Shown: positions 1 through 64,000 of the stretch, in pieces
Layout: every line of letters begins with the position of its first letter
Position numbering within the stretch: the first letter of the stretch is position 1
From: Candidatus Eiseniibacteriota bacterium
GTDB taxonomy: Bacteria > Eisenbacteria > RBG-16-71-46 > CAZAMP01
DNA: 64,000 nt
NCBI GenBank assembly: GCA_965224245.1
Contig: OZ245046.1
Coordinates: forward strand, 2,528,001-2,592,000
Reading direction: 5' to 3'
Made by a program: the position numbers and the translations under genes
The notes under the pieces: generated by a model
Database searches by the model: none
What the model saw: only the letters and a program-made list of their open reading frames with translations
What the model was told of the DNA's origin: nothing

Positions 1-1442
1 AACTCCACCGGCACCAGCTGCGTGGCCAGCGGGACGAGCCCGTCCTTCTTGCGGTACGCGGACTCGCGCTCGATCTCCTCGGCGCGCAGCACGTCGGCCT
101 TCGCCACCCGGATCACGCCGAGCTCCTCGACGTAGTCGAGACCCTGCGTCCGGAGGATGATCTGAAGCGCGCGGCGCCACGGGACGTCGTTGAGACGCAG
201 CGTCACCGTGCCCTGCACACCGGCGTTGGCCACGATGTCGTGACCCGACGTCTCGGCGATCGACCGCAGCACCGTGTGAATCTCGGCGCCCTGGAGATCG
301 ATCGAGATCCTCGGATCGGCCTCCATGTCGACCGGCACCTGCGGCTGCGCATCGGCCGGGGCGTCGGTGGTCAGGAACGTATGCGACTTCGCCGGCGTGT
401 GGCGGCGCGTCGGCTCGGCGCCGTCGTCGGACGGCGACGCGACCATCATCTCGGCCATGTCGGCCGGATCGTCGGAGAGCTCGCTCATCGGCTCCGGACT
501 CGCCGGCTCCCCCTGACGGGACGAGCTGGCGTAGACCACCTCATCCTCCCACTCGGGCTCGGCGGTGCCGCTCGCCGGCGGCGTGTCCGTCATCGCCACC
601 GGACCGGTGGGGAGCATGCCGTCGTCCGAGACGGAATCCGGCTCGCCCCACATCGACCAGTCCGACGACGCGTCGTCGCTGGACGGCGTGCTCTCCGGCT
701 CGTCGTCGGCGGACGGCGTGCTCTCCGGCTCGTCACCGGTGGACGGCGTGCTCGCGAGCTCGTCGTCGGCCGCCGGCGCGTCGCTGCCGGCCTCCGCCTC
801 GGCCTCGTCGGAGACGACCGGCTCGGGGTCCGCGACGTCGGTACCGACCGACGGCGAGGCCGTGCTCTGGGCCGCGTCGACGGGCACGAACGCCAGCTCG
901 GACCCGACCACGGCGTCACCGACGACCTCGGCCTCGGCGTCCATCGTGCCGGCCTCGTCGGTCGCGGAGTCGCCCGCCTGCATCTCGTCGGAGGGCGCCG
1001 ACGCGTGATCCTCGGCCGCATCGATCCCGGCATCGGGATCGGTGACCGACAGCATCAGCACGTCGCCTTCCTGGTCCATCCACGCGTCCGACCCGACCTC
1101 GTACTTCAGCACCATGCGCGTGAGCCGCTCGCCGTCGGCGAACCACGGCTCGAGGTCGACCGACTTCAACGTGCCCTCGCCCGAGTAGACCCGGCGAGGC
1201 AGTCGGATCGACGTGCCCGTGAACGTGACGGTCATCTCGCCGCTGTCCTCGTCCACGGCGTGCTCGACGTCGCTTCCGGGCGGAGCGTCCAGGGTCACGA
1301 TCGCCTCACCGAACTGCTCCTGCACCTCGATGCCTTCGAAATCGAAGGAGTCCGCAATCGCGAGACCCGTGACACCCAGTCCCAACGGCGTCAGCGCGCA
1401 CACCGCGAGAACCCTGAGTGCGGCCTTACCTGATCTTGCCAT
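1..1442 (-). CDS. pilQ: Type IV pilus secretin PilQ, N-terminal part (continues beyond window start)
   Basis: Not in the ORF track because there is no stop in the window. ATG at 1442 overlaps the end of pilP; reads MARSGKAALRVLAVC... (signal peptide), AMIN-like domain, acidic linker, then in-frame ISIDLQGAEIHTVLRSIAETSGHDIVANAGVQGTVTLRLNDVPWRRAL (secretin N0/STN-like). Follows pilMNOP. Confidence 0.92.
   Translation of the reverse strand, partial: MARSGKAALRVLAVCALTPLGLGVTGLAIADSFDFEGIEVQEQFGEAIVTLDAPPGSDVEHAVDEDSGEMTVTFTGTSIRLPRRVYSGEGTLKSVDLEPWFADGERLTRMVLKYEVGSDAWMDQEGDVLMLSVTDPDAGIDAAEDHASAPSDEMQAGDSATDEAGTMDAEAEVVGDAVVGSELAFVPVDAAQSTASPSVGTDVADPEPVVSDEAEAEAGSDAPAADDELASTPSTGDEPESTPSADDEPESTPSSDDASSDWSMWGEPDSVSDDGMLPTGPVAMTDTPPASGTAEPEWEDEVVYASSSRQGEPASPEPMSELSDDPADMAEMMVASPSDDGAEPTRRHTPAKSHTFLTTDAPADAQPQVPVDMEADPRISIDLQGAEIHTVLRSIAETSGHDIVANAGVQGTVTLRLNDVPWRRALQIILRTQGLDYVEELGVIRVAKADVLRAEEIERESAYRKKDGLVPLATQLVPVE
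671..770. repeat. 30-bp coding tandem repeat (~3.3 copies) in the PilQ linker
   Basis: ggacggcgtgctc.. at 681, 711 and 741; encodes ADDELASTPS/TGDEPESTPS/ADDEPESTPS. Confidence 0.9.
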
Positions 1443-2055
1443 TCGGAGATCCCCCTTGCTCCTTCGACTTCAGAGTCAAGGTCAGTGTTTCTGTCATACC
1501 GAAAACGGAGTGTCTGATCTTCATGAAGTCCGGCCCCACGGCGATCACACGACCGTGCAGCACCGGATCCCCCTTACGCATCACGTACCCGAAGCCACGC
1601 GCGTCCTCGACGAGGGCGCGATGCTCGTTGTCCTTGCGGAGGATGCCCACGAGCTGCATCATCTGCGGATCGATCTGGTCGCCGAAGAAGCGATTGTCCG
1701 AGAGTGACCCCGCCACGAGGTTCTCGAACGGATCCTTGCGACCGAGGCTCCGATACGTGTACTCGCGCCGCTGGAAGACGTCCTCCTGCGCGACGGCGGG
1801 GACGATCGGCGACGTGTCCGCGGGGGGCGAGACGCCGCTACGTCGCTCCGTCCCGGCGTCGGCGTCCGTGGCCGACTTCCTGGCGGTGTCGGTCGCCTGA
1901 CGCGACGCCACCCGCTCGGCGCCCCGCGACGCGTGCGCGTCGTCGGGTGCGTCCGTGGACTGCATCATCATCACCGACATGGCGGCGAGAGCGACCACAC
2001 CGATGCCGCCCAGCACCATCATGCGCTTACCGCTCAACATGGACGACATGCTCAC
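1426..2055 (-). CDS. pilP: PilP-like pilus assembly protein
   Basis: YTYRSLGRKDPFENL motif and LVGI...ALVED..G.GY...GD beta domain; lies between pilO and pilQ. Confidence 0.8.
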   Translation of the reverse strand: MSMSSMLSGKRMMVLGGIGVVALAAMSVMMMQSTDAPDDAHASRGAERVASRQATDTARKSATDADAGTERRSGVSPPADTSPIVPAVAQEDVFQRREYTYRSLGRKDPFENLVAGSLSDNRFFGDQIDPQMMQLVGILRKDNEHRALVEDARGFGYVMRKGDPVLHGRVIAVGPDFMKIRHSVFGMTETLTLTLKSKEQGGSPNGKIR

Positions 2056-2726
2056 CCCTCGATCTTTCCGGACTTACCGGCGGGACGCTTGGCCGCGGCG
2101 CTGCCGTGGAGCCCGCCCCTGGGCTCCGCGCCGCGCGAGCTTCCGGCCGCGGCGCGCACGTGATCTCCGGTCACCGAGTACGCGACCGCCGTACAGGACG
2201 CACGGACGCGCTCGTCCTCGTCGCCACCGCGTAGCGACTCGAGCTTGGGCATGCGGACGGTCACGAGGCGCGTCAGCCGCGCGAGCTCTCCGTAGAACGC
2301 TCCCACCTCGTGGTAGCCGCCGACCACACTCACCTGGATCGGGTTCTCGGCGTAGTACTCGAAGTTCTGCGAGTCGCCCGGCTCGAAGCCGACGAAGTCG
2401 ACCCCGGCCGAGTGACCGGCCACCGTGATGGCCCGGAGAAGCCCGGCCATGTCCGTCTGCGTCGGGAGGAGCTCGTTCGCGATCTCCCACTTCCGCTGGG
2501 TCTCTTGATGAAGGGCCTCGACCCGCTCCAGGTCGGCCGCGAGCCGACGGGCCTGGTTGATCTCCGAGGACAGCTTGCCGTACTCGACCTTCATCACGTC
2601 GATCTCGGCGGCCTTGGCCTTGTAGCCGAAGGGCAGCGACGGAAGGAAGAAGTAGACGTAGTGGAGCCCCAGCACGACGAGGCCGAGCATGATGTACTTC
2701 TGGATCTTGGGGTCACGGACGTTCAC
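2052..2726 (-). CDS. pilO: Type IVa pilus biogenesis protein PilO
   Basis: N-terminal TM, coiled coil, LLP..TDMAGLL and GGYHEVGAFYGELARLTRLV motifs; synteny. Confidence 0.92.
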   Translation of the reverse strand: MNVRDPKIQKYIMLGLVVLGLHYVYFFLPSLPFGYKAKAAEIDVMKVEYGKLSSEINQARRLAADLERVEALHQETQRKWEIANELLPTQTDMAGLLRAITVAGHSAGVDFVGFEPGDSQNFEYYAENPIQVSVVGGYHEVGAFYGELARLTRLVTVRMPKLESLRGGDEDERVRASCTAVAYSVTGDHVRAAAGSSRGAEPRGGLHGSAAAKRPAGKSGKIEG

Positions 2727-3306
2727 GATCCGGCTCCTTCTTGTCCGGGCTGTACGTCAGCCGCACCTCGACCTCGAAGCGAAGCACCTCGCGACCATCC
2801 ATGACCTCTTCTTCGATGATGACCAGCACGACGTCGTCGAACAATCCGAGCTTGTCGAGCCGCACCATCAGGTCGGCGACGGCGAGGTTGGTGAACGTGT
2901 ACCCCTCGAGGATCATCGTCCGGGGACGGCGCTCGTCTTCTTCGATCCGCTCCAGCCACATGTGCTGGGGAAGGACCTGACTGATCTCGTCCAGAACCTG
3001 CACGACGTACGTCGACGCCTCGTCGAGCTGCGCGACCACGTCGATGCGATGGTTCAGCTCCTGGGTCTGACGATTCAGGCGATGGATACGATCGATCTGA
3101 GGCTTGAGCCGGATCGACTCCTGTCGGGCCTCGGTGACGACCGCGCTCAGCGCCGCGTGCTCTCTGCTCTGGGCGATCATGGCGACGCCGATGGGCGCCG
3201 CCACGAGGAGGAACAGCCCCATCGGAACGAGCACCCGTGCGCCGGGGAGCTTCAGGCTCCTGGATGCGGGACGGTCCTCGGGAGGAAGCAGGTTGATCCG
3301 AATCAT
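2713..3306 (-). CDS. pilN: Type IVa pilus biogenesis protein PilN
   Basis: MIRINLLP PilM-binding motif, TM, LP.HMWL motif. Confidence 0.93.
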   Translation of the reverse strand: MIRINLLPPEDRPASRSLKLPGARVLVPMGLFLLVAAPIGVAMIAQSREHAALSAVVTEARQESIRLKPQIDRIHRLNRQTQELNHRIDVVAQLDEASTYVVQVLDEISQVLPQHMWLERIEEDERRPRTMILEGYTFTNLAVADLMVRLDKLGLFDDVVLVIIEEEVMDGREVLRFEVEVRLTYSPDKKEPDRERP

Positions 3307-4346
3307 GCCGCGATCGCCTCCCGCAATGCCAGACCGATGCTCACCGCGAGCTCGCGCGAATGAGACTCGGCCAGGCCTTGGTCGTCATCGGGTAGTACCA
3401 TCCTGCGCACCGGATCGCCGCCCTCCACGGGCACGCTGAGCTTCCCGGCCAGCGCATCGAGCAACCCGATGATCTGACTTCCGCCTCCGGTGAGGATGAC
3501 CCGATCGATTTCCTCGGCATCACCGGATGTCTTCAGGAACAAGCTCGCGCGATCGACCGCGACCTTCAGGTCGTCGGCGAACGAGTCCACCAGGTTGGTG
3601 AGATCCATGCCGCCCGACTCTCCGCCCGTCGCGAGCGAGTCGGTCGCCTGGTCGCGCGAGACCTCGTACGTCTTGCGGATCGATTCGAGAAGGGTGTGGG
3701 TACCCGTCGCGAGATCCTGGGTGTAGAACGGTGCACCGGCCTGGATGACGTGGATGTTCGTGATCTCGCCCCCCACGTTCACTAGCGCGATCGCCTCCTC
3801 CGGATCCAGCTCGTGCGACCACTCGATCGCGTTCTGCATCGCGAAGGCATCCACGTCGATCGCGATCGGGGTCAGGCCGGCCTCGCGGACGATCTCGGAT
3901 CGACCCACGACCACGTCCTGCTTCGCCGCCACCAGGAGGACCTGCATCTCCTTCGGCTCGGTGTCGACCTCCAGGAGGTGGTAATCGAGCATGACGTCCG
4001 CGATGTCGTACGGGACGTGCTGCTCGGCCTCCCAGCGTATGGCCTCGTCGGCCTCCTCTTCGGACATCCGGGCCATCGTCACGCGTTTCACGATGACGCC
4101 ACGACCCGACACCGAGGTCACGACCCGGCGATTGCGGATGTCGCACTCTTCCATCAGGTTCTGAATCGTCTCGACGACGTGGTGATGATCCATCACCTCG
4201 CCGTCGACGATGGCGTCAGGGAGCAGATCCGCTCGTCCCCACTTGACGAGCTCGACCTGATCCCCGCGTGCGAGGACTTCCACGACCTTGATGGAGCTCG
4301 ACCCGATGTCCAGTCCGACGGCCGTGCGAGGTTTTTTGAAGCGCAT
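3303..4346 (-). CDS. pilM: Type IVa pilus assembly protein PilM (actin-like)
   Basis: VGLDIGSSSIK, WEAEQHVPY, VLLVAAK, ILTGGGS; start placed at ATG 4346. Confidence 0.96.
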   Translation of the reverse strand: MRFKKPRTAVGLDIGSSSIKVVEVLARGDQVELVKWGRADLLPDAIVDGEVMDHHHVVETIQNLMEECDIRNRRVVTSVSGRGVIVKRVTMARMSEEEADEAIRWEAEQHVPYDIADVMLDYHLLEVDTEPKEMQVLLVAAKQDVVVGRSEIVREAGLTPIAIDVDAFAMQNAIEWSHELDPEEAIALVNVGGEITNIHVIQAGAPFYTQDLATGTHTLLESIRKTYEVSRDQATDSLATGGESGGMDLTNLVDSFADDLKVAVDRASLFLKTSGDAEEIDRVILTGGGSQIIGLLDALAGKLSVPVEGGDPVRRMVLPDDDQGLAESHSRELAVSIGLALREAIAA

Positions 4347-4517
4347 CGCGCGAGTCTCCCTGAAGCGAGAAAGGCCTCTCGGGGTGGAGGGATAGTTGTC
4401 GCCCTGTTTCTGTTTTCGCGTGGTCGGCCCAGGACTTCGAGCAAAAGTTGGAACGAGCCGTCGCGGGCAGGCCAATCGGCCGAGGTCAGCCGACCGGCGG
4501 GCCGATCGAACACTCGT

Positions 4518-5309
4518 TCACGCGGTGGGAAAGAGGCTCGTGTACCAGTGGAAGAACGCGGGCGCACAGAACAGGGCCAGCACGGCGGCCGGGGCCAGGA
4601 ACGTTCCGAACGGCAGGGCGGTCTTTCCCCCCGCGCGCCCCCCGACCATCATCGCCCCGCCAACGAGCGAACCCACGAGCGAGGCCACGAACAACGTGAA
4701 CACGACCCCCCCGGGCCCCAGGAACGCACCGATCATGGCCGCGAGCTTGATGTCTCCCCCACCCATGCCCTCGACGCCCGTCATCTTGAGATACGCTGCG
4801 CCGAGCCCCCAGAGGATGCCGCCGCCGAGGAGCGCACCGAGGAACGCCTCAAGCAACGACACCGGCAGAAAGAAGCTCCCGGCCAGGCCCACCACGAGGC
4901 CGCCCAGCGAGAGCGGATCGGGGATGATCCGGAAGTCGAAGTCGATCCACGCGACCGCGATCAGCGATGCGGTGAAGAACAGGAGGAACGGCAGCGCCAG
5001 ATCGAACGCGAAGCTCGCGGTGACCACGGCGAACAGCACCGCCGTCACGAGCTCGACCACCGGGTAGCGCGGCGGAATGCGGGTGCGACACCCGGCACAA
5101 CGCCCTCGCAGCGCCAGGTACGACAGGACCGGCACGTTCTCCCAGGGCCGGATCCGCCGCGCGCAGCTCGGGCACCGCGATGCGGGATGCACGATCGACA
5201 GGTCGCGCGGCACGCGGTAGATCACCACGTTGAGAAAGCTGCCGACGATCGCACCGAACACCGCGGCGATCGTGATGCGGATCGTGGGATCCCCCAGAGC
5301 CTCGATCAT
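4518..5309 (-). CDS. pilD: Prepilin peptidase/N-methyltransferase
   Basis: GSFLNVVIYRVP, CxxC pairs, WID..FRIIPD, GMGGGDIKL, PFGTFL; start ATG 5309. Confidence 0.96.
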   Translation of the reverse strand: MIEALGDPTIRITIAAVFGAIVGSFLNVVIYRVPRDLSIVHPASRCPSCARRIRPWENVPVLSYLALRGRCAGCRTRIPPRYPVVELVTAVLFAVVTASFAFDLALPFLLFFTASLIAVAWIDFDFRIIPDPLSLGGLVVGLAGSFFLPVSLLEAFLGALLGGGILWGLGAAYLKMTGVEGMGGGDIKLAAMIGAFLGPGGVVFTLFVASLVGSLVGGAMMVGGRAGGKTALPFGTFLAPAAVLALFCAPAFFHWYTSLFPTA

Positions 5310-5959
5310 CGTTCGCTCCCCCGTTCCAGCTCGTCCACGAGTCGTCGAGCCATCTCCCGGAGTCCGGGCTCCTCGGCGGTCTCGGCGATCTCGCGCCACA
5401 ACCGTAGCGCCTCGGTACGCGAGCCACCACGTCGTTGCGCATCGGCCGCGAACCGCTTCACGTACGACGGGACACCGGCGTGCCCGGCTGCCCGCGTCAG
5501 GAACTCGGCTGCGCGCGGGTCGTCCTTGTCCCGCACGTAGATCAGAAAGCCGGCCTCGAACGGCAGCTCCCACCGATCCGGTCGTTCGGCCATGCCCCGC
5601 TCCAGGAGCTCCACCGCCAGATCGAGGCGGCCCATGTCCTCGGCCATCACGAGGGCGCCGAAGACGTACGGCGTCACGAACCGGGGATCCAGCTCGGTGA
5701 CCATGTCGAACAGGTGGGGCGCGAACGGGTACCGGCGATCGTCGCGACGATGTCGTCCGTAGTACTGAATCGACTGGAGAAACGCCAGGTCCGCCGCCAC
5801 TGCGTCGAACCCCACGCTGGTCAGCTCGACGAACTTCCCCGACGGGAAGTAGCGGAGCTCCGCCGCGTCCACCGGCTGGCGCGTGCCGGCGCGCTCGTCG
5901 ATGAGGCCGGCGGCGCCCAGCGCGATCGCGGCCACGCCCACCCAGAGCGCGCCCGTCAC
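5306..5959 (-). CDS. Membrane-anchored TPR-like protein of the pilin-linked ABC module (PilG/Xap-like)
   Basis: GTG overlaps the permease stop; N-terminal TM, ADLAFLQSIQYYG, TELDPRF, LLERG...P.RWELP helical repeats. Confidence 0.7.
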   Translation of the reverse strand: MTGALWVGVAAIALGAAGLIDERAGTRQPVDAAELRYFPSGKFVELTSVGFDAVAADLAFLQSIQYYGRHRRDDRRYPFAPHLFDMVTELDPRFVTPYVFGALVMAEDMGRLDLAVELLERGMAERPDRWELPFEAGFLIYVRDKDDPRAAEFLTRAAGHAGVPSYVKRFAADAQRRGGSRTEALRLWREIAETAEEPGLREMARRLVDELERGSER

Positions 5960-6720
5960 GCCAGCTCCTTGCGACGGAACGTCGCCACCGCCAGCGCCAG
6001 CATCGCCCCCGCGTACACGAGCCCGTAGGCGATCGAGAGCGTGAGGTCCGAGGGAGGAAGGCTCACCCCGTGCACGGCCTCCAGTCGCATGTCGAACCGC
6101 GCCAGATCGGGAATCACCCAGCGGAGCGCCGAGAGGAGCGCCTGCGAGAAGGGCGTCATCGCCTCGGCCGAGAGCGCGAAGAGATCGCGCATCGTGTGTC
6201 CGGCCACGAAGACGCCCACGGCATAGAGCATCGCGGGGATCGCGGTGGCCACCGTGCAGAGAAACGTCACCACCGAGGCCAGCACCAGGAGCTCCACGGC
6301 GGCCAGAAGCACGGCCTGTCCCATCGCCACGTCCGGTGTGAGCCCGCGCACGGCGAACACGATCGCCACGATCGCGAGCGTGATCCCCAGCACGATCCAC
6401 GCGGTGGCGGTGAGCGCCGCGAACTTGCCGATCACGTAGCCGGCGCGACCGATCGGCCGGGACAGGATCACGTGCACGGTGCGCCGCTCGATCTCTCGCG
6501 CGACCAGGTGGACGCCGCCGGTGAACAGCATGATCGCGCCGACCAGCACCGACAGCGCCAGGGCGAAGTCACGCGCGATCCTGTCCCCGGTGCCCAGCGA
6601 CAGGGGGCCGATCACGAACGTGAGCGCCATTGCAATGCCCGCGAAGAGAGCGGCCACCACGAACAGCCGTGTCCGGAACGCCTCGCGCACGAACGGCGCG
6701 ACGAGAGCGAGCGCCGTCAT
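5956..6720 (-). CDS. ABC transporter permease (PilI-like)
   Basis: About 6 hydrophobic segments, REIERRTVHVILSRPIGR..YVIGKF, C-terminal FRRKEL. Confidence 0.85.
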   Translation of the reverse strand: MTALALVAPFVREAFRTRLFVVAALFAGIAMALTFVIGPLSLGTGDRIARDFALALSVLVGAIMLFTGGVHLVAREIERRTVHVILSRPIGRAGYVIGKFAALTATAWIVLGITLAIVAIVFAVRGLTPDVAMGQAVLLAAVELLVLASVVTFLCTVATAIPAMLYAVGVFVAGHTMRDLFALSAEAMTPFSQALLSALRWVIPDLARFDMRLEAVHGVSLPPSDLTLSIAYGLVYAGAMLALAVATFRRKELA

Positions 6721-7796
6721 CGGGGACCTCCCGAGACGTGACGCGAGTCGACGCCGAGAGGCTCGGGCGCGACCGCCGAGGTCTGGGGCGAAGGGGCCGC
6801 CCCCGGATCCGACGTGGCGAGCCGATCCAGCACGAAGCGCTCGAACCCGTCGCCGCGGTCGTCCACCGTGACGAGCTCGAAGCCGGCCGCGATGGCGGCG
6901 CCCACCACGCGATTGATGTCGCCGGCGGAGACGGTCGCCGAGAGGCAGCCGCCGCCGGCGTCCTGCCAGCGGGCACCGGGCGGCAGGGCCGCCCCCACCG
7001 CGGCCGTCGCGGATGCTGGCGCCGCGATCGTCACCCGGCGCGCGGCCGACGCGGCGCGGCGCACGTCCTCGACCCCGTACACCCCGACGAGCCGTCCCGA
7101 TGCCACGAGCGCGATGCGATCGCAGAGACGCTCGACGTCGGCGAGGATGTGCGAGCACAGAAACACCGAAGCTCCGTCGTCGCGACGCTCGGCGACGAGC
7201 TCCCGCACGACCCGACGCGCGGCCGGATCGAGCCCGCTCATCGGCTCGTCGAGAATCAGGATCGGTGGCCGGCCGAGGAACGCGTGGGCCAGACCGACGA
7301 GCTGCACCTGTCCCTTGCTCAGCTTGCGCATGGGGCGCGAGCGGAGGCTCGAGATCCCCAGCCGGTCCACGAGGTCGCCGATCTCGCGCCGTCGTTCGAG
7401 GTCGCCGAGCCCGGCCAGCCGGGACGAGAGGGTCAGGAACTCGTCCGGCGTCCACGTCCCGTCGATCGCCGGGTTCTCGGGCAGGTATCCGATCGATGCC
7501 CGTGCGCGCACCGATCCCGGCGCCGCGCCGGCGACCCGGGCGGTGCCCGCGCTCGCACGGACGAGGCCGATCAGCATCTTGATCGTGGTGGACTTGCCGG
7601 CCCCGTTGTGGCCGAGAAAGCCGAACACCTCTCCGCGGTGCACGGTCAGGTCGATCCCGGTGACCGCGTCCACGCGGGCGCGCCGCAGCGTGCGGCGATA
7701 GGTCTTCGAGAGCCCGCGAACCGCGATCGGGGCGTCCTCCGGCAGCGGCGCCGGTCCGTGGGGCGCGTGCGCGTGCGAGTCCTGGGGGAGCTTCAC
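6717..7796 (-). CDS. ABC transporter ATP-binding protein (PilH-like)
   Basis: Walker A GHNGAGKST, signature LSKGQ, Walker B LILDEP, H-loop SHIL. Confidence 0.93.
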   Translation of the reverse strand: MKLPQDSHAHAPHGPAPLPEDAPIAVRGLSKTYRRTLRRARVDAVTGIDLTVHRGEVFGFLGHNGAGKSTTIKMLIGLVRASAGTARVAGAAPGSVRARASIGYLPENPAIDGTWTPDEFLTLSSRLAGLGDLERRREIGDLVDRLGISSLRSRPMRKLSKGQVQLVGLAHAFLGRPPILILDEPMSGLDPAARRVVRELVAERRDDGASVFLCSHILADVERLCDRIALVASGRLVGVYGVEDVRRAASAARRVTIAAPASATAAVGAALPPGARWQDAGGGCLSATVSAGDINRVVGAAIAAGFELVTVDDRGDGFERFVLDRLATSDPGAAPSPQTSAVAPEPLGVDSRHVSGGPR

Positions 7797-7868
7797 CTCG
7801 AGTCCTGTGCGTGAGGGCCGTCGCGCGCTCTCGCCGGCCCCATCCAGCCGACGGCGTCGTCGGAGAGA

Positions 7869-7896
7869 ACATCGGCCGGGGGGGCGTCTTGGTTTA
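7869..7896 (-). promoter_or_regulatory. Candidate sigma28-like promoter of the ABC-pilD-pilM operon
   Basis: TAAAC-N15-GCCGATGT on the minus strand, downstream of the pilA terminator. Confidence 0.45.
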
Positions 7897-7943
7897 GCCC
7901 GGCCTGGGGCGCCATCGGCCGGTCGGTGGCCGGGCTGGGGGGC

Positions 7944-7981
7944 AAAACGAAAGTGGGCGGCGCCCCGGAGGGACGCCGCCC
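7944..7981 (-). terminator. Intrinsic terminator after pilA
   Basis: Minus strand gggcggcgtccc-tcc-ggggcgccgccc hairpin followed by actttcgtttt. Confidence 0.8.
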
Positions 7982-8014
7982 GCGACTTCGGTGGGGCTTC
8001 AGGCCCCGCGGAGA

Positions 8015-8431
8015 CTAGCCGTTCGAGAGCTCGATCACGACGCCGTCACCGGCCGGACCACTGGTCGCGTCGTAGCCGTAGGCCTCGATCGAGTACACGC
8101 CGGCGGCCATCGCATAGCCGAGGTTACCCTGCGAGTACGCGAGACCGGCGATCGTGATCGCCGCACCGGTGAACGGGTTGTCCGGCATCACGCCGCCCGG
8201 GAACATCGTGGCGTCGATGTCGGCGAGCGCCGGGTACGTGCCGGCGTTCGTCACCGCGAAGTCCTCGACCGCGAGCTGGAGCGCGTGGGCGTTGCCCTTG
8301 CAGCTACCTTCCTTGGCGCGGTTCTGCATCGAGATGTAGTTCGGGATCGCGATGGCGGCCAGGATGCCGATGATGACGACCACGATCATGAGCTCGATGA
8401 GGGAGAAACCCTTGGTGTTCTTCCGGATCAT
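8015..8431 (-). CDS. pilA: Major type IVa pilin
   Basis: MIRKNTKG|FSLIELMIVVVIIGILAAIAIP class III signal with E5; strong RBS gaggagg; own promoter and terminator. Confidence 0.95.
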   Translation of the reverse strand: MIRKNTKGFSLIELMIVVVIIGILAAIAIPNYISMQNRAKEGSCKGNAHALQLAVEDFAVTNAGTYPALADIDATMFPGGVMPDNPFTGAAITIAGLAYSQGNLGYAMAAGVYSIEAYGYDATSGPAGDGVVIELSNG

Positions 8432-8507
8432 TGCGAACCTCCTCTGGGGTGCCAATCCTGCGGGGGGGCGGCCCCACGCTCTCTCGATCCTCACGGACCC
8501 GTTCCTA

Positions 8508-8523
8508 CGCAACGCGTGTGCCA
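8508..8523 (-). promoter_or_regulatory. Sigma54 (-24/-12) promoter of pilA
   Basis: TGGCAC-ACGCG-TTGCG matches TGGCAC-N5-TTGC; the adjacent gene is a sigma54 activator. Confidence 0.88.
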
Positions 8524-8619
8524 CCCGGACTCCCGACGACCGGCGAGCCGTAACGTGTTTCTCACAAACAACTTGAACCGAGACCGGCCCACCGCGGGCT
8601 CCGTTTCGATGCGGGCGTT

Positions 8620-8644
8620 TTGCACGCGTCGTTGGCGAATGCAA
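8620..8644. promoter_or_regulatory. Candidate PilR upstream activating sequence
   Basis: TTGCA-N15-TGCAA inverted repeat about 100 bp upstream of the -24 box. Confidence 0.4.
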
Positions 8645-8671
8645 TGCGCGAGGGGCGAGCGCCGGCGTCCA

Positions 8672-10042
8672 TCACGCCGCCTTGCGTCGCTCGAACTCGT
8701 CCCCGAGGGAGTAGCTCTGGAGCTTCCGGTAGAGGGTGGAGGCGTTGATCCCCAGGATCGCGGACGAGCGCTTCTTGTGCCAGTTCGTGTGCTCGAGCAC
8801 CTTGACGATGTAGGCCCGCTCCAGCTCCTCCAGCGTCATGTCGGGTGTGTCGATCACGAGGCTCGCGCGCTCACCCTCACCCGAGAGCACGCGCTCCGGC
8901 AGGTCGTCCACGTCGATCTGATCCGACTCCCCGAGAATGATCGCGCGCTCGATCACGTTCTCGAGCTCGCGGACGTTGCCCGGCCACGTGTACGCCATCA
9001 GGGCGTCCATGGCCTCCCGGGTGATGACCCGCTCGTGCCCGCCGCTGAGCTTCTTCAGGAAGTGGGACGTGAGGATCGGGATGTCGTCACGCCGCGCGCG
9101 GAGCGGCGGCAGCTTGATCGCGATCACGTTCAGACGGTAGTAGAGGTCCATGCGGAAGTTGCCCGCACGCACCTCTTCCTCCAGGTCGCGATTGGTCGCG
9201 GCGATGAGCCGCGTGTTCACCTTGACCGGCTGGGTGCCGCCCACCGGGATGACCTCGCGCTCCTGGATGGCCCGGAGCAGCTTCACCTGGGTGGCGGGCG
9301 TGGTGTCCCCGATCTCGTCCAGGAACAGCGAGCCGTTCTCGGCGGCCTGGAAGTGGCCCACCTGATCCTTGATCGCACCGGTGAACGAGCCCTTGATGTG
9401 CCCGAACAGTGTGCTCTCGAGGAGGTCCTTGGGGAGCGCACCGCAGTTGATGGCGAGAAACGGTCCGTTCGACCGCTGAGACTGATCGTGGATGTTCCGG
9501 GCGATCAGCTCCTTGCCGGTACCGCTCTCGCCGTTGATGAGCACGGTGGCCTCGGTGTCCGAGACCTTCTCCACCAGCCGGAGGACCTTCCGGATCTCGT
9601 CGCTCTTGCCCAGGATGTCGCGCGAGAGAGTGGTCTGCTTCAGCTGTCGCTTCAGGACCAGGTTTTGCGACTGGATTCGCCGCATCTGGACCGCGTTCTG
9701 GACGACGAGGCGAATCTCCTCGTTCTTCGCGTTCTTCTCGATGTACTGGAACGCGCCGCGGTTGAGCGCATCGATGGCCGAGCGCTGCGTTGCGTGGCCG
9801 GTCATGATGACGACCGGAATCGCCGGGTCGTGATCGCGGACGCCGTCGAGCACCTTGATCCCGTCGCCGTCCGGCATCTTGAGGTCGGTGATGACGACGT
9901 CGTACGTGTCTTCCCGGACCGCCTGCACGGCGTCGGTCGCGGTGTGAACCGCGTGGACGACGTACCCCTCACGCTCGAGCATCAGCGTGAGGAAGCGGGT
10001 CATGCTGGCGTCGTCGTCGGCCACGAGTATCTTGATCGCCAC
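8672..10042 (-). CDS. pilR: Sigma54-dependent response regulator (NtrC family), PilR
   Basis: Receiver (ILVADDD, DLKMP), GESGTGKE, GSFTGA, WPGNVRELEN, Fis HTH; GTG start with RBS gaggag. Confidence 0.9.
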   Translation of the reverse strand: MAIKILVADDDASMTRFLTLMLEREGYVVHAVHTATDAVQAVREDTYDVVITDLKMPDGDGIKVLDGVRDHDPAIPVVIMTGHATQRSAIDALNRGAFQYIEKNAKNEEIRLVVQNAVQMRRIQSQNLVLKRQLKQTTLSRDILGKSDEIRKVLRLVEKVSDTEATVLINGESGTGKELIARNIHDQSQRSNGPFLAINCGALPKDLLESTLFGHIKGSFTGAIKDQVGHFQAAENGSLFLDEIGDTTPATQVKLLRAIQEREVIPVGGTQPVKVNTRLIAATNRDLEEEVRAGNFRMDLYYRLNVIAIKLPPLRARRDDIPILTSHFLKKLSGGHERVITREAMDALMAYTWPGNVRELENVIERAIILGESDQIDVDDLPERVLSGEGERASLVIDTPDMTLEELERAYIVKVLEHTNWHKKRSSAILGINASTLYRKLQSYSLGDEFERRKAA

Positions 10043-10088
10043 GCGAAACTCCTCGATGCAAACCCAGTCCGTCCGGACGGGCCCCGTG

Positions 10089-11276
10089 CTAGGCGGCCGC
10101 CCGTTCCGGGAGCGGATGTCGAGGCAACCGGATCTCGAACCGGGCGCCCCCACGCTGACCATCCCCCACCCTCACCTCACCTCCGTGGCGCTCGACGGTG
10201 CGTCGAACGACCGCCAGACCGAGGCCCGTTCCACCACCACGCGTGGTGTGGAAGGGCTCGAAGATCGCCTCGCGCCGTTCCTCCGAGACCCCGGGCCCCT
10301 CGTCCTCCACGCGAACCACCGCGTCGTCCCCGTCGTTGACTCCGTGCACGACGACCGTGCCCTGCGGTGCGGCCTGCACCGCGTTCAGGACCACGTTGAC
10401 GAACATCCGCCGCAGAGACGGCGCGTTCGCGTCGATCGGACCCAGAAGCGAGGTCGTGTCCACCTCGATGACGGCGTCCCCGGCGTCAGGGTGTCGCCTG
10501 ATCGTCTCCACGACGCCGTCCAGAAGATCCCCCAGGTCGATCGGCTCGAGTTCGATCGGGCGGCTGCTCGTGAAGTCGAGAAACTCCCCGAGAAAGCTCT
10601 CCATCGACTGGCACTCCTCACGGATGAGGCGCATCAGGGGCTCGTGTGAGTCCGCGGGGCCCAGATCCCCCTCCAAAAGCTCGACCGCACCACTGAGCGG
10701 CTTCATGATGTTGCGCAGCTCGTGGACCAGGACAGCCGAGAGCTGGCCCACCTGGACGAGTCGATCTCGAAGCGGGTCGGCCTCGGCCGTCCTCCGCCGG
10801 AACGACTCGCCCAGGTAGCTGGCGAGAATGGCCACCAGGAACAGGCACGCACTGGCCGTCGAGACGCGCACGAGCACGTCCGGCGCGATGCCGGAAGGCC
10901 GGATGTGCGGCACGGCGATGGTCAGCCACAGCGCCACGCTGCCGGCTCCGGCGGCCAGGAGCGCGGCGCGGAGCCGGAGATTTGCCCCGATCAGCACGAC
11001 CCCGACGTAGCCGAAGAGCATGAAGGGGCTCGCGTCGCCGCCGGTCCTGGACGTCATCAGAATCGGGATGACGATGTCCACTCCGCCCACCGCGATCGTC
11101 CGCGCGCCCGATCCCATCGGAACGAGCACCGGGACGACGCTGACGATCGCGAGCGCGACGGCCAGCCCGAGCCACACCGCCTGTGCCCCACCCCCGATCA
11201 CGATCAGGGCGGCCGACGACGCGACCAGCGACCCGCGCGCCAGGGCGTAGCGACGGAGCGCTCCGTCGGATACCAC
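10089..11276 (-). CDS. pilS: Membrane sensor histidine kinase, PilS-like
   Basis: Multi-TM N-terminus, HELRN H-box, NVVLNA, DEGPG, FEPF, GTGLGL; between pilC and pilR; start approximate. Confidence 0.82.
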   Translation of the reverse strand: MVSDGALRRYALARGSLVASSAALIVIGGGAQAVWLGLAVALAIVSVVPVLVPMGSGARTIAVGGVDIVIPILMTSRTGGDASPFMLFGYVGVVLIGANLRLRAALLAAGAGSVALWLTIAVPHIRPSGIAPDVLVRVSTASACLFLVAILASYLGESFRRRTAEADPLRDRLVQVGQLSAVLVHELRNIMKPLSGAVELLEGDLGPADSHEPLMRLIREECQSMESFLGEFLDFTSSRPIELEPIDLGDLLDGVVETIRRHPDAGDAVIEVDTTSLLGPIDANAPSLRRMFVNVVLNAVQAAPQGTVVVHGVNDGDDAVVRVEDEGPGVSEERREAIFEPFHTTRGGGTGLGLAVVRRTVERHGGEVRVGDGQRGGARFEIRLPRHPLPERAAA

Positions 11277-11332
11277 CTCGGACGTCCTCCGCTCCGGCCG
11301 GTGCCGGAGGCCCTCCGGCAAGTGCCGGAGGC

Positions 11333-12541
11333 CTAGTGCGCGACCGCCTGCGCCAGCTTGAACAGCGGCAGGTACATCGAGATGACCATGCCACCGACGA
11401 GCGTTCCCATGACGACGATCATGATCGGCTCGATCACCGACGTCAGGGTCTCCACGGCCGTGTTGACCTCGTCGTCGTAGAAGGCCGCGATCTTCTCGAG
11501 CATCTTGTCGAGCGCACCGGTCTCCTCGCCGACCGAGATCATCTGAACCACCATCGGGGGGAAGACCACGGAGTTTCGGAGCGGAGCGGCGATCGTCTCG
11601 CCTTCGCGGATGCTCCCACGCGTGCTCATGATCTCGAGCTCCACGACGCGATTCCCCGCGGTCCGCGAGGTGATCTCGAGCGCGGTCAGGATCGGGACGC
11701 CGCTCCCGATAAGCGTGCTCAGCGTACGTGAGAAGCGGGCGATCGACGCCTTCAGGATCACATTGCCGAAGACCGGGGACTTGATCGCGAACTTGTCCAG
11801 AGCGAAGCGCCCGGGCTCGGTCTGGTACCAGCGCCTGACCAGCATGACGATGGCCCCGATGGCGCCGGCCATGAGCCACCAGTACTTCTGAATGCCCTCG
11901 GACAGCATCATCACGATCTTCGTGGGCAGCGGCAGCTCGCTGCCGAACTGATCGAACACACTGGCGAACGAGGGGATGATGAACACGAGCATGAAGGTCG
12001 TGGTCAAGAGAGCGACCGCACCCACCACCATCGGGTACGTCATCGCGCCCTTGACCTTGCGCCGGAGCGACTCGGCCTTCTCGATGTACTCGGCCAGCCG
12101 GACCAGGATGATGTCGAGGATACCGCCGGTCTCTCCGGCGTCGACCATGTTCACGAACAGGTTGTCGAACGTGTCCGGGTGCTTGGACAGTGCCTCGGAG
12201 AGGGTCGCGCCGGACTCGACGTCGAACATCACCTGCTTCTGGATCTCCGTGAACCGCTCGCTCTCGCACTGCGACGCCAGGATGTCCATGCACTGAACGA
12301 GCGGGAGCCCGGCGTTCACCATCGTGGCGAACTGCCGGGTGAAGACGGCCAGGTCCTTCGTCGACACGCCCTTCTTCATCGGCAGCGCGAAGCGGACGTC
12401 CTTGGGCTTCTCGCGGATGAGCTGGATCTGGATGCGCTTCTTGCGCAGGTATCGGACGACCTCGTCCCGCGTGGGCAGGGTGAGCTCGCCGTCCTGGATG
12501 TCACCCCCGGGGGCGACGCCCTTCCAAACGAATGTCGGCAT
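11333..12541 (-). CDS. pilC: Type IV pilus platform protein PilC
   Basis: FTRQFATMVNAGLPL, GETGGILD, GEETGALD, MYLPLF. Confidence 0.96.
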   Translation of the reverse strand: MPTFVWKGVAPGGDIQDGELTLPTRDEVVRYLRKKRIQIQLIREKPKDVRFALPMKKGVSTKDLAVFTRQFATMVNAGLPLVQCMDILASQCESERFTEIQKQVMFDVESGATLSEALSKHPDTFDNLFVNMVDAGETGGILDIILVRLAEYIEKAESLRRKVKGAMTYPMVVGAVALLTTTFMLVFIIPSFASVFDQFGSELPLPTKIVMMLSEGIQKYWWLMAGAIGAIVMLVRRWYQTEPGRFALDKFAIKSPVFGNVILKASIARFSRTLSTLIGSGVPILTALEITSRTAGNRVVELEIMSTRGSIREGETIAAPLRNSVVFPPMVVQMISVGEETGALDKMLEKIAAFYDDEVNTAVETLTSVIEPIMIVVMGTLVGGMVISMYLPLFKLAQAVAH

Positions 12542-12550
12542 GATCGCCTC

Positions 12551-13660
12551 CTACGACGCGCGTCGGCGCGCAGCCGGCATGGGTTCGACGCCACCGGAGC
12601 GCGCGAGCATGTCCTCGAGCTCCTTCCGGTCGGAGCTCTGCTCGAACGCCAGGTTCATGTCGATCTTGCCCTGCACGACCTCGGCGAAGAGCGCCTGGTT
12701 CATGGTCTGCATGCCGTGCTTCTGACCCGCCTGCATGAAGCCGTAGATCTGGTGGCTCTTGCCTTCGCGGATCACGGCCCGAACCGCCTGCGTACAGATC
12801 AGCACCTCGGCGCACAGCGCGCGCCCGTGCCCGCGACGGACGGGCATCAGCTTCTGTGTCACCACGCCTCGAAGCACGAACGCGAGCTGGGTCAGAATCA
12901 TCTCCTGCTGGTCGGACGGGAACACGTCGACGATGCGGTTGATGGACTCCATCGCGGTGTTGGTGTGCAGCGTCGCGAACACCAGGTGACCGGTCTCCGC
13001 GATGGTCAGCGCCGACTGCATCGTCTCCAGATCGCGCATCTCGCCCACCAGAATCACGTCGGGATCCTGCCGGAGGACGTACTTCAGCGACGCCGGAAAG
13101 CTCTCGGTGTCGGACCCCACCTCACGCTGGTTGACGATCGCCTTCTTGTGCTGGTGCACGTACTCGATCGGGTCCTCGATGGTCATGATGTGGCAGGCGC
13201 GCTCGCTGTTGATCTTGTCGATCAGGGCGGCCAGCGTCGTGGACTTCCCGCTTCCGGTGGGGCCGGTGATCAGAACCAGCCCGTTGGGGAGGTGCGCGAG
13301 GTCCTTGACCGAGCTCGGGAGCGCCAGGGAGTCGAGCGCCGGAATCTGGTACGGGATCATGCGGATCGCGCTGCAGGTGACGCCGCGCTGCACGAAGACG
13401 TTGGCACGGAACCGGGCGAGGCCGCGGATGCCGAACGAGAAGTCCAGCTCGCGGTGCAGTTCGAACCGCTTCTTCTGATCGTCCCGCATGACGCTGTAGA
13501 TCAGGCGCTCGGTCTCCTCGGGGGTCAGCACCTGCTCCGTGTCCGCTCCGTGAAGCGTCCCGTCGATTCGCAGCTGCGGCGGCACACCGGCGGTCAGGTG
13601 CAGGTCGCTCGCTCCGCACTCGATCATGGACTTCAGAAGATCATGCAGCTTCAGCGACAT
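12551..13660 (-). CDS. pilT: Type IV pilus retraction ATPase PilT
   Basis: ASDLHL, GPTGSGKST, LRQDPDVILVGEMRD, TGHLVFATLHT, AVRAVIRE, GMQTM. Confidence 0.96.
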   Translation of the reverse strand: MSLKLHDLLKSMIECGASDLHLTAGVPPQLRIDGTLHGADTEQVLTPEETERLIYSVMRDDQKKRFELHRELDFSFGIRGLARFRANVFVQRGVTCSAIRMIPYQIPALDSLALPSSVKDLAHLPNGLVLITGPTGSGKSTTLAALIDKINSERACHIMTIEDPIEYVHQHKKAIVNQREVGSDTESFPASLKYVLRQDPDVILVGEMRDLETMQSALTIAETGHLVFATLHTNTAMESINRIVDVFPSDQQEMILTQLAFVLRGVVTQKLMPVRRGHGRALCAEVLICTQAVRAVIREGKSHQIYGFMQAGQKHGMQTMNQALFAEVVQGKIDMNLAFEQSSDRKELEDMLARSGGVEPMPAARRRAS

Positions 13661-15368
13661 CCGGCGATCCTCCCAGGACCTCGTCCTTCATCGTCTCCTT
13701 GAGCACTTCCTCGGCGGTGGTCAGGCCCTGGCACATCTTGATGATGCCGTCACGACGCAGGGTGATCATGCCGTCGGAGATGGCCTGGCGCTTCAGCTCG
13801 GTCGCGTTCGCGCGCTGCAGAATCAGCTCACGAAGCCCCGGGGTGATTCGCATGACCTCGTAGACTCCCATCCGTCCCTTGTATCCGGTGTTCGAGCACT
13901 CGAAGCAGCCACGACCCTTCTGGATCGTGGCGTTCGCGAGGTCCTCGGACGTCGCCCCCAGGGACTCGATCACGGCCTGGGCCAGCTCGGTGGCCTCGGT
14001 GCACTTGGGGCAGATGCGCCGCACGAGCCGCTGGGCGAGAATGAGGTTCACGGCGCTTCCGACCAGGAACGGCTCGAGTCCCATGTCCACGAGGCGGTTC
14101 AGCGTGCTCGGTGCGTCGTTGGTGTGGATGGTCGAGAGGACGAGATGGCCCGTCAGCGCCGCCTTCACGGCGATCGATCCGGTGTCGATGTCTCGGATCT
14201 CACCGACCATGATGATGTTCGGATCCTGGCGCAGGAACGACCTCAGGGCGGCCGCAAACGAGAGTCCGACCTCCTCGTTGACGTTGACCTGGTTGATTCC
14301 ATCGAGGTTGTACTCGACCGGGTCCTCGGCGGTCATGATGTTCGTGTCGGGACGGTTGATCCGGCTCAGTGCCGAGTACAGCGTGGTCGTCTTGCCGCTT
14401 CCGGTGGGTCCGGTGACCAGGCAGATGCCGAACGGCTTCTCGATGGACTCCTCGAAGTCCTTCATGGCCGAGGGCTGGAAGCCGAGCTTGCGTAGATCCA
14501 GCGAGAGGTTCGACTTGTCCAGGATTCGCATCACGATCTTCTCACCGAAGATCACCGGACAGGTCGAGACACGCAGGTCGATCGTACGGCCGAGGAGGCG
14601 AATCTTGATGCGCCCGTCCTGCGGGCGCCGCCGCTCGGCGATGTCCAGATCGGCCATGATCTTCAGGCGCGAGATGATCGGCTGACGGAGCCGGTACGGC
14701 GGGGACATCATCTCGTATAGCTTGCCGTCGATGCGGAACCGTACGCGCAGCGTCTTCTCGTACGGCTCGATGTGGATGTCGCTGGCCCCACGCTTGACCG
14801 CGTCGGCCAGGAGCGTGTTCACGAACTTGACGACGGGGGCTTCCTCGGTCCCCGACGTGAGCCCCGCGATGTCGGTGTCGTCTTCCTCTTCCTCGACGAT
14901 CTCGAGGTCGTCCTCGATGCCCTGGATCACGTCCCGGAGCGAGTCGGCGTTGTCGTAGTACTTGTCGATCGCCTTCTTGATCGCGGTCTCGCTGGCGATG
15001 ACGGCCGTGACCTCACATCCGGTGATGAACTTGATGTCGTCGAGAACGAAGATGTCGGATGGGTTCGCGGTCGCGATGGTCAGGCGGCGTCCAGACCGTC
15101 CGACGGGCAGGATCTGGAACCGGCTGGCGACGTCCGCGGGCACGAGAGCGGTCAGGTCGCCGTTGACTTCGACGGACGAGAGATCGACGCTGGGGACGTT
15201 GTAGAACTCGGAGAGGAACGACGTGTAGTCGGGGTCGGAGATGGCACCGAGGGTCACCAGGTGGCTGCCCACGGTGCCCTGTCCGCTCTGCGCCAGCTTC
15301 TCGGCCTGCTCGAGCGCGTCCGCCTCGACCAGCCCCCTCTCCACCAAGAGTCTTCCGATCTTCTCCAC
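13641..15368 (-). CDS. pilB: Type IV pilus extension ATPase PilB
   Basis: ASDIHIEP, ERRRPQDGRI, GPTGSGKTT, CxxC...GCxxC zinc site, N-terminal KIGRLLV (MshEN-like). Confidence 0.96.
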   Translation of the reverse strand: MEKIGRLLVERGLVEADALEQAEKLAQSGQGTVGSHLVTLGAISDPDYTSFLSEFYNVPSVDLSSVEVNGDLTALVPADVASRFQILPVGRSGRRLTIATANPSDIFVLDDIKFITGCEVTAVIASETAIKKAIDKYYDNADSLRDVIQGIEDDLEIVEEEEDDTDIAGLTSGTEEAPVVKFVNTLLADAVKRGASDIHIEPYEKTLRVRFRIDGKLYEMMSPPYRLRQPIISRLKIMADLDIAERRRPQDGRIKIRLLGRTIDLRVSTCPVIFGEKIVMRILDKSNLSLDLRKLGFQPSAMKDFEESIEKPFGICLVTGPTGSGKTTTLYSALSRINRPDTNIMTAEDPVEYNLDGINQVNVNEEVGLSFAAALRSFLRQDPNIIMVGEIRDIDTGSIAVKAALTGHLVLSTIHTNDAPSTLNRLVDMGLEPFLVGSAVNLILAQRLVRRICPKCTEATELAQAVIESLGATSEDLANATIQKGRGCFECSNTGYKGRMGVYEVMRITPGLRELILQRANATELKRQAISDGMITLRRDGIIKMCQGLTTAEEVLKETMKDEVLGGSPDVAEAA

Positions 15369-15468
15369 GGTTTCTCCGCTGGCCAGCGTTCTCGCATCGA
15401 GCCGCGCCGTGAGCGCGCGGAATCAAAGGGGCGGCCGGACGCATCGGATGACGCGTCGGTCCATGCAT

Positions 15469-15496
15469 TTGTCGGTGGCGGCTGACCTTCGGTTGA
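15469..15496 (-). promoter_or_regulatory. Candidate sigma28-like promoter of pilB operon
   Basis: TCAAC-N15-ACCGACAA about 100 bp upstream of pilB. Confidence 0.4.
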
Positions 15497-15605
15497 CACC
15501 AGGGACCCACGGCGTCTGAAAACGACCATCGTCGCCGGGCGCACCCGGTCCCGGCACGCGTCCTGGATCGTGCCAGCCCGGCACCCGAGGACCGGGGACG
15601 GCTCC

Positions 15606-16019
15606 TCATCGCGCGTCCGGTGGCCGGGGTCGCACGACGACGAACGGGGCCAGCCGTTGGAGGGTCTTGGGACCGATGCCCTTCACCGCGGTCACGGCCT
15701 CGATCGTGTCGAACGCGCCGAGGCGTTCGCGGGTCCTGACGATTCGATCGGCCAGGGCCGGCCCGATTCCCGGCAGCAGGACGAGGTGGTCGGGACCGGC
15801 CCGGTTGAGATCGAGCTTCCCGTTCACGAACAGCGAATCCAGGGCCTCGGCCGTTCCGAACGGGGGCTCGACGGCCGCCTCGACCGCCGGCCCGGGTGCG
15901 TTCCGGCGCTGCGGGATCCACTCGGGACGGTGGGCGGCGATCAGCCGGACCGCCGAGCCGACCGACACGATCGCGGCGATGATCGCGAGGAGGGCGCGCT
16001 CACGGACGTTGAGGGTCAC
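15606..16019 (-). CDS. ComEA-like helix-hairpin-helix DNA-binding protein
   Basis: N-terminal TM, KLDLNRA..L..LPGIGPALADRIV..R...G.F...VKGIGPKTL; only the last 137 codons of the 884-aa track ORF. Confidence 0.88.
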   Translation of the reverse strand: MTLNVRERALLAIIAAIVSVGSAVRLIAAHRPEWIPQRRNAPGPAVEAAVEPPFGTAEALDSLFVNGKLDLNRAGPDHLVLLPGIGPALADRIVRTRERLGAFDTIEAVTAVKGIGPKTLQRLAPFVVVRPRPPDAR

Positions 16020-16099
16020 GGGCAGGCGTCTCCGTCGTGGGGCTCGACGAGGTCGTCGAGCCGTGTCGAGGAGAAGACCGGCGACGCGGGTGATCGGGG

Positions 16100-18118
16100 C
16101 TAGTCGAGCAGGATCCAGGAGAGTCCGAACAGGATGTTCTGTCCGGTCAGGGGCGCGAAGCCCAGCTCCGGCTCGTACGCGCTCGTCGCGACCGACTCCC
16201 TGAGGATGTTCTCCGAGCGGTAGAAGAGCACGATGTCGGCCACGCGAGCGGTGATCCGTGCCGTCAGGTCCCGGTCCGGATCGATCCGTCCGAGCGGGGT
16301 CCGGATCTCGTCCCAGATCGTCAGCTCGAGCTCGCCCTCCAGCCGGAGGTGACCGCCGAACAGATCCTCGCGAAGGCGCGCGTGGGTCTTGGCGTGCGCG
16401 CCGGGCTCGAACTGCAACCCCGAGACGTCGTCCCCTCCGGACCACACGCCCGACCCGCCGAGCTCGAGTCGGCCGAGCGCTCCCAGCCCGACGTCGACCG
16501 AGAGCCGGCCCCAGGCCGCCACGCGTGAGAGATCCACCACGACCAGGGTATCGGGCTCGGACACCGTCAGCCCGCCGTCGAGCGGAGACGGCATCGCCGC
16601 CACCACGCGCTCGCCGTCGTCCGCGCTCACTCCCGCGTCCAGACGAAACGCGCCCGAGCGGTGTTGAAGCCCGATGGCCGCCGACATCCCGGTGGGGAGC
16701 GGCGGGGCCTGTCCCCGGGGGAGGTCGAGCCCCTGAAACGTCTGCGTGTAGAAGTCGTTGATGCGGTGGAAGTACGCCGGGCGGTAGACCGTGCGTGCCC
16801 CGTGTGCCCACGCGCGGGTGCCCGGCCCCGGCGCGTAGGACAGGGTCGCGCCCGCGGCGACGACGTTCTCGTGGGTCTCGATCCGATCGCCGCGGGCCGA
16901 CGCGTCGAGGGTGATGCGCCCGATGCGCCGGCGAAGCCGGACGAGCGCGTGACCGGTGGTCTCGCGCCGGTCGTCCACCGTGGTCTCGAGATCGCGTCGC
17001 CAGTGGCGATCGCGCGACGCACCGACGAGGAGACCGACCTCGGTCTCCGGCGCCCGGTAGCGCACGAGCGCGTCCCCTCCCCATCGCCAGAAGCGACGCT
17101 TGGTGTATCCGTCGATGCCGTCCCCGCGCAACGCGTACACCTGGCGGATGCCTCGTATCGAGGCCGCCCAGCGTGCGCCGAGTCGCCGCTCGATCGCCAG
17201 CGTCTCCTCGTGGCCGTCGTCCCCGCGCTTTCGGAACACCTCGAACCCGTGGATGCGCTCGTCGCGCCGCCGCGCGCCGAACAGGATCCGCGTGTCGCGG
17301 CCGATCCAGTCGAGATGCCCTTGGTAGCGCTCGGCCCGATGCCCATCGAAGAGCGACCACGAGCGTGCCTTGGCTCCGCCGTAGTCGACGAAGATCCCGA
17401 GGCGGTCGATGCGCTGGCCGCTGGTGATGCTGCCGCCGGCCTGTCCGAAGATCCCCGAGTAGTTCGTCACCTCGGTGAACGGCCGATCCGGAGCCTGGAC
17501 CACCGGGACGAAGCCGACGGCGCCGCCCGCCGCACCGGGTCCATAGAGATGTGACGCCGACACGCTCATCACCGACACCCCGGCGAGCGAGCTCTTGGTG
17601 ATCGTGTTGGGATTCTCGACCGGCGCCACGCCGGTGTCGAGCGCCCGACCGTCGTAGGTGTACCGCGTGCCGTCGGGCCCCTCGTGGCGAAACGACATCG
17701 CGCTCACGACCCCCGGATAGCCCGGTGGCGCGATGAACGCGCCGGGGGCATCGTCGAGCAGCTCCCACCACTCGAACGGCCCGGCCAGGCGCAGATCGAC
17801 GCGATCGTAGACCACCGATGGCCCCTCCGGAGGCAAGAGGAACGCATCGATCATCGAGATCGAGACGAGGTCGCCGCGCCGCGCTCCGGGGAACGGCACG
17901 AGAAACGGCCTCGACGACGGCGCGGTGGGCTCGAACGTGGGCGGCACGAGCAACGTGTCGGGAACGGCGGCCGCGGAGTCGGGCGGGGCGTCGGCCGGGG
18001 GCGCGTCCTCGGCCGGCGCCGCGTACGCGAGCGGCCGCAACGGCGCGAGTCCGGACGACATGCCCGCGAGAACGACCACGATCGCGCCTGTCACGAGTCG
18101 GCGCCGAGGGTTCGTCAT
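16100..18118 (-). CDS. Outer-membrane beta-barrel with plug-like N-terminus (TonB-dependent receptor / putative porin-like)
   Basis: Signal peptide, plug-like LYGPGAAGGAVGF, amphipathic strands, C-terminal FGLSWILLD. Confidence 0.65.
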   Translation of the reverse strand: MTNPRRRLVTGAIVVVLAGMSSGLAPLRPLAYAAPAEDAPPADAPPDSAAAVPDTLLVPPTFEPTAPSSRPFLVPFPGARRGDLVSISMIDAFLLPPEGPSVVYDRVDLRLAGPFEWWELLDDAPGAFIAPPGYPGVVSAMSFRHEGPDGTRYTYDGRALDTGVAPVENPNTITKSSLAGVSVMSVSASHLYGPGAAGGAVGFVPVVQAPDRPFTEVTNYSGIFGQAGGSITSGQRIDRLGIFVDYGGAKARSWSLFDGHRAERYQGHLDWIGRDTRILFGARRRDERIHGFEVFRKRGDDGHEETLAIERRLGARWAASIRGIRQVYALRGDGIDGYTKRRFWRWGGDALVRYRAPETEVGLLVGASRDRHWRRDLETTVDDRRETTGHALVRLRRRIGRITLDASARGDRIETHENVVAAGATLSYAPGPGTRAWAHGARTVYRPAYFHRINDFYTQTFQGLDLPRGQAPPLPTGMSAAIGLQHRSGAFRLDAGVSADDGERVVAAMPSPLDGGLTVSEPDTLVVVDLSRVAAWGRLSVDVGLGALGRLELGGSGVWSGGDDVSGLQFEPGAHAKTHARLREDLFGGHLRLEGELELTIWDEIRTPLGRIDPDRDLTARITARVADIVLFYRSENILRESVATSAYEPELGFAPLTGQNILFGLSWILLD

Positions 18119-18717
18119 CGCTCCTCGTCACGCGGGCCACCGCGCGGGGAAAGTTCGGGGATCGGAAGCCGGCGGGCCACGCGGTGCACGTGCGTGCCCA
18201 GTAGCGGGAAGACCAGGACGTTGCACACGAGTGCGACGACCGCATACGGCACGGCCGCAAGGACGGTGGCGCGCCACGCGCCGACTGTATAGGCGACGGC
18301 CAGCGTGGTCAACGCCTGGAAGACGGCCGTCGCGATCAGCCCCCCCATCGCCCACGCGGCCGCACGGCGCGCGATCGCGAGCCCGTCCGCGTCGCCCTCG
18401 GGATCGTCCCGATCGGCGCCGAGCAAGGGTGACATCGCGCCGCCCAGCCAGCCGACCACGCCGCGACTGACCACCAGCGCGACGAGGAGCGGCACGCCGG
18501 GCAGACCGTACGGACTCAGGAGCCCGTAGGCGATCGAGGCCAGGATTCCCACGCGAATGCCGGAGACCGATCCGAGGAGGACACCGGACAGGAACACGAT
18601 GAACGTGAAGAGCTCGACGTTGGGAACGACGGCGAGGACGAAGCCGGCGGCGACCGCGAGTGCCGCGAACGCGGCCTCCAGCGTGGCTAGGCGGACGCCC
18701 GTCCTGGCTTCGCGCAA
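18115..18717 (-). CDS. ECF transporter S-component-like membrane protein
   Basis: About 200 aa, ~6 TM, AxxxA in helix 1, VPNVELFTFIVFLSG.LLG...G; TTG start with RBS ggagg. Confidence 0.72.
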   Translation of the reverse strand: MREARTGVRLATLEAAFAALAVAAGFVLAVVPNVELFTFIVFLSGVLLGSVSGIRVGILASIAYGLLSPYGLPGVPLLVALVVSRGVVGWLGGAMSPLLGADRDDPEGDADGLAIARRAAAWAMGGLIATAVFQALTTLAVAYTVGAWRATVLAAVPYAVVALVCNVLVFPLLGTHVHRVARRLPIPELSPRGGPRDEER

Positions 18718-20771
18718 TCCGATCCTCCGAGTGCGGCGACTCGCTCGCCCGTGTCTTCGAAGTTCGGATCTTCGCGAAGGATGGACTCGAACAAGCGCAT
18801 CGCGTCGTCGGCCTCGCCGGCGCCTTCCAGCGACAGCGCGAGCTGGTAGCGCACCCCGAGCGACTCGGGCCGGAGCGCCAGTGCCGCGCGCAGCACGCGG
18901 GCCGCCTCCTCGAAGCGACCGACCTCGCGCAGGCACCGCCCCCAGAGCTCGCGCGACTCCGCCTCGAGCTCCGGATCGGTGCAGGCCTGCTCGAACGCCT
19001 CGGCTGCCTCCTCGTAGAGACCCATCTCGACGTGCGAGAGCCCCAGATCGTAGTGATCCTTCGGGGACGCGTCCGCCATGCTCGCCTTCAGCCCGTCGCG
19101 GAACTCGTTCAGGAGCGCACCGAGGTCGACCATGTCGTCCTCGCTGACCGTCGGCGCGTCATCGCGTACCTGGACGTTCGACACACCCCGCACGTCGAAG
19201 AGCGACTCGGGCTTCTTCGATGACACGGGCGCCGGCTCGTCGCCGGAGCCCGCCTCGGCCGCCGGGGCCGCCGGTCCACCGATCTCGGCCGCGAGCCGGT
19301 CGTACTGATCGCGGATCCGTCCCGCGGAGGGCTCGATCTCGAGGTAGGCCTCGAGCTGCGAGAGCGCGTCCTCGGGCCGCCCGTGATGGACGAGCGCACG
19401 TGCCATTCGCTCACGAAGATCCTGAGCGGAGAGAATATCCCCCTCGCGAATGTGCAGCTCAAGCAGTTTCTCCAGGACATCGAGGCGAACGGGATCCGCG
19501 CTCGAGAGAGCCTCGAGCGTGTCGGCCGCATCGGGCAGCTCGGCCCGGGCCCGCACCTCGGTGAGATCGGACGCGGTGGCCATCATGCTCCTGGGGCGCG
19601 GCTCGGGCATCGGCGTCTCGGTCAGCTCGAGCGATTCGGCGACCTCCGGCGACACCTCGCCCAGCGTGGGCTTCCACTCCAGCTCGGCCGACGGTGGCGA
19701 GTCGTCCTCGCTGAGCGCGGCGTCCAGATCGTAGAGGTGCTCACCGGGCTCGTCGGCACCCATGTCGAGCGCCCTGGGGTCGTGCGCATCGACACCGGTC
19801 GCGTCGAGCTCGATCACGCGCGCGTCGTCGGCAGGCTCCGTCCGATGAGAAGACGCCACCGACGGGTCGTCCGATCCGTCAGCGTCGCTCGTGAGCGGTG
19901 ACGCCATCTGCATCGAGGCGCCGTCGGAGAGAGCGCCGTCCATCGAGGGATCGATCGATCCCTCGCGATCGGACTCGAGGCTCTCGGGGTCGATCGCGCC
20001 GTACTCCAGCGCGGCGTCATCGCCGGCCTGGGCGTCACCGGCACCTGCGACCGTCTCGCTCCGCCGATCGGGCTCGAGATCCGGATCCGCCAGCGGCGCC
20101 GGACCGTCGGGCGACGGCTCCTCGGTGAACGCCCCGTTCACGTAGCTCGACGTCTCGGAGTCGAGCTCCTCGTCGCCTCCCGAGTGGAGCTGGCGCATCT
20201 GATCGGCCATCTCCAGGAGCACGTTCCGATCGGCTTCCGAGTCCGCGGACTCCGCTCCGCTCAGGAGCAGCGCGACCGCGACGGGCACGCGCTCCCATCG
20301 TACGAGGCACTCGGCCTGGCGCGTGAGCATCTCGGAGTTGCGTGGCTTCAGTCGGCCCAGCCGGTCCAGCCACTCGAGCGGCTCGCCGGTCTGCTCGAGC
20401 TGATCCTGCGTCTCGGCGTACTCCAGGTAGGCCGACACGGCATCCAGGACGAGCCCCTCTCGTTCGCAGAGCTCGGCCAGCAACAACAGAAAGCTGCTCT
20501 GCCCCGGATTGACCCTCAGCACCTTGCGACAGAGGGCGATTCCGTTCCGGTGCAGCGAGGCGTTTCGGTAGGCGGTGACGGCCCGCTCGTAGTGGCTGGT
20601 GGCCTCGCCGGCGCGGCCGCCCCGAATGCACAGGTCGCCCATCATGACGAGGTCGTACGGGTCGGTGCTGTCGCCCTGGACCAGACCCTCCAGCGCGCGA
20701 ATGGCGTCGAGAATCTTCCCGTCCTTCGCCAGCTGGCGGGCGCGCTTCTTGATTTCAGCGGGTTTCGCCAA
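18687..20771 (-). CDS. Tetratricopeptide-repeat protein with long acidic linker (SgmX-like architecture)
   Basis: TPR blocks at N-terminus (AIALCRKVLRVNP-like), middle and C-terminus (HYDLGLSHVEMGLYEEA), separated by D/E-rich linkers. Confidence 0.8.
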   Translation of the reverse strand: MAKPAEIKKRARQLAKDGKILDAIRALEGLVQGDSTDPYDLVMMGDLCIRGGRAGEATSHYERAVTAYRNASLHRNGIALCRKVLRVNPGQSSFLLLLAELCEREGLVLDAVSAYLEYAETQDQLEQTGEPLEWLDRLGRLKPRNSEMLTRQAECLVRWERVPVAVALLLSGAESADSEADRNVLLEMADQMRQLHSGGDEELDSETSSYVNGAFTEEPSPDGPAPLADPDLEPDRRSETVAGAGDAQAGDDAALEYGAIDPESLESDREGSIDPSMDGALSDGASMQMASPLTSDADGSDDPSVASSHRTEPADDARVIELDATGVDAHDPRALDMGADEPGEHLYDLDAALSEDDSPPSAELEWKPTLGEVSPEVAESLELTETPMPEPRPRSMMATASDLTEVRARAELPDAADTLEALSSADPVRLDVLEKLLELHIREGDILSAQDLRERMARALVHHGRPEDALSQLEAYLEIEPSAGRIRDQYDRLAAEIGGPAAPAAEAGSGDEPAPVSSKKPESLFDVRGVSNVQVRDDAPTVSEDDMVDLGALLNEFRDGLKASMADASPKDHYDLGLSHVEMGLYEEAAEAFEQACTDPELEAESRELWGRCLREVGRFEEAARVLRAALALRPESLGVRYQLALSLEGAGEADDAMRLFESILREDPNFEDTGERVAALGGSDCAKPGRASA

Positions 20772-21046
20772 TGTCGGTCCTTCCCGAGGGTGGGAATCGA
20801 GCTGCCTCGAAGAAACTATCGTTGAGTGGCCGATTTCCTGTAGTGCGACGGCCCCGGCACTTCACGCGGGGTCGGCCGATACGAGCCGTCGAGCGGCGAC
20901 GCGGCCGCGCCAACACCTTGCCCGATGCAGAAATGAAGCCTGGTGCCCCCCGGCGTCCGCCGCGGATGGGTCTGGGTAGACCGCCGAACCCCATGGTGCG
21001 TGGCGGACGGGCGGGGTCGTCTCGGATCCGCGGGCGACGCGGCGGA

Positions 21047-22342
21047 CTACGCGTCGGTGGTGTCGGGGTGGCTGGAGGCCGCCGGGAGCCGGCGCTGAGT
21101 GCGGCCGCCGATCAGGAGATCCCGGACGTGGCCGCTCCCGAACCAGTAGGCCAGCGTCCGGTGTGAGGCGACGGCGTGGACGGCCACGTCGGCCGCAAAG
21201 CCGGGGCGGAGCCGGCCGATCCGATCGCCGAGACCGCACGCGAACGCGGCGTTCCGGGTGGCCGCGGCCAGCGCCTCGATCGGACGCATGCGGAGCTGCG
21301 TACAGGCGAGCGACAGCACCATCTCCATCGAGTGACACATGCAGCTACCCGGGTTGAAGTCCGTGGCCAGCGCCACCGGCACGCCGGCGTCGATCAGTCG
21401 GCGCGCGGGCGCGTACTCCCGGCTGCCGAGGAAGTAGTTCACGCCCGGCATCAGAACGCCCACCACGCCGGCGGCGGCCAACGCGGACATCGCCTCGGGC
21501 GTCACCGCCTCCAGATGGTCGGCCGACACGGCACACAGCTCGGCGGCGAGCTCGCTCCCGCCGAGCGCGGTGAACTCGTCCACGTGGAGCTTGAGCCCGA
21601 GACCCGCCGAGCGGGCCGCGTCCAGGACTCGTCGCGCCTGCGCCACGTCGAACACGCCCTTCTCGATGAATATGTCGCAGAACCGGGCGATGCCTTGCTC
21701 GGCCACCGCCGGGATCATCTCGTCCACCAGGAGCGCCACGTAGCGCTCGGGCGATTCCCGGTGCTCGGGAGGGAACGAGTGCGCACCGAGGAACGTCGGG
21801 ACGAGCCGGAGCGGTGTCGTGCGTGAGAGGCGGTCGATGATCTCGAGCGCGCGGAGCTCGTGCTCGAGCGATAGCCCGTAGCCGGTCTTGCACTCGACGG
21901 TGCCCGTGCCGGACGCCGCCATGCGCAGGAGGCGGTCGCGGTTGAGCGCGAGGAGATCGTCGGTGGACATCTCCCGGAAGTGACGCACGCTGGAGTTGAT
22001 CCCGCCGCCCGCGGCCGCGATCTCGAGGTACGTCTTCCCCTCGATCCGCATCTCGAATTCGCGCTCTCGCCCCCCGGCGAACGGCACGTGGGTGTGACAG
22101 TCGACGTAGGCCGGCGTGACGACGCAGCCGCTGGCGTCCACGTGCGTGTCGGCCGATCGGCCGCCGAGCGCGGCCGCGACGTCCCCCGTGGAACCGACCC
22201 ACGTGATGACGCCGTCCTCGGCGATCAGGGCCCCGTTCTCGACGAGCCCGGCCTCGGCGAGGTCGGCACCGACCAGCGGGCCGTCTCCCCCGGCGAAGGT
22301 CAACAGCTCCGACGCACCCGACACGACGACGATCGAACTCAT
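21047..22342 (-). CDS. hutI: Imidazolonepropionase
   Basis: DCHTH, GGGI.SSV, ECKTGYGL, TFLGAH, HVDEF, SADHLE, ALATDFNPGS. Confidence 0.96.
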   Translation of the reverse strand: MSSIVVVSGASELLTFAGGDGPLVGADLAEAGLVENGALIAEDGVITWVGSTGDVAAALGGRSADTHVDASGCVVTPAYVDCHTHVPFAGGREREFEMRIEGKTYLEIAAAGGGINSSVRHFREMSTDDLLALNRDRLLRMAASGTGTVECKTGYGLSLEHELRALEIIDRLSRTTPLRLVPTFLGAHSFPPEHRESPERYVALLVDEMIPAVAEQGIARFCDIFIEKGVFDVAQARRVLDAARSAGLGLKLHVDEFTALGGSELAAELCAVSADHLEAVTPEAMSALAAAGVVGVLMPGVNYFLGSREYAPARRLIDAGVPVALATDFNPGSCMCHSMEMVLSLACTQLRMRPIEALAAATRNAAFACGLGDRIGRLRPGFAADVAVHAVASHRTLAYWFGSGHVRDLLIGGRTQRRLPAASSHPDTTDA

Positions 22343-22550
22343 CTCGGCACCCCGCTCGCTCGACACCGGCTTCACGACCGCGCCCGAGTCTCGCACGCAC
22401 GCGCGCACCGGACCAGCCGGATGTGCGCCGTGTGTCTCGAGTCTCGGCCTCTCGACGCCACCGACGCGAAACGGGCCGGGAGGCGGATCGAGCCGCCTCC
22501 CGGCCACGGTCGGGCTTGGAATGTCGCCGCCGGAACGCCGGCGGCCTTTC

Positions 22551-23705
22551 TCACCGTGCGAGGATCGCCCGGGCGGCCGTCGAGGCACCGCCGGCGGTCT
22601 CGAGGCGATAGTAGTAGACACCGTTCGGCAGCTCGACGCCGGCGGTGTTGCGGCCGTCCCAGTCGGCCTCGAAGCCGACCGCGGTCCGCTCGGCCGACAG
22701 CATCCGGACGCGGCGTCCGCGGGCGTCGTACACCGTGAACCGCGCGCCACCCTCGGTCTCGCCGTCCAGCGCCGCGCCGAGACGCGTCGTCACGCGGAAC
22801 GGGTTCGGCGCGCTCCCCAGCGCCGCGCGGGTCACCGCGGGAGCCGCTGACGAGGAGTCGACACCGAGAATGAGATCCGAGAGCCAGACCTCGAACGTCC
22901 CCGACTCGTCCGAGACGTACGCGTAGCGATCCCCGAGCGGCGACCAGGCCGGCATCGACTCGGACGTCGCGAAGTCGTTCAGCACGACCGTCGGCATGCC
23001 GCCGGTGACCGGGACGGAATAGAGATCCCAGCTGCCGGTGTAGAAGCTCGCGAAGAGGAGGCTCTGGCTGTCCGGCGTCCACGACGGCGTGGCCTCGGCC
23101 TCGGTGCCCCCGGTGAGCTCGATGGGAAGCCCGCCCGACACGTCGACGATGGCGATGTTGGAGCCGGCGACGCCGCGCCGGTACGCGATCCACTGGCCGT
23201 CGGGCGACCAGTCCAGATCCATCTCCTCGTCGGCGTCGAACGTGAGCTGGGTGTGGGTGTCCACGACGCGATCGTAGATCCAGATGTCCCGGTCGCCGCC
23301 CCGATCGGTGGAGTAGGCGATCTGGGTCCCATCCGGCGAGAAGGTCGGGCTCCGGTCGAAGCCCGGGGTGTGGATGACGCGCGTGGCGGATCCGCCGGGG
23401 ACGCCGATGACGTAGATGTCGTCCGTGCCGGCCGCGCTCGACGTGAACGCGATCTCGGTGCCGTCCGGCGACCACTCCGGATCCCACTCCAGACCCGGGT
23501 TCGTGGTCACGGCCATCGGGGCGCCGCCGCCGGCGCTCACGACCCAGAGATCACCGTCGTCGGCGAAGACGACGAAGCTGCCAGACGGCGACCAGGCCGG
23601 AACCTGTCCGCCGGCCGTCGTGAGCTGCGTGGCAGCGCTCGCGGAGAGCGCGAAGGTCAGGGGCGCGAGCATCGTCGCGAGTCCGAGGGTGCGGGCGTTA
23701 GACAC
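22551..23705 (-). CDS. Secreted TolB-like (PD40 repeat) beta-propeller with C-terminal FlgD-Ig/T9SS-type sorting domain
   Basis: Signal peptide; six P.WSPDG-type repeats; C-terminal APNPF...VYDARGRRVR...WDGRN.AG..LPNGVYYYRL. Confidence 0.85.
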   Translation of the reverse strand: MSNARTLGLATMLAPLTFALSASAATQLTTAGGQVPAWSPSGSFVVFADDGDLWVVSAGGGAPMAVTTNPGLEWDPEWSPDGTEIAFTSSAAGTDDIYVIGVPGGSATRVIHTPGFDRSPTFSPDGTQIAYSTDRGGDRDIWIYDRVVDTHTQLTFDADEEMDLDWSPDGQWIAYRRGVAGSNIAIVDVSGGLPIELTGGTEAEATPSWTPDSQSLLFASFYTGSWDLYSVPVTGGMPTVVLNDFATSESMPAWSPLGDRYAYVSDESGTFEVWLSDLILGVDSSSAAPAVTRAALGSAPNPFRVTTRLGAALDGETEGGARFTVYDARGRRVRMLSAERTAVGFEADWDGRNTAGVELPNGVYYYRLETAGGASTAARAILAR

Positions 23706-23884
23706 GGGATACCTCCTCGAGCGGGTTGATGGTTCTCGGTCTCGTGAGAACCAGACGCCCGCTCGGCTCCGACCGAACGCTGAACGGCCTCAAAAAACGC
23801 GGGGAAATGCCGGAGGGCGCGGTGGCGATCGACGCCCCCACGCCCCCTGGCTTACATGTCGTTATTTCAGAACGTCTTATGCGA

Positions 23885-25555
23885 TCAGTCGTCACCCATC
23901 GGCAATCGCACGCCGCTCTCCCGGGCGCACGCGATGGCCTCATCGTACCCGGCGTCGGCATGCCGGATGACCCCCATGCCGGGGTCGGCCGTCAGCACGC
24001 GCTGGAGCTTCCGGCCGGCGAGATCGGTGCCGTCGGCCACCGTAACCATGCCCGCGTGGATGGAGTTGCCGATGCCGACCCCTCCCCCGTGGTGGAGGCT
24101 CACCCAGGATGCCCCGCAGGCCGTGTTGACCATCGCGTTCAGGAGCGGCCAGTCCGCGATGGCGTCGGTGCCGTCCTTCATGCCCTCGGTCTCGCGATAC
24201 GGGCTGGCCACCGAGCCGCAGTCCAGGTGATCGCGCCCGATGACGATCGGAGCCGAGATCTCGCCTTTGGCCACGAGCCGGTTCACCACCTCGCCGAACC
24301 TCTCGCGCTCGCCGTATCCGAGCCAGCAGATGCGCGCCGGGAGCCCCTGGAACTGCACGCGCTCGGCGGCCATCGGAATCCAGCGACGGAGCACGGGGTC
24401 GTCGGGGAACGTCTCCAGGATCGCGCGGTCGGTCCGATGGATGTCCGTTGGATCGCCCGAGAGCGCGACCCAGCGGAATGGGCCCTTTCCGCGGCAGAAC
24501 AGCGGCCGCACGTACGCGGGCACGAACCCGGGAAAGTCGAACGCGTTCTCCACGCCGGCCTTCCTCGCCTGTCCGCGGAGGTTGTTGCCGTAGTCGAACA
24601 CCACCGAGCCCCTGGCCATCAGATCCAGCATCGCGCGGCAGTGCGCGGCCATGGACTCGTACGACATCGCGACGTAGCGCTCGGGATCCGACGTGCGCAT
24701 CTCGATCGCCGTCTCGAACGACACGCCGGCGGGCACGTATCCCTCGAGCGCGTCGTGGGCGGAGGTCTGATCGGTCACGTAGTGCGGCGTGAACCCGCGG
24801 CGCACGATCTCGGGGTGCGTCTCCGCGGCGTTTCCGACCAGCCCGATCGAGAGCGCGCGGCCGTCGGCCGCGGCCGCCTCGGCCCGCGCGATGGCGTCGT
24901 CGAGCGAGTCGGCCTCCTCGTCCAGGTAGCGCGTCTCGAGGCGTCGCCGGAGCCGTGCCGGATCCACCTCGACGCAGATGCACACGCCGCCGTTCATCGT
25001 GATGGCCAGCGGCTGGGCCCCGCCCATGCCGCCCAGACCGGCGGTCAGCGTGATCGTGCCCGAGAGCGTGCCGTTCGTGTGCTGGTTGGCGGCCTCGGCG
25101 AACGTCTCGAACGTGCCCTGGAGAATGCCCTGGGTTCCGATGTAGATCCACGATCCGGCCGTCATCTGACCGTACATCGTGAGACCGTCGGCCTCGAGCT
25201 TGCGGAAGGTCTCCCAGTCGGCCCACGCCGGCACGAGATGCGAGTTCGCGATCAGCACGCGCGGCGACCACGGGTGCGTCCGGAACACGCCGACCGGCTT
25301 CCCGGACTGGACGAGGAGCGTCTCGTCGTCCTCGAGACGCTCGAGCGAGCGCACGATCGCGTGGAACGCGTCCCACGAGCGTGCGGCGCGGCCGGTGCCG
25401 CCGTACACGATCAGCCGCTCGGGGTCCTCGGCCACGTCGGGGTCGAGGTTGTTCATGATCATGCGCTTGGCCGCTTCCTGGGGCCAGCTCTTGCAGCTCA
25501 GGGACGTGCCGCGGGGTGCGCGGACCGGCGCGTGCGGCGTCTTCGTCGGGCTCAT
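23885..25555 (-). CDS. hutU: Urocanate hydratase
   Basis: [47 protein letters not shown] 25555 with RBS ggagg. Confidence 0.98.
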
Positions 25556-25660
25556 GACATCCTCCATCGCGAGACGATGCCGCCGAGGATACCAGATCGC
25601 GGGAGGGCGACGGCCGGGACGTTCGGTAGGCCGACTTCACCTCGCCCCAGCTCTGCGGTC

Positions 25661-33742
<8,082 letters not shown>

Positions 33743-33915
33743 CTGGTCTCCTCAATCCGCTGCGGACGTCCCTCGCGGCGGCCCGTCCGCCCCGATCGAG
33801 CGGCCGGTAGCGTAGCAGCTCCAAGACGTTCCGTCAGCGACCCGCCGCCCGGGGAGCCCCGGGGCACGGCTCGACCGCACGCCGGCACCCGAGAACGCCG
33901 GGACCGGACCGACGC

Positions 33916-35658
33916 TCAGTAGCTCCCGAGAATCGACAGGTGGACGCGTAGCTCCTCGTAGGACGTGATCTCGTCGTTGCCCGCGAGATCCACGCCGACG
34001 AGCCCGACCCGGCTCCGGACCCTCATCCCGACGCCGATCCCGATCTTCCAGCGATCGTCCCCGACACCGAGCGAGCGGTCCGGATCGAAGTAGCCGGTGT
34101 CCACGAACAGATGCACGCGCGAGGCTCCGGCGTCCAGGTAGCGACGCGCCTCGAGCGTGAGCACGCCACCGAGATCGGTGCGGAACCGCCCCTCCTCGAA
34201 GCCCCGCAGCGACGTGGCGCCCCCCACGCGAAACGCCGTCTCGGCGCGAATGCGCTGGCCGGGGGACTCGCGCAGGTAGCTCACTCCCTCCACGAACAGC
34301 GTGCGCGCACCCCACACGCGCTCGCCGCCGATTCGCGACTCGAGGGTGGTGACGTCGCGCGTGGCGCGTGTCCCGTCGCGCAGGCGATCCCGTTCGGTGC
34401 CGCGCGTGGCGGTGACGTCGACGAATGCGCCTCCACGACCGCGCACGACGTCCCGGCCGTTCCACCCGAAGCCGAATCGGTTCCCTCGACGTTCGGTCTC
34501 CTCTAGCTCACCGACCGGACGGGACGACTGCTCGACCTGCCACCCGGTCCGGAGCTCGACGCGTTCGGTGAGCGCGACGCTGACGTCCAGCCGCCAGTCG
34601 GTGCGCGTGTACAGCGTATCTTCCTGATCCTGGTGGAACCCCGCGTCCAGCGCGACGGGCCAGCCGGCGATCCAGGGCTCGCGATAGTCGATCTCGTACG
34701 TGGCGCGGCCCTGCCCGCGTCCCTCCCAGCGCGCGTGAAAGCGCCGGGCGGTTCCGAAGAGGTTGTCGAGGCGCACGTCGAAGAGCCCGGTCAGCTCGCG
34801 ATCCCGTCCGCCGACCCCCAGGATCCCGTGTATCGTCGTGAACGGCTTCTCGGTGACGGTGAGGGTCAGGATGCCGTCACGGACGGCGTCGCCGGGATCG
34901 CCGCCGACGAGGAGCGAGGGCGGGGCGACGTCCAGGAAGAGCCCCGAGCGCGCGAGGCGTTCGCGATAGAGCGGGATCAGCGACTCGCGATAGCGGGCCC
35001 CGGGCCGAAAGCGACAGAGCCGGTATACGGTGGACGGCCGCGTCACCTCGAGACCGTCCACGTGGAGCGAGTCGATCCGGACGACCGGCCCGGGGTCGAT
35101 GGCGACGCGGTACGACATCACCGACTCGTCGCGAACGAAGTCGGTGGCGGTGGCGCTCGCGAACGGAAAGCCGGCCTCGACCAGCGCGGCCACGTAGCCG
35201 CCGAGGCCGCGGTCGATCTCGTCGAACGTGGTCAGCTCGACCTCGAACCGTTCGGGCTCCACGGCTCGGGCCCACTCGGCGTCCGGCAGCCCGTCGATGC
35301 GCGGCGCCTGGATCCGGACCGGTGCGCCCGCGTCGATCGTGAGGACGAGGTCGTCGTCCTCACGCCGAAGCTCGAGGCGTGCGTCGAGGTAGCCCTCCAG
35401 CACCACACGCTCGGTCAGCCGCTCCAGACGACTCACGACGACGGCCGAATCGGCGATCCCGCGCTCGGTGACGCCCAGGAGCGCGTCCAGCTCGTCCACC
35501 GGGACCACGAGATCACCCCGGTAGACGAGCCCGCCGGCCACGGCGGGAGCGGACGCCCCCACGAGGCCGACCACCGCGGCCAGGGCGACGCCCGCGACGG
35601 CGGCGCGCCTGGCCACCTCTCCGTTTACGCCGCGACCGACGCGGCGCGTCGTCGGCAC
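33916..35658 (-). CDS. Omp85 (BamA/TamA-family) outer-membrane protein with POTRA domains
   Basis: GYLDA and GFPFA POTRA motifs, NLFGT, YREPW, GGATSLRGF (VRGF/Y loop 6), aromatic C-terminus; start uncertain (35658 or 35616). Confidence 0.85.
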   Translation of the reverse strand: MPTTRRVGRGVNGEVARRAAVAGVALAAVVGLVGASAPAVAGGLVYRGDLVVPVDELDALLGVTERGIADSAVVVSRLERLTERVVLEGYLDARLELRREDDDLVLTIDAGAPVRIQAPRIDGLPDAEWARAVEPERFEVELTTFDEIDRGLGGYVAALVEAGFPFASATATDFVRDESVMSYRVAIDPGPVVRIDSLHVDGLEVTRPSTVYRLCRFRPGARYRESLIPLYRERLARSGLFLDVAPPSLLVGGDPGDAVRDGILTLTVTEKPFTTIHGILGVGGRDRELTGLFDVRLDNLFGTARRFHARWEGRGQGRATYEIDYREPWIAGWPVALDAGFHQDQEDTLYTRTDWRLDVSVALTERVELRTGWQVEQSSRPVGELEETERRGNRFGFGWNGRDVVRGRGGAFVDVTATRGTERDRLRDGTRATRDVTTLESRIGGERVWGARTLFVEGVSYLRESPGQRIRAETAFRVGGATSLRGFEEGRFRTDLGGVLTLEARRYLDAGASRVHLFVDTGYFDPDRSLGVGDDRWKIGIGVGMRVRSRVGLVGVDLAGNDEITSYEELRVHLSILGSY

Positions 35659-35659
35659 A

Positions 35660-38600
35660 TCAGAAGTACGCACGTAGCTCCATCCGTCCATCGTATCTCG
35701 TGCTCGCCCCTCGCGGGCGCGCGGCCCGGAGCGTTCCCGCGAGGGTCAGGTACTCGCGAAGGCGGACGTCCGCCACCGCGGACCACTCGACTCCGCTGGC
35801 GTTCGCCAGCCCGAACGCGAACGTGGGGTACACGCGGTCGAGGCGGTCTCGGACCTCCACCCAGGTCACGCTGAGCTGGATCCGTCCCCACCGCGACGGG
35901 GTCACGTTGACCGTGGGCGTCAGCGTGACGCGGGTCTCGCGCCCGTCGCGCCCGGGCGACTCGGTGCCACCCCACGACGCGCCGAGCGAGACCCGCCACA
36001 GGCTCGTCGGCTGATAGACGCTCTCCCCCTCCAGCCGGGTCGTGTCGAACACCTCCTCGGACGTGGCCGACGACGTCGAGTCGCTCACGGTCACGACGTC
36101 GGCGTTGCGCTCGTACACGCCGTCCAGCCCGAACGACCACCGCTCGCGGGGAACGGCCCGTACCCCGGCGGTCACGACGTCCTGCTCCCTCCACTCGGCC
36201 ACGTTCTCGAATCGGCCGTCGAAGCTCCGGTAGCGCTCCCAGCGCCCGCGCGGCGAGAAGCGCTCGGCCGGAAGGAACGTCAGCTCGTGCCGCATCGTCG
36301 AGGCGGACGTCGCGCTGTTCGGTCCGGTGGCGTAGAGATCGCCGGAGAGCGGGTTGATCAGGCGGGAGAACGGGAGATCGGTGGTCTGGTCGACGCGGAC
36401 GAAGCTCGTCACGCGCACCTGGCGCATCAGGAACGAGGCATCGGGTTCGTTTCGTCCCGCGAACGAGGCACGCACGGCCAGATCCAGCCGGGAGAGCAGC
36501 TCCTCCTCGTCGGCCTCGGTGATGGCGACGTCGTAGTCGCCGGTGCCCACGAAGATACCGAACATGTCGTAGTTCCCCGTGCCGGGCGCGACCGGGGTGA
36601 TGGTCTTGATGCGCGGGCGGAACGCCTCGGTCGTCACCCGGTAGTCGACGCGCGCGCGAAACGCCCCCTGCCAGGGCTCGGCGTCTAGCGCGAGACGCGC
36701 GAGGTCGGTGGAGCCGCCGGCGGCCGCGCCGGTCGCGTCGACGCGCCGGTGCCGGTACTCGAGCTGCCCGCCCACGAACGACCAGCGGGTCAGCGAGAGC
36801 TGCGTGCCGGTCTCGCGCGTGGTCCGCTCGCGCGCCCAGTCGCGCGACGGGCGGTCCGGCGCGCCGCGGGTGTCGTCTCGACGTTCGGAGACGTCGACGT
36901 CGAGCCGGAGGGGACCGGTCGGCGCGACCCCGAGGAGCGCCCGGAGCTCCACGAACCGCGAGCCGGTCGACGTGGTGTCGGTCTCCGCATCGGTACGCTC
37001 GTGGCGAAGTCGCAGCTCGGGGCGAAGGGCGCGCCAGCGGTAGCGCGTGCTCGCCCTGGCCACGTCGCGCCGGCCGCTCGTGCCCGCCTCGGGCCGGCGC
37101 GACCACGTCCGGCGCACATCGGCATCGCCGGAGAGCCGGCCCGCACGTCGAACACTGGCCGATACCCGCTCGGCGTCGAACGCACGCCCGCTGCGCAGGC
37201 GCGCGGCCTCGACCGACAGCGCACTGCCGTCTCCCGCGTCCACCTCGATCGCGGCCGATGCCCGGTCGTCCCCGTCGGTGAGTCCCGTGGGGTCGTAGTT
37301 CCAGTCCAGGTAGTCGAACGAGTCGTTGATCCGGGAGAACGCTTCGAAGTCCCTCGAGATCGAGCGCCACTTCCCGCGCAATCGCACGCCGCCCGCGTCG
37401 TCCGCCCACGTCGGCCCGTGGAGCACCATCTCCGCCCGGCCGGCGAGGCCGTCGTTGTCGCCGTCGTCACGCGCGGAGAACGTGTTCTCGTCGACGCGGC
37501 TCGCGGCCAGCTCGCTGGAGAGCGTGAGCCGGGGCAGCGTCCAGCCCAGCTCGAGATCCACGAGATCGTGCGACCGGGGACTGTCGAGCCGCCGGCCGGG
37601 CTCGAAGTCGCCCACGCCCTCCCCACGGAACAGGTAGGCCACCGATCCATCGGCGAGCGTGGAATCGACGTACGCCCCGAGCCCGTCGCCCACGCGCACG
37701 AAGCTCACCAGGAGGTTCCCGTTCTGCTCGAAGCCGACCCACTGGAAGTGCCGGGGCGCCTCCGCGTCCGCGGCCACCTCGACGTAGTCGCCCTCACCCA
37801 CCGCGACCTCTCGCACCGCGAACGCCTCGCCGATCGGCTCCTCGTCGCCGAGCGAGGCCAGGAGGTCCTTCTCGTCGTCGTCCAGCGTGAAGCCGCGCGG
37901 CGCGTCCCGATCGTCGGTCTCGGACGCGGCGAAGGCGCGTATCGAGAAGACGTCGCCCGATCGGTAGCCGGCGCGCCCCGCGGCGAAGCCCCGGCGGTAG
38001 CTCTCGGTCTCCACCTCGAAGTCCACGGTGATTCGCGAGTCGAACGTGACCGCGCGACGGGGCATGAACGTGAGCTCGCCGAGCTCGTAGTCGATCACGT
38101 AGTCACGGCTCTCACCCCGCGAGAGCCGCTCGCCGTCCAGGACGACCTCCTCGGAGCCGGGCACGATCGTCACGATCGTGCCCCCGGCCAGGTCTCCGAT
38201 CCGGTAGGGCCCCTGTCGCCCCTCGATGCCGAAGAACTCGACGCTGCGGAACTCGCCGCGTGCGTTCGCAACCACCCCGAGGACGTCGGTGCGCTCGCCG
38301 GTCCGCTCGACCTCGGCCCCCTCGAGGCGGCGCTCGTAGCGGGCGAACTGACCGTCGGTCTGGGAGACCTCGATGTCGCCGAACGTCGCTCGTGCGTTTC
38401 GCGTCTCCAGCTGCACCAGGACCTTGTCGAGCTCCTCGAGCTCGCTCGACGTGCCCTCGGGGGTCACCGGCGAGTCGCGATCGCTGAGCACCGCCTGGAT
38501 GCTCACCTCGGGAGACAGCCGACCGCGGATGGAGAGATCCAGGCTCTGGCGGAGCGCGGCGTCACCATTGGACGCCACCTCCACCGCGAACGTCTTGCTT

Positions 38601-39160
38601 CCCCCGACGACGAGCCTCGCGCCGTCGTCGGCGTCGTCGATCGGCGTGACGTCCGCGCCGATCGGGACGTCCCGTCCATCGGCGCTCACCGGCTCGTGCA
38701 GACGCGCGTGAAGGCTGCTGGAGAGGGGAAGGTACCGGTAGCGAATCTCGAGTCGGAGCGTGTCGCTCGGCGCGACGCGGAGCTCGATGCACCCGCTCCG
38801 CTCGTCGGGAACGTAGTCGACGCCGGGCAGGAGCTCCCCGTCCGGGCTGCGTACCGAGAACGTTCCCAGGAACACCGGCGTTCGCGTCACGCAGGCGCGG
38901 CGCTGGCCGGGCGCGAGGGTGATGGTGTCGCGACCGTCGCCGACCCGGTGCTCCCAGATCAGCGTCGAGCCCGAGGTGTCGGGAGGCGCCGCGCGTTCGG
39001 ACGTCCGGGGCTCAGTCTCGGCGAGTGGGCTCGCCGTCGCCGGCGTCCGAGCGCCGACGAGCGCGAGCGCGAGACCCGCGAGGAGGACGCCGGCGATCCG
39101 GGTCGCGGCTCGCCTCGGGTTCGGCCGGCCGCTCGTCGGACGAGCGTCGTGCGCGTCCAT
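35660..39160 (-). CDS. Large secreted/outer-membrane beta-barrel protein of unknown function (SprA-like motifs)
   Basis: 1166 aa, signal peptide, two L..G..DY..D...G motifs, long amphipathic strand region, C-terminal ELRAYF beta-signal. Confidence 0.7.
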   Translation of the reverse strand: MDAHDARPTSGRPNPRRAATRIAGVLLAGLALALVGARTPATASPLAETEPRTSERAAPPDTSGSTLIWEHRVGDGRDTITLAPGQRRACVTRTPVFLGTFSVRSPDGELLPGVDYVPDERSGCIELRVAPSDTLRLEIRYRYLPLSSSLHARLHEPVSADGRDVPIGADVTPIDDADDGARLVVGGSKTFAVEVASNGDAALRQSLDLSIRGRLSPEVSIQAVLSDRDSPVTPEGTSSELEELDKVLVQLETRNARATFGDIEVSQTDGQFARYERRLEGAEVERTGERTDVLGVVANARGEFRSVEFFGIEGRQGPYRIGDLAGGTIVTIVPGSEEVVLDGERLSRGESRDYVIDYELGELTFMPRRAVTFDSRITVDFEVETESYRRGFAAGRAGYRSGDVFSIRAFAASETDDRDAPRGFTLDDDEKDLLASLGDEEPIGEAFAVREVAVGEGDYVEVAADAEAPRHFQWVGFEQNGNLLVSFVRVGDGLGAYVDSTLADGSVAYLFRGEGVGDFEPGRRLDSPRSHDLVDLELGWTLPRLTLSSELAASRVDENTFSARDDGDNDGLAGRAEMVLHGPTWADDAGGVRLRGKWRSISRDFEAFSRINDSFDYLDWNYDPTGLTDGDDRASAAIEVDAGDGSALSVEAARLRSGRAFDAERVSASVRRAGRLSGDADVRRTWSRRPEAGTSGRRDVARASTRYRWRALRPELRLRHERTDAETDTTSTGSRFVELRALLGVAPTGPLRLDVDVSERRDDTRGAPDRPSRDWARERTTRETGTQLSLTRWSFVGGQLEYRHRRVDATGAAAGGSTDLARLALDAEPWQGAFRARVDYRVTTEAFRPRIKTITPVAPGTGNYDMFGIFVGTGDYDVAITEADEEELLSRLDLAVRASFAGRNEPDASFLMRQVRVTSFVRVDQTTDLPFSRLINPLSGDLYATGPNSATSASTMRHELTFLPAERFSPRGRWERYRSFDGRFENVAEWREQDVVTAGVRAVPRERWSFGLDGVYERNADVVTVSDSTSSATSEEVFDTTRLEGESVYQPTSLWRVSLGASWGGTESPGRDGRETRVTLTPTVNVTPSRWGRIQLSVTWVEVRDRLDRVYPTFAFGLANASGVEWSAVADVRLREYLTLAGTLRAARPRGASTRYDGRMELRAYF

Positions 39161-40176
39161 CAGCGCGCCCCGGCGTCTCTCGCGGCCTTTCGGTCCACGG
39201 CGACCACGCGCCGGGACTCGGCGTCGACGCCGAACAGGCGACCTCCGGGATGCTCGACGATGCGAACCGGGACCGTCCCCGGCCAGCGACCGACGCGGGT
39301 GACGACCTCGGTCAGCTCGACGAGCACGCCGTCGTCACCGACCGCGACGGCGCCGAGGCGCGACCCCCCGACCGCCACCGGCTTCGCGCCGCCCGGCAGC
39401 GTGAACGATCGGCGCTCGGCGCCCAGCCCGTCGAACTTCGAGATCCGCGCGTTCCCGGCGTCGAGCACGAACACGTGACCGCCCGCGCTGGTGGCCAGCG
39501 CCGTGGGATTCCGCAATCGGCCCGCCGACGATCCGAGACCGCCGAAGACGCGAAGGCGTTGCCCGAAGACGTCCATCACGAGCACCGAGTGGTGATTGCC
39601 GTCGGACACGAACACGAGCCCGGACGTGTCGGTGGCGATGTCGGTGGGATCGACCGATCCCAGGCGATCGGCGGCCAGATCGAAGTCGACCACGTCGCCG
39701 ACGGTGTTTCCGAAGCTGTCCAGTCGCACGATCAGTCGCTCGTCCGGGTCCAGGAGCAGCACGGTGAGGCCCGTGACCGCGATCGCCCGGGGCTGGAAGA
39801 ACGGATGCACGTCGCCCCCCGACACGGACCAGGCATCGATCGCGCGGCCCTCGGCCGAGAAGAGCAAGAGCTCGGTACCCCGGGAGTCGAGCACGAGGAG
39901 CCGATCGCTGGGATCGATGGCGACGTCGATCGGGTCGCGGACTCCGGACGTGGCGTCCAGCACGAAGGCGATGGTGAGGGTGCCGGTCGCACGCCCGGCC
40001 GCGGCACGCTCGCCGTCCGGCGGCGTCCGGGGCTCGGTCGCGTCGGGATCGCCGAGCCGGGTCTCGATCGTGCCCCTCGGCGCGCGCGCGCAGGCGAGCA
40101 CCGTGACCCCGAGCGCGATCAAGAGGGTCGACCGGCAGGTGGCCCGGAGCGATCGCCGGCACGAGGGGGCGCTCAC
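39160..40176 (-). CDS. NHL-repeat beta-propeller lipoprotein
   Basis: Lipobox VLAC; repeats P.D(V/I)A.D..G.V.VSD..NH; start approximate. Confidence 0.8.
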   Translation of the reverse strand: MSAPSCRRSLRATCRSTLLIALGVTVLACARAPRGTIETRLGDPDATEPRTPPDGERAAAGRATGTLTIAFVLDATSGVRDPIDVAIDPSDRLLVLDSRGTELLLFSAEGRAIDAWSVSGGDVHPFFQPRAIAVTGLTVLLLDPDERLIVRLDSFGNTVGDVVDFDLAADRLGSVDPTDIATDTSGLVFVSDGNHHSVLVMDVFGQRLRVFGGLGSSAGRLRNPTALATSAGGHVFVLDAGNARISKFDGLGAERRSFTLPGGAKPVAVGGSRLGAVAVGDDGVLVELTEVVTRVGRWPGTVPVRIVEHPGGRLFGVDAESRRVVAVDRKAARDAGAR

Positions 40177-40192
40177 CGCGGGCCTCGCGGGC

Positions 40193-40981
40193 TCAGAAGC
40201 GCGCGGTCCAGGCAACCGTCGGCATGAGCTCACCGGCATTCCCCGGCCGGAACCCCAGCGAGAGCGAGGGCTCGCGATGCGAGGGCACCGCGCGGGCCGC
40301 GTGAACGACGGCGATCGCGCGGTTCAGGAGCGCGAACCCGATCATCAGCTCGGCCCGCTGGTCGGAGTCCTCGGACGCGGACACCAGCGAGCGAAAGCGA
40401 CGGCGCCGCTCGGTGCTGGGCCAGCGCCACTGCTGCTCCTCGGGGTACAGCTCCTCGTCGGGGCTGCCCTCGTCGCTCCGGATCGCGATGACGCGGTACT
40501 CCTCGTACGAGTCGTACTTGCCCATGTTCGTGTAGTACGTGGAGTCGTGCCCCTCGGCGTCGGCGACGCCGCCCCACCGCTCGGCGAAGTCCACGTACCG
40601 GTCCTCGCGCATGTCGGCCTGGATCCGGAAGCCGGCGAACGAGGCCCAGATCGCGGCCTCGGCGCCCAGGAACCCGTAGCCCCAGGCCGTGTGTCCCGCG
40701 TTGATCTGACCGAGGCCCGGCAGCACCAGCGAGAGAAGCATCGCCTTGACGCGCGGGCTCATGCCCCCGCCCCCGTCTCCGGAGGTCGCGTCGAGCGACA
40801 CGCGCGTGCCGGCATCGGACGCGAGCGGCTCGACGCCGAGCGAGACGCCATCCAGCACGCTGGGCGCGGACGCCCCCCGGTACGGGGACGCGTTCCGGGG
40901 CCCGGAAGCCTCGGCCGCGTGGAGCGGAAGCCCCACGGCGACCAGCGCCACGGTCAGTCGGCAGAGCGAACGGAGTCGCAT
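40193..40981 (-). CDS. Secreted/membrane hypothetical protein (paralogue of the next gene)
   Basis: Signal peptide, AMLLSLVLPGLGQ, YYTNMGKYDSY, C-terminal VAWTARF. Confidence 0.75.
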   Translation of the reverse strand: MRLRSLCRLTVALVAVGLPLHAAEASGPRNASPYRGASAPSVLDGVSLGVEPLASDAGTRVSLDATSGDGGGGMSPRVKAMLLSLVLPGLGQINAGHTAWGYGFLGAEAAIWASFAGFRIQADMREDRYVDFAERWGGVADAEGHDSTYYTNMGKYDSYEEYRVIAIRSDEGSPDEELYPEEQQWRWPSTERRRRFRSLVSASEDSDQRAELMIGFALLNRAIAVVHAARAVPSHREPSLSLGFRPGNAGELMPTVAWTARF

Positions 40982-40999
40982 CGATCACCTCTCTCCACG

Positions 41000-41974
41000 T
41001 CAGAACAGCTGTCGTCGATAGACGAGGTTGGCCCGGAGTCCACCGTCGACGTCGGGCTCGAAATCCAGGCGCAGGTCGCTGTCGGCGGCCTCGATCCGCT
41101 TGTTGTGGCCCTTCGCCTGGAAGAAGGCGTGGACGCTCGAGACGAGGTGGTTCAGCAGGATGACCTGCTTCATGCTGCGCGATTGCTGCAAGAGATCGTT
41201 GGCCTCGGCGCGCATGCTTCGATAGCGGGTGCGAAGCTCGGGGCTGAACCAGCCGCACTGGTACTTGTCGTACTTGCCGATGTCCTCGTAGAACTCCCGG
41301 GGGTTGTGGAAGTAGAAGTCGACGAGCATCGAGTCGGTCTCGGCGTTGGCGCGCTCGACGAGAACGCAGCCCTCGGGCACGTCCTCACCCCGGTACGCGG
41401 CGCGCCAGCGCTCCCAGGACCAGTTGCCTTCCTCGCGGAGGATCTCGTTGAGCGGTGCGCCCTCGGTGTCGTCGAGCTTGCCCTGCCAGGCGAACTGCTC
41501 GAACTCCTCGGTCTTCTCGTCGCCGTCCTGCTCCCATGCGGAACGGAGGTACCACGAGAGCACCTCGACGCCGGCGTAGACGAACGAGAGCAGGTTGCCG
41601 CGATTGACGTAGAACTGACCGGCGCCCGGAAGGGCGGCGCTGAGCCCCATCGCGAGCCAGGGGCTGCGCGGGCTCTCGGGCTCGTCCTCCTCGGCTGTCT
41701 TCTTCTCGTCGTCCGGCGACTTCTTGCCGTCGCCGATGACGCGCTGGGCCAGGAGCGCGTCGACGTCCAGCAGATGTTCGTTCGCGTACAGGACGTGTCC
41801 GGCGCCGGATGCCGGCACCCGACCGTCGGCCGGGGCGTCGAGGATCGAGGCCCGGCCGGAGCCGAGGACGGGACGGGTCAGGGGATCCGGATCGTGCACC
41901 GAGGCGGGGGAGCTCGACGGGACCACGAGGGACGCTGTCACACAACCGGCCAACACGAGGCTCGCTCGCACCAT
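41000..41974 (-). CDS. Secreted/membrane hypothetical protein (paralogue of the previous gene)
   Basis: AMGLSAALPGAGQ, FYEDIGKYDKY, C-terminal LVYRRQLF; ATG 41974 with RBS. Confidence 0.75.
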   Translation of the reverse strand: MVRASLVLAGCVTASLVVPSSSPASVHDPDPLTRPVLGSGRASILDAPADGRVPASGAGHVLYANEHLLDVDALLAQRVIGDGKKSPDDEKKTAEEDEPESPRSPWLAMGLSAALPGAGQFYVNRGNLLSFVYAGVEVLSWYLRSAWEQDGDEKTEEFEQFAWQGKLDDTEGAPLNEILREEGNWSWERWRAAYRGEDVPEGCVLVERANAETDSMLVDFYFHNPREFYEDIGKYDKYQCGWFSPELRTRYRSMRAEANDLLQQSRSMKQVILLNHLVSSVHAFFQAKGHNKRIEAADSDLRLDFEPDVDGGLRANLVYRRQLF

Positions 41975-42182
41975 CACGACTCCCACTCCGCGCGTCCTCC
42001 CGCGCGGCATCTCGGCGTTTCGCACCGCGTGACCGCACGCCGCCGTGTCGCGCGTCGAGACACGACACGGCTCACGACGCGTGCGCGGCGGCACCTGCAC
42101 TCCATACCACGTCCGGGGTCAGTCGGCGAGGGTCGGATCTCGGGGATCGCGGGCGACGCCGGGCGCCACCCGCTCGACAGAG

Positions 42183-43238
42183 CTAGAACCGGGCGGTCAC
42201 CGAGAACTTGTGCACGTTGTCGTCGAGGCTGGTCGCCTGCGGCACCATCGCCCAGTCCAGCGTGAACTGCCCGAGCGCGAAGCCGAGCCCGAACGTGGGG
42301 TCCTTGATGTCTCCGTCGGGATCGTAGACGTACCCGAGCCGCGCGGCCAGCGCCAGCCGCTCCTGCGCGTAGGCGACCTCGCTGCCGAAGTGCTGGATCG
42401 GCTCCTCGCGCGACCGGAACAGCGGACGCTTGAAGTCGGTGAGACGATCGAAGAACCCGGTTCCGTCCTCGGAGATGATGACCGGCTGGTTGAAGTCGTA
42501 TGTGAACCGGACCGAGACCTGATCCCCGTCGACCGGCTGGTACATCATCCCGAGCTTCACGATGTGTCCGAGAGGGCTGGACTGCCCCTCGTCGATGAAC
42601 GAGATGTCCGGGCCGATGTTGGTGAGCACCGCCGCGAAGTTGATCTTGTCGTTGGCCAGGGGACCGAACGTCAGGTTGCGATACAGGACACCGAGATCGA
42701 GCGCGAGGCTCCATCCCGATCCCTCGGTCTCGTCGGGGGTGGCCCATGCGGGCGCCAGGTCCACGTAGACGAACTTGCCCGCGGCGCCGAACCCGACGTT
42801 GGGGGTGACCTCGAAGCCCAGCGATCCGGTCAGCGCCACCTCGTAGCTGGTGAACTCGCCGAGGATCTCCTCCTCGTCGGAAACCGCGGTGGACTTGCCG
42901 TACGTGAGATAGATGATGTTGACGCCGGCGCCGCCGACACCCTCGAGCGGCATGCTGCCGCCGAGGTACTCGTAGTACACGTCGTCCGCGAGGCCCGGGA
43001 CGAGCTTGGTGTGCATCAGCGTGGCGCTGGTCTGGTCGGTGAAGGCGAGCCCGCCCGGATTCCACCACACGGCGGTCGGGTCCTCGGCCACGGCGATGTA
43101 GGCGCGCCCCATGCCGTCGGCACGCGCGCCGGGTGTGATCAGAAGCGACTGCGCGCCCGCGGTCGATTGCGCATGCGCGGCCGTGGCGAGCGCCGAGGAA
43201 CACACGGCGGCACAGACCCAGGCGATACGACGACTCAT
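42183..43238 (-). CDS. porV: PorV-family outer-membrane shuttle (FadL-like barrel)
   Basis: SLLITPGARADGMG.A..A...D..A.WWNPGGL, NIGPDISF, directly downstream of porU. Confidence 0.85.
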   Translation of the reverse strand: MSRRIAWVCAAVCSSALATAAHAQSTAGAQSLLITPGARADGMGRAYIAVAEDPTAVWWNPGGLAFTDQTSATLMHTKLVPGLADDVYYEYLGGSMPLEGVGGAGVNIIYLTYGKSTAVSDEEEILGEFTSYEVALTGSLGFEVTPNVGFGAAGKFVYVDLAPAWATPDETEGSGWSLALDLGVLYRNLTFGPLANDKINFAAVLTNIGPDISFIDEGQSSPLGHIVKLGMMYQPVDGDQVSVRFTYDFNQPVIISEDGTGFFDRLTDFKRPLFRSREEPIQHFGSEVAYAQERLALAARLGYVYDPDGDIKDPTFGLGFALGQFTLDWAMVPQATSLDDNVHKFSVTARF

Positions 43239-43624
43239 TGAAACTGCCTCCCTGACAGGCGTTGCCCCGTGTGGCTCGAAATGAAAGGCCTGCCGCGTTT
43301 TACCCTTGGGGGCTCGGTACGGTTCCGAAAAGAACGCCATGGATCGTAGCACGCACGCCCGCAGATGGGCCAGCATGCCCGCGCCGGGAGCACCCGTCAT
43401 CCGAGGATCATATCTCATTATCGATATGCCGATCCAACCCGGCCAATCACCTGCCCGCCACCAATCCCCGCTCGTCCGCAAGACCGCCGTGACCCCCCAC
43501 AGCCGGTTCCTTCGTCGGCTCGCCACCTCACCGTCCCCGTCACGTCCCCGGCGGAGGTACCCGCACGCACGGGCCCTCCCCCCGGCACGCGGACACGCCG
43601 TGCCATCCGAGAGCGCTCGACCGA

Positions 43625-43776
43625 GTGCTCGGGCGTGGAGGGGTGGGCTCCGCGGATCGTTGATCGCGAATCAGCATCCACACACCCCGCTCCGCCAACC
43701 GCCGAAATCCGCCGCCGTCCACTACCGCACCCACCCCCACCCGATCCGCGGAGCCCACCCCTTCGCGCCCGAGCAC
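43625..43776. repeat. 35-bp inverted repeat enclosing 82 bp (MITE/REP-like)
   Basis: 43625-43659 and 43742-43776 are reverse complements at 33/35 positions. Confidence 0.85.
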
Positions 43777-43830
43777 CCCCGAAGCGCCGAGAGCGGGAAC
43801 GCCCAACGCCAACGTAGGCCCGGAAGAAGA

Positions 43831-46800
43831 CTACCGGAGCACCGCGAGCCACCCCGTCCGCGTCTCCCGCTCGCCCCCGTCCCTCGGCGTGATCGCCACC
43901 ACGTAGTGGTACGACCCGTTGGCCACGCGATCGCGGTCCTCGTCACGCAGGTCCCACAGGATCGGATCCAGACGCCCCTCACCCGGACCGCGGGATGCGT
44001 CGAGCGTTCGGATGAGCTTGCCCGAGACCGTGTAGAGCTTCAGCTCGACGTCGATCGCGACGGCCACGTCGACGAAGAATCCGACCGGGGCGCCGCCGGT
44101 GGGGTTCGGATAGGCGAAAACGCGCTGCACCTCGGCCGAGTCGTTGGCCACCAGGAACACGTCCTGCGTGATCTGGGCGCGGTTGCCCAGGTTGTCGGAC
44201 GCGCGGACACGGATCGTGTACGGTCGTCCGACGGTCAGGGCGGTCGGAATGGGCAGCGTGACCTCGGCCTCGCGATAGTCGTCGCCGAAGACGATCTCGG
44301 GCGCCAGGTCGATCGTGACCACCGCGAAGCCACCGGGCTCCTCGATCGTCATCACCGCCGAGCGGGAGTCGAGAAGCTGCGTGATGTTGATCCCGCTCTC
44401 GTCGGTGAACCCGAGGTGGAGATCGCTCCGGATGGGAAGGGCGGCGGCCGGCCCGTCCAGCGTGAGCGTGATCTCCGGTGGATCCACGTCGTCGGGACTC
44501 CAGCCCGGCCTCGACTCCTCGGGGACGAAGATCCCGTCCAGGCTCGCGAAGGCGTCGGTTCCGCCGGTGCCGTTGACGTGGCAGCGAATGCGGGCCTGCC
44601 CGCGTTCGCCGCGACGCAGCCCGGCGGGCACCCGGAACGGCGCCTCGAACACGCCGTTCACGACCGGAACGTCGGCGCGATAGATCGTCGCGCCGGGCAG
44701 GCTGTAGTTCGTGGGCCGAACCGTGACCGGTCCCCCGTCGCACTCGGGTGGATCGTCGGTGACGTAGTCCTCGCGAATGCGCCGCTCCTCGGAATCGAAG
44801 ACCTCGACGCGTGCGGTTCCGGTGTATCCGGTATCGACGTCGCCGGCGAGCGTGAGCACGCGACCCGAGACCGTCATGCGCTCGCCGCGCCAGAGCGTGT
44901 CGGCGGCCGCTCCCCCGCGCGCGTCGGGAAGCGACAGCGTCAGCTCGGCCGGCCGTCCCGGCCACGCCATGGACGTCGCGGGATCCCCGAGAATGTTGTA
45001 CTTCGTGTCGTTGCTCGCACCCGCGCCCTCGATGCGCGCGAGGAGGAAGGCCTCGCCGAACGTGCGCAACGAGTCCGGATGCACGCTCCCGGACCGGAAG
45101 AGCCCGGTCAACAGCCGACGGTTCAGCGCCACGTTGGCCGACGAGCCGGCCACCGCCGCGGCCGACAGCGACAGCACCGCTCCCCCGCCGGGCTGCTTGA
45201 CGATCGTCTCGCCGAGACCTTCGCCGCCCTCGTCGAACTTGCCGACCGAGCACGAGGCGGTGACGAAGTAGTGATAACGTCCGGCGTTCTGCATCGCGGG
45301 CACGTCCGAGCTCAGGAGGACCTTCTCGTCGGACATCTGGGTGGAGCCCCCGTGTCCGACGTAGTCGACGAGCCACGTGCCCGCGTTGATCGCGCCCAAC
45401 AACGCGTCCCGCGCGCTCGACTTGTCGACTCCCCGGCACTCGAGGCCGGTGACGGGATCGGGATAGTCGACCAGGTAGATTCGCTCGACCCACATCTCCG
45501 ACGGAACGTACGGAATCAGGTCCCGCTCGGCCTGGCGCGTGTGTGTGAACAGGAAGGATCGATCCAGACAGAACCGCTGGCAGATGTCGTCGGCCACCAT
45601 GACCGCACGCGATCGCCAGTCGTCCCGCGCCGACCCGTAGACGTGCTGGCGGGTCTTGGTGACCATCGCGGTGGCGCCCGAGGGCGTCTGCGCCGGGATG
45701 CGTCCGATGGAGACGCTGGGGGGGTCGTCGTCGAGATCTCCGAAGATCCCGAAGTAGTCGTCCGACGGCCAGCTGGCCGTGTAGTCCTGGAACCACAGCG
45801 AGATCGAGTGGCGTCCGGCCCAGGCCGGCACGAAGTCCTCGCTGGACGCTAGCTGGAAGTTACGCCGGTCGAAGCTCGCGTCGCCCAGCAGCGTGACGTA
45901 GCGAAGTCGCGGTGACGCCGGCGCCCCGGGATCGCGATAGCGATCGTAGGCGAACTTGACGAACCGGCGGATCGCGCCGGGATCCTTCGAGCCGCCGGAG
46001 AACTCGGCGAAGACCTGGCTGATCGGCGCGAGGAGTACGCGCGGACTCTCCACGCCGGGCAAGACGTCCTCGCGGAGCGCCGCCAGGAGATCCGCCGCCC
46101 CCGAGAAGTCGTCGTAGTAGACGATCATCGCGTCCACGGGATCGGTCAGGTCGCGAAGGTACGAGCCGTTCGGCGGCTGCCAGGCGCGGACGACGACCGG
46201 CGAGATGCGCGTCGTCGAGTGGGCGATCAGATAGCGCCTCGACGTCGTGACGACCTCGGTCCGGTCGAAGGTCAGGGTCGTGGTCCCGCCGCTCCCGGTC
46301 ACCTCGCTGCCGGTGAGACGGATCGGGTTCAGGGGATCGGTCACGTCGAGCACGTCGGCGCTCGCGTCGGGGAGATTCGACACCCGGTAGCGCACGCGTC
46401 CGTCGAGCGCGGGAGAGCGGTAGACGAGGTCTCGTCCCCCCCAGCGGAGTCGGTACTTCTCCCACAGCTCGAACCACGCCAGGTAGATCTGATCGAACAC
46501 GCCCGGGGCCGTGGTGGCCCGGATCGTGAACTGATTGGCCCCGTCCAACACGAACCGCTCACCGGCCGACCAGGCCACGTCGAAGTCGTACGGAGCCGAG
46601 CGTCCGGACCACGTGAGCTCGGGCCACGCGTTGCCGTTGAAGCTCATCGTGACGCGGTGCGCCACGTTCACGTCGGCCCAGAGCCGGCCGCGCAGGCGCC
46701 CGGCCGCACCGGCGTCGTGGCCGGGCAGGTCGAACCGGATCAGCCGATCGCCGTCCTGGCTGGTCGTGCCCTCGTCCCACCACCACTTCTCCCAGCGCTC

Positions 46801-48093
46801 GCCTGAGCGCTTGGGGCCGGGGTCGTACCAGCGATTGCGCTCGATGTGGGTGCGGCGCGTGACCCAGTCGCGCTCGGCGACCGGCGTGCCGGACGGCGCC
46901 ACGTCGACGACCGACATCCGGCGTGGGGGATCGGGGAACGCGGCGTCCCAGGTCATCCAGTACGTGCGTCGCGACGTGTACTCGTTCATGTGCCACTCGA
47001 ACCGCTCCGTCGAATCGGCGAGCGCGACCGCATCGGGATCGATGTCGATCAGGTAGCCGTCCACGCTCGTGGCGAAGAACTCGATGCGATCGGACACGTC
47101 GATGTCGTCGTCTCCGCCGTCCTCGACCAGGATCGCCACCTCGTCCATGAACGCGTCCGGATCGAACGCGGACAGGTCGGCGGAGATCGGCCGGGCAGGC
47201 CCGGTGAACACGCGGATGGAGGCCGCGTCGGTGGGAAGCGGCAGCCCGGCACCCAGGATCTGGGAGCCGAGCACGCGACAGATCCCGCCGGCCTCGGTGT
47301 CGATGCGCAGCCAGCGGGTGGAGGCCGAGAATCCGGGCGTACCGCGAAGCGGGGGGGCCGGCGCCTCGGATCGGAGCCACCGTCGCGACTGGGGACCGTT
47401 GACCAGCGCGCCGTCGATCAGTGCGTCCCATCCGTCGTCGCCGTAGCGCGCGGGCAGCGTCTTCTCGGCCTCGCCGGTCGGGGGACCGAAGGTGAGCTCG
47501 AGCGACAGCGACGAGGCCGCCTCGAGCACGTGCTCGCCCGGACGCGTGCGAAGGGGGAACAGATCGAGGATCGCGATGCGCCGGTTGCGCCACCAGGTGA
47601 CGGTCCGGACCCGCGCGCGCTCGGCGGGGTACATCCCCTGCCACCCGTCCTCGCGCCACACCGGGGACGCGATCAGCTCGTCGAGGCTCTTCGCGTCGGG
47701 GCCGGGCACCGGTCTCAGCGGCGGCCCGTCCTGACGCCCGACGCCGGACGGCCGGGCTGAGAGCCCGACGACGTCGCGATCCGGCGGCACGCCGACCATC
47801 ACCGTGTGAACCGGCACACCGGGCCATCCCACCTCGGCGTGCGTGTCGAGCCCGGGTACGTGCGCAACTCGCCAGGTCTCGCCATGGAGCTCGGCGTTCT
47901 CGAACGTCGGTGGGTCGAACGTCACCGTGACGCGAACGGAGGTCTCGGACGAGGACTCCAGCGTCGCGGTGGGAGCCGCGGCCGCGCCGGTGACGACCAG
48001 GGTGGTCGCGGCGAGCGCGCAGCCGATGAGTCGTCGTCGAATGTCCCGGGGTGTTCGTCGGTCACGGACGGAAGTCCACATCGTCGTCATCAC
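43831..48093 (-). CDS. porU: PorU-like gingipain-family (C25) peptidase/sortase with propeptide and C-terminal FlgD-Ig domain
   Basis: EFSGGSKDPGAIRRF, LLGDASFD, SDDYFG, IGRIP, YVGHGG (His), TASC (Cys), NILGDP; CTD YPNP...LYTVSGKLIR...WDLRD.D..RVANGSY. Confidence 0.88.
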   Translation of the reverse strand: MMTTMWTSVRDRRTPRDIRRRLIGCALAATTLVVTGAAAAPTATLESSSETSVRVTVTFDPPTFENAELHGETWRVAHVPGLDTHAEVGWPGVPVHTVMVGVPPDRDVVGLSARPSGVGRQDGPPLRPVPGPDAKSLDELIASPVWREDGWQGMYPAERARVRTVTWWRNRRIAILDLFPLRTRPGEHVLEAASSLSLELTFGPPTGEAEKTLPARYGDDGWDALIDGALVNGPQSRRWLRSEAPAPPLRGTPGFSASTRWLRIDTEAGGICRVLGSQILGAGLPLPTDAASIRVFTGPARPISADLSAFDPDAFMDEVAILVEDGGDDDIDVSDRIEFFATSVDGYLIDIDPDAVALADSTERFEWHMNEYTSRRTYWMTWDAAFPDPPRRMSVVDVAPSGTPVAERDWVTRRTHIERNRWYDPGPKRSGERWEKWWWDEGTTSQDGDRLIRFDLPGHDAGAAGRLRGRLWADVNVAHRVTMSFNGNAWPELTWSGRSAPYDFDVAWSAGERFVLDGANQFTIRATTAPGVFDQIYLAWFELWEKYRLRWGGRDLVYRSPALDGRVRYRVSNLPDASADVLDVTDPLNPIRLTGSEVTGSGGTTTLTFDRTEVVTTSRRYLIAHSTTRISPVVVRAWQPPNGSYLRDLTDPVDAMIVYYDDFSGAADLLAALREDVLPGVESPRVLLAPISQVFAEFSGGSKDPGAIRRFVKFAYDRYRDPGAPASPRLRYVTLLGDASFDRRNFQLASSEDFVPAWAGRHSISLWFQDYTASWPSDDYFGIFGDLDDDPPSVSIGRIPAQTPSGATAMVTKTRQHVYGSARDDWRSRAVMVADDICQRFCLDRSFLFTHTRQAERDLIPYVPSEMWVERIYLVDYPDPVTGLECRGVDKSSARDALLGAINAGTWLVDYVGHGGSTQMSDEKVLLSSDVPAMQNAGRYHYFVTASCSVGKFDEGGEGLGETIVKQPGGGAVLSLSAAAVAGSSANVALNRRLLTGLFRSGSVHPDSLRTFGEAFLLARIEGAGASNDTKYNILGDPATSMAWPGRPAELTLSLPDARGGAAADTLWRGERMTVSGRVLTLAGDVDTGYTGTARVEVFDSEERRIREDYVTDDPPECDGGPVTVRPTNYSLPGATIYRADVPVVNGVFEAPFRVPAGLRRGERGQARIRCHVNGTGGTDAFASLDGIFVPEESRPGWSPDDVDPPEITLTLDGPAAALPIRSDLHLGFTDESGINITQLLDSRSAVMTIEEPGGFAVVTIDLAPEIVFGDDYREAEVTLPIPTALTVGRPYTIRVRASDNLGNRAQITQDVFLVANDSAEVQRVFAYPNPTGGAPVGFFVDVAVAIDVELKLYTVSGKLIRTLDASRGPGEGRLDPILWDLRDEDRDRVANGSYHYVVAITPRDGGERETRTGWLAVLR

Positions 48094-48100
48094 TCTCTCG

Positions 48101-48499
48101 TCAGGTCAGGACGCGCCAGAACGCACACGCGCCGATCGCGAGCTGCCAGGCTGCGTGCGGCAGCCCGAGCGCTCGTCCGTGCGGCAGGAAGCCGTCGTGT
48201 GTGGGAAACACCCGCTTCGATCCAGGCAGGACTCCGAGCTTGTAGAAGAGGTTCTCCAGGTCGGGCAATGCCCCTCCGATGAGCCCCCAGGTCGTGGCGG
48301 CCTCACCGCCCGACAGCCAGATGAGCGCCACGGACACCCCGACGGTCAGCGCGACGTCGATGCGCCAGTCGTGGAGGTCGTAGTGCGGAACGACGTCCAG
48401 AAGCGCGTGGCTGGCGATGCCGGCCGCGAACGCCAGCGCCGGCACACCGACGAAGGACCCGACGATCGCGCCGGCGGCGGCGTGCGAAGCGGTCGTCAT
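48101..48499 (-). CDS. Small membrane protein with H / SHxxLDxxPH motifs (metal-dependent hydrolase-like)
   Basis: MTTASHAAAGA...ASHALLDVVPHYD...GGALPDL; 132 aa, 7 bp upstream of porU. Confidence 0.7.
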   Translation of the reverse strand: MTTASHAAAGAIVGSFVGVPALAFAAGIASHALLDVVPHYDLHDWRIDVALTVGVSVALIWLSGGEAATTWGLIGGALPDLENLFYKLGVLPGSKRVFPTHDGFLPHGRALGLPHAAWQLAIGACAFWRVLT

Positions 48500-48655
48500 C
48501 GGCGTGTCGTCCTCTCGGGATCGTGCCCGGGTGATGCCGGGCCGCCTGGGCGGGTCCGGCCCGCGCCCGCGCGGCGCTTGCACCCGTCCGCTATTACCCG
48601 CGGCCAACTCCGCGGTTCCGAAGCGATTAGGCCCCGAGGGGCCACGGGCGGACGA

Positions 48656-48687
48656 ACGGTAGCAATCGCGTCAAACCAGTGTCAAAC
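48656..48687 (-). promoter_or_regulatory. Sigma70-type promoter of the porU operon with overlapping direct repeat
   Basis: TTGACA-N18-TACCGT with TG extension; GTTTGAC repeated at an 11-bp period. Confidence 0.55.
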
Positions 48688-48926
48688 GACGGCTTGGGTG
48701 GCCCTCCGACATCCAGCGCCACCGCGATCGTGTGGCAGCCGACGGATCCTCGTGTACCATCCGACCCGTATTCGACCGAGGCCGCCGGCATCGCCGGCCC
48801 CGGCGGACGAGCGAGGCACGCGGCGTTCGCCCGCCGGAACGGATCGGCGCTTCGCGCATCGCCGGCGCTCACCGGCTTCGACATCCACACCGCTCATCGC
48901 AAGCGACCCGAGGAGATGACCTGAAC

Positions 48927-50165
48927 ATGCTGGCCAGATGGACACTTGCACTGATCGGACTGGTCGCGCTGACCAGCCCCGCGCTCGCGGCCTGGAACGG
49001 GACACACGAGACTCGCGACGGCGTGCGTCACGCCATCAACGGCGAGGACCCGATGACCACCACGCGGGTCCCGCTCGAGCCGCTGTGGAGGGTCGGGGGG
49101 CTCGACGACGAGGAGGTACTGTTCGGCGTCATCAGCCAGCTCGTGCACGACGACGACGGGAACCTGTACGTCCTCGACCGCCAGCTGTCCGAGATCCAGA
49201 TCTTCTCCCCGGCGGGGGAGTACCTGACCACGATCGGCCGCGCCGGTGAGGGCCCCGGCGAGTTCCAGAACCCGGCCGACATGTACCTGGGCCCCGGCCG
49301 GACGCTCGGCGTCGTGCAGATCTTCCCGGGCAAGGTCGTGCAGATCGGCCTCGACGGCGAGCCCCGCGGCAACTTCACGCTCCCGGCCGCGGGCAGCTTC
49401 CAGCTCGTGATGGCCGGACGCGCCAACGACGAGCGGATCACGCTGGCCGGCACGCTGATGCGCAACGAGGCGGGCCAGGGATTCGAGGATCGCTACCTGA
49501 AGGCATTCGCACCCGATGGCACCGAGCTGGCCACCTTCTACGAGGAGTCGGTCGATGCGCCGTTCGGGGGCCGCAAGTTCGACGAGAAGACGTTCACGAG
49601 CTTCCAGCAGCGCTGGGCGATGGCGTCCGACGGGCGCGTGGCGGCCGCCCCGTCGTTCGACGACTACACGATCCACGTCTGGAATCCCGACGGGAGCCCA
49701 TCGGTCATCATCCAACGCCCGGAGCACGAGCTCGCCGCCCGCACCGACGGTCAGATCGAGCGCTTCCAGAAGCTCTACGACGGGATCACGAGATGGAGCC
49801 CGCAGTCCACGTTCCACGTGAGCGAGACCCACGAGGCCGTCGACCGGATGACGTTTCGCGCCGACGGCTCACTGTGGGTGCTCTCGAGCCGCGGCTCCTG
49901 GACGCCGCCCGACGGCGTGATGGCGGTGTTCGACGTCTACGACCGCGACGGCCGGTTCGTGAAGCAGGTCGAGTTCGCCGGCGAGGGCGATCCCACCGAG
50001 GACTACTTCTTCTTCGCCGGCGATCGACTCTACATGGTGACCGACTTCTTCAGCTCGATCATGACGAGCTTCGCGGACGGTGACACCGAGGCCGAGGACA
50101 CCGAGCCGGAGCCGATCTCGCTGATCGCATTCGACCTGTCGGGGGTCGACGTCGGCATCAACTAG
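48927..50165 (+). CDS. Secreted 6-bladed beta-propeller protein
   Basis: Signal peptide, GNLYVLDRQ, IGRAGEGPGEF, FDVYDRDGRF; RBS gaggag. Confidence 0.82.
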   Translation: MLARWTLALIGLVALTSPALAAWNGTHETRDGVRHAINGEDPMTTTRVPLEPLWRVGGLDDEEVLFGVISQLVHDDDGNLYVLDRQLSEIQIFSPAGEYLTTIGRAGEGPGEFQNPADMYLGPGRTLGVVQIFPGKVVQIGLDGEPRGNFTLPAAGSFQLVMAGRANDERITLAGTLMRNEAGQGFEDRYLKAFAPDGTELATFYEESVDAPFGGRKFDEKTFTSFQQRWAMASDGRVAAAPSFDDYTIHVWNPDGSPSVIIQRPEHELAARTDGQIERFQKLYDGITRWSPQSTFHVSETHEAVDRMTFRADGSLWVLSSRGSWTPPDGVMAVFDVYDRDGRFVKQVEFAGEGDPTEDYFFFAGDRLYMVTDFFSSIMTSFADGDTEAEDTEPEPISLIAFDLSGVDVGIN

Positions 50166-50217
50166 CGGCGTCGCTCCGGCGGCGTCGCTCCGGCTGACGG
50201 CGTGGGGTTCCAGTGCC

Positions 50218-50360
50218 GGGTCGACGAGGGTGGGGCGCTCCGTCGCTCCGGCTGACGGCGTGGCCGTGAGATCGGCTGGGGGCATCATTTCGTGTCGGAG
50301 CGGCTTTGCGAGGCACCGGTGTCGCACGAGTCGCGACTCCGGCCCCACCCTCGCCGACCC
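50218..50360. repeat. Stem-loop repeat element, diverged inverted copy
   Basis: 19-bp IR arms (50218-50236 / 50342-50360); core 50244-50305 is the reverse complement of the core of the 52030 and 52289 copies. Confidence 0.85.
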
Positions 50361-50631
50361 TACGTCGGGGGCCCGGGGCCGAGCGGCCATCGCACGGGGT
50401 CGGTCACGCCTGACGCCGGCATCGACCGCGGCGGCCCGGCTCAGCGGGTGACGTCACCACGCATGGCTGCGGCGGACGCACGATGCGCGGTCGTGACCGC
50501 TCAGCGCTGGACACCGTGCGACCCGTGGCCCGCCAGCGGAGCACGTGTACCCGGGGAACGGTATAGAGGAGTCAGCCTCCCGAGTAACCTGTTGGTGGGT
50601 AAGCACACTTGCCAACAGAAGGAGGCTGACG

Positions 50632-51702
50632 GTGCCGAGGCTAGCATATGCGTACACGTGTGGCGTGGATCTTCACCGGGATTCCGCGCAGATTTGCGTG
50701 GTGGATGCCAGAGGTGAGCGTGTTCAGGAACGTCGGTTCACATTCGGTAGTGCGACGACTCGAACGTCGCTGCTGGACTTCATCGTGGGTCTGGGGCGGG
50801 TAGAGGTCGCGGTAGAGTCGGTGGGGATGAACCGGTGGTTCGTGAACGGCCTGGAGGCCCGTGGTCTGGTCGTCGGCCAGGACCTGTTGGTGGTTCATGC
50901 GGCCTTTCTTCGCCTGAGCGAGAGTGGCAAGAAGACGGATCGACGCGATGCCCGCGAGATTGCTCGTCGTCTGCATCTGGGAGATCTCCGCCGGCGGGGG
51001 CGGTCGTACTACGCCACGGAAGCGGAGTGCGACACGCGTCGGCTGCTCCGAACTCGTCGCGAGCTGGTGAAGCAACGCCAGCAGTGCATCAGCACGCTTC
51101 GAGGGATGTTCCGTGCGTATGCGCTGTCGATGCCGCGTGGCACGTTGTGGAGCCAGTCGTCGCTTCAGTGGCTGTCGGAGCACGTGACGCAGCTTCCGAC
51201 GGGGGCCTTCGCCGCTGGCAGCCTGGTGTGTGTGTTGCAACGTACTCAGCAGGAGATCTTGCGACTGGAGACGGAGATCCGTCGTCGGGCGCGTCGCGAT
51301 CGCCGTGCCTCGGATCTCATGCGGGAGGTTCCGCAGGTCGCGGAGCTGACGGCGCTGACGCTGGTGGCGGAGCTCGGAGATCTGTCACGGTTCGACGGTC
51401 CGCGCCAGGCGGCGGCGTATCCGGGGCTGGTGCCGTCGGTGAACGACTCGGGGGACGCACAACGCCATGGTCGGCTGATCAAACCTGGCAATCGTCATCT
51501 CCGGTGGATCCTGGGCCAGGTCGCCGTCCGGTTGCTGGCGAGCAATGCGCGGGTGAAACAGTGGGCGGTCCCCTACCGCAAGCGCATGCCGACAAACCGG
51601 ATCCGAACGGCGCTGGCGCGGCGGCTACTGGTTGGCATCTATCGCAGTCAGCAGCGTGGAGAACGGTTCTCGCTCGAGCGGTGCCTGGGAATGAAGCCCT
51701 AG
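50632..51702 (+). CDS. IS110-family recombinase/transposase
   Basis: DEDD RuvC-like GVDLH / VES / KTDRRDA; C-terminal ELGDLSRF...GLVPSVNDSG...G.L.KPGNRHLR with catalytic Ser; RBS aaggagg. Confidence 0.95.
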   Translation: MPRLAYAYTCGVDLHRDSAQICVVDARGERVQERRFTFGSATTRTSLLDFIVGLGRVEVAVESVGMNRWFVNGLEARGLVVGQDLLVVHAAFLRLSESGKKTDRRDAREIARRLHLGDLRRRGRSYYATEAECDTRRLLRTRRELVKQRQQCISTLRGMFRAYALSMPRGTLWSQSSLQWLSEHVTQLPTGAFAAGSLVCVLQRTQQEILRLETEIRRRARRDRRASDLMREVPQVAELTALTLVAELGDLSRFDGPRQAAAYPGLVPSVNDSGDAQRHGRLIKPGNRHLRWILGQVAVRLLASNARVKQWAVPYRKRMPTNRIRTALARRLLVGIYRSQQRGERFSLERCLGMKP

Positions 51703-51960
51703 CCCGCGGCTGGTGGTGACATGACGATCGAGCTCGTCGGTGCTCGAACGGAGGCGTACTACGGTTTGCACCAAGGCCAGCGATGCCTGAGCCTCAACCC
51801 GCGAATGTCAGGCGCTTCCGACTACCTCTCTGTGCCACGTCATATGACGTGAGCCCGAAAAGGCGTACGGACGAAACCGACACTGGGATCGAGCGCCGGC
51901 ATCCGATCGTATCTGTGGCGTGACACGCGCAGATGAGGAAGCTACGGCCGAAAGGGGCTT
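51703..51960 (+). ncRNA. Putative bridge/seek RNA in the IS right end
   Basis: Long non-coding right end with hairpins (16-bp palindrome 51836-51851; 51911-51934); position expected for IS1111-group guide RNAs. Confidence 0.6.
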
Positions 51961-52029
51961 GACTCCTCTCGGGTGCGCGTCACCACCGCAGAAACCGATG
52001 CGAGCCGAGTGCGCCCCCCCGACGCCCAC

Positions 52030-52194
52030 CGCGTGAGGGAGCGACGGGGGTGGCGTCGCCGGAGCGACTGATGCGACCCCCACGTCCCACGGAGCCGCTC
52101 CGACACGAAATGATGCCCCCAACCGATCTCACGCCCACACCGCCAGCCGGAGCGCAGGCGACACCACCCCCGTCGCTCCCGACACGCGCCCCCG
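52030..52194. repeat. Stem-loop repeat element, copy 1
   Basis: About 30-bp IR arms around a ~95-bp core; nearly identical to 52289-52454. Confidence 0.92.
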
Positions 52195-52288
52195 CCGTCG
52201 GGAACACCCGGGTGCAACACGCCACGAGCACCCCCGCGGCCAATCGGCACCCCCGACGCACCCCCCGGAAAACACTCCCGAGACCCCC

Positions 52289-52500
52289 CGCGTGAGGGAG
52301 CGGCGGGGGTGGTGTCGCCGGAGCGACTGATGCGACCCCCACGTCCCCCCGGAGCCGCTCCGACACGAAATGATGCCCCCAACCGATCTCACGCCCACAC
52401 CGCCAGCCGGAGCGCAGGCGACACCACCCTCGACGCTCCCGACACGCGCCCCCGAGGGACCGCTGGCGACACCACCCCCGACGCTCCCGACACGCGCCCC
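52289..52500. repeat. Stem-loop repeat element, copy 2, plus an extra right arm (52465-52500)
   Basis: Direct repeat of 52030-52194 at ~260-bp spacing. Confidence 0.92.
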
Positions 52501-52530
52501 GGACGAGGGAGCGCCCCAGAAGGAGAGCGC

Positions 52531-53490
52531 TCAGCCCCCGAGACAGCGTCCCATGCGCCGGAACTTCTCACACCGCGAGGCGAGGAGCGCCTCGGGCGCC
52601 TCGCCCTCGAGCTCGGCGAGGCTGGAGGAGATCGCGGCCTTGACGTTGGCCGCCGCCCGATCGGGTGCGCGGTGTGCACCGCCCATCGGCTCGTCGATGA
52701 CCCCGTCGATGACGTCGAGCTCTTCGAGGTCTCGGCTCGTCAGCTTCAGTGCCTCGGCGGCCTCGGGCGCCTTCACACGATCGTGCCAGAGAATGGCCGC
52801 GCAGCCCTCGGGTGAGATGACCGAGTAGATCGCGTACTCCATCATGAACACGCGATCCCCCACGCCGAGAGCGAGCGCGCCGCCCGACCCGCCCTCGCCG
52901 ATGACGACGCACACGATGGGAACCGGGAAGCGTGACATCTCGCGGAGGTTTCGCGCGATGGCTTCCGACTGCCCGCGCTCCTCGGCCCCGATCCCCGGGT
53001 ACGCGCCCGGTGTGTCGATGAACGTGACGATCGGTAGGTGGAATCGGTTGGCCAGCTCCATGATGCGCAGCGCCTTGCGGTAGCCCTCGGGATGCGGCAT
53101 GCCGAAGTTGCGGCGGATGTTCTCGCGCGTGTCCCGGCCCTTCTGATGCCCGATGACGGCGAGTGGCCGTCCGTCGATCCGCGCGAGGCCTCCGACGATG
53201 GACTCGTCGTCGCGGTACGCGCGATCGCCGTGCATCTCGAAGAACCCGTCGAAGACGCGCTCGACGTAATCCAGCGTGTACGGGCGGCGAGGGTGCCGCG
53301 CGAGCTGGACGCGCTGCCATCGCGTCAGGTTCGAGTAGGTCTTGTGGCGGAGCTTGTCGGCCTTGGCCTCGAGCCGGGTGAGCTCGTCGGAGAGCTCGAT
53401 CTTCTCGACGGACGTGAAGTTCTTGAGGTCCTCGATCCGTCGCTCGAGCTCGATGATCTGGCGTTCGAAGTCGAGCCAGGTACTGATCAT
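52531..53490 (-). CDS. accA: Acetyl-CoA carboxylase carboxyltransferase alpha subunit
   Basis: [54 protein letters not shown]. Confidence 0.98.
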
Positions 53491-55571
53491 GGTCCCGTCA
53501 CGGTGAAGGTCCACGTCCGTTCGGTTCGATTGAGACAGCGGTCGACGGCGATCAATCTAGCAACGTGTTCCCCTTTGGACAAGGGCGTGCCTGTTCGCGC
53601 GCGGCACACGCCGACGTCGGGGGCCCACTCCGCGATCACGGGCTCGCCGTCGATCTCCAGGGTCAGGCCGGTCCAGTGGAGCCCGGACCCCACGTCGGAG
53701 ACCGTGGCCCCGACCGGCGCCCCGGCGGACACGCGAGCGCCGTCGGCTGGACGGACCGCTTCCACGACGGGTGCCACGCGATCGAGAGCGACGCAGAACC
53801 GCCCGATCCGGCGCGTCTCGACGGCCAGCGCCTCGCCATCCCACTCCCCGCCCTCGAATGCCCAGGAGCCGGTCTTCTCGTCCAGGGCGTAGATCCCGAG
53901 GCCCTGGGCGGGGGTGCCCGCAACCCCGGCCACCGCCGCCACATCCGCCGGTGCGGGGTCGGGGACCAGGCGAACCGTGACCGGTCGGGCGAACACCTGT
54001 TCACGCGGCTCCAGGGCCACGATCCGCGAGCGCGGCACGAGCCCGTCGGACAGCTCGGGACGTTCGCCGACCGTCGCCCGGAGCCAGCCGGAGGCGAAGA
54101 GATCCCCCGGCTCCACCGTCACCGTGACCCCGTCCCGCGCCAGCGTGGTCGGCTCGGACGCGTCGGGATCGACGAAGACGGCATCGATCGGAAGCGTCTC
54201 CTCGAAGCCCGACCCGTCGGCGTAGGTACCGGCGATCGCGACCTCGGCGGGTCCGCTTCCGAAGGGCGCGAAGACGAGATCGATCCGGTGCGAGTCGTCA
54301 CAGAAGACCGATGGGATCTCGGTGCGACCGGCCAGGGTCACGCGCGCCCGGTCGAGGCTCCCGATCGCGCGCTCGACCTCGAGCACCACGTGAGCTCGGT
54401 CGACCGAACCCCTGACGGACGAACGCCATCGATCGACGCCGCCTCCCGCGCTCGGCGTGGCCACGGGCACGGCCGCGTCGGGAGGATCCTCCCGACGATC
54501 CGGCGACGCCGGAAGCCCGGCAGGGGTCGGATCCACGAGCACCGGAACCCGGACCCGGGTCTCGTTGCCGGCGAAGTCGACCGCGCGTACCTCGCAGATC
54601 ACGAGGTCACCGGCCCCGGCATCCACGCCCACCACGCCGTCGCCGGCCGTGTGCGCATCGGCCAGGGCCGAGCCCGGGGCCACGTAGAGTCGCCGCACCC
54701 GCGTCTCCCCCATCGACGCGCGCTCGGGGTCGTACACGAGGTCGACCACCCGCTGGTTCGCGTACGGGACCGTGTCCAGGCGAGACGCGTAGAGCAGCCG
54801 GTCGGTGCGGAGCTCGAGCGCGTGAACGGCCAGCCGTGCCGTGCCCCTCCCGGCCCGATCGAACACGTGTGTCGAGAGCCGAAACGGGCCGGTGACCCGG
54901 GTCGTGTCGGGAACCAAGCCGCGCGAGACCGTGCGGACGACGGACGAGAACTCACCGTCGACGCGCGTGCGCGGCGCGGCCGGCTCGATCCGGACGTCGG
55001 CGATCGTCGGCGCGACGTCGTCGGCCGGATCGTAGCCGAAGCGAAGCGGATTGATCGCCACGTCGCCGAGCGCGTTTCGCAGCTCGAAGTGCAAGTGCGG
55101 TGGACCGGCCCCGGTGTCCCCGGTCGCGCCGATCACGTCGCCGGTCGAGACGCGAAACGTGCCGTCGTCCGGATAGAGATCGACCTCGTAGCGCCCCAGG
55201 CGGTGCTGCGCGGCACGCACGTAGGCGTCGAGCTCGGGCATGAACCGGTCCAGGTGTGCAAACACGGCCATCGGTCCGTCGTCGACGCGGAGATAGATCG
55301 CGCGGCCGTAGCCCACGCCCGAGGCGCGAACCCGAACGATCTCGCCGTCGCCGATCGCGTGGAGGGGCACGCCCACGCGCCCGCCCGTGGAGAGGTCGAT
55401 CCCGCTGTGGAAGTAGCCGCGCCGGTACTCGCCGAACGTGGAGGTCAACGAGGGGCTCGTCGTCGTGGGCCACGCGAGCGGCGGATCGGCACGGCTGGCA
55501 CCGACGAGCCCCGATGCCAGCCCGACGCCGACCAGCGCCGCGGCGACGCGAGCCCGCCGTCGACACCTCAT
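53487..55571 (-). CDS. M23-family metallopeptidase with long C-terminal beta domains
   Basis: Signal peptide, FGEYR..FHSGID (HxxxD), [12 protein letters not shown] (HxH). Confidence 0.88.
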
Positions 55572-55803
55572 CGTCCGGCTCCGATCGATCGGGCTTCTGG
55601 CACCGCGGCACCTCCGAATGTGCGTTCGTGCGTCGTGCGAGTCGTGGGGCATCCTGCAATGAGCCCTCGCAACGTGCAATGACAAACCGGGACCCGGTCG
55701 CGCCACCCGGTCGCGAACCGATGCGAGGTCGGCGGCCTCATGTCTGGGAGCGTCATCACCTTACCCGATCGACTGCACGTTGGTTCCGCACCCGTCGGAT
55801 CTC

Positions 55804-55819
55804 TGGTACGCGGCTTGCT
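55804..55819 (+). promoter_or_regulatory. Candidate sigma54 promoter
   Basis: TGGTAC-GCGGC-TTGCT, 105 bp before the FN3 lipoprotein gene. Confidence 0.6.
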
Positions 55820-55923
55820 CGTCCGGTGCGCGGCACGACACGAGGGGCACCGGTCACAGCTCCGGCGACTCCATTCATTGGCACGAACGCGGACTGACAG
55901 ACCAGAAGGGGGTCATCGAAACC

Positions 55924-56454
55924 ATGATGACGCGAGCACTGGCGACGACCTGCAAGATGCTTCTCTGTGGGGCGATGGTATTCATGGCCACCGGTTGCGG
56001 TGGCGACGACCAGCGGGTCGCCGCTCCGGACTCGCCGGCAGGCCCGGGGAACCCCCACAACGAGATCTTGCTGGGCGCTCCGTCGAACCTGAACACCCGT
56101 GCGGCCGGTGGCTCCGACATTCTGCGGTGGCAGGCACCGACGTCCGAGACCACGCAGACGCTCGTCGGTTACAACGTCTACAGCTATCAGCCGGATCCCG
56201 GCACGCCGGACTCGTTCGTCCGGGTCAACGGTAGCCTCGTGCCGGGCGGGCGCTACGTCTTCGAGGGCCTGATGGCCGGCGACGAGTACCACGTGAAGGT
56301 CCGTGCGGTCGACTCCGAAGGCAACGAGAGCGATTGGTCGGCCACGCATTCGTTCCGGTCCCAGGGTGCCGCGAGTGGCTCGGACGGACGACCGGGTGGT
56401 CTCGGCCAGTCCGACCCCGACGTGGTCGAGGGCGAGACCGGCCCCACCCACTAG
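55924..56454 (+). CDS. Fibronectin type III domain lipoprotein
   Basis: Lipobox ATGC; APSNL, LRWQAP, GYNVY, GL..GDEYHVKVRAVDSEGNES. Confidence 0.82.
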   Translation: MMTRALATTCKMLLCGAMVFMATGCGGDDQRVAAPDSPAGPGNPHNEILLGAPSNLNTRAAGGSDILRWQAPTSETTQTLVGYNVYSYQPDPGTPDSFVRVNGSLVPGGRYVFEGLMAGDEYHVKVRAVDSEGNESDWSATHSFRSQGAASGSDGRPGGLGQSDPDVVEGETGPTH

Positions 56455-56510
56455 TCGACGCATCGACCGGCGCCCCGGTGTCACACACCGGGGCGGCCGG
56501 ACTTCGGGGG

Positions 56511-56538
56511 TTCAGTTCCCCGGCCGATCCGTCGATAT
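56511..56538 (+). promoter_or_regulatory. Candidate sigma28-like promoter
   Basis: TTCAG-N15-GTCGATAT. Confidence 0.45.
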
Positions 56539-56545
56539 GACGGTT

Positions 56546-56626
56546 GAGACGGAAGGGCAATAGGGGACCTGTCCTTCCAGCTCTGAGCCCGTCGGGCCGC
56601 GTTCGCGCGGTGCGGCGGGCTCTTTT
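56546..56626 (+). ncRNA. Candidate small RNA (hairpin plus terminator)
   Basis: 9-bp stem 56551-56559 / 56570-56578 with loop ATAGGGGACC, then a terminator; preceded by a promoter-like motif. Confidence 0.4.
56585..56626 (+). terminator. Intrinsic terminator
   Basis: gagcccgtcg..ccgcg-ttcg-cgcgg..cggcgggctc followed by tttt. Confidence 0.78.
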
Positions 56627-56642
56627 CGTCTAGAGTGCCCGC

Positions 56643-57194
56643 ATGCACGTGCACGCCGCCATTCTCGCGGGCGGCCGGAGCCGCCGGTTCGGGTCGGACA
56701 AGGCCCGCGCGGTGGTCGAAGGGAGCCCGCTCATCCTCCGGGTCGTCGAGGCGGTCCGGCCGGTCGCGGGATCGATCCTGGTCGTGGCCGACGAGCCCGA
56801 CAAGTACGCCGATCTCGGCCTGTCGACCGTCGCCGACCCGATCCCGGACGCCGGTCCGATGAGCGGCCTGGCGGGCGCGCTCGCGCGGCTGCCGGCCGGC
56901 TTCGGCCTGGTGCTTCCCTGCGACCTGATCGGGCTGCGCACGCCGTGGCTTCGCACCCTCCGGGGGGCGGCCGACGACGAGGTGGACGCGGTGGTGTTCG
57001 AGTCGGACCGCCTCGAGCCGCTTCCCGGGCTGTATCACACGCGACTGGCCACCGAAGCCCTCGTCCGGGCACGCTCGGGCCCCCGGGCCCTCGTCCGGCT
57101 CCTCGCCGACGTCCGCACCCGCCGGCTGCCCGCGCCGGGAGACTGGGCCCGCATCGGTCGGGTCACCCGGCCCTCGGATCTGCCCGCGGATTGA
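56643..57194 (+). CDS. mobA: Molybdenum cofactor guanylyltransferase
   Basis: ILAGGRSRRFGSDKA, GPMSGL, PCDL, EPL.GLY; TAGAGT 6 nt before ATG suggests a leaderless mRNA. Confidence 0.88.
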   Translation: MHVHAAILAGGRSRRFGSDKARAVVEGSPLILRVVEAVRPVAGSILVVADEPDKYADLGLSTVADPIPDAGPMSGLAGALARLPAGFGLVLPCDLIGLRTPWLRTLRGAADDEVDAVVFESDRLEPLPGLYHTRLATEALVRARSGPRALVRLLADVRTRRLPAPGDWARIGRVTRPSDLPAD

Positions 57195-57315
57195 CCCCCG
57201 CGGGGGCTTCCGCTAAGTTTCGCCCGCTCGTGTTCCGCCCGTCCGGTACCCGCGCGCGCGCGGCACGTCGACGGCATGGCTGTTCCACTCTCCTCGCACG
57301 CGGGAGCTCCCGGCG

Positions 57316-57891
57316 GTGACCTCGGATCTCGACCTCCCGCTCTCGGCGGCCCGCGCTCGCCTCCGTGATCTCATCTGCGAGCTGAGCCTCCGGTTCGGCG
57401 AGTTCGTGCTCGCGTCGGGCGCGAAGAGCGATCACTACGTCGATCTGCGCCGCACGACGACCCACCCCGAGGGCGCACTCCTGTCGGCGCGGCTGCTGCT
57501 GGATCGGATACCCCCGTCGATCCATGCGATCGGCGGCCCGACACTCGGGGCGGATCCGATCCTGGGCGCGCTCGCCGTCGTGGGTCAGCTACGGGGGACG
57601 CCGAGGTCGGTCTTCATCGTGCGCAAGGCGGCCAAGACCCACGGGGCCGGGCGCCAGATCGAGGGACACCTGGAACCGGGTCAGCACGTCGCGGTACTCG
57701 ACGACGTGGTCACCGGCGGCGGATCGATCATGGTCGCCATCGACGCGGCCGTGCGGGCGGGTGCGATCGTGGATCGCGTCCTGTGCATCGTCGATCGACG
57801 AGCCGGGCGGGGCGGTCCGCTGGCCGACGCCGGGTTCGAGCTGGACGCACTCTTCACGATCGAGGAGATCCTGGATGCCGCACGCGCGTGA
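57316..57891 (+). CDS. pyrE: Orotate phosphoribosyltransferase
   Basis: F.LASG.KS.HYVD, GGPTLGADP, VRK..K.HG, VLDDVVTGGGS. Confidence 0.95.
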   Translation: MTSDLDLPLSAARARLRDLICELSLRFGEFVLASGAKSDHYVDLRRTTTHPEGALLSARLLLDRIPPSIHAIGGPTLGADPILGALAVVGQLRGTPRSVFIVRKAAKTHGAGRQIEGHLEPGQHVAVLDDVVTGGGSIMVAIDAAVRAGAIVDRVLCIVDRRAGRGGPLADAGFELDALFTIEEILDAARA

Positions 57892-58318
57892 CTGTCCCAG
57901 GTGCGGCCACCGGCTCCCTCCCCGCGGACCGGCGGTGACGGTCGACGTGATCGTGCAGAACGCGCGAGGCGAGGTCGTCCTGATCGAGCGACGCCATCCC
58001 CCACACGGGTGGGCGCTGCCCGGCGGGTTCGTCGACCGGGGCGAGCGAGTCGAGGTCGCCGCCCGGCGCGAGGTCCGCGAGGAGACGCACCTCGACGTGA
58101 ACCCCCTGCACCTCGTCGGCGTCTACTCCGATCCCGCGCGCGATCCGCGGGGCCACACGGTCACGATCGTGTTCAGCACCCGGTGCGACGACGAGCCCCG
58201 GGCCGACGACGACGCCGTCTCGGTCGGCGTGTTCCCGATCGACGCCCTTCCGGCGGAGATGGCCTTCGATCACCGCGAGATCATCACCGACTTCGTTTCG
58301 CGGGGGGCCGACGCGTGA
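57875..58318 (+). CDS. NUDIX hydrolase with N-terminal CxxC
   Basis: WALPGGFVDRGE....AARREVREET, YSDPARDPRGH. Confidence 0.92.
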   Translation: MPHARDCPRCGHRLPPRGPAVTVDVIVQNARGEVVLIERRHPPHGWALPGGFVDRGERVEVAARREVREETHLDVNPLHLVGVYSDPARDPRGHTVTIVFSTRCDDEPRADDDAVSVGVFPIDALPAEMAFDHREIITDFVSRGADA

Positions 58319-60003
58319 TCACGCGAGTGCTCGGGGTGGTCCTGGCGTGCGCGGTGCTCTGTCCGAGCGCCCACGCCGGGGGCGACGGGGTCTCGATCGA
58401 CTCGGTCACCACCAGTCGGGTGAGCATCGGCGCCGATCCGGAGTTCGCCTCGATGGACATCGACGTCGCGTACTCCGCCACGGGCTCCCCGGTGCTCCTG
58501 ACCGGCGAGCTCCATCGTGACGGGGTCCGTCGCGCGACCATCTTCCAGTCCAACCGGGTGACGGCGGTCGACACCCTCTCGGTCACCTGGGACGGTACCG
58601 ACCTCGACGGCCTTCCGGTCGCCGACGGCGTCTATCGCCTCCTGGTGAGCGCCGCGCTCGGCGACTCGGTCGCCCTCTCCGACTCGGTGCGCGTGGTCGT
58701 CGACAAGACCGCGCCACAGGTCCTGTCGATCTTCCTGACCGGACCCCAGGGGGCCTACCAGAACGGCGACTACGTGCAGCTCCGCGCGCGCTTCGACGAC
58801 GACCCCGACAGCCTCCGCCTCGAGGTCACCGCCGACGAGAACACCGACCACTGGGCCACGGCCTCGTTTCTACCGCTGGGCGATGCGACGTACGACGTTC
58901 TCTATCGCATCAGCGACGACAACCCGGCCCCGGACGCGCGCGGCCGTCCGATCAACGTCATCGTGGCCGACAGCCTCAGAAACGAGTCCACGAACAACGA
59001 CATCGTCATCTGCCTGTCGAACCATCCCCCGATCTTCGACCGGCTGGAGCTGATCGACGCCGCGGGCGACTCGGTCGTGCCCGGCATCGTCTACACGCGC
59101 GGACAGACCGTCCGCCTGCGCGGCTTCGTCCAGTCGCCCCGGATCCCGGCCGAGGCACCGGCGGTCCTCTCGTTCACGCCCGACTTCTCCAGGATCGACA
59201 CCGAGTTCAACCCGGTCACCCGACCGGCCACCATCGACACGACGTACGCGCTGGCGAAGGAAGACGCCCCGGACTCGCTCCTCGCCGACGGCTACCAGTC
59301 GATCGTCGCGGTCGAGATCTCGTATACCCTGTCCGAGCTGAACCTGCGTCTCGAGGGCACGTACGACGTCCCGGTCGAGGTCGCCGACAACGGATGCGGG
59401 ACGGATCCGTTCACGCCGGCCATTCGCCTGCGGCTGGGCGACCTCGGTCCCCCGATGCCCACCCTGAACGGCTTCGCGAGCGAGATCACCGCGGCCGAGT
59501 CGGTCCGGGTCGCCGGGACCGCACCGGACGCGCTCCGCGTCGAGGTCCGGCGAAACGGCGAGGCCCCGGGGATCGACGCCACGCTGGACGAGGTCACCGG
59601 CGACTACGAGGCCACGATTGCGCTCGACCCCGGCGAGAACGAGATCGTCGCGATCGCCTACGGTCCCTTCAACCACCCATCGGCGCCGTCACCGACCCGA
59701 CGCATCTACCGCGAGACCGAGGAGCGGATCGAGATCAACGAGCGCTTCCGTCCCGGTGACGAGATCACCGTCACCACGTTCGACGCACCCGATCGCATCG
59801 AGCTCGACGTCTGGAATCTCGCACGGGACCTCATCCACCACGACGAGGCGCTCGATCCCGGTGAGCTGCACGCGTTCGTGTGGAACGGCCGCAACCTCGA
59901 CGGCGCCGAGGTGCTGAGCGGCCCCTACATCGCCCAGATCACGTTTCACCGGCCCTCGGGCACGTCGCGAATCGCGCGCGCGCTCGTCTTCACGCGAAAG
60001 TGA
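58315..60003 (+). CDS. Secreted multi-Ig-like protein with FlgD-Ig-like domains at both ends
   Basis: Signal peptide; VTWDGTDLDGLPVADGVY near the N-terminus and VWNGRNLDGAEVLSGPY at the C-terminus; GTG overlaps the NUDIX stop. Confidence 0.78.
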   Translation: MITRVLGVVLACAVLCPSAHAGGDGVSIDSVTTSRVSIGADPEFASMDIDVAYSATGSPVLLTGELHRDGVRRATIFQSNRVTAVDTLSVTWDGTDLDGLPVADGVYRLLVSAALGDSVALSDSVRVVVDKTAPQVLSIFLTGPQGAYQNGDYVQLRARFDDDPDSLRLEVTADENTDHWATASFLPLGDATYDVLYRISDDNPAPDARGRPINVIVADSLRNESTNNDIVICLSNHPPIFDRLELIDAAGDSVVPGIVYTRGQTVRLRGFVQSPRIPAEAPAVLSFTPDFSRIDTEFNPVTRPATIDTTYALAKEDAPDSLLADGYQSIVAVEISYTLSELNLRLEGTYDVPVEVADNGCGTDPFTPAIRLRLGDLGPPMPTLNGFASEITAAESVRVAGTAPDALRVEVRRNGEAPGIDATLDEVTGDYEATIALDPGENEIVAIAYGPFNHPSAPSPTRRIYRETEERIEINERFRPGDEITVTTFDAPDRIELDVWNLARDLIHHDEALDPGELHAFVWNGRNLDGAEVLSGPYIAQITFHRPSGTSRIARALVFTRK

Positions 60004-60007
60004 GACC

Positions 60008-60973
60008 GTGATGCACGCCACCCCGACCTCCCGATCGGCGTTGCTCGCGCTCGCGGCGGCATGCGGCGTGGCGTCGCTCGTGGCCGGGCCGGCGGGCGCG
60101 CAGACCACGGGCGCGTTCGCCATACGCGGGGGCTCGGCGCGCTCGGCCGTGTGGAACGAGGCCTTCGGGGCCGTCGGAGGCGACGCGGACGCCGGCTACT
60201 GGAACCCCGCGTCGCTGATCCGCGTGGACCGGCCGCATCTTCAGGCCACCTATCACGACGTGTACGGTCTGGGACTGGCTCACTACACGTCTCTGGACCT
60301 CGCGTGGCGCCGCGGCTCCGAGACGCTGTCCGAGTCCGGTGACACGCTCTACGTGACGACGCGTCCGGCGGACGGGTGGGCCTACTCGGTGGGAATCGAC
60401 GTGCTGGCGCTGGAGCTGGAGTCGGATTCCTACAACGAGTTCCGACCGTCGGTGACCGTGGCGGCGCCGATGGCCGGTGGCGGTGCAGTCGGGGCCAGCG
60501 TCCGCTACCTGCGTGCGTCGTCGAGCCTGCGCGAGGTCAGCGCGACCGGGTACGCGTTCGACGTCGGGATCCACCAGCCCCTCACCGACCGGATCGACGT
60601 GGGCATCTGGATCCAGAACCTCCTGGCGCGGCTGTCGTGGAAGGCCGGCCGCGAGGAGCCCCAGCGGCGCGAGACCGGCGGCGCGATCGCGTTCCGTCCC
60701 GCTTCGCGCATCAAGCTGGGCGCGGGCGCGCAGGGCGAGCTCGGCGACTCGGGAATCGACCGCATGTCGGCGGCCGCCGAGGTCGAAGTCCTGCCCGGTC
60801 AGTGGGCGCTGATGGGCGGGGTGGCGTCACGTCGATCGGGAGCCGACCGCGAGGCCTCGGCCCGGTTCGGCACGTGGGTCGAGGTCCAGCGCATCCGAGC
60901 GGACTACGCCTACGTCCCCGAAGCCGAGACGCCGGGCGACACCCACCAGGTCACGTTGCTCGTCCGCTTCTGA
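60008..60973 (+). CDS. PorV/PorQ-family outer-membrane barrel (second paralogue)
   Basis: SARSA...AFGAV.GDADA.YWNPASL, C-terminal DYAY....GDTHQVTLLVRF. Confidence 0.75.
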   Translation: MMHATPTSRSALLALAAACGVASLVAGPAGAQTTGAFAIRGGSARSAVWNEAFGAVGGDADAGYWNPASLIRVDRPHLQATYHDVYGLGLAHYTSLDLAWRRGSETLSESGDTLYVTTRPADGWAYSVGIDVLALELESDSYNEFRPSVTVAAPMAGGGAVGASVRYLRASSSLREVSATGYAFDVGIHQPLTDRIDVGIWIQNLLARLSWKAGREEPQRRETGGAIAFRPASRIKLGAGAQGELGDSGIDRMSAAAEVEVLPGQWALMGGVASRRSGADREASARFGTWVEVQRIRADYAYVPEAETPGDTHQVTLLVRF

Positions 60974-61025
60974 CTCGGGCTCCCGGCACGCGTCACGTTC
61001 CGCCGGCGCGCGAGGGGCGCGTGGA

Positions 61026-61523
61026 TCACCAGCAATACGACGACGAGTAGTAGTGATGCCAGGGATTCGAGTACCCGAAGCCGACGTGACGGTGACGCGG
61101 CCAGCGATGCCAGTAGCGGTACCGGTAGGGATACCGGTAGGCGCCGTACACCACGACGCGGTCGCGCGAGGCGGCCCTGTTCAGCGCGTCGAGCTCGCGC
61201 TCGGCCGCATCGCGTGCGTCCCGGAGATCCTCGACGTGGTCGTCCCGGACACCGGTGGCCACGAGCGCGGCGATGACCTCACCGGACACCCCGCGCGTGT
61301 GCAGGCGCAGGATCTCCTCGGTGGAGAGATGGAAGACCTGTCCGGTGGCGCGGATCTGGGACGTGATGACGTCGTCGGCGACACCGGCTTCCGACAGCGC
61401 TTCGACGTCGCGGAGCGTCATGGCGGCGCCGTCGCCGGCGGACTCGCCTGCTCGTGTCGACGGTGCGGCCACGAGCAGGGCGAAGGCGAGGGCCGCCGCG
61501 GTCATCGTGCGAACGTTCGGCAT
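61026..61523 (-). CDS. Secreted hypothetical protein with duplicated helical motif and Tyr/Arg/His-rich tail
   Basis: RBS gaggagg, signal peptide, L..AGV.D.VI / L...GVS..VI repeats. Confidence 0.72.
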   Translation of the reverse strand: MPNVRTMTAAALAFALLVAAPSTRAGESAGDGAAMTLRDVEALSEAGVADDVITSQIRATGQVFHLSTEEILRLHTRGVSGEVIAALVATGVRDDHVEDLRDARDAAERELDALNRAASRDRVVVYGAYRYPYRYRYWHRWPRHRHVGFGYSNPWHHYYSSSYCW

Positions 61524-61617
61524 CGTCGCCTCCTCGGAATCGATCGTGACCCGGGGTCCAGGGCGGGTGGATCGATCGTGGTCGTGGTGCAAGCCTATCA
61601 ACGGCCTCCGCGAGCGG

Positions 61618-63603
61618 TCAACGCACCGGCGCCCGAGTCGTGTCCGCCTGCGCCCCGGACGCCACACGCCACACGCGCCAGTGGTCGTTCCGAGCCTCTC
61701 CCAGTCGCGCGTCGAGCACCAGGCGGAGCCCCGGGGCCGTCTGGAGATCGGACCGGAACGGCGCTCGATCCACGATCAGATCGACTCCCCGCGACCGAGC
61801 CTCCCCGAGCACGTCGCGGGCGACGACGCTCTCGTCCGGCCAGGGATCGGGCACGACCCGGTTCGCGAGCCGGACGCCCGCGAGCGCGTAGTTGTCGGTC
61901 GGGTGCCCGGACAGGTTCCACACGCTCGTCCCGTCCGCTACCTGATCGAACAGCGGTGGGTATCGGTATGTTCCCGCCCGATCGGTGCGACCGTCGGCCA
62001 GTCGCTCGGCCAGCCGGTAGGCCGGGAGGTAGGTCGAGATCGCCAGCGTGACGACCGCGGCCAGGGTCCCGAGCGTCCGGAACGACACGCGTGCGTGCCG
62101 GTCGAGGACGGCGAGGAGCGGCGTGGCGGACACCACGGCGAGCGCGAGCACCGGCAACCCGAACCGGGGCAGGCGCCGCAGCGCCACCCACCACACGAGC
62201 CCCAGCGCGAGCGTCAGGAGCAGGATCGCGGTACGGCGCGTCCGGAGGCAGGCGACGAGCGACCGTCCGGGCTCCGGGGCCCCCTGACGATCGCCTCCGT
62301 GGCGCCGGGCGCGACGGAGATCGCGCGCGAGCCGCCAACCCCCCAGCGCGAGCCCCATTGGGACGAACGTCGCGAACAGCGCACCGAGCCCGGTACCGGT
62401 GCCGTACGCGTACCCCGAGCGCTTCGGCTCGACCCACGGGTAGACCAGCCACTGCCAGCGATGGGCGACGATCTCCCGCTCGTAGTCGTGGGGCGTGATC
62501 TCGGCGGGTGCAACGCCGTCGAGGAGCGTCCGGCCCGCGACCTCGACCTCCAGGGGATGCGCCGGGTTCCCGGTCGCGACGCCCGCGCGCACGAACCAGA
62601 AGACGCTCGACAGCGCCAGCACGACCGTCGCGAGCGCCAGCGCGCGACCCACGTACCGCGCGCGCCGGCGCGCGACGTCGCGCCCGGCGAGCGCACCGAT
62701 CCCGATCACCGCCGCCACGGCGTAGACCCAGAACGTCGGCTTCGTTCCCACCGCGAGCCCCAGCGACAGCGCGCTCAGCACGAGCATCGCGGCTCGCCAG
62801 CGATGCGGATCGGTGCCGGGCGCGGGGTCGTTGCGGGCACTCGCGAGCGCGGCCGCGATCAGCACCAGCGCCGCGCCGAAGAGGTCCAGGTATCCGCTGA
62901 ACGCCTGGAACTGCACGACGGGCAGCGTCGCGAACGCGAGCGTGGTCCACCGGACCGCGGCGCGGCGGTGTGTCAGGCGCGCCGCCAGCTCCGCCACCGC
63001 CGTGCACGCGGCGCCGTACGCGATCCAGTTGCCGATCGTGGCCAGACGCTCGGCGCCCAGGGCGAGCATCGACAGGATCGTGAGCTCGAAGTTCCCGGGC
63101 AATGCGAACCGCCAGTCGGGTGCGGCTCCGATGGCCAGGCTCCCGGTCTGAAGCCACCGCACCGCGACCGGTAGATGATAGACGAGCGCGTCCCAGCCCG
63201 ATGGACCGGACGTGAGCGAGTTGGCCAGGAACACCGCCAGGGACGCCGCCACGAGCCCCGAGACGATCGCCGTCGCGCGGTCGGTCCGCGTGCGCGTGAT
63301 GCCCGCCGATCCCCGCCCCCCGGACCCGAGGCCGGCGTCGGCGGAGGCGCCGGTCATCCACCGGATCCCCAGGATCCACGCCCCCACCAGCACAACCGTC
63401 GACGGGAACGACAGCCCCCATCGAGCCGTCCCGGTGAGCACCTCGGAGAGGCCGACCACGTGAAACGGCAGGATCCAGATCGAGAGCACCGCGAGCACGA
63501 GCACGAGCGCTCGTCGCCTCGCGGTGACGGCGGCCAGCGTCCTCGCCAGGAACGGCGTCACGAGCGCGAGCACCGAGAGCTGACAGACGATCGCGGTGTG
63601 CAT
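61618..63603 (-). CDS. Polytopic membrane protein, GT-C (ArnT/PMT-like) glycosyltransferase-like
   Basis: More than 12 TM segments, WDALVYHLP, GYLDL, LAVGTKP, GNPAHP, PRFGLP. Confidence 0.65.
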   Translation of the reverse strand: MHTAIVCQLSVLALVTPFLARTLAAVTARRRALVLVLAVLSIWILPFHVVGLSEVLTGTARWGLSFPSTVVLVGAWILGIRWMTGASADAGLGSGGRGSAGITRTRTDRATAIVSGLVAASLAVFLANSLTSGPSGWDALVYHLPVAVRWLQTGSLAIGAAPDWRFALPGNFELTILSMLALGAERLATIGNWIAYGAACTAVAELAARLTHRRAAVRWTTLAFATLPVVQFQAFSGYLDLFGAALVLIAAALASARNDPAPGTDPHRWRAAMLVLSALSLGLAVGTKPTFWVYAVAAVIGIGALAGRDVARRRARYVGRALALATVVLALSSVFWFVRAGVATGNPAHPLEVEVAGRTLLDGVAPAEITPHDYEREIVAHRWQWLVYPWVEPKRSGYAYGTGTGLGALFATFVPMGLALGGWRLARDLRRARRHGGDRQGAPEPGRSLVACLRTRRTAILLLTLALGLVWWVALRRLPRFGLPVLALAVVSATPLLAVLDRHARVSFRTLGTLAAVVTLAISTYLPAYRLAERLADGRTDRAGTYRYPPLFDQVADGTSVWNLSGHPTDNYALAGVRLANRVVPDPWPDESVVARDVLGEARSRGVDLIVDRAPFRSDLQTAPGLRLVLDARLGEARNDHWRVWRVASGAQADTTRAPVR

Positions 63604-63609
63604 GGGGTC

Positions 63610-63777
63610 TCAGCGTCCCGTGACGTGGCCGAGCAGGCGGAGGACCGAGTCGACGAAGCCTCGAAGCGCCTGGTTCACGACGAGGAACACGGCCAGACTG
63701 ATCGCGCAGCCCACGAGGAGCTCTCGCCCCGGAGCGCGGGCCGCTTCCGATCGATCTCGACGAGACGCGAACGTCAT
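63610..63777 (-). CDS. Small single-TM protein (55 aa)
   Basis: Strong RBS gaggaagggg, one hydrophobic segment, stop 6 bp before the next gene. Confidence 0.55.
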   Translation of the reverse strand: MTFASRRDRSEAARAPGRELLVGCAISLAVFLVVNQALRGFVDSVLRLLGHVTGR

Positions 63778-63800
63778 CGGGGTCCCCCTTCCTCGGTCGG

Positions 63801-63828
63801 TTATCGACCATGGGACGGGACGGCTGGA
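63801..63828 (-). promoter_or_regulatory. Candidate sigma28-like promoter
   Basis: TCCAG-N15-GTCGATAA directly upstream of the RBS. Confidence 0.5.
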
Positions 63829-64000
63829 CACCGGGGTCCGGGCATGCCGCCCGGACGGCGTCTCGGAGCGGCCGGCGTCGAACGACGAGCCCCTCGGTCA
63901 CGAGCGTGAGGCCGCCGATCGGATGGCACGTGACGGGCGAACGGGGCGGGAGCGTGTCGGGAGACGTCCACCGGCCGACATCGGCCACGACGCGGCGCGA

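Follow-up and report, generated by a model that had tools for sequence, protein, structure and literature searches.

The window analysed here, a stretch of 64,000 nucleotides, contains at positions 50556–51973 an insertion sequence of 1,418 bp, with a left end of 76 nt and a right end of 267 nt on either side of a single recombinase gene; all features are given on the + strand. The left end (50556–50631) carries a −10-like TATAGA (50562–50567), the left subterminal inverted repeat AGAGGAGTCA (50565–50574) and the Shine-Dalgarno sequence AGGAGG (50620–50625), and is preceded by CGGG (50552–50555), an apparent direct repeat at the junction. Downstream of the recombinase gene (50632–51702) lie a predicted bridge/seek-type guide RNA gene with a structured core of 158 nt (51729–51886), an outward −35-like TTGACT (51959–51964) overlapping the right subterminal inverted repeat TGACTCCTCT (51960–51969), and a second CGGG (51970–51973), which occupies the place where relatives have a 5-nt A-rich extension followed by GG. 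The CGGG pair, the repeats, the promoter boxes, the short matches and a 9-bp repeat described in the first-pass annotation of this DNA were all confirmed on re-reading, and every position given there is correct. The G+C content of the element is 63.8%, compared with 69.8% for the window, and its interior is single-copy in the 6.9-Mb genome.

The recombinase (transposase) gene codes for 356 aa from a GTG start, in a long and whole reading frame on the + strand. The GTG at 50632 was taken as the start because it follows AGGAGG at a distance of 6 nt and because residues 1–356 are spanned by homologues of 345–358 aa. Domain searches recognise PF01548 (2.6e-14) and PF02371 (6.8e-20) in Pfam, and the NCBIfam entry NF033542, 'IS110 family RNA-guided transposase', scores 185 bits against a cut-off of 140. 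Residues D13, E62, D103, D106 and S273 occupy columns that are invariant or at least 90% conserved in an alignment of 29 sequences; with the frame whole and these catalytic columns conserved, the earlier reading of intact DEDD and Ser motifs is borne out. The translation also contains GLVPSVNDSG, which fits the GL-P----S(T)G motif given for the IS1111 group in the relevant part of Siddiquee et al. 2024 (PMC11187229). The protein homologue set comprises 391 sequences at E 1e-20 among 8000 scored candidates, the closest being 69%, 67%, 53% and 52% identical, followed by a large set at 40–50%. For the 69% homologue, viral contigs yielded no match. Searching a plasmid collection returned remote matches only, none above 43% identity, the best full-length one being 27.7% identical.

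On its architecture and motif, the element is a member of the IS110 family, IS1111 type. The non-coding region is longer downstream of the gene than upstream (267 vs. 76 nt), and the subterminal inverted repeats are perfect over 10 bp, within the 7–17 bp range of the group. The first-pass annotation had proposed an IS1111-type, RNA-guided IS110 element with its guide RNA gene in the right end, and this is supported by the results below. It had also suggested aligning other copies or empty alleles in order to fix the ends. A homologue search at E 1e-30 was positive in 0 of 60 kin genomes, which therefore supply no empty allele, and paralogous, uninterrupted copies of the flanks were used for this alignment. 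Two genomic sites, A and B, match the left flank with 99% identity as far as 50553 and continue without an element, and a third site, C, contains both flanks, its left-flank homology ending at about 50555 and its right-flank homology beginning at 51966–51970. These three sites place the ends of the element at the two CGGG. The left half of the insertion site, as defined by flank homology, is GTGTACCCGGG (50545–50555), in which ACCCG at 50549–50553, the last five bases before the G run, is the part read by the RNA; the right half begins with CGGGTGCGCG (51970–51986). An alternative boundary at the 9-bp direct repeat CGTCACCAC, present at 50452–50460 and 51978–51986, is refuted, since the flank homology runs past it to 50553 and the repeat is merely part of the repeated flank.

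The flank copies also bear on the palindrome that excision had been thought to restore. At site C, approximately 75 bp separate two CCCGGGT sites; in the window, the first of these is represented by its left side and the second by its right side. The central 14-mer of the joined flanks, proposed as the pre-insertion sequence, has no occurrence in the genome; the restored palindrome is therefore only hypothetical, while the palindrome-like character of the target itself stands. The element sits at the near-match GTGTACCCGG|GTGCGCG within a repeated intergenic element. Three runs of a single sample gave contigs that agree with the window over 50524–52084, 50524–52008 and 50524–51999 with zero differences, and since these three contig sets were assembled independently, the unusual right junction described below is not an assembly slip. 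Contigs of four sequencing runs contained neither a circle junction nor a true empty site. One contig joint, from 50553 to 51986, was considered as an empty site and rejected, as it corresponds to the paralogous sites A and B, with other letters between.

For comparison of DNA ends, 160 loci were fetched from metagenome and genome contigs. Among the relatives, 104 matched at nearly full length with an identity of at least 39%, and a strict requirement for the same subterminal repeats reduced these to 38; the DNA comparisons cover relatives more distant than the two closest homologues (69% and 67%). The 38 relatives share a left layout, GGA[AC]GG[TC]AT-AGAnGAnGTCAGCC, which precedes the start codon by about 70 nt, the order being left flank, GG, A[AC]GG[TC]AT and then the left repeat. 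On the right, a stretch of 200–340 nt past the stop codon ends in (C)TTGAC-repeat, a 5-nt A-rich extension and GG, before the right flank. Four copies within one genome have the same extension and different outer flanks, and an uninterrupted copy of the target lies 30 nt from the insertion at locus L084. Together these two cases indicate that the extension belongs to the element and that the core is GG. The spacer of the promoter formed when the ends of relatives are joined is 17 nt, as worked out by hand.

A covariance model of the right end (R1), as had been suggested at first pass, was built from 35 relatives with the window excluded. It finds the RNA of the window as a full-length match at 51729–51886 with 73.9 bits and an E-value of 5.2e-20, and gives no further match in the rest of the genome. 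RNAalifold applied to the 35 relatives yields 20 consensus pairs, 14 of them with compensatory changes, and the window RNA alone folds at −58.8 kcal/mol (z −2.1). The model was run on 100 of the 109 loci L021–L129, leaving aside second copies from genomes already represented (L102, L103, L111, L113) and cut or partial matches (L124, L126–L129); the RNA was detected in 94 of these 100, and the six misses each have at most 101 nt after the stop codon. No Rfam family matched, the sole row being a chance match at E 7.3. A hairpin at 51775–51793 separates two of the guide segments described next and lies inside the target-reading internal loop. The complementarity of GGTGGTGAC (51712–51720) to the right flank may be due to chance; this segment is not part of the conserved RNA core, and nothing corresponding to it was seen in the relatives.

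In 36 relatives whose right ends are distinct, each column of the RNA was compared with each position of the junctions. Three segments of the RNA covary, one with the right flank, one with the left flank and one with the right extension, which confirms the expectation that loop sequences covary with targets. The first segment, V1, is UUUGCACC in the window (51765–51772), the reverse complement of GGTGCAAA, and is the guide for the right target flank. V1 of the relatives agrees with the reverse complement of their own right flank in 6.3 of 8 positions on average, compared with 4.2 of 8 for mismatched pairs; at least 6 of 8 positions agree in 29 of the 36 relatives, compared with 141 of the 1252 mismatched guide-flank pairs. 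The match in the flank always begins 7–9 nt past the right repeat. The second segment, V2 (51797–51805), reads ACCCG followed by C-GAA. Its first five RNA columns equal the five left-flank bases in the top-strand sense, with agreement of 0.86–0.97 where 0.29–0.48 is expected, and in the window they equal the ACCCG of the left flank. The RNA base that follows is never equal to the first G of the core (0 of 28 distinct pairs), and the next three equal the second core G and the first two left-end bases in 26, 27 and 20 of the 28, so that C-GAA reads the first bases of the left end. The third segment, V3, is AAAGG in the window (51859–51863). In relatives it equals the 5-nt right extension of the element, in all five bases for 19 of 20 distinct relatives and in four for the remaining one. 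Among 81 loci with at least 120 nt past the RNA, 74 have their own V3 (last four of five bases) after a −35-like motif, and the pattern was read by eye in the other 7. Covariation and analogy with IS621 point to V3 as the putative donor guide.

Two of the short matches listed at first pass, ACCCG (51797–51801) and TTGCACC (51766–51772), thus lie in the target-reading segments V2 and V1, and because these segments covary with the flanks of relatives the two matches are more than the coincidence they had been allowed to be. The third, GAACGG (51746–51751), which had been put forward as a donor match, fares differently: it lies within an AACGG motif that is present in most of the 36 aligned relatives irrespective of the sequence of their left end, and was rejected as a guide since it is conserved and does not covary. 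A further candidate, V4, a left-end guide on the 5′ side of the second loop, was dropped, the resemblance being weak and by eye, with nothing above the covariation threshold.

Applying the family rule to the guides of the window gives the target ACCCG|GGTGCAA(A). The 12-mer ACCCG|GGTGCAA has 32 copies in the genome, whereas 1.6 are expected from base composition. As a control, the guide pairs of 31 other relatives gave 0–4 matches each, with one exception of 23 for a GC-rich, coding-like 12-mer. Nine of the copies belong to the repeat family of approximately 260 bp around the element, about six lie in paralogous HNH endonuclease genes and a further eight in two tandem arrays; given the paralogous genes and the arrays, the 32 sites do not amount to 32 independent targets. 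One unoccupied perfect 12-mer, ACCCGGGTGCAA, is found at 52206–52217, only 233 bp downstream of the element. The site actually occupied agrees with V2 in all five bases and with V1 in five of eight, its GGTGCG pairing with V1 in five bases plus one G-U, and is for this reason considered near-cognate. With its 32 genomic copies, ACCCG|GGTGCAA is more likely to be the cognate target than the sequence reconstructed at first pass.

The right tip of the copy in the window does not follow the rule that holds in its relatives. Beyond the subterminal repeats it has about 9 nt on the left and 1–2 nt on the right, where 81 of 81 relatives examined have 5 nt, and the DNA that follows the right repeat, CGGGT, agrees with its own V3, AAAGG, in 1 of 5 bases in register. 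Two relatives (L021 and L057) have the same V3, AAAGG, and their tips are also AAAGG. The right-flank match starts 4 nt after the repeat in the window, as opposed to 7–9 nt in relatives, and at the left junction there is one G in excess of what the RNA specifies. CGGG borders the element on both sides, and the junctions are off the register of the family, in which the shared core is GG. The element had been called intact, with a reconstructable donor, a description that is not supported for a tip without the RNA-specified 5-nt extension found in all 81 relatives. As for the donor junction rebuilt from it, joining TTGACT to TATAGA, the positions and the 15-nt spacer are correct for the DNA as it stands, and ends as specified by the RNA would bring the spacer to 17 nt (by hand); since the right tip lacks the extension specified by its own RNA, the rebuilt junction is probably not the native one. 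The tip mismatch, the extra G and the single-copy state amid many perfect targets together suggest that this copy is unrecognisable as a donor. It is probably a poor or dead donor, a status that would fit its presence in single copy, and loss of mobility is what we infer from it.

The element is in other respects of a kind already known, whose mechanism was published in 2024, and opens no new question. The IS1111 elements ISEc11, ISPa11, ISKpn4 and ISPst6 carry a 3′ seekRNA or bridge RNA, as described in the relevant sections of Siddiquee et al. 2024 (PMC11187229), and bridge RNAs were predicted by covariance models in 93% of catalogued IS1111 elements in the corresponding part of Durrant et al. 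2024 (PMC11208160). With the IS1111 group, as characterised in those sections, it shares a DEDD/Ser recombinase of about 340–356 aa with the GLxPxxxxSG motif, subterminal repeats with a terminal extension on the left side, a short left and a long right end, an RNA encoded directly 3′ of the gene, a predicted junction promoter split between the ends and a palindromic REP-like target. V1, pairing with the top strand of the target, lies 5′ of V2, pairing with the bottom strand, in agreement with the arrangement given for ISEc11 (PMC11187229). Unlike the members of the group so described, this copy has a right extension that misfits its own RNA, and the element is known from sequence alone. As in IS621 and ISCro4 (PDB 8WT6, 9T56; PMC11208160), in so far as those entries and that article describe them, the RNA would have a target loop and a donor loop, each reading both strands around a 2-nt core. 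The 'handshake' positions of those two systems read partner DNA; here V2 continues into left-end bases, and V3 of some relatives continues into the right flank, which resembles the same arrangement. The RNA, on the other hand, lies 3′ and not 5′ of the gene, the element has long inverted repeats, and GG takes the place of the CT core described for IS621 and ISCro4. The recombinase aligns with that of IS621 only in the C-terminal 120 aa (E 1.7e-6), whereas the IS4321 transposase of plasmid R751 gives a full-length alignment over 329 aa at 25% identity (E 2e-20); among the named members it thus has remote kin only. IS4321, which belongs to the IS1111 group together with IS5075, has subterminal repeats and inserts site-specifically into a repeated palindromic sequence; it targets the ends of Tn21-type transposons, and the present element a ACCCGGGTGCAA-type motif.

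Given what was observed, namely the identity and ends of the element, the homology and structure of the RNA, the behaviour of the guides in relatives, the counts of the motif and the misfit of the right tip, the explanation that we consider probable is that of an RNA-guided IS1111-type element which inserted at a near-cognate site and is present as an unclean copy. By homology with ISEc11, ISPa11 and ISKpn4 (PMC11187229) and with IS621 (PMC11208160, PMC12288879), as far as the mechanism is set out in the parts of those articles concerned with it, the element would leave as a circle, and the joining of its ends would set the −35 of the right repeat beside the −10 of the left repeat; no sigma-70-like promoter was found in the linear element. 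The junction promoter would drive one transcript comprising the recombinase gene and then the RNA of roughly 158 nt (51729–51886), which would be bound by the DEDD/Ser recombinase. Within the target loop, the left flank would be read by V2 (ACCCG), and the right flank, on its opposite strand, by V1 (UUUGCACC), while the donor loop would read the element's own ends, with V3 (AAAGG) reading the 5-nt right extension, and the recombinase would exchange strands at the GG core. Both the production of the RNA and this strand-exchange chemistry are put forward by analogy with the systems cited.

Within this RNA-guided explanation, the state of the copy may have arisen in several ways. One of these, less likely than not, is a clean insertion in an upstream palindrome (GTGTACCCGGGTACAC-like, as at sites A–C) followed by a single deletion of approximately 80 bp, which would have taken away the right extension and, with it, the flank as far as the second CCCGGGT site. 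The missing tip and the missing stretch of about 75 bp would then have the same cause, in line with site C, where that distance separates the two CCCGGGT sites of which the window has only the outer sides, and with the joined 'short' target being found nowhere in the genome. This reading has to contend with presumed breakpoints that show no microhomology by eye, an endpoint that would need to mimic the target junction exactly, the extra G of the left junction, which it leaves unexplained, and the fit of V1, which is better with the present right flank (five contiguous bases plus a G-U) than with the right half of the palindrome (five scattered ones). A deletion made by the recombinase itself, from the right junction to the second CCCGGGT site, was rejected, as its product on paper would keep the extension.

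The better fit of V1 to the present right flank, together with the 5/5 fit of the left flank to V2, is what would be expected if a short variant of the site, arisen by slippage between the CCCGGGT repeats, had existed beforehand and received an imprecise insertion with both junctions out of register. Such an event, which we regard as somewhat doubtful, would account for the deviation of both junctions from the RNA, one G more on the left and CG for AAAGG on the right; the short variant is nevertheless observed nowhere in the genome, and the portions of the literature consulted give no precedent for imprecise resolution in the family. Fill-in of a staggered cut at CCCGGG was rejected as an origin of the flanking repeats, since it predicts duplication of CCGG and not of CGGG.

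It is also conceivable, if unlikely, that the copy is fully functional as it stands, the right extension of its lineage being 1–2 bases long, the core lying within CGGG, and the mismatch with V3 being tolerated or V3 having another role. Neither the gene nor the RNA core shows damage, CGGG lies exactly at either end, and the closest relatives (69% and 67%), which are outside the 81 examined, might share the short tip. Those 81, on the contrary, all have an extension that agrees with their own V3 in four or more of the five bases, including L021 and L057 with the very same V3; the promoter spacer would be 15 instead of 17 nt; and the element has remained in single copy despite 32 perfect 12-mers, one of them 233 bp away. 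Quite improbable, in our estimation, is the stronger proposal that the copy is the scar of a near-cognate RNA-guided insertion that was finished by the host, with both junctions left out of register, immobile itself and with an intact recombinase and RNA that could act in trans on the 32 motifs; if it were true, this action in trans could, for example, invert or delete DNA between the repeat arrays that carry the 12-mer. That the matches between RNA and flanks arose by chance and the protein alone recognises the palindrome is hardly credible, for while each match in the window is merely 5–8 nt long, covariation at fixed RNA positions extends over the family, the predicted 12-mer is enriched relative to control guides, and the experiments reported for ISEc11, ISPa11 and ISKpn4 in the sections of PMC11187229 concerned with them speak against it.

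The designation as a new programmable orthologue is fair only if it is taken to mean that a very large known family has gained a member. Recombinases of the IS110/IS1111 kind with bridge (seek) RNAs are under development as programmable genome-editing tools, and this remote orthologue adds a natural example of a readable guide code, with guides of 5 nt for the left flank, 7–8 nt for the right flank and 5 nt for the donor, and with a GG core. Moreover, the rule that the RNA spells the right extension of its own element provides a simple computational means for finding true right ends and for recognising damaged copies.

The insertion lies within a repeated intergenic element made of tandem units of about 260 bp, which occupies window positions 50158–50555 and 51974–52560 on either side of the insertion sequence. 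GGGAACACCCGGGTGCAACAC is present in every one of these units, and the repeat is found at at least four loci in the genome, further ones lying near 2,861,000, 3,971,000 and 5,298,000 of the source contig (G000:C1). The motif ACCCGGGTGCAA occurs in two tandem arrays of the same contig, at 873,588–873,814 and at 6,081,494–6,082,577, the latter with a period of about 46 nt. The 12-mer specified by the guide segments of the element's RNA also falls within a repeat of about 1.9 kb, present in at least five copies, that codes for a 525-residue protein (plus-strand ORF 279–1856 of the fetched locus G000:C1:2349700–2352300). This protein carries an HNH endonuclease domain at residues 470–508 (E-value 4.9e-8), and the 12-mer is located at about residue 467, i.e. 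at the start of the domain; several of the apparent "targets" are therefore situated inside paralogous genes.

At site C, a paralogous locus containing both flanks of the element, the hexamer AACTCC to the left of the second CCCGGGT resembles the GACTCC that ends the element's right repeat (stretches compared, G000:C1:3971082–3971102 and window 51962–51979). Because of this likeness, which is probably due to chance, the BLAST alignment of the flank to site C extends 4 nt into the element. Directly past the stop codon, GGTGGTGAC (51712–51720) is complementary to CGTCACCAC in the right flank (51978–51986); it is positioned outside the conserved RNA core, and no counterpart was found among the relatives.

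Two distant IS110-family recombinase genes are also encoded in the source genome (G000:C1:1527865–1528470 and 221616–222014; L019 and L020), with 35% and 31% identity, respectively, over part of the protein. A related element is present in four copies in one Planctomycetota genome (L101, L102, L103 and L139), all inserted at the identical point of a REP-like hairpin (GTAGG-GG-CGACC...), with more REP copies immediately downstream of the insertions.

Comparison of the 28 distinct relatives reveals that the RNA base opposite the first G of the core, in the column following the left-flank guide (window 51802), is in every case a non-matching pyrimidine, almost invariably C. The conserved lack of a match at this core position may have a role in the mechanism.
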